A DNA stretch of 24,170 bases from a virus. Lineage: Duplodnaviria; Caudoviricetes. This document shows positions 1 through 24,170 of the stretch, piece after piece; position 1 is the first letter of the stretch, and each line of letters begins with the position of its first letter. The notes below the pieces were generated by a model that did not search any database, was not told the origin of the DNA, and saw only the letters and a list, made by a program, of their open reading frames with translations. The stretch covers positions 1-24,170 of the IMG/VR virus record IMGVR_UViG_3300035676_000047; one strand, given 5' to 3'. A program made the position numbers and the translations under genes.

Positions 1-71
1 GAAGACCGAGAATCGAACTCGGAACCCACAGTTTAGAAAACTGTTGCTCTATCCAGTTGAGCTATCTTCGC
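1..71 (-). tRNA. tRNA-Arg(UCU), 3' end cut off by the window edge
   Basis: Reverse complement GCGAAGA-TA-GCTCAACTGGATAGAGC-A-ACAGT-TTTCTAA-ACTGT-GGGTT-CCGAG-TTCGATT-CTCGG-TCTTC: D arm, 5-bp anticodon stem with 7-nt loop and central TCT, T arm with GTTCGA, acceptor stem starting to pair. Confidence 0.93.
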
Positions 72-79
72 GTTTTAAA

Positions 80-391
80 TTAATAAATACTAGTGACGAT
101 CTTGTTTTCTACAACTCTACGTTTGAAATCTTCCATCTCTGCCTTCTTTTTCACCTCTTCAGCTTCGCGCTGCTGGGCGATTACCAGATCCTTTTCCTTC
201 TGCAACTTCCGCATCTCGCGCTGGTATTTTTTATCTTTCTTTTCGTCGTAAGCCAGCGCCCTTTCAAACTCGGCCCGATACTTGTTTAAGATGAAGTTGT
301 ATGTCTTCATCGTTGAAGAGGCGGTGGCAGAAGGAGCATTGCCATCGTAAGAGTCAACGGAGCTTTGAGCAATGGGAGTACGCTCGTCCAT
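80..391 (-). CDS. hypothetical protein with charged coiled-coil C-terminal half
   Basis: 103 aa ATG ORF tiling with minus-strand neighbours; E/K/R-rich helix. Confidence 0.7.
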   Translation of the reverse strand: MDERTPIAQSSVDSYDGNAPSATASSTMKTYNFILNKYRAEFERALAYDEKKDKKYQREMRKLQKEKDLVIAQQREAEEVKKKAEMEDFKRRVVENKIVTSIY

Positions 392-412
392 TGTAAGAGT
401 TGTTAAGTTTTT

Positions 413-739
413 TCAACCAACGACCGTCTTGCCCTTGAAATAGTTCTCGCAGCGGAGCTTGAAGTGGTCGTAAACGGTCGTACCATCACGACGACGAACA
501 GAAAGCATAGAGAGCGGGATCGGGGCGATAGAACCCTTGAAAGAACGCTGGTAAGCGATCTCGACGCCGAGATTCGTATCGAATCGGTCGCCAGCAGTGA
601 AGTTACAGAGCGACCAGCCGATATAAATCATATCGGGGAAGGCGATGTTATGAGTCGCGGCGAATACTCCGATCCGCTGCTTCTTGTTGTCCAGCACGTA
701 AACGTGCATTCCGTCTTGATGGTGTAGTTCTTGGTTCAT
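413..739 (-). CDS. hypothetical phage protein
   Basis: 108 aa ORF downstream of a sigma70-like promoter; globular composition (IGWSLCN...DRFD...G.EIA). Confidence 0.75.
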   Translation of the reverse strand: MNQELHHQDGMHVYVLDNKKQRIGVFAATHNIAFPDMIYIGWSLCNFTAGDRFDTNLGVEIAYQRSFKGSIAPIPLSMLSVRRRDGTTVYDHFKLRCENYFKGKTVVG

Positions 740-763
740 TGTGGTTGTGGTGATTATGATACT

Positions 764-792
764 AAGGTACTAAATCTTGCTCTTCTCGTCAA
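764..792 (-). promoter_or_regulatory. sigma70-like promoter TTGACG-N17-TACCTT
   Basis: -35 at 787-792, -10 at 764-769, 17-nt spacer, upstream of ATG at 739; overlaps the end of the upstream CDS. Confidence 0.6.
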
Positions 793-1066
793 CACTTTTT
801 TGCAGATCGAGGTACTTTTTTTCCGCCATCGCAAGTCCTTGCGGGCCAGAGAAATGCCAACCCTTGCTGCCGAAATCTTCGTCCTTGGGCAAATATTCTG
901 CGGGGTCAACCTTGACGCCCTTGATCTCATAGCCGTCATGCCGCTGAACAAGCACAACTTCGTAACCACCGCACTTTGAATACATTGCGATTTTTTCTGT
1001 GCGCTTAATCAGCTTCATGGTCATGCCGTGATTTTTAAGTTCAGTGGGGAGCGGTTTAAAATTCAT
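770..1066 (-). CDS. hypothetical phage protein
   Basis: 98 aa ATG ORF, tiles with neighbours (EYLP.DEDFG..GW motif). Confidence 0.75.
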   Translation of the reverse strand: MNFKPLPTELKNHGMTMKLIKRTEKIAMYSKCGGYEVVLVQRHDGYEIKGVKVDPAEYLPKDEDFGSKGWHFSGPQGLAMAEKKYLDLQKSVDEKSKI

Positions 1067-1079
1067 TTTTAAAATTCCG

Positions 1080-1100
1080 GTGTAAAGTTAATAAATAATT
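1080..1100 (+). promoter_or_regulatory. putative phage late promoter (GTGTAA followed by an AT-rich tract)
   Basis: GTGTAA at 1080-1085; the same hexamer precedes all three plus-strand transcription units (also 2393, 14446). Confidence 0.45.
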
Positions 1101-1111
1101 TAAAAGATGCT

Positions 1112-1729
1112 ATGAAAGTCAAAAATGTACTAGCGTCAGTTATTTTGTTTTTAATTTTTGCATTAAACTCGCCTGTTTTGGCTCAATCAAAAGTTGTTTA
1201 TCGTCAGACGGATTATACGGTAAACGTTTCTGATTTAAATGCGATGGTTGTTTTTTCTGAAGGTAAATCTAAAAGCTTAAATGTTTATGTTGCGCCTTCT
1301 AGGGGCGGTTTCCCAGTCGGTGCGAAAATTAATTTTTTAGCTTTGACAGATGTTCCTATCAAACTATCAGCAAAAGATGATGCAACTTTGATTAGCCCAG
1401 AAAATTCTTTTATGGTTTCCTCCTACGGCTCTCAATGGAGCTTGACTCACTTAGGACGAAATATCTGGGTAGCGTCTGGAGACCTTTACAGTACAGAAAT
1501 AAACGCTTACTTGAATGAGGATATAACCCTAAGAGCAAACGTTGATGATAAGGCCACTGGGCCATTCACTTTCGTTTGGCGCAAGAACGGTAGGGTTATA
1601 TCTGGCGTTCAAAGCTCAACCTTGAAGCTTTTGAGCCTCAAGAGTTCAGATGCTGGACTTTACTCTGTTAGCGTTTCTAATTCTGCTGGCGTCGTTTCTA
1701 GCGAAACCATGCAGTTGATTGTCAGGTAA
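1112..1729 (+). CDS. secreted protein: signal peptide + phage fibre-like beta domain + Ig (I-set-like) domain
   Basis: N-terminus MKVKNVLASVILFLIFALNSPVLA|Q is a Sec-type signal; C-terminal GPFTFVWRKNG...STLKL...SDAGLYSVSVSNSAG is a typical Ig I-set signature. Confidence 0.8.
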   Translation: MKVKNVLASVILFLIFALNSPVLAQSKVVYRQTDYTVNVSDLNAMVVFSEGKSKSLNVYVAPSRGGFPVGAKINFLALTDVPIKLSAKDDATLISPENSFMVSSYGSQWSLTHLGRNIWVASGDLYSTEINAYLNEDITLRANVDDKATGPFTFVWRKNGRVISGVQSSTLKLLSLKSSDAGLYSVSVSNSAGVVSSETMQLIVR

Positions 1730-1945
1730 TTAAAAATTATCTTTTAATCTACCGTTGAAGCCTTTTGTGCAGCGGGGCATTCCATTTACTTTTAAAATGG
1801 CAGAAGACCATTTTAATTGAACGTAACAGTCGGCGCAAACATAACCAATGTCAACGTCCTGCCTACAAGCTTCTACTTCTGGGTTGAATTGATTCTCGCA
1901 GCACTGGCAAATAACGATTGTTGGGGCGTGAGCGTCTTCAGACAT
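1730..1945 (-). CDS. small zinc-finger-like protein (CxxC...CxxC)
   Basis: CQCC...VCADC motifs; start moved to ATG 1945, just after the upstream stop, to avoid overlap. Confidence 0.65.
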   Translation of the reverse strand: MSEDAHAPTIVICQCCENQFNPEVEACRQDVDIGYVCADCYVQLKWSSAILKVNGMPRCTKGFNGRLKDNF

Positions 1946-1946
1946 A

Positions 1947-2312
1947 TTACTCCCAAGTACGGTGTTTTTCTGCGATCCATTCACAGCCATCATATTCCAT
2001 CAATACCCAATCAACGTCGGCAGGAATTTCAACAATCTTCAATGCGATATCATACTGACTCATCTCTTCTAACGGCTTATGTAAGCCAAGTTCAACGATT
2101 GTTTCGATTAGAATTGGGTCATCTCTTGCAATGTCTCCGCAGGAAAAATACTCACTGTTAACAGTGAAATAATAACTTGACCCAAAAAAAGTATGGTCTC
2201 TTAGCTTCTTCTCGTAAGCGATCCCCTTCTTATTCAAGAAGCTTTCGATGGCTTCGTGAGGCAGAAAGAAACCCCCGTATTGACGGCTAATAGCGATCTT
2301 GCGCGTATTCAT
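1947..2312 (-). CDS. conserved phage hypothetical protein
   Basis: YGGF...RDDPILI..VELG...LKIVEIP.DVDW...EYDG.EWIAEKHRTW pattern, which I recognise as a widespread large-phage family of unknown function. Confidence 0.8.
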   Translation of the reverse strand: MNTRKIAISRQYGGFFLPHEAIESFLNKKGIAYEKKLRDHTFFGSSYYFTVNSEYFSCGDIARDDPILIETIVELGLHKPLEEMSQYDIALKIVEIPADVDWVLMEYDGCEWIAEKHRTWE

Positions 2313-2389
2313 TTGTTTTTGAAATAGTTAGGTTTGTTAAGTAGATAGTACAAAGCAAACACAAAGATAATCAAACTAATTCCTGACAT
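2309..2389 (-). CDS. 26-aa single-pass membrane peptide (not in ORF track)
   Basis: MSGISLIIFVFALYYLLNKPNYFKNK*; its TGA overlaps the ATG of 1947-2312 (ATGA) and it fills the intergenic gap. Confidence 0.55.
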   Translation of the reverse strand: MSGISLIIFVFALYYLLNKPNYFKNK

Positions 2390-2392
2390 TAT

Positions 2393-2406
2393 GTGTAAAA
2401 TAAAAT
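2393..2406 (+). promoter_or_regulatory. putative phage late promoter GTGTAA
   Basis: GTGTAAAATAAAAT immediately before ATG 2407. Confidence 0.45.
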
Positions 2407-2670
2407 ATGGAAAGTCCACGTTTACTCCAAGCCGAGATCCATAGTAATTTTAGCACCACCTCTGGTGATTGGGCGGCGTATAAAACAGAAATTACTGGAC
2501 TTTACTCTGCGACTGGTTACGCAGCGTCTGGTAATGCTACTTTCGGTGACTTCTCCGATCATCTAATCAGAGAGTTTAACGGCAAAATCGTAGAGCTTGG
2601 AATGCCCACTGGCTTACTAATCCAGCCCTACGATGCCGGTTATCGTTTAACAGGAATAGCTATTAGCTAG
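2407..2670 (+). CDS. hypothetical protein, possibly virion-associated
   Basis: 87 aa ORF filling a gap between minus-strand genes; TG/SG-rich like the tail proteins; GTGTAA upstream. Confidence 0.7.
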   Translation: MESPRLLQAEIHSNFSTTSGDWAAYKTEITGLYSATGYAASGNATFGDFSDHLIREFNGKIVELGMPTGLLIQPYDAGYRLTGIAIS

Positions 2671-2989
2671 CCTTTTCCGTCTTGTCCTTAACGTAAGCTG
2701 ACATAAGAACGCAGTAGTTGAGGATGTCTAGGATAGCATCCTCATAGGTCTCGTTCTTGACTGCCAGCTTGCCGTCAGCGGCGAAGGTAGAAAGGCGAGA
2801 AACCTTGTCTACGATTCGCACTAGGAACCCCTGCTCAACAGAGCAGACGCCCATTGACTCGACTCGCTGGAAGTTTGCAAAAGGACTGTCCCCCTTGCTC
2901 CCAGCATAGTCGTTATTCTTGGTCTTCATAATATCGAACGCCTTAGCGCACAGATGATTATGATGGGCGAACAGTTGGTCGCGTGTCAT
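2663..2989 (-). CDS. DUF1599 / nucleotide modification associated domain 1 (Nmad1), MazG-like helical fold
   Basis: KNNDYA...PFANF...G.LVRIVDKVSRL...ETYEDAILDILNYCVL matches the KNxDY / RxxDKxxR / EsxxDxxxDxxNY signature. Confidence 0.8.
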   Translation of the reverse strand: MTRDQLFAHHNHLCAKAFDIMKTKNNDYAGSKGDSPFANFQRVESMGVCSVEQGFLVRIVDKVSRLSTFAADGKLAVKNETYEDAILDILNYCVLMSAYVKDKTEKAS

Positions 2990-3001
2990 TTTTTAATCGA
3001 T

Positions 3002-3298
3002 TTAAATCAGCGCAGAGCGGAACTTTTTGACCGTCTGGTAGATGTTTTCGCCTTGAACGCTGGGCAGAATAGTACGGCTAATTGCGCCTTCTTGGACAGA
3101 GGCGTGAATCACAACCAGTGTCTCTTCTGTGCGGTCGCTCTCCTGCTTGAAGCAGTTGGCGACCCAAGCACCGACATTCTCAAAAGCGGCATCATAAAAA
3201 TTGATGCACTTGTCAAGAGAACCGTTTGTTTCAATAGACCAGACCTCAAACCAATGCTTGTTGGTTTCAAAGCCTTTTGTTAGAACTGCTGATTGCAT
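3002..3298 (-). CDS. hypothetical protein
   Basis: Start moved from 3430 to ATG 3298 (MQSAVLTKG), 1 nt after the upstream stop. Confidence 0.65.
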   Translation of the reverse strand: MQSAVLTKGFETNKHWFEVWSIETNGSLDKCINFYDAAFENVGAWVANCFKQESDRTEETLVVIHASVQEGAISRTILPSVQGENIYQTVKKFRSALI

Positions 3299-3299
3299 A

Positions 3300-3566
3300 T
3301 TAGTTGTTTGTGTTTCCTGCGGTGTAAAGCTGCTTTGCGCGAGTAAGCATAAAATCGTGGATAAAGTGGCGAGTCTGGCTGTCCAGCAGACGCCCGTTCT
3401 CTTGAGGCAAGGTCTTAACGACCTCCTCAAAGTTTAGGTCAAAAGCAAGGCAAAGAGCCTTGATCTTGCGATAAACCCCGATCTCTCGGTACTTGAGGAG
3501 CGCAAAGGCAACATCAAGTTCAGTTTCGTTAGCATTGCTGAGTTTAGCAGTTAGTGGATTATTCAT
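3300..3566 (-). CDS. hypothetical protein
   Basis: 88 aa ATG ORF directly downstream of rIIB. Confidence 0.7.
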   Translation of the reverse strand: MNNPLTAKLSNANETELDVAFALLKYREIGVYRKIKALCLAFDLNFEEVVKTLPQENGRLLDSQTRHFIHDFMLTRAKQLYTAGNTNN

Positions 3567-3572
3567 GGCTGA

Positions 3573-4685
3573 TCAAAAATTGGTTTCGCGTCCGGTGATG
3601 AAATACTGGGAGATTGGAAGAGCGCCGTGTTCGTCAGAGCATTCAAAGATGTAGTCGTCGTCACGGAGGATATGGAAAATCTGCTCACAAGACAGATCGT
3701 AATCCTTCATGCGGCTTTGGATCTGCTTGACGGTGGGATAGTGACCATTGTCCTCGAAAAAGTTTTCGACATAATTACGCATCTTGAGGAGAAGAACGTT
3801 GGTGGGAACTTCGTCGCAGAAATCGCAGTTGTCTGGATTGTCGCAGAAGTCGCAGTCGCTTGAAGAATCCTTGATGGTAGGATCGATGCTATCAGTATCC
3901 TCGCCGTCGTTATAAACCGCGCTGGGAATCTCCTTGCGCTCAGGAGTGATATCAGAAATCACCTTGTACTTGGAGACGCGCAGCTTCTGGAAGCTGCAAT
4001 CGGTCGGCACGCTAACAGCATCAGCGGGGTCAACCTCAACCACAAGGAGACGCCCATTGTTACCAGCCCAATTATTGGCGTAGTCGTAGCTGCCAACGTG
4101 CAGACCAAAAGAACAGTGATTATCCTTGTTGTCATCAACAGAACGGCGGGCGATTTCAATGGTCTCGCCAACGCCATTGTAGATGGCACCGTTATCAGTA
4201 GTCTTGCCACTGATAACGAGCGTCTCCTTGTTACCCTGCTTGGAATAAAAATCATTATCAACTCCCTTATAGGCCAAGAACTTTCCATCAGCGGTGATGG
4301 GCAGGCTCTTGTAGGACAAGAAGGAATAGAGTTCGTTAACGGAGTTGGCAGAAGGATTCGCCATCAGACGATCAATAAAATTAATCAAGCTCTGAACGTC
4401 CTTTGCTCCCTGTGAGAGCATAGCCAAGAGCTTCTCGACAACCACACCGTGAAGCTGATGGTTCTTGTAAAAGACCTCGCCGTTCTTTACGGTAAGGTTG
4501 CCAAAGCTGGCGTTCTGGATTCTGCTGGTAACGGAGACCAGCGAAGGAATCGCATCATAATCCGCATTCAAAATCGCCTTACGAAGATCGGCAAAATTGA
4601 TGTGCGTATTGTTGATCGTATGAGGCTTCCCATCAACGAAGACCGTGATGGAATTGTCCTGCATGATGTAGGCGGGCTTGTTCAT
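3573..4685 (-). CDS. rIIB: rIIB-like protein
   Basis: LMANPS..SVNELYSFL....LPITADGKFLAYKGV...VDDNKDNHCSFGLHVGSYDYA...VEVDPADAVSVPTD...KLRVSKYKV are rIIB motifs; lies next to rIIA. Confidence 0.92.
   Translation of the reverse strand: MNKPAYIMQDNSITVFVDGKPHTINNTHINFADLRKAILNADYDAIPSLVSVTSRIQNASFGNLTVKNGEVFYKNHQLHGVVVEKLLAMLSQGAKDVQSLINFIDRLMANPSANSVNELYSFLSYKSLPITADGKFLAYKGVDNDFYSKQGNKETLVISGKTTDNGAIYNGVGETIEIARRSVDDNKDNHCSFGLHVGSYDYANNWAGNNGRLLVVEVDPADAVSVPTDCSFQKLRVSKYKVISDITPERKEIPSAVYNDGEDTDSIDPTIKDSSSDCDFCDNPDNCDFCDEVPTNVLLLKMRNYVENFFEDNGHYPTVKQIQSRMKDYDLSCEQIFHILRDDDYIFECSDEHGALPISQYFITGRETNF
3813..3856. repeat. 17-bp direct repeat (1 mismatch, 27-nt period) encoding CDFCD twice in rIIB
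   Basis: gtcgcagaaatcgcagt (3813-3829) and gtcgcagaagtcgcagt (3840-3856). Confidence 0.7.
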
Positions 4686-4716
4686 GTTATTTATGATTAT
4701 TTACGGTTGAGGTTTA

Positions 4717-6768
4717 TCAAGAATTATTGTCGATAAAATTAATGTAGTCGATTACCTTGTCCATAGTGACTTGATCAGCGTAGCCGTATCGGCCATTAAT
4801 GACGATGTTAAGGAGAGGGTACTTGGCGTCGATCTGAGCCATTGCCTCGGTAGCTTCCTTGGTGAAATCAAACTTTTCAGCAGGATTGAACCAGAAGCTT
4901 CCAATCTGTTCGATCAGTCTGGCGCAGTCAGCTTGTGCGTTTGAACTGTCGTTTTTTAAAGTCATGTTCGACGCATACTTGCAAACAATGTTGTCTTTCG
5001 GAAGCTTGCCAGAATCTGCAAGCGCAATGAACGGAGTCCGATAAGAGCACAAGCTGAGATAAGCTCTCTTCTTCGCGTAGAGGGACAACTCGGCGTTGAT
5101 CTCTTGCATTTTCTTTTCGCAAGCAGCGAGGAAAAGAGCAGAAAGATTTTTGGCATTGCTGGGCAGAGAAGAGTCGTCAATCACGCCGTAAATCTTGTCA
5201 ACTCCGGCAACGCCAACTGCTTCGCAAGCACTGAAAACCTTGTAGACCTCAAACTTTTCAACTTCACTCTGGATTCCAAACTTAGCCGTACCCTTATTAG
5301 AGCGGCCTCCGGTGCTAGGCACAGAGATTTTAATGTAATAAAAATCAGTGTCAGGGGCGCCAATCTTGTTGTAGAAGTCAATGTAATGGGTATCCTTTTG
5401 GGAAAGCAGGCGAACATTACCAGCCTTCTGCTTCTTTTCCTTGGTAAAAGCCTCTACCTTGGAGGTATAAAAAACCTTGTCAGAAGAGAAAGTATCGACA
5501 AAGAAATGCTCCGTCGCAGTTTCCTTGCTGACAACAACAACGGATTGAGTCTTATTCTCGCGGAGAATAGTCTCAGCCTTTTGCGTTAAGCTACCCTTAT
5601 CGCCTTCGTCAACCAGAAGGGCATAGTCACTCGATCCAAAACCAATAGGCTGGACACGAAAAGAACTCTTCTTATGCGGCCTAATGTTCTTATTCCTGTT
5701 CAGAGCGTAAGCCTTGTAGGAATCGTCGGGCAAAGAGAACGAGTGAACAGCCTTGCGATTTTTATTGAAATAAAAAGCGTGGTCGGAGAGAATCCTAGTA
5801 AGCCTGTGCTTCATCACAGAAGACAGCTTATTCATAAAGCCCAACCCATCAGAAAAAGAATCAAGCTCTTTCTGAACAGAAGCTGCGAGTTCGCTGATAA
5901 AAAGGTTGATGCGAGCAGTAATGAACTTCTTGCAGTGCTCGGTATACTCAAGCGACTCTCTGGAGTGGTGCAGGGGAACAGAACCAACCGGAGCGAAAAG
6001 AACCAGTCCAACGGTATAAGACCAGTCTTTGAGCATAGGGTGATCCAACGCAATGCAAGCGTCGATCTTGATGGGATAAGCAATACCACCCATCACAATG
6101 AAATTCTCTGTAAGGCTCGACACGCCCCACTTATCATTCTTAATCAGCCATTCAATTTTGTTAACCTGTAGATTAACAGAGTATGAACTGCGGTCTTGAA
6201 AGCGCAAGATGCTGTTGAGCGCAGTTTGAAAAGAATTAATATCATCAGACTTAACCGCAACATTGATCTCCAAGCCAGAGGGCTCGTTAGACTTGCAGTG
6301 ATTCAGCATCGAAAACCGAGTGTCGCCGTGCTCGTCAACGTAAACCATCACGGTCAAAGCCTCACCGCCGTGATAAGAGATAACCGTAAAAGAATCGGTG
6401 TAAGACAGGGGCGCAAAGCGACCGATACCAAACCCGCCAATGCAAGCGTTGTCAGAACGCTTGGTCGAGCGACCATACTTGGTGTAGAGACCAAAGAGGT
6501 CAGCTTCAGAGAGGCCAGCCCCAAAGTCGCGGGCCTTGAAGACAGGCTCAACCTTGGTCGGGCACTGAATGGAGATGGGCTGCGAAGAGCCGCGATTCGC
6601 ATCGAGTGCGTTGGCGACGATCTCACGAACCGTAGCGAGAATCGGCTCGGAATAGTTGTTCCGCAGGAGAGAGGAGACGTACCTCATCTCCTGCTGGTCA
6701 ATGGTAGCGATTTCGCTACGGAAGTCGTGAGACTCGACGACGTTCTTTTGGATGGATTTGACAATCAT
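4717..6768 (-). CDS. rIIA: rIIA-like protein with N-terminal GHKL (HATPase_c) domain
   Basis: YSEPILATVREIVANALDA, RDFGAGLS, YGRSTKR, IGGFGIG, SRESLEY motifs; start set at ATG 6768 because GTG 6801 lies inside the promoter. Confidence 0.92.
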   Translation of the reverse strand: MIVKSIQKNVVESHDFRSEIATIDQQEMRYVSSLLRNNYSEPILATVREIVANALDANRGSSQPISIQCPTKVEPVFKARDFGAGLSEADLFGLYTKYGRSTKRSDNACIGGFGIGRFAPLSYTDSFTVISYHGGEALTVMVYVDEHGDTRFSMLNHCKSNEPSGLEINVAVKSDDINSFQTALNSILRFQDRSSYSVNLQVNKIEWLIKNDKWGVSSLTENFIVMGGIAYPIKIDACIALDHPMLKDWSYTVGLVLFAPVGSVPLHHSRESLEYTEHCKKFITARINLFISELAASVQKELDSFSDGLGFMNKLSSVMKHRLTRILSDHAFYFNKNRKAVHSFSLPDDSYKAYALNRNKNIRPHKKSSFRVQPIGFGSSDYALLVDEGDKGSLTQKAETILRENKTQSVVVVSKETATEHFFVDTFSSDKVFYTSKVEAFTKEKKQKAGNVRLLSQKDTHYIDFYNKIGAPDTDFYYIKISVPSTGGRSNKGTAKFGIQSEVEKFEVYKVFSACEAVGVAGVDKIYGVIDDSSLPSNAKNLSALFLAACEKKMQEINAELSLYAKKRAYLSLCSYRTPFIALADSGKLPKDNIVCKYASNMTLKNDSSNAQADCARLIEQIGSFWFNPAEKFDFTKEATEAMAQIDAKYPLLNIVINGRYGYADQVTMDKVIDYINFIDNNS

Positions 6769-6791
6769 TGGAGCAATTTGATTACGCCCAT

Positions 6792-6820
6792 AATATGCCA
6801 CAGGGCAGGGGCTTCGTCAA
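6792..6820 (-). promoter_or_regulatory. sigma70-like promoter TTGACG-N17-CATATT with extended -10 TG
   Basis: -35 at 6815-6820 (contains the upstream gene's TGA stop), -10 at 6792-6797. Confidence 0.6.
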
Positions 6821-7053
6821 GAGGTTTTCTTAACTTTTTCTGAAGAAAATTCCAGAATCTTCTCTTCCAGCCACTTGCGCTCAGTTTCTGACAGCACTTC
6901 GACCGCCAGAATGAAATCGTCCTTGAACGATGCGTTCGTAATTCTGAACTCCGCTTGGTATTTAAAATTCTTTAAAAATTCAGCGTTGAGAGTATTGTAG
7001 AGAGCGTATACCTCTTGGACGCTCTTTGAAGAAAATACGGGATGGAATTTCAT
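6817..7053 (-). CDS. hypothetical protein
   Basis: 78 aa ATG ORF tiling with neighbours. Confidence 0.7.
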   Translation of the reverse strand: MKFHPVFSSKSVQEVYALYNTLNAEFLKNFKYQAEFRITNASFKDDFILAVEVLSETERKWLEEKILEFSSEKVKKTS

Positions 7054-7068
7054 TTTTATGAAATAAAA

Positions 7069-7425
7069 TTAATCTGAGATGATTTTTAGGAGATCGCTCT
7101 TGTTCTCTAAGTGATACCAGACCTTGCCATTAGCCATAATCTCTTCGTCAGAGAAGCCTTCTTGCACAAGGTGGTTAATCATTTTCTCGTTCAAGATAAG
7201 AAATTCTACTTTTCTGTTTCTGAAATTTGGAATGATCGACGCAGAAATCTGTGGAGTCGTTATCGTGTAACCGATAATCTTTTCGTCTTCAGTTTCGTTT
7301 TCGATTTCAACTGGGCCGCTAGTAAAGCGCAGATTCTTTTTGGACAAAGTTTCTTCGACTTCGTTTTTAACTGTTATTAATTGGCTTTGCAGCTTGGAGG
7401 TTGCGGAGGATTTGATAGATGGCAT
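7069..7425 (-). CDS. hypothetical protein
   Basis: 118 aa ORF; overlaps the uvsE 3' end by 59 nt, so the start is uncertain. Confidence 0.65.
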   Translation of the reverse strand: MPSIKSSATSKLQSQLITVKNEVEETLSKKNLRFTSGPVEIENETEDEKIIGYTITTPQISASIIPNFRNRKVEFLILNEKMINHLVQEGFSDEEIMANGKVWYHLENKSDLLKIISD

Positions 7426-8287
7426 AGTCTTTGTTTTTGAGTTCTACATCGAAAAATACAGAGCGACCGTAAGAGTTAGGGACGCTAGAAGGCATGAGAG
7501 CGTGCTTACGAGTATTGTCAATACCTTCTGAGTAATGAAAAAGAGGAACTGTGGGCCAAGTAGAGTAGGCAAGGTCAAAGTCGGCGCGGTCATCGTTGCC
7601 GTGATTGCAGAACTGACGGTGCAGAGAATCGTAAGTGATTGGAATGCCTGCGGTCAGAAAGAAATATTTGTGAAGGTTAGAGACGGACCAAGTGCCGTTA
7701 ACGTTGTCGTTGACCTCTAGCACAAGGCGAGAACGAACGTTGCTGGGCAGGCGATTGAAGTTGGAAAGGAAACGCTGCGAAACCTCGGCAGGATCGCCGT
7801 CTTGACGGCAGTGAATGTTGAGGGGAGAGCGGTAGTCGTTGGGCAAGTCGAGCAAGTCGAACAGGTCAGCGTGTGAGGCAAGGTCAGTAATGCTGTTGTT
7901 GACTGCGGCAGCATCGTTGCTGGTCAAGGTGATATACTCTGAAGGGTGAGCAGAGATACGAACGCCGGTAAGCTTGATGGTCCGAGAGATGGCATCAAGA
8001 GCGGCGCGAAGCTCAGACCAGTTGGGTAAATCTTGCAGACGCAAGTTAACGTCAGGATGGTCGATGACAGGGGTAAGAGAGGAGGACAAGCGGTAGCCAG
8101 CAATACCGCAATTGGCGCAGTATTGGATAGTGGCATTGGTAACAATAAAATTGTTGAGGATGCGTTCGCTGAGAATGCGAATAGCGTCGGCGCGAGGCAG
8201 CGCAAGGAAACGAGTCAGAGTCATGGTCTGAAACTTGATTCCGCGCTCGGCAAGAACGTTAGAGATGCAGCAAAGAGCTAGATTCAT
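7367..8287 (-). CDS. uvsE: UV DNA damage endonuclease (UvsE/UvdE family)
   Basis: LCC N-terminus, YRLSS, RISAHP, LNIH, RLVLE, IPITYD, STW..VPLFHYSE, RKHA, DVELKNKD.AI motifs. Confidence 0.92.
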   Translation of the reverse strand: MNLALCCISNVLAERGIKFQTMTLTRFLALPRADAIRILSERILNNFIVTNATIQYCANCGIAGYRLSSSLTPVIDHPDVNLRLQDLPNWSELRAALDAISRTIKLTGVRISAHPSEYITLTSNDAAAVNNSITDLASHADLFDLLDLPNDYRSPLNIHCRQDGDPAEVSQRFLSNFNRLPSNVRSRLVLEVNDNVNGTWSVSNLHKYFFLTAGIPITYDSLHRQFCNHGNDDRADFDLAYSTWPTVPLFHYSEGIDNTRKHALMPSSVPNSYGRSVFFDVELKNKDYAIYQILRNLQAAKPINNS

Positions 8288-8757
8288 TGTGCGAGCAGCA
8301 AATCAGTCAGGCCAAGCTCTGTCAAGCGTTTATTTTTGGCCTCAACGTAAGCTGCTCTGGCCTGCTCTGGCGTGTCAAAAAGACCGACAAAAATTTTTTT
8401 GCCGCACATTCCAATTTGGACTCTATATTTATTTGTTTTTTTATGTATGTGATACCCTTTGCCATTCAACGCAAAATCTACATTATTCATATTCATTTCT
8501 TTGTTAACCAAGCGCAAATTTTCCCTGCGATTATCTAATTTGTTTCGATTTATATGGTCAATCTGTAATTTGTTATCAATATTTCCGATTAAGTTCACTC
8601 TAGTCGCAACAATTTTATGAATCTTTCTTTCCTTAAATTTTCTGGTTCCGGTCAGTAGATATCCTTTGCTGTTGGTAGCCAAGGAATACTCCAAAAGGTC
8701 TACGTCTTCTGGCGAAACTAAAACTTCTGATGGATCGATTTTTCTTGATGTGTTCAT
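8284..8757 (-). CDS. HNH endonuclease with C-terminal AP2 DNA-binding domain
   Basis: HKIVA...IDHINRNKLDNRRENLR (HNH_3) followed by KGY...KYRVQI...K.IFVGLFDTPEQARAAY (AP2). Confidence 0.9.
   Translation of the reverse strand: MNTSRKIDPSEVLVSPEDVDLLEYSLATNSKGYLLTGTRKFKERKIHKIVATRVNLIGNIDNKLQIDHINRNKLDNRRENLRLVNKEMNMNNVDFALNGKGYHIHKKTNKYRVQIGMCGKKIFVGLFDTPEQARAAYVEAKNKRLTELGLTDLLLAQ
8297..8325 (-). promoter_or_regulatory. sigma70-like promoter TTGACA-N17-TTTGCT for uvsE
   Basis: Perfect -35 at 8320-8325, weak -10 at 8297-8302, 9 nt before ATG; lies within the HNH gene 3' end. Confidence 0.45.
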
Positions 8758-9242
8758 TTGCAGATTAAATCTTCAACTTTTAAATTGTAGCAGCTAGAAG
8801 GAAAAACGTATCTATCTCCGCGAGGATCGGGGTCAACTTCTCCACCGGCAAAAAACGTAGCCTTCTCGTAAAAATTTTCTTTCTTAATGTAGCCGAGAAT
8901 CCAGCCTCTGCTGTAGTCGCCAAAGATGCTGGTGAAAAGATAGTAATCGCATTTCTGTGCGGTATTGTAGTCCTTGACGGCACAGTTGTACCAAGGTTGG
9001 GGCACAACATTCCGCTCCTTGGCTTTTATTTCAAATAAAAATAACTTGGGGGAGATCCAATCAAAATCGTAGCTTTTGTTGGACATGATTCTGCCGCCCC
9101 AAGTCTTCTGAACCATAAGATCACTCAAAGCTGCGATCTTTTGCCCATGGCCGTTAGTGTCAGAATTTCTCAGCAAAGGTACTTGCGCCGCCCTCTCAAG
9201 GGCTTCGCTGACCATATCTTTACTTATTTGGACTTCGATCAT
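8754..9242 (-). CDS. PD-(D/E)xK-fold nuclease-like phage protein
   Basis: YDFD...FEIKAK, then CDYYLF...GWILGYI.K..F..KA; resembles a common phage restriction-endonuclease-like family. Confidence 0.6.
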   Translation of the reverse strand: MIEVQISKDMVSEALERAAQVPLLRNSDTNGHGQKIAALSDLMVQKTWGGRIMSNKSYDFDWISPKLFLFEIKAKERNVVPQPWYNCAVKDYNTAQKCDYYLFTSIFGDYSRGWILGYIKKENFYEKATFFAGGEVDPDPRGDRYVFPSSCYNLKVEDLICK

Positions 9243-9705
9243 TCGTTTTCAGCCTATAGATCGAATGCAGTTTGCCAAGATAATTCTGCGCCGTCACTCT
9301 ACTTTTATTTTCATATGAATTATTTGGGTTGTCGCCTTTCATGATCCAACCCCACCGATCTTTAGTTACTGCTCGGTGCAAAACTGGAATATCTTGGGTT
9401 GTCCATTCAGCCTTGTACATCACAATGTCGCCTTCTTCGATGCTATCATACGGTTGTTCAGAAGGAGGGATAATGATAACGTAGTCGTAATCTTGTACGG
9501 TTGGACGCATTGATCCTGTAGGCAAAACAAAAACTGGACGCCCTCCAGTTTGGAGCGACTTAGCTTGGAGGGCTAAAGCTAATTTTTGTTCGTTTTCAAA
9601 ATAAAAAACTTCGTATTCTGTCTTTTTTGGTCTATAAAAATAGACAAAAACTAACAGTGCGACTAAAGCGCATACCACTATCTTATTTATCAGATTCTTG
9701 TTCAT
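9220..9705 (-). CDS. S26 family signal peptidase (SipW/Sec11-type, Ser-His)
   Basis: N-terminal TM helix (IVVCALVALLVFVYFY), TGSMRPT, GDIVMY, VLHR, KGDN motifs; start moved to ATG 9705. Confidence 0.85.
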   Translation of the reverse strand: MNKNLINKIVVCALVALLVFVYFYRPKKTEYEVFYFENEQKLALALQAKSLQTGGRPVFVLPTGSMRPTVQDYDYVIIIPPSEQPYDSIEEGDIVMYKAEWTTQDIPVLHRAVTKDRWGWIMKGDNPNNSYENKSRVTAQNYLGKLHSIYRLKTNDRSPNK

Positions 9706-10351
9706 GATTGAACTGGTAGAAGTAGTCCCAATTATCTTCCGCTTCCCATTTGCTAGACCCTTCACAAGAAAATTCCTTATCAAAAACTTTCCAGTCTGGC
9801 TTCTTGTCGAATTTCTTTGAGATAAATGCGCCGCCGTCTTTCCACAATATTCTATTATTTGGCTGGAAAAACAGTTGGTTTACAGGCTCTCCATTGCTGG
9901 TTGACAGTCCCCATATCAGATGCCCACATTTGTGACCTCCTGCCATTTCAGAATAGCCGTATGGAGCATCTGGGTTGTCGTGCCAATCAACGGTAAACAA
10001 ATATTTGCCATTTACCCATTCACGATTCTTTAGCTGTACCTTGACCGCTGAATTTTTGTGGTACTCGTATCTTGTGACCGATAAAGAATTAGAATAGCAG
10101 TCCCAAAGCTGGAGCCAATCTAAGGGATAATTTTGGTGGACTGGATCATTTACAAGATAGTGAATGGGCACTCTGTCGTGACGAGAACCATACTCTGTCA
10201 TTATTTGAAAGGTTAGGCATCGTCTTGTTAAGCTTGTAATGCCAAGAACCTCGCACAGAACATAGTCTGTAGTTTTGTTCTGGTCGTTGTAAAGGAAGTC
10301 GCTTCTTAAATAAGCGGCAAAGACAGGTATATTTGCGTTAAGGTAAGGCAT
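9683..10351 (-). CDS. conserved phage hypothetical protein
   Basis: YLNANIP...LQLWDC...GKYLFTVDW...HKCGH...QPNNR pattern, recognised as a widespread aquatic-phage family of unknown function. Confidence 0.8.
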   Translation of the reverse strand: MPYLNANIPVFAAYLRSDFLYNDQNKTTDYVLCEVLGITSLTRRCLTFQIMTEYGSRHDRVPIHYLVNDPVHQNYPLDWLQLWDCYSNSLSVTRYEYHKNSAVKVQLKNREWVNGKYLFTVDWHDNPDAPYGYSEMAGGHKCGHLIWGLSTSNGEPVNQLFFQPNNRILWKDGGAFISKKFDKKPDWKVFDKEFSCEGSSKWEAEDNWDYFYQFNHEQESDK

Positions 10352-10548
10352 TATTGTTCGTCGTAATAATCGTAGTAGCGATCAAGCTGCTCTTTGGCTG
10401 AAGCCTTGCGCTTTTTTTCTGAATGGAATCTATTGCCCTCGCACCAAGAGCAGCTTCCATGATTTCGGCAAGACGTATCAAAAGCTTTGGAGCCCCAATA
10501 TGCCTTACGCTTTTCTTTATTGTGCTTTATTGCTTTTTCGAGAGACAT
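10351..10548 (-). CDS. small basic phage protein with CRNHGSCSWC motif
   Basis: 65 aa; TAATG coupling to the next gene; probable Zn-binding C-x2-H-x2-C-x2-C. Confidence 0.75.
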   Translation of the reverse strand: MSLEKAIKHNKEKRKAYWGSKAFDTSCRNHGSCSWCEGNRFHSEKKRKASAKEQLDRYYDYYDEQ

Positions 10549-11431
10549 AATAATTTATTATCCTTTCTGAAATTGTTTCTGGGCTTGGAATACAGCGGAA
10601 ATTTATATTTAATGGGCAAGTTTGAACTCTGAACTGGCTTAAACCATTCGGTGTTACATAATATTTTAAATTACCAAGGCATTTTTCAAGGCATCTTCCT
10701 TCTATCACTGATAATTTATAATCATAAGAATTGTTTCTATAGGGCTTGTGCCACTGGTTTTCGAAATAAGAATTAATCAAAAATATCTGAGCGTCCGTTG
10801 TTCCAGCCAGAACATACATTCCTGTGTCGAATGTCAAGTAGCAAGCTGAATCATTCATTAGATGCCAAGATTCACTGATTGAGTCAATGGCGCCTCGTAA
10901 ATTTAATCCATTATTTATTTGGAGATCGTAAGTATGCTGTGTCGGACCTTCAATAACAACAGGAATATCTTTTTTATTTAAGCTATCTACGATTTTTTGC
11001 CAGCCTTCTTGCCCTAAGTCTCTATCTACCCCTCGCTTTGAAGCGTTAATCAAAACATAATCTTTGGGCAACTCTCTTTTAATGGGCTTTTCCCGAAAGA
11101 AGAAAATCTGCTCTTCTTCTGGTAGAAGAGAAAACCCGCATTTATTTGCGATATACTGCTTAATGTTTATGCCAAACCAGAATGGATTTGCCCCATTAAG
11201 GGGGCGAAAGCAAAACGGATTACCTGTTTGAGAAGAAAAGTCAAAATCCTTTAGCGAAAAGATATCGCCAACATAAGGATTATGTTTAAATAACTGTGGG
11301 TGCTGAGTGACAATACTGATTTTTTGTTTAAAAGTTAAACTAAGCCTTTTTACTGTAGGCAAAAACCAAATAGTGTCACCCAGCCCAAACCAGTTAGGTT
11401 CTGTTGACAGAACGACTTTTCTTTCTAGCAT
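10517..11431 (-). CDS. glycosyltransferase family 9-like (ADP-heptose:LPS heptosyltransferase fold)
   Basis: GLGDT...P, LFKHNPYV, W..IVD.L, and LTFDTGMYVLAG (cf. DSGxxHLA) motifs. Confidence 0.75.
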   Translation of the reverse strand: MLERKVVLSTEPNWFGLGDTIWFLPTVKRLSLTFKQKISIVTQHPQLFKHNPYVGDIFSLKDFDFSSQTGNPFCFRPLNGANPFWFGINIKQYIANKCGFSLLPEEEQIFFFREKPIKRELPKDYVLINASKRGVDRDLGQEGWQKIVDSLNKKDIPVVIEGPTQHTYDLQINNGLNLRGAIDSISESWHLMNDSACYLTFDTGMYVLAGTTDAQIFLINSYFENQWHKPYRNNSYDYKLSVIEGRCLEKCLGNLKYYVTPNGLSQFRVQTCPLNINFRCIPSPETISERIINYYVSRKSNKAQ

Positions 11432-12062
11432 TGGTGCGCTTTTCTTGCTTTAGCTTATCCTTGGCGTACTTTTCCATTCCTTCCACGGTCATCACATCAA
11501 GCTTTGTTGTGATGTGCTCATAGAATTCTGGAAAGTTATCTCGCATCAACTTTAGATTAATAATAGTCGAACTTGCAGATGGGCGATTAAAAGAATTATA
11601 AAGAGTCTTGATGGCATCTTGATCCCCCTCCATTACCAGCGAGCGTAGATTAGGACTGAGGAAAAACGCTACCATACAATCAAGCAGGCTTTTCGCCATC
11701 AAAGTTGTGGTAGTAGTGAAGTTATCTTGACTGACAAAAAATGTCTTTATTGGGATATTCCAAACAGACATTATCTCATCTCCATAGCAGATCTTAACGA
11801 TAAGACCTTTCTCTTTAAGCTCTGACCAAATAACGTCTCCTAGACAGCTATGACAAACCTCAAAAAAGTTCGAAACCTTTTTCTGAAACTCTTCGGGCGT
11901 AGAAGACTCGTCTTCTGAAGTGGCGATTTTTTGAGTTAGCTGAACGATAACTTTTTTGAAGTTTTTGCGAGTGATTTTCTTACCAACAAAATCTTCGACA
12001 TCGGTTTTAATTTTTGACAGTTCAGAGAATACTTTCTCTTCCTGTTCTTTTTTTGTCATCAT
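11394..12062 (-). CDS. hypothetical protein (helical)
   Basis: 222 aa ORF with ATGA coupling to the upstream gene. Confidence 0.75.
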   Translation of the reverse strand: MMTKKEQEEKVFSELSKIKTDVEDFVGKKITRKNFKKVIVQLTQKIATSEDESSTPEEFQKKVSNFFEVCHSCLGDVIWSELKEKGLIVKICYGDEIMSVWNIPIKTFFVSQDNFTTTTTLMAKSLLDCMVAFFLSPNLRSLVMEGDQDAIKTLYNSFNRPSASSTIINLKLMRDNFPEFYEHITTKLDVMTVEGMEKYAKDKLKQEKRTNARKKSRSVNRT

Positions 12063-12331
12063 GATTGGGCGTAGGTTAGATTGTCCAATTCAGTTTGAGT
12101 GATTTTTAGAACCCAGCCTTGGATATTTGTCCAATATTCAATGCATGGATCAAAAAGATCTTTTTGTTTAGTCTCAACAGAAAATGGCTCGTCTTTGTAA
12201 AGAGTGATGGTCTGATAAGGAAGTCCAAGCTTTGGGTTATCAGCGAGGACTGAGAAAGTCGAAGTTGGCTTATAGTACTTTATCATTTGTGGAGAATAGT
12301 TCAATTGCGCCTTGGAAAAGATAGGAGTCAT
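12059..12331 (-). CDS. hypothetical protein (alternative start 12286)
   Basis: ORF tiles in the operon; start uncertain because of overlap. Confidence 0.6.
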   Translation of the reverse strand: MTPIFSKAQLNYSPQMIKYYKPTSTFSVLADNPKLGLPYQTITLYKDEPFSVETKQKDLFDPCIEYWTNIQGWVLKITQTELDNLTYAQS

Positions 12332-12563
12332 AAGTCCAATAGTTATGGTTCATCCAGCCAGAAATGACAAGGCAATACTCCTTGAAAACATTTCCCTGCT
12401 GTTCAACAAGAAGGCAAGTATTTTTTAGTTCGCCTTCCAGAATATTAACATATAAATATGGATTTTTATCTGAAATAACATCAACCAAATAAGTCGATGT
12501 CAAGCTGATTCCAATTTTTTGAGCAGAAATATTTGGAATAACGAAACGAGCTTTGTATTTCAT
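12270..12563 (-). CDS. hypothetical protein
   Basis: 97 aa ORF with ATGA coupling to the glucosyltransferase gene. Confidence 0.65.
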   Translation of the reverse strand: MKYKARFVIPNISAQKIGISLTSTYLVDVISDKNPYLYVNILEGELKNTCLLVEQQGNVFKEYCLVISGWMNHNYWTYDSYLFQGAIELFSTNDKVL

Positions 12564-13558
12564 GTTACGTTTAAGAACTTTTTGATTTGCGAGACAGCTT
12601 CATTCTTTTCTTCCACAGCCTTATCAAAGAAAAGCTGCTGATACATAAGATTGGTTTGAAAAGCTAATGAATCTGCGTAGGTAACTAAGCCATGTTTAAG
12701 TTTATGGTTGGTGATGATTAGGTTGTCTGGGATCTTGTAGCCGCATTTCTGGATCGTATTAGCGCAGTCGGCATCGAACAGCATCACAACATCAGACATC
12801 AAAGCCTCATAGAAGCGGTTGGCAAGAAAAGCATAGTTGGTATGAGTGTGCTCGTCTTCCATATAAATAGAATATTTAAACTTGCGGAGGTCTTCATTAT
12901 TCTTTTGCCATTCAAGTTTTGGCATATAGTTACAATCGCAACCAAGAGCTTGGAACTTTTTCCAGTTCTTGCTGGAGGCTGAGAGGAAAACGCCTTTCGT
13001 CAAGAACTTCTTAAAAGACTCTGCCCGCCACTTACGGTAAGTTCCGTAATAGATAACACCAGTCTTTTCCGAGTGGTTTACTGGGGTTCTGTCTGGATCA
13101 ATAATCAAAGAGTTTAGATTAACCGTGAGCCACTTGTGGATAAAGTCATTAAGTTTTCTATTTGCGATATTCTTGTTCAAGATCCAATGGCGATATCCTT
13201 CTCTTGGATTGTTGCAGATCATATCGTAAACTAAGCCCATATTGACTACGCCCCAGCGCAAAAGCTGATTGTCTTCAACGTCATGATCGTTTACGAGCCA
13301 AACATAACGCGCCTTTGGGTTTTTCTCAAGAATTTGCCTGTAAGGTACGTGAGGCATATAGGGCGAAGCATAGGCGCAAATGATCACATCGTATTGCTTG
13401 GCAAGCACTTGTGGCAGCGCATATTCGCCGTCAAGAAGGTCTGCACCAAGAGCGTGCTTTAGGATAAGGCTATTACGGCAGTGAACAATAGAGGTATCAC
13501 TGTAATCTTCGGCAAGGGGCTTGCGTTTGCTTGTAGCTTCGATAATTAAAATATTCAT
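12560..13558 (-). CDS. GT-B glycosyltransferase resembling T4 DNA beta-glucosyltransferase
   Basis: GVIYYGTYRKWRAESFKKFL and NYAFLANRFYEALMSDVVMLFDAD parallel T4 BGT segments as I recall them (DVIYGGSFRSGQRESKMVEFL; NFITLRVWETMASDAVMLIDEE); YVWLVND parallels IYYLFTD with the catalytic Asp; similar length. Confidence 0.72.
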   Translation of the reverse strand: MNILIIEATSKRKPLAEDYSDTSIVHCRNSLILKHALGADLLDGEYALPQVLAKQYDVIICAYASPYMPHVPYRQILEKNPKARYVWLVNDHDVEDNQLLRWGVVNMGLVYDMICNNPREGYRHWILNKNIANRKLNDFIHKWLTVNLNSLIIDPDRTPVNHSEKTGVIYYGTYRKWRAESFKKFLTKGVFLSASSKNWKKFQALGCDCNYMPKLEWQKNNEDLRKFKYSIYMEDEHTHTNYAFLANRFYEALMSDVVMLFDADCANTIQKCGYKIPDNLIITNHKLKHGLVTYADSLAFQTNLMYQQLFFDKAVEEKNEAVSQIKKFLNVT

Positions 13559-13929
13559 GCTTTACAAAAGTTTCCTTGCTCGTTGGTATAGTATATTTCT
13601 TTGAAGTCAACATCTTTCAATAGCTTTTGGCAGTGTTTGCAAGGTTTCCCCATTGCCAAATTGTCGTTCCTGTCGATTCGAAAAGTAACTAAAGTATTTC
13701 TGGTGTGATCAACTTTACCCGATTTAATGATCGCACAAGCTTCTGCGTGAAGTCCACTCCCATCAAAGTAACCATACTTTTGGTTAATTGGGTGCGACTT
13801 CTTAGAGTTCTTGCCAATCGAAACAATTTTGTTTTTGTTTAAGATGAATGCGAAGTGACGGCAACGCAAGTCAACCCCATCATAGATGATTAGGCTTCTG
13901 GCTATCTGAACCAATCTTTCAAACCTCAT
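13555..13929 (-). CDS. Zn-dependent cytidine/deoxycytidylate deaminase superfamily protein
   Basis: HAE...KPCKHC catalytic motif; RHFAFIL...IVSIGKN; IYYT C-terminal strand. Confidence 0.88.
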   Translation of the reverse strand: MRFERLVQIARSLIIYDGVDLRCRHFAFILNKNKIVSIGKNSKKSHPINQKYGYFDGSGLHAEACAIIKSGKVDHTRNTLVTFRIDRNDNLAMGKPCKHCQKLLKDVDFKEIYYTNEQGNFCKA

Positions 13930-13960
13930 TCCCTATGGGAATACGCTTTCCCAAAACTTG

Positions 13961-14443
13961 TCAAGCCTTTTTGAACTTCAATTTGAGAAAAGAGTCGTTA
14001 TCTTCCATAACTTCCGTAAAGCCATAGGTTTTTAACAATTTTAAAAAGGCGTTTAGGCGCTTTCTCTTTTTAAATACATTAACATAAATCTCTGGATACT
14101 TAGACTCCGCAAAGACGCCATAAACTGAACCTGTAATCTCTTGGCTTTGGTAAACGTTAGGGTCAGAAAAGACATAGCTCAACTCGGCAGATAGGCTGGT
14201 AATTTGCCTAAAGATCAAGACGCAAAAAATGGTTCCATTAGGAGCCACGTAAACAATAGAGTTTTTTGAGTTGTTTTGGATATTGACCGCGATCTCCTTA
14301 AAAAACATAGAAGGGGATACGGTAGAAGTGATTCCGAATGCCCCTTGGGCCTTTACGGCAAGCCTAAGAACTTCTGGGAGGTCATTCGTTCTTAATGGGC
14401 GAATCTCAAAGGATTCTATTTTTATTTGGTTTTTAGTACCCAT
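13961..14443 (-). CDS. GNAT-fold acetyltransferase-like protein
   Basis: FEIRPLRTNDLPEVLRL N-terminus, AELSYVFSDP strand, LLKTYGF C-terminal motif; acetyl-CoA loop degenerate. Confidence 0.55.
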   Translation of the reverse strand: MGTKNQIKIESFEIRPLRTNDLPEVLRLAVKAQGAFGITSTVSPSMFFKEIAVNIQNNSKNSIVYVAPNGTIFCVLIFRQITSLSAELSYVFSDPNVYQSQEITGSVYGVFAESKYPEIYVNVFKKRKRLNAFLKLLKTYGFTEVMEDNDSFLKLKFKKA

Positions 14444-14445
14444 AA

Positions 14446-14460
14446 GTGTAATATAATCTA
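14446..14460 (+). promoter_or_regulatory. putative late promoter GTGTAATATAAT of the tail operon
   Basis: In the 30-bp divergent gap between the GNAT gene and gpL; shares GTGTAA with 1080 and 2393. Confidence 0.5.
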
Positions 14461-14473
14461 AAGGTAAAAGGAA

Positions 14474-15979
14474 ATGTCAAGGCAGTCTAATCAAAAAGTC
14501 AATGCGGAGCTTTTCTCGCTAGAGCCAACAGCTTTGTTGGAGTTCTTCGTCATTTATTATGATTACGTTAATCAGCCTGATGAGAAACTTTACATTCACG
14601 GCGGAACTAATGGAATACAGGGTTCGATTTATTGGCAAGGTCAAGAGTATTCCCCGTTCCCAATTCAAAGCTCAGGATTTGAAAGCAAAGGTGATGGCAG
14701 TTTGCCCAGACCAAAGCTGATGGTATCAAATCAAGATTTTTTTATATCCAATTTACTAAGAAGGCACAGCAATCTTATTGGCGCTAAGGTAGTTAGAAAA
14801 AGAACCTTCTTAAAGTTTTTAGATAATCAGAACTTCTCTGAGAGCAAAAACCCCTATGGTTCTGCGGATTCTACAGCAGGATTAGAAGATCAAGTATTTT
14901 TCATTCTCAGAAAATCTGCGGAAACTAGATCTATAGTAGAGTTTGAGTTGGCTTCACCACTTGAATTGGAGAATGTTAACTTTCCCAAAAGAATCGTAAT
15001 GTCTCGTTACTGTTCTTTCCATTATCGCGGGCTTGGCTGTAGATACTCTGGCCCTCCTGTTGCGGATGAAAACGATGTTCTGATCTCTTCGCCAGTTGAT
15101 TTGAGAAGCGGCTTGATTAGAAGAAAATATACCAATGACGGTTCTGCGCCATCTAGTGCGGATAACTTCACAACAAAGTTAGCAGCATCTACATTTGTTT
15201 CAGAAACCGTTACCGCAAACGCGACCGTAGATAATGAAACATCAAAGAGCTATGAATTTCTCGGTTATTTTAGAGTTGATCGTGGAGAAGCTGGAAGATA
15301 TTTTCTCGGCGTTGATCCAGATGACGCTGCCGATATTTTATTAAACGGAAGAGTTGTTGCTAGCAGCTATTCTGGAGGCAATCAAAATGGATCTGCCCCA
15401 AAAGGAACTCAAGTAATTCAAGAATGGCTGCAAGAAGGTAATCATAGAATTTTAATTCGTTTCTGTGCCGCTGCAACATCTCCTCAAGGTTTAGGTTTAT
15501 ATTACAAAACTCCTGGTTCTGATACTTGGGTCGCCATCCCAGCATCAAGATTTTACTACGATATTGATGAAACAGGTAAAATGACAACTGCTCAAAGATT
15601 TAGCACAGCCGTATCTTTATTTAAAAATACTGCATTAGATGGCTACTCTTTGTTTGATTTTGGCTCGGGAGACAGAGCTAAATGGAAAATGAAAACACAG
15701 TATAGAGTTGGCGACTTTGTTTATTTGGAAAATTTTAATATCAAGGTTCCAAAGCAAGATATCAATGCTATTCCAAATTGGGAGCCGCTCTATAAAGTTT
15801 ACGTTTGCGTCAAAGACCACACAAGTTCTTCCAATAACCATCCATTTTTTAATAAAGTTTATTGGCTGGCAGATCAGTGCTCAAAAACATTAACTGGATG
15901 CTCGTTTAGATTTGGTGGGCAAAGCTCATTGCCTTTTGGTGGCTTTCCGGGAACAGAAGAATACTCAATCAATCAATGA
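14474..15979 (+). CDS. lambda gpL-like minor tail protein with inserted PA14 and CBM-like domains
   Basis: IYWQGQEYSPFPIQSSGFE..GDGSLPRPKL.VSN, GAKVVRKRTFLKFLD..NF, VEFELASPLE, CSFHYRG..C, DQCSKTLTGC..RF, LPFGGFPG. Confidence 0.92.
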   Translation: MSRQSNQKVNAELFSLEPTALLEFFVIYYDYVNQPDEKLYIHGGTNGIQGSIYWQGQEYSPFPIQSSGFESKGDGSLPRPKLMVSNQDFFISNLLRRHSNLIGAKVVRKRTFLKFLDNQNFSESKNPYGSADSTAGLEDQVFFILRKSAETRSIVEFELASPLELENVNFPKRIVMSRYCSFHYRGLGCRYSGPPVADENDVLISSPVDLRSGLIRRKYTNDGSAPSSADNFTTKLAASTFVSETVTANATVDNETSKSYEFLGYFRVDRGEAGRYFLGVDPDDAADILLNGRVVASSYSGGNQNGSAPKGTQVIQEWLQEGNHRILIRFCAAATSPQGLGLYYKTPGSDTWVAIPASRFYYDIDETGKMTTAQRFSTAVSLFKNTALDGYSLFDFGSGDRAKWKMKTQYRVGDFVYLENFNIKVPKQDINAIPNWEPLYKVYVCVKDHTSSSNNHPFFNKVYWLADQCSKTLTGCSFRFGGQSSLPFGGFPGTEEYSINQ

Positions 15980-16338
15980 AGTCTATCATAGAACACGCTG
16001 AAAAATCTGATCTTGAAGTTTGCGGTTTCGTTCTCGTTGAGAACGGCGAACTGAGAACTGAGCCTGCAAAAAATATAGCTGTGTATGAAAATGATGTATT
16101 TGAAATACACCCGCTCGAAATCTTGCGCCACATTAGAAGCGGAACCCTAGCTGCCATTTACCATTCTCACCCACAAACAGAAGAGTTAGAGTCAAAGTTT
16201 GATAAATTCAATTGCGAGAATTCTTGTATTCCTTATGTTATTTATAGCAAGCAGACTAATAAATTTAATCTTTTGGTTCCAAGAAAGCCTCACGTAAAAA
16301 AAGAAAACTTAGAATTATTAAAAAAGCAATATGACTAA
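15976..16338 (+). CDS. lambda gpK-like JAB/MPN metalloprotease (JAB domain only)
   Basis: EVCG...IYHSHPQTEELESKFD fits JAMM E...HxHx7Sx2D; position between L and I. Confidence 0.88.
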   Translation: MKSIIEHAEKSDLEVCGFVLVENGELRTEPAKNIAVYENDVFEIHPLEILRHIRSGTLAAIYHSHPQTEELESKFDKFNCENSCIPYVIYSKQTNKFNLLVPRKPHVKKENLELLKKQYD

Positions 16339-18940
16339 TGTTTATTTATACGGCGAGTTGCAAAATAAGTTTGGAAGTGAATTTAGATTTAGCATAGGTT
16401 CGGCAAAGGAGGCTTTGCTCGCAATCAATGCAAACAGAAAAGGCTTTCTAGATGAGATAAAAAAGTTAGGAAGCAGAGGAATTTTTTATAGAGTTGTAGT
16501 TGACGATCAAGTTATACAAGATCCAAAAGAATTGGAAATAACAAAAGTTCCGCAAGAAGTTCATATCGTTCCTATCGTTTGGGGCGCAGGAAAAAATGGA
16601 GCTTTAATTGCTGTTGGCGCGATTTTGATGATTGCTACTGCTGGCGCAGCAGGACTTTTGGGAGCCGCAATGCAAGGCGCTATAATTGGCTCGGGAGGTA
16701 TGGCTGCTGGGTCTTTATTTGCTAGCGCGGTAGGCGCTGCTGGTGGCGGTCTAAGTATGTTTGGAAGCGTCCTATTTGGCATAGGAGCATCCTTGGCCCT
16801 TCAAGGCGTGATGGGATTATTGTACCCACCGCCAAAACCAGACTTTAACCAAGAAGTTGCAGCAGGCGGTAAATCTTATTTGTTTGGCGGCAGATCAAAC
16901 AATACAAGTCAAGGCCAAGCTGTTCCGGTGGGCTATGGTAGACTTCTCATCGGAAGCTCGCAAATAAGCTCAAATCTTGGACATTATCCTTTAAAAACGG
17001 ACATCAAAGCTTTGATGACTCCTGTTGATAGACCAATTGATGACTACACTGATCTTGAATTTAGCAACGAGGACGAAACGGCGGCTGTAGACAGTTTCTA
17101 CACAAATCAAGCAATGGGAATGGACGAATCTCTTTCGTTCACTAGCGTTAATATTTTAAATTCTTATTCCAGCATCATAAGCAGAAGCGTAGTGAAGGTC
17201 ACTACTGAGCCGGTTGAAGTGGTAGTCAAAAGAAATGCCGAAATAATTTCTAATCCAAATCTTCCTAATTACGATTCTCAAGTTCAATATCTGTGGGAAG
17301 ACATAAGCTCTGATACTAACAAAGGCAAAGTAAAAATAGAAAATCCCTATGCGTTTAATTCTGGAGTTGTATACAGGTCTTATTTTGCGAAAGACTTCGC
17401 GTATTACAGCAATTTAGTTGGAGCGCCAAATACCAGTGGTTCTTATTTTATTTCTTACCCTCAAAATACTTTGGTTAGATATGGACCAGCGCAATTCAGA
17501 ACCCTAGAATTTGCAGTTTGGGATACTGGCTATTACTACGCCAGTGGAGAATTAGCTAAATTAACTGGTACTACTGGCGATCTACATTATAAATCTTTAA
17601 CTGGGCATAGTGGAATCTCTCCAATCGATGCGACAAGCGGATCGACTTGTTGGAAGCCTGTAGCTTCTCCTGCGTCAGAGAGCCTTTATAAATCATTATT
17701 TGATGTCACTGGTTGGCTACCAACAGATACAAATGCTTGGTCGCAAATAACATCTCCAACAACAAGCGGACAGTTTCATGAATTAATCAATTTGTTTGGC
17801 TCTCCGTATTCGCCAGACGCTGTTCACGGCAATGCGATAAAGGACGTAAATATAAATACTGTTATTAGTCTTGAAGGAAGCTCGCCTAATGTTGGATTAA
17901 ATGCGGATAATTATGCCATGGAATTTCTTGGATTTTATAAAGTTCCTTTCGTAAGGAACAGAGTAATAAATATCGCTGACGCTGAAAATGGCGTAATGTA
18001 TGAAGTTATAAACCCCGGAGCCACAGGAGTTCAATGGACTGGCGCTGGATTAACTGGACAAGGTGGTTCAGCTATACCTGTTGTAGCTGGAATGACTTTT
18101 ACAAAAAATGCAAATCAAGTTACTGGAGATGGAACTGTTGTAAGAGTAGCTTCATATAAATTTAAATTAGATTCTGATGACGCTTCTGATCTATACATTG
18201 ATGGTCAATTAGCCAGTTCATACTACGGTAATCACGGAATGTATTCGGGTTTTGCCGATTATCAAAACCCAACAGAAGGAGAAATAGAAGCTCTTACCTC
18301 AACAACATTAGCTATTCCATTAACTATTGGTTATCATAGGATATATGCCAGATTTCAAGATAGTCTTGGTGGAGAAGGCATTTCAATATACAGAAAACTT
18401 GATACAAACGGCGATGGAGTTTATTCTGACTGGTCTATCGCTCCGAAAGATGAACTGTATCACAGAAAGATTTCAGACTTTTCTGTTAATCGGGCCAACA
18501 AGTTTTCGACTAAAAACGAGCTTATTCCCGCATCTTCTACAGTAGTTGGTAAAAAATATAGAATTGCTATAGTAGGGTCGATTAATTGGGGCTCCATAGG
18601 AGCAAGTTCTCCAAGAATCGGAACTGTCTTTGTCAGAAGAGCAGGCTCAGTAACTGGTTCTGATGGGTTCGTTTTTGAAGATACATTCAGCCATTATGAA
18701 TCAACAGCAGCTAATTCAAATAGAATAGTGGTATTTTCTTCTGAACGTCCCAAAAAGAACGAAAAAATAGACACAGGTTTATCTTATTATCAGGCAAAAT
18801 ATAAATGTAAAGTAATCGTGGACAACGAAGAAAAGAACACTGCTCCAGTTAAGTTAAACATAAGATTTCTGCCAACAGAAGTCCAATTGGATTCAACACA
18901 AAGGGGAGATTTATCTATCCCAGCTTTCACTGATGTATGA
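16331..18940 (+). CDS. lambda gpI-like tail assembly protein with long multidomain C-terminal extension
   Basis: VYLYGEL..KFG, EALLAI, VHIVPIVWGAG, Gly/Ala-rich hydrophobic tract, SYLFGG..N...QGQAVPVGYGRLLIGS; then about 660 aa with PA14 and CBM-like motifs. Confidence 0.9.
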   Translation: MTNVYLYGELQNKFGSEFRFSIGSAKEALLAINANRKGFLDEIKKLGSRGIFYRVVVDDQVIQDPKELEITKVPQEVHIVPIVWGAGKNGALIAVGAILMIATAGAAGLLGAAMQGAIIGSGGMAAGSLFASAVGAAGGGLSMFGSVLFGIGASLALQGVMGLLYPPPKPDFNQEVAAGGKSYLFGGRSNNTSQGQAVPVGYGRLLIGSSQISSNLGHYPLKTDIKALMTPVDRPIDDYTDLEFSNEDETAAVDSFYTNQAMGMDESLSFTSVNILNSYSSIISRSVVKVTTEPVEVVVKRNAEIISNPNLPNYDSQVQYLWEDISSDTNKGKVKIENPYAFNSGVVYRSYFAKDFAYYSNLVGAPNTSGSYFISYPQNTLVRYGPAQFRTLEFAVWDTGYYYASGELAKLTGTTGDLHYKSLTGHSGISPIDATSGSTCWKPVASPASESLYKSLFDVTGWLPTDTNAWSQITSPTTSGQFHELINLFGSPYSPDAVHGNAIKDVNINTVISLEGSSPNVGLNADNYAMEFLGFYKVPFVRNRVINIADAENGVMYEVINPGATGVQWTGAGLTGQGGSAIPVVAGMTFTKNANQVTGDGTVVRVASYKFKLDSDDASDLYIDGQLASSYYGNHGMYSGFADYQNPTEGEIEALTSTTLAIPLTIGYHRIYARFQDSLGGEGISIYRKLDTNGDGVYSDWSIAPKDELYHRKISDFSVNRANKFSTKNELIPASSTVVGKKYRIAIVGSINWGSIGASSPRIGTVFVRRAGSVTGSDGFVFEDTFSHYESTAANSNRIVVFSSERPKKNEKIDTGLSYYQAKYKCKVIVDNEEKNTAPVKLNIRFLPTEVQLDSTQRGDLSIPAFTDV

Positions 18941-19848
18941 AAATATTAAATCCATACAGATTTTTAAAAGGAATGGGTGGGGCGGGGAGTAAGGGAGGAG
19001 ATGCGCCGAAATTAGTTCCACCGCAAGCCCAAAACTTGAGAAGAACTATTTCTCTTAGTGAAACTATAGATATATTATGCGAAGGACCGATCTATGGATT
19101 AGTAGATCAATTTGGCAAAAAGGTTTATGGCTTAGATATGCTTAAAGGAGTTTACTTAAATGGAATGCCAGTAATGAATAACAAAGGCGAATATAATTTC
19201 AGAAATATACTAATGGAGATTAATCTTGGGACTGAAAACCAAAAACCATTGCCAAGCTTTAAAAATGTAAATGTTCCGAGAGGCAGCGGGTTCAAGTTAC
19301 TTGGGCCGATAAAAGCAAGCGATGATGGAGGCGAAGCTGAACTAAACATAAGAAATGGCGATAATTTCGTCATTTGGGCTAAAGGTATTGCAGGCAACGG
19401 AGATTGGCCTTCTGAAGATAAAGACCCATTTGTGTTTATTCATAAAATAAAAAATAAAGATGTTAGCAGAGTTAAAATAAGTTTATTGATCGAAGCGTTA
19501 TCGGATACTGTTGATAAACCATCAGCTAAGGACGCCAAGGATATTGGAACAGTGAAAGAAGCAACATTAAAATTATTTTTAACGTATGGATTAGAAAATT
19601 CTTTTACCGTAAGAGGCAGAATGATCACTATCCGTGGAACTGCAACAAGCCCATTTGGCATGATAATCGGAGAATCAGACTCTGAAGAGGATGCTGCGGC
19701 ATCAACATCAGCAGAAGCAATTGCTGCGGGAGGGGTAATATCAAATGGATATAGTTCTATAACGCCAAGTGGCGGCAGATCAAGAACGCCATCTAATGGA
19801 TGGGGTACTTATAATGAAAATAAAAATAAAGACTTTCAACTGATATAA
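18937..19848 (+). CDS. gpJ-like tail tip protein, N-terminal part
   Basis: GSKGG, IDILCEGPIYGLV, VYLNGMPV...YNF, LGTENQ.PL..F, ITIRGTATSPF match the N-terminal region of lambda-type gpJ. Confidence 0.85.
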   Translation: MKILNPYRFLKGMGGAGSKGGDAPKLVPPQAQNLRRTISLSETIDILCEGPIYGLVDQFGKKVYGLDMLKGVYLNGMPVMNNKGEYNFRNILMEINLGTENQKPLPSFKNVNVPRGSGFKLLGPIKASDDGGEAELNIRNGDNFVIWAKGIAGNGDWPSEDKDPFVFIHKIKNKDVSRVKISLLIEALSDTVDKPSAKDAKDIGTVKEATLKLFLTYGLENSFTVRGRMITIRGTATSPFGMIIGESDSEEDAAASTSAEAIAAGGVISNGYSSITPSGGRSRTPSNGWGTYNENKNKDFQLI

Positions 19849-19854
19849 TAAAAG

Positions 19855-20397
19855 ATGCCAATAGAAAAAACAGCGCAAGAACAGGTGGCAGATAAGCTTT
19901 ATCCTACAAATCCTGCCAAGATATTAAATACTATTAGTTTCTTAAAGAGAAGATATTTTAATCACTATATCCCATCTTCCCCGCAAAGAAATTTAGTTAG
20001 CGCTGGGTATGTTGGTCTTGGGGTAGGAACAGCGGCTACATTCGCTTCTGTAACAGCATCAGCAATAAAAGGCAGTCCGATAACCTTAACAGGCACAGCA
20101 ACATATAGATTAACAAATGGAGCTACGGGAACTGTAGTACCAGCTTTGGGTTTGGTTGCTCAAATAAATATAGGCAGGCTAGATACTAGTTATGTTTCTT
20201 TTCAAGTTAGATCTTTGCCATCTGAAATAAGTGCAAATGGCACATTTTCATTTACCATACCGGGTTCAGAAACTCTGAAAATGGCAGCGGGAACTCATAC
20301 GGTTTACATCGACGCCCTTTCTCCAATAGGATCGGTAAGGTTAGCGGCTTCTGGAATGGAAAATGACGTAAGAACTTTTGTTATTACTGAATCTTGA
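19855..20397 (+). CDS. bacterial Ig-like domain protein inserted between the two gpJ halves
   Basis: ITLTGTA...ANGTFSFTIP...AAGTHTVYIDA is a Big-type Ig signature. Confidence 0.7.
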   Translation: MPIEKTAQEQVADKLYPTNPAKILNTISFLKRRYFNHYIPSSPQRNLVSAGYVGLGVGTAATFASVTASAIKGSPITLTGTATYRLTNGATGTVVPALGLVAQINIGRLDTSYVSFQVRSLPSEISANGTFSFTIPGSETLKMAAGTHTVYIDALSPIGSVRLAASGMENDVRTFVITES

Positions 20398-20410
20398 TTT
20401 ATAATAAATT

Positions 20411-23400
20411 ATGGACGACTACTATTCAGATCAGTCACAAGGAAACCAAGATTCAGAGAGTAATCCAATCCATCTTGCTGATTCTGGTATGGGGGAAATC
20501 ATTTTGCCACCATCTATTGATGGTAGAGATAGATTTATTTCTTTAGAAAAAATTACTCCAGAAACAGTTAATCCATTGGTAAAAAGAGATGTTTCGGTTG
20601 AAAGCGTAATTGAAACGATAGACAGAAGTTTTTCTTATCCTATGACCGCGCACGTAGGATTAAAGTTTGACTCTAGAACTTTTTCTAATTTTCCAAAAAG
20701 AGAATTTGATGTAAAAATGAAGAAGGTCAAAGTACCTTCAAATTACTATGCGGTTGGCGGAAATGGCTTAGACAGGCGTTATATCTATACTAGTCCAAAC
20801 TTTGCTGGAGACCCAAGTAATCTCGATATTGCCTTTGTTGTGGATCAGAACATGAATTACGCACAAAGACAGTTGCTTCTTAGAAATATCAAAGAGATGA
20901 TATCTAAGCTGGTTGCTGGATATACATTTGTAAGAGCGTCAATCTGGCAAACTTCTGCGAGTCAGAATACCACTTTAAACCAAAAAACGGGAGAAGTGCT
21001 AACTGGATTCACTTACTACGAAACTGATGATTTTTTTGAAATAGAGAGCCCAGATGCTGCTGGAACGTCTAGCACAAACTTATTAACAAAGCTAACCGCA
21101 GCATTAAATTTTTCCAATAAGATCACGACAGATCCAACCGAAACTTCAATAGCTAATTTCTTCTTGAGAAGAAGCCAGTTCGGTTTGACTGATGAAGCTG
21201 GCACTTTAAACGAAGAAGACGTACTGAGCAAAATTTGGGCGAATACTGTTAGAAAAGTAGTATACTTTTCTGGATCAGAGCCAGAAACAATGTCTGCTAG
21301 AACTTATGCGACGCTTCTGAACCATGCTCAAGAAAATGCAATTCAGATATACTATATATTCAATGACGCCAATTCTTCTGGCACAAGAACACTTAGAGAG
21401 TTGGCGGTTGATTCGGGTGGTGGAAAATTTAACTGCCGTCATGATTCAGATATAGAATTTCAAAAGTTTTGCAGTGATCAGTTTTACGATCATAATAAAA
21501 TTTATTATGGTGACTGGGATGGAACATTCAAAATAGCTTGGACAGATAATCCCGCATGGGTTCTGTATGACATCATTACAGATGTGAATTATGGGCTTGG
21601 CAATTACATCGACAATAATTCAATCGATAAATGGACCCTTTATGACATTGGTAGATACTGCGACGCAGTAAATGACAAAGGCTTCTTTGAAGGCGTATCT
21701 GATGGTAGAGGCGGGCTAGAGCCAAGATACAGTTGTAATATTTATTTCGGTAATAAGGAAGAAGCTTACAAAGTAATCAAAGATATTGCAGCTATCTTTA
21801 AAGGTATAGTATATTGGAACACAGAAGGGTTTTCCTTCTTTGCTGATCGTCCAAAGCAACCAATAATGTACTTCGCCAATTCTAATGTTGTCAACGGCGA
21901 ATTCAACTATACGGAAACTGCAAAAAATCTTAGGTATACTAGCGTAGAGGTAGTATACAACGATAAGTTTGATAACTTTAAAACAAAAATAGAATTCATT
22001 GAAGACGTTGATGGCATCAGAACATTTGGATTTAATCCATTTAAAGTAAATGCTGCTGGATGCACTTCTCGTTCTGAAGCTAGAAGAATAGGCCGATACA
22101 TTCTTCATTCTTCAATGTTTGAGGCGGATACTGTTGCTTTTACCGCTGGACTAGAAGGTGCGTATCTGCAACCTGGCGATATATTCGCAGTTAGCGATGA
22201 ACTGAAAAACGTAGCCAGAACATTCGGAAGAATCTTATCTATAGATACTGCCGACAACTCGATAAGAATCGACGGCGAGTTTTCAACAGGGCTAGATTCT
22301 GGAATATACATTCATATTCCTTCTGGTAATTATGCGGTTTCTGATCTGAATACAATGACAGGTTCAGACGGATCATTTAGTGGAACTTTAGAAAATATAA
22401 GAGCGAGAAGACAGTCGCAAGTTAAAAAGTTTAATATTTCATCTTATACTGATCTAGACTATGGATCGCTTTTAACCTTGACAGGCAATTTCCTTTTAAA
22501 GTCTGGAGTAGTTGATGTTCATGTTGATGAAGGAAGAATCTCTGGATCAAGCCAAGTAACAGGAGACACTAATCTGGATGGAACTTTTTATATATTTCCA
22601 GAAGAGACTATCATTGCTGGAAATCCGCAAATTGATACTGTCAGCTTTGAAGAAGTCTCTGGCGTACTGAGAGACTTAGAGATTGATGTTAATATATCTG
22701 GAACTGGTTTGACTGGGCAGCTAATTGGGAACGAAGCAGATTGGACTGGCGTTATCTCTTATTCTATATCTTCTAATTCTACTCTAGCTGTAAATGGAAG
22801 CACGCTAGCGACACTTAGTACAAATCAAATATATGCAGCTAGACTAACTGCTGCTGGAGCAATCCAAGCATCAGGAACTATTGCCTCGCTTGACGATATT
22901 TTTTCAAATGCAATATTTACTTCTGCTACGGATGGTCAAGTCGTCACTGTATTTACAAGAGGTGGAGTAATAAGTAATTCTTTTAATGCAAGCTCAACTT
23001 GGTCAACTAATTACGGAGCAACTGAAATTTATAAAATCGGAAGAGATTTATCTTCGACTTCAACAAGTTTTGGATATGCCTGTGCATTCGTAAAGGGAGG
23101 CTATAGAATAGTAGAGAGGGCTTCAAAAGCACTAAACGATTATGGAAGTCTAAGATTTACGTACAGAAATCTTTTGGCTTTCTCAAAGCTAAGAGGTTAT
23201 TATACTTTCTTACAAGCTGAAGTTGGAAACGCGCAACAATCTAAGTACGATGAGTGGCAAGGCGGTAGAAAATATGAAGCGGGTAATATTGTTAGGTTTT
23301 CAGACAACGTATATACTTGCACAAGAGATCACAATTCGGATTTTACTGATAGTACAGGCGTCTTTTCTAATGATTACTTCGCTGGCAACTCAGCTAGATC

Positions 23401-24170
23401 GAAATGGCTGCTTGGCTCAAGCAATGGTTATTCTGTAATAGGATTTCCAAAGGATTTCTTTGGTGCTCAAAAGACTTACATCAATCAGTCGCTAACTGCC
23501 TCTGGAGTTCTGCAAGCTTTTGCGACTCTGGGAATTGAAATGTTTAGTGGGGCAGGAACTTTTGGGCAAACTGACATAAGAGTTTTAAATGCATCAGAAG
23601 GGATAGGATTTAGCGGTTTTGTTTATGGCACAGGTTTCGAAAAAGGATTTTATTCATTAAATCTAGATACGAATCCACAAAAATTAGATTTAGTAAGTGC
23701 TGGTTCTTTGTATGTATTAAGCGGTTCTGGAGTAGAGCCAAAGCTATATAAAACTATCGCTACTAAAGAAGAAGAAATGAATCAATATGCTATTGTTGGC
23801 ATAGAGTTCAATGCAAATAAAGAAGAGTTTATCGAGAGAGATATCATTGATACATCCCCAAATCTTTACGTAAAATCAGTTTATGATGTGGTAATCAAGC
23901 CAGATTCTCCAAGCTATATCACTGGTACTGGCATTTTAAATTCAACTGGATTATATTTTAATTGGAATGCCGTCACAACAACGCCAATTGGTGGATATAA
24001 AGTCTACGTAAGCCGTCCAGATTACTCCTCTCCAACAGTTAGTGCGATGACTCAGGCGTACTTTGTCGCTTCTGGTGTAACTGGACTCACTATTGATGTA
24101 AGCGGTAAATACGGCCAATACGACATTAATGTATATGGGCAAGGGGTAAATCCTTATAAGCTTCTTTCTA
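20411..24170 (+). CDS. gpJ-like host-specificity/tail tip protein, C-terminal part (runs off the window; at least 1253 codons)
   Basis: Hand translation from ATG 20411: FSYPMTAHVGLKFDSRTF, KVKVPSNY, GDWDGTFKIAWTDNPAWVLYD, IDKWTLY.IGRYCD, DGRGGLEPRYSCN, GCTSRSEARRIGRY, LQPGDIF.VSD, FN3-like end. No stop seen, consistent with its absence from the ORF track. Confidence 0.93.
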   Translation, partial: MDDYYSDQSQGNQDSESNPIHLADSGMGEIILPPSIDGRDRFISLEKITPETVNPLVKRDVSVESVIETIDRSFSYPMTAHVGLKFDSRTFSNFPKREFDVKMKKVKVPSNYYAVGGNGLDRRYIYTSPNFAGDPSNLDIAFVVDQNMNYAQRQLLLRNIKEMISKLVAGYTFVRASIWQTSASQNTTLNQKTGEVLTGFTYYETDDFFEIESPDAAGTSSTNLLTKLTAALNFSNKITTDPTETSIANFFLRRSQFGLTDEAGTLNEEDVLSKIWANTVRKVVYFSGSEPETMSARTYATLLNHAQENAIQIYYIFNDANSSGTRTLRELAVDSGGGKFNCRHDSDIEFQKFCSDQFYDHNKIYYGDWDGTFKIAWTDNPAWVLYDIITDVNYGLGNYIDNNSIDKWTLYDIGRYCDAVNDKGFFEGVSDGRGGLEPRYSCNIYFGNKEEAYKVIKDIAAIFKGIVYWNTEGFSFFADRPKQPIMYFANSNVVNGEFNYTETAKNLRYTSVEVVYNDKFDNFKTKIEFIEDVDGIRTFGFNPFKVNAAGCTSRSEARRIGRYILHSSMFEADTVAFTAGLEGAYLQPGDIFAVSDELKNVARTFGRILSIDTADNSIRIDGEFSTGLDSGIYIHIPSGNYAVSDLNTMTGSDGSFSGTLENIRARRQSQVKKFNISSYTDLDYGSLLTLTGNFLLKSGVVDVHVDEGRISGSSQVTGDTNLDGTFYIFPEETIIAGNPQIDTVSFEEVSGVLRDLEIDVNISGTGLTGQLIGNEADWTGVISYSISSNSTLAVNGSTLATLSTNQIYAARLTAAGAIQASGTIASLDDIFSNAIFTSATDGQVVTVFTRGGVISNSFNASSTWSTNYGATEIYKIGRDLSSTSTSFGYACAFVKGGYRIVERASKALNDYGSLRFTYRNLLAFSKLRGYYTFLQAEVGNAQQSKYDEWQGGRKYEAGNIVRFSDNVYTCTRDHNSDFTDSTGVFSNDYFAGNSARSKWLLGSSNGYSVIGFPKDFFGAQKTYINQSLTASGVLQAFATLGIEMFSGAGTFGQTDIRVLNASEGIGFSGFVYGTGFEKGFYSLNLDTNPQKLDLVSAGSLYVLSGSGVEPKLYKTIATKEEEMNQYAIVGIEFNANKEEFIERDIIDTSPNLYVKSVYDVVIKPDSPSYITGTGILNSTGLYFNWNAVTTTPIGGYKVYVSRPDYSSPTVSAMTQAYFVASGVTGLTIDVSGKYGQYDINVYGQGVNPYKLLS

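Follow-up and report, generated by a model that had tools for sequence, protein, structure and literature searches.

By fold, the nearest described enzyme to the glycosyltransferase (GT) considered here is phage T4 β-glucosyltransferase (BGT; PF09198; PDB 1J39, 1QKJ, and 1NZD). In BGT, residues R191, R195, D258, R269, and E272 bind UDP, E22, G257, and Y261 bear on the donor sugar, and F72 and R115 are base-flipping residues. The catalytic residue is D100, as given in the accessible part of Pyle et al. (bioRxiv 2023.12.21.572611). In the literature that we covered, the substrate of DNA glycosyltransferases is a pre-made hydroxyl, that of 5-hydroxymethylcytosine (hmC), 5-hydroxymethyluracil (hmU), or 5-hydroxycytosine, and in T4 a gp42-type hydroxymethylase adjoins BGT. 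Phage GT-B DNA glycosyltransferases linked to 5mYOX or ThyS share the BGT-like fold and catalytic Asp with our GT and use diverse sugars; according to the accessible part of the same preprint, those tested act on hmC made by an adjacent methyltransferase and dioxygenase, and the authors considered involvement less likely for the approximately 65% of mined GT contigs that lack such a neighbor (Pyle et al., bioRxiv 2023.12.21.572611).

The phage T-dioxygenases act on a canonical base after replication; one subclass lies beside a ParB-like helper that lacks a DNA-binding domain and activates it, whereas a stand-alone subclass has a different variable insert (PMC13229309, accessible sections). ParB proteins have also been proposed to direct DNA modification enzymes during packaging (PMC8256090, accessible sections). 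In Mycobacterium phage Cooper, genes for ParB, a queuine-tRNA-ribosyltransferase-type enzyme, TerS, and TerL follow one another in that order. The second of these is presumably of the DpdA type; we had also considered Cooper as a TET carrier, but its record shows the tRNA-ribosyltransferase instead.

The stretch of DNA analyzed here (the window), a virus record of 24,170 bases, carries rIIA/rIIB and UvdE genes as well as tail genes of the lambda type (L, K, I, and J-like, by Pfam and PHROGs), in agreement with the tail type first proposed. As a 24-kb fragment, it has as its nearest whole-genome proxy G030, a 127-kb clade member estimated to be 88% complete. Its minus strand encodes a 332-aa T4-BGT-like GT-B glycosyltransferase (positions 12560 to 13558), the window's member of a ParB-free (“D”) clade, and a 124-aa Zn-dependent protein of the cytidine/dCMP deaminase fold (13555 to 13929), a clade-restricted neighbor of the GT. 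The first-pass annotation had joined the two into a candidate coupled DNA hypermodification module, pointing to an ATGA overlap and a TTGACA ahead of the pair. Both of these features are present: the genes run from 13929 to 13555 and from 13558 to 12560, so that the deaminase stop overlaps the GT start, and the hexamer lies at 13964 to 13959 on the minus strand, where it overlaps the stop of an upstream 160-aa ORF (13961 to 14443, minus strand). That ORF is GNAT-like by eye and had no Pfam or PHROG match. It has its own sigma-70 match (10/12, at 14480 to 14453), is syntenic throughout the window's clade, and was not found at distant GT loci.

TTGACA hexamers occur 17 times in the window, and a sigma-70 consensus scan made no promoter call for the one at 13964 to 13959 because its −10 is poor. 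In 20 of 20 clade loci, hand-picked from the best 80 deaminase-side loci, TTGAC recurs about 30 nt upstream of the deaminase ATG although the spacer diverges, and a promoter is therefore likely. Judged from sequence, TTGAC(A) (13930 to 13964, minus strand, counting the spacer) is likely the −35 element of a leaderless transcript that would open with the deaminase and continue into the GT.

Several other genes of the window and its relatives deserve mention. A 304-aa ORF at 10517 to 11431 resembles GT9-type glycosyltransferases by eye, had no Pfam match, and occurs only in part of the clade, while an HNH-AP2 homing endonuclease at 8284 to 8757, which overlaps the UvdE start, is patchy across it. 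A DUF1599 gene (nucleotide modification associated domain 1) at 2663 to 2989, about 10 kb from the GT, is 78 to 97% conserved in the clade. Tail genes L and I (14474 to 15979 and 16331 to 18940) carry weak PA14-like inserts (Pfam E of 0.003 to 0.007) and differ strongly among close relatives (58 to 94% and 44 to 84%, respectively). In clade member G008 (L218:6194-12065), genes for CsgG, CsgF, FecR, and a CHASE2-adenylate/guanylate cyclase lie just downstream of the GT region, in the place of the window's UvdE and rIIA/rIIB.

No family was assigned to the GT by Pfam, PHROGs, phmmer, or a single-sequence PDB search, and it had no PF09198 match at E ≤ 0.1 (the Pfam gathering score was not reached). 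With a profile of 83 relatives, T4 BGT was the top PDB match (E of 0.0015), and hhalign aligned the GT profile with BGT over 281 columns at only 43% probability. For the AlphaFold model (pLDDT of 95.7), Foldseek ranks 1 to 6 were all T4 BGT (E of 1e-10 to 9e-8, TM of 0.66 to 0.71), the first other match being BshA (E of 8e-6, TM of 0.45). ESM Atlas placed PF09198 clusters ahead of PF13524 clusters by a small margin (0.97 versus 0.96). D91 aligns with the catalytic D100 and is acidic (Asp or Glu) throughout the broad-family alignment of 119 full-length rows. The counterparts of the UDP-binding R191, R195, D258, R269, and E272, namely, R175, R178, D235, R248, and E251, are invariant in the same 119 rows. 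We therefore rejected a generic GT4/CgeB identity, the competing assignment considered in the first-pass annotation; BGT is a far better match, and its catalytic Asp is kept. The original call of a BGT-like gene is supported by profile and fold, even though it is invisible to Pfam, PHROGs, and single-sequence searches. We are close to certain that the 332-aa protein belongs to the BGT family.

The two enzymes also differ. They share only about 15 to 21% identity at a TM of about 0.70. Residues E22, G257, and Y261 of BGT align with N29, E234, and T238 of the GT, and the donor sugar may therefore differ. On the acceptor side, Y67/M68 align with F71/F72, whereas R101 falls opposite R115 in hhalign but opposite A118 in MAFFT; the sister clade described below does not conserve it.

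Unlike T4 BGT, the window GT has no hydroxymethylase beside it. The window contains no hydroxymethylase or TET/JBP gene, as first noted, and family searches found no enzyme that would make hmC or 5-methylcytosine (5mC) in 88%-complete G030 or in complete relatives. The thymidylate synthase family (PF00303) was represented in 1 of 30 GT-bearing genomes (S13 only, by family match) and 0 of 34 in a second set, and C5-methyltransferase (PF00145) in 1 of 30, as a fragment. TET/JBP (PF12851), whose HMM recovered 2,323 phage sequences according to accessible parts of PMC13229309, was found in 0 of 30 and 0 of 32, in runs without a true-positive control. Ten near-complete GT-bearing virus records had no gene of these three families. 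Radical SAM proteins matched in 1 of 26 genomes, below the cutoff, with two subthreshold matches in G035. A 2OG-Fe(II) oxygenase (PF13640) occurred in 1 of 26, namely, G030, where it is flanked by a methyltransferase on one side and a sulfotransferase on the other, with the GT about 67 kb away. Pfam scans of eight small near-complete genomes (170 of 219 protein representatives) and of seven sister-clade genomes (118 of 207) yielded no priming enzyme, with many proteins in both sets matching no family.

In a sister clade, of the class of about 25 to 40% identity, we found a gene context with a ParB-like gene directly upstream and terminase downstream. A search with an alignment of the more distant members yielded 444 viral loci, and we used the best 80. 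Among these 80, 77 loci are informative, and in 73 of them a ParB_N-like gene of about 180 aa stands directly upstream of the GT; these loci represent 23 of the 26 clusters formed at 70% identity. The ParB-like gene is the only constant partner of the GT; the large terminase, in three sequence clusters, starts ≤1.5 kb downstream in 60 of 69. The ParB Pfam match is just under the cutoff (26.2 versus 26.3 bits), and the proteins share a C-terminal motif. This ParB-GT-terminase slot is otherwise used by known phage DNA-modifying enzymes. The order ParB-X-TerS-TerL is that of the Cooper cassette, although the Cooper protein is a base-exchange enzyme of another fold and the window's own clade has no such context. 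There is a similar likeness to the T-dioxygenases, which use oxygenase chemistry, whereas in the sister clade (TET/JBP in 0 of 32) the GT itself adjoins ParB. By analogy, we infer that the GT family would act on DNA in helper-dependent and stand-alone forms, an argument that reaches the window GT through the sister clade.

ParB-profile matches were absent from the 20 window proteins and from G030, and of the 56 distant loci two had weak matches, at a distance of about 3 kb or more. ParB and GT identities correlated overall (rho of 0.61) and at 0.05 to 0.07 among distant pairs; coevolution beyond kinship is therefore not seen. In a tree of 43 sequences rooted on BGT (fast aLRT support; FastTree agrees), the window groups with 17 ParB-free members (aLRT of 99), whereas S13 falls with those coupled to ParB (89.7). 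The acceptor-side segment (residues 91 to 149) is 70 aa long in BGT and 57 to 64 aa long in the window's clade, compared with 32 to 45 aa in members coupled to ParB. The ParB-free clade has about 20 extra acceptor-domain residues, and in the window GT the segment includes a basic stretch at 117 to 143. Further genes that might serve modification occur in single sister-clade genomes (L455-L470): DUF5131, asparagine-synthase, and spermine-synthase domains in G035, a GT2 and a methyltransferase in G038, and an amidoligase and a GATase in G040.

At E ≤ 0.001, the GT family reaches 647 clusters at 50% identity. The first-pass annotation had tied close homologs mainly to T-even-like phages, which proved wrong: they occur in phages of 28 to 55 kb, in phages of 140 to 154 kb, and in one Straboviridae group. 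Window-clade GT genes sit in replication or early regions. Only three matches to the close family, all on MAG contigs, turned up among 185,579 species genomes, and we rejected a cellular origin on that count. Cultured phages (Cronobacter phage S13, LPCS28, and Citrobacter phage Ci1) encode a 26%-identical homolog, tabulated as a PSI-BLAST beta-GT homolog, with no second GT, in the accessible part of a 2026 paper (PMC13216743); accessible sections of PMC11659082 say nothing on DNA modification in S13. The literature we covered, from which most subscription papers and preprint supplements are missing, contains no characterization of the GT family and no direct glycosylation of canonical DNA. Twenty-five long or divergent members, searched for fusions, had no informative Pfam domain. 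One 387-aa member (P0306) has its GT-B domains reversed, C-domain first, which may be a circular permutation or an assembly artifact. In S13, the BGT-like gene has an Alt-like ADP-ribosyltransferase and an ADP-ribosylglycohydrolase at a distance of about 4 to 7 kb (L081:4782-7811).

Restriction site counts were compared with Markov expectation in GT-bearing genomes only (no GT-negative sisters), with 48 kb of T4 as the reference. CCWGG was strongly avoided in the window (2 observed versus 22 expected), G014 (6 versus 155), and G023 (0 versus 96), as were CCGG in G019 (0 versus 56) and GATC and CGCG in G027 (0 versus 39 and 0 versus 60). In T4, CCWGG was at expectation (56 versus 56), CCGG, GGCC, and CGCG were not depleted, and GATC was. 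The six-base palindrome ratios of G014, G015, and S13 resemble that of T4 (0.84 to 0.89) and G035 shows no CCWGG avoidance, so the pattern is not uniform. Because GT-bearing genomes, unlike T4, continue to avoid C-containing sites, we rejected global shielding of C; the avoidance argues against T4-style masking. It fits a sparse rather than a global modification and fits an acceptor other than DNA equally well. Five small phage genomes (G019, G024, G027, G038, and G040) are devoid or almost devoid of several four-base palindromes (GATC, ACGT, CGCG, CCGG, and CATG), a different set in each.

The first reading of the deaminase motifs was confirmed (124 aa, with H61-A-E63 and P96-C-K-H-C100). The protein matches PF00383 above the cutoff (E of 4.8e-7), and E63, C97, and C100 of the HAE and PCxxC zinc motif are invariant in 110 sequences. 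Its best structural matches are free cytidine and blasticidin deaminases (E of about 1e-4, TM of 0.55 to 0.64), with dCMP deaminases at ranks 6, 24, and 41 (TM of 0.46 to 0.50); it thus has a cytidine deaminase fold and no close solved relative. In G030, its counterpart is the only PF00383 gene, and a Pfam scan (124 of 142 ORFs) also identified DnaE, ribonucleotide reductase, dUTPase, and ThyX. In other large phages with the GT, a canonical dCMP deaminase is encoded at another place in the genome. The simplest inference from gene content is that the deaminase likely supplies dUMP to ThyX and hence thymidine. Deaminases of PF00383 that select 5mC or hmC do exist, and 5mC selectivity is polyphyletic in the family (bioRxiv 2024.12.05.627091, accessible part), for which reason sequence cannot settle the selectivity of this one. 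It resembles the mSCD-B5 5mC-selective enzymes of that preprint by its Zn-deaminase motif and phage origin; those enzymes were chosen beside dCMP-methylating thymidylate synthase homologs, and no such homolog was found near the deaminase in the window, G030, or relatives.

Our preferred reading, to which we assign a probability of roughly one half, is that the GT is a stand-alone DNA glycosyltransferase that acts sparsely on unprimed DNA and without the deaminase, which would serve thymidine supply. The separate parts are more secure: the GT probably acts on DNA and, given DNA, there is a good chance that it needs no primed base. Priming is likely unneeded, because the known priming enzymes were not found in near-complete GT-bearing genomes. 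The GT would take a sugar from a host UDP-sugar, using Asp91, and transfer it straight onto unprimed DNA at a few sites, presumably at low occupancy. The likeliest acceptor may be a nitrogen of a canonical base, either in the ring or exocyclic, and the next a hydroxyl at a strand end or an abasic site; GT-B enzymes are known to catalyze N-glycosylation. The extra acceptor-domain residues of the window's clade may replace the ParB helper. Counting against this reading is that ParB and terminase flank the GT in the sister clade and not in the window's own, whose members lie in replication or early regions. The view of Pyle et al. that solitary GTs of this kind are less likely to act on DNA, the 2OG-Fe(II) oxygenase of G030, and the subthreshold radical SAM matches of G035 also weigh against it.

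The coupled module proposed in the first-pass annotation came in two forms: deamination of hmC to hmU followed by glucosylation, or a toxin/immunity pair in which the deaminase attacks 5mC/hmC DNA and glucosylated phage DNA is protected. Linkage within the clade favors it. The deaminase is upstream of the GT in 75 of the best 80 (of 150) loci of the GT-side search (of the other five, four end too early to show the neighbor, and L056 has no deaminase). From the deaminase side, the GT is downstream in 78 of the best 80 (of 102), and the other two end too early. The pair shares the conserved −35 element, and both genes are well conserved in the 26 farthest clade loci (76% and 71%). However, the two genes abut in only 49 of these 78 informative loci, with a gap of 188 to 286 bp in the other 29, and the GTs concerned are all at least 69% identical and therefore form one clade. 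Four other neighbors are kept in 24 to 26 of the same 26 loci (the 160-aa ORF and tail gene L in 26 each, a 222-aa ORF and a phrog_3704 gene in 24 each). Outside the clade, the link is lost: deaminase BLAST matched at 0 of 56 distant GT loci, two of which have an ordinary 157- to 159-aa dCMP deaminase 1.4 to 1.8 kb upstream, and the deaminase profile matched at 0 of 83 sister-clade or MAG loci. A 75%-identical GT was transferred by itself to a Pol A phage of 58% GC (L056/G006, 93% complete, no PF00383 gene), PF00383 genes are missing from 8 of 10 near-complete virus records that carry the GT, and a 52%-identical deaminase occurs without a GT on a 59-kb, 39%-complete contig. Both forms of the module need hmC or 5mC, for which no maker was found in G030 or complete relatives, and avoidance of C-containing sites persists, which does not suit glucose-shielded DNA. 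That 5mC/hmC-selective PF00383 deaminases exist lends the idea some support, but the published ones were picked beside a thymidylate synthase homolog that G030 does not have (bioRxiv 2024.12.05.627091, accessible part). The GT is very probably not coupled to the deaminase, and joint action of the two is highly improbable; the pairing is ordinary clade synteny and not worth pursuing as a pathway.

Two further explanations keep the GT apart from the deaminase. An acceptor other than DNA (a host defense or transcription protein, RNA, or a small signaling nucleotide), with the GT as an early host takeover or anti-defense enzyme, would account for genomes that look unshielded, for the failure to find a priming enzyme, for the near absence of the close family from cellular genomes, and for a gene that sits behind a conserved −35 element in the window's clade and in replication operons in small phages. 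We consider it unlikely, given that the nearest fold by a wide margin is that of a DNA enzyme and that the sister clade occupies a slot of DNA-modifying enzymes. Somewhat less probable still is BGT-like action on a hydroxylated base that the host supplies, that arises through damage, or that an undescribed family of phage enzymes forms. The retained catalytic acid would suit such a substrate, Pfam leaves many ORFs of the complete genomes without a match, and glucosylation of hmU by T4 BGT has been reported (PMC4111573), but distant loci share no neighbor family, the constant partner of the sister clade is ParB-like (best 80 of 444 loci), and searches for thymidylate synthase, TET/JBP, radical SAM, and 2OG enzymes were empty or subthreshold in near-complete genomes.

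Stand-alone action on unprimed DNA, if true, would be a new kind of DNA modification, glycosylation of DNA by one gene. We tentatively extend it to the whole family of 647 clusters, which might glycosylate canonical bases directly in ParB-activated, packaging-linked forms and stand-alone early forms, a generalization that we hold to be more doubtful than the reading for the window itself. The family is present in hundreds of unrelated phages without a priming enzyme; if it acts on DNA, it would imply a new modified base and offer a one-enzyme tool to label unmodified DNA, and if it acts elsewhere, it would be a widespread phage enzyme with a host target yet to be named. The cultured carriers S13, LPCS28, and Ci1 make the question tractable.
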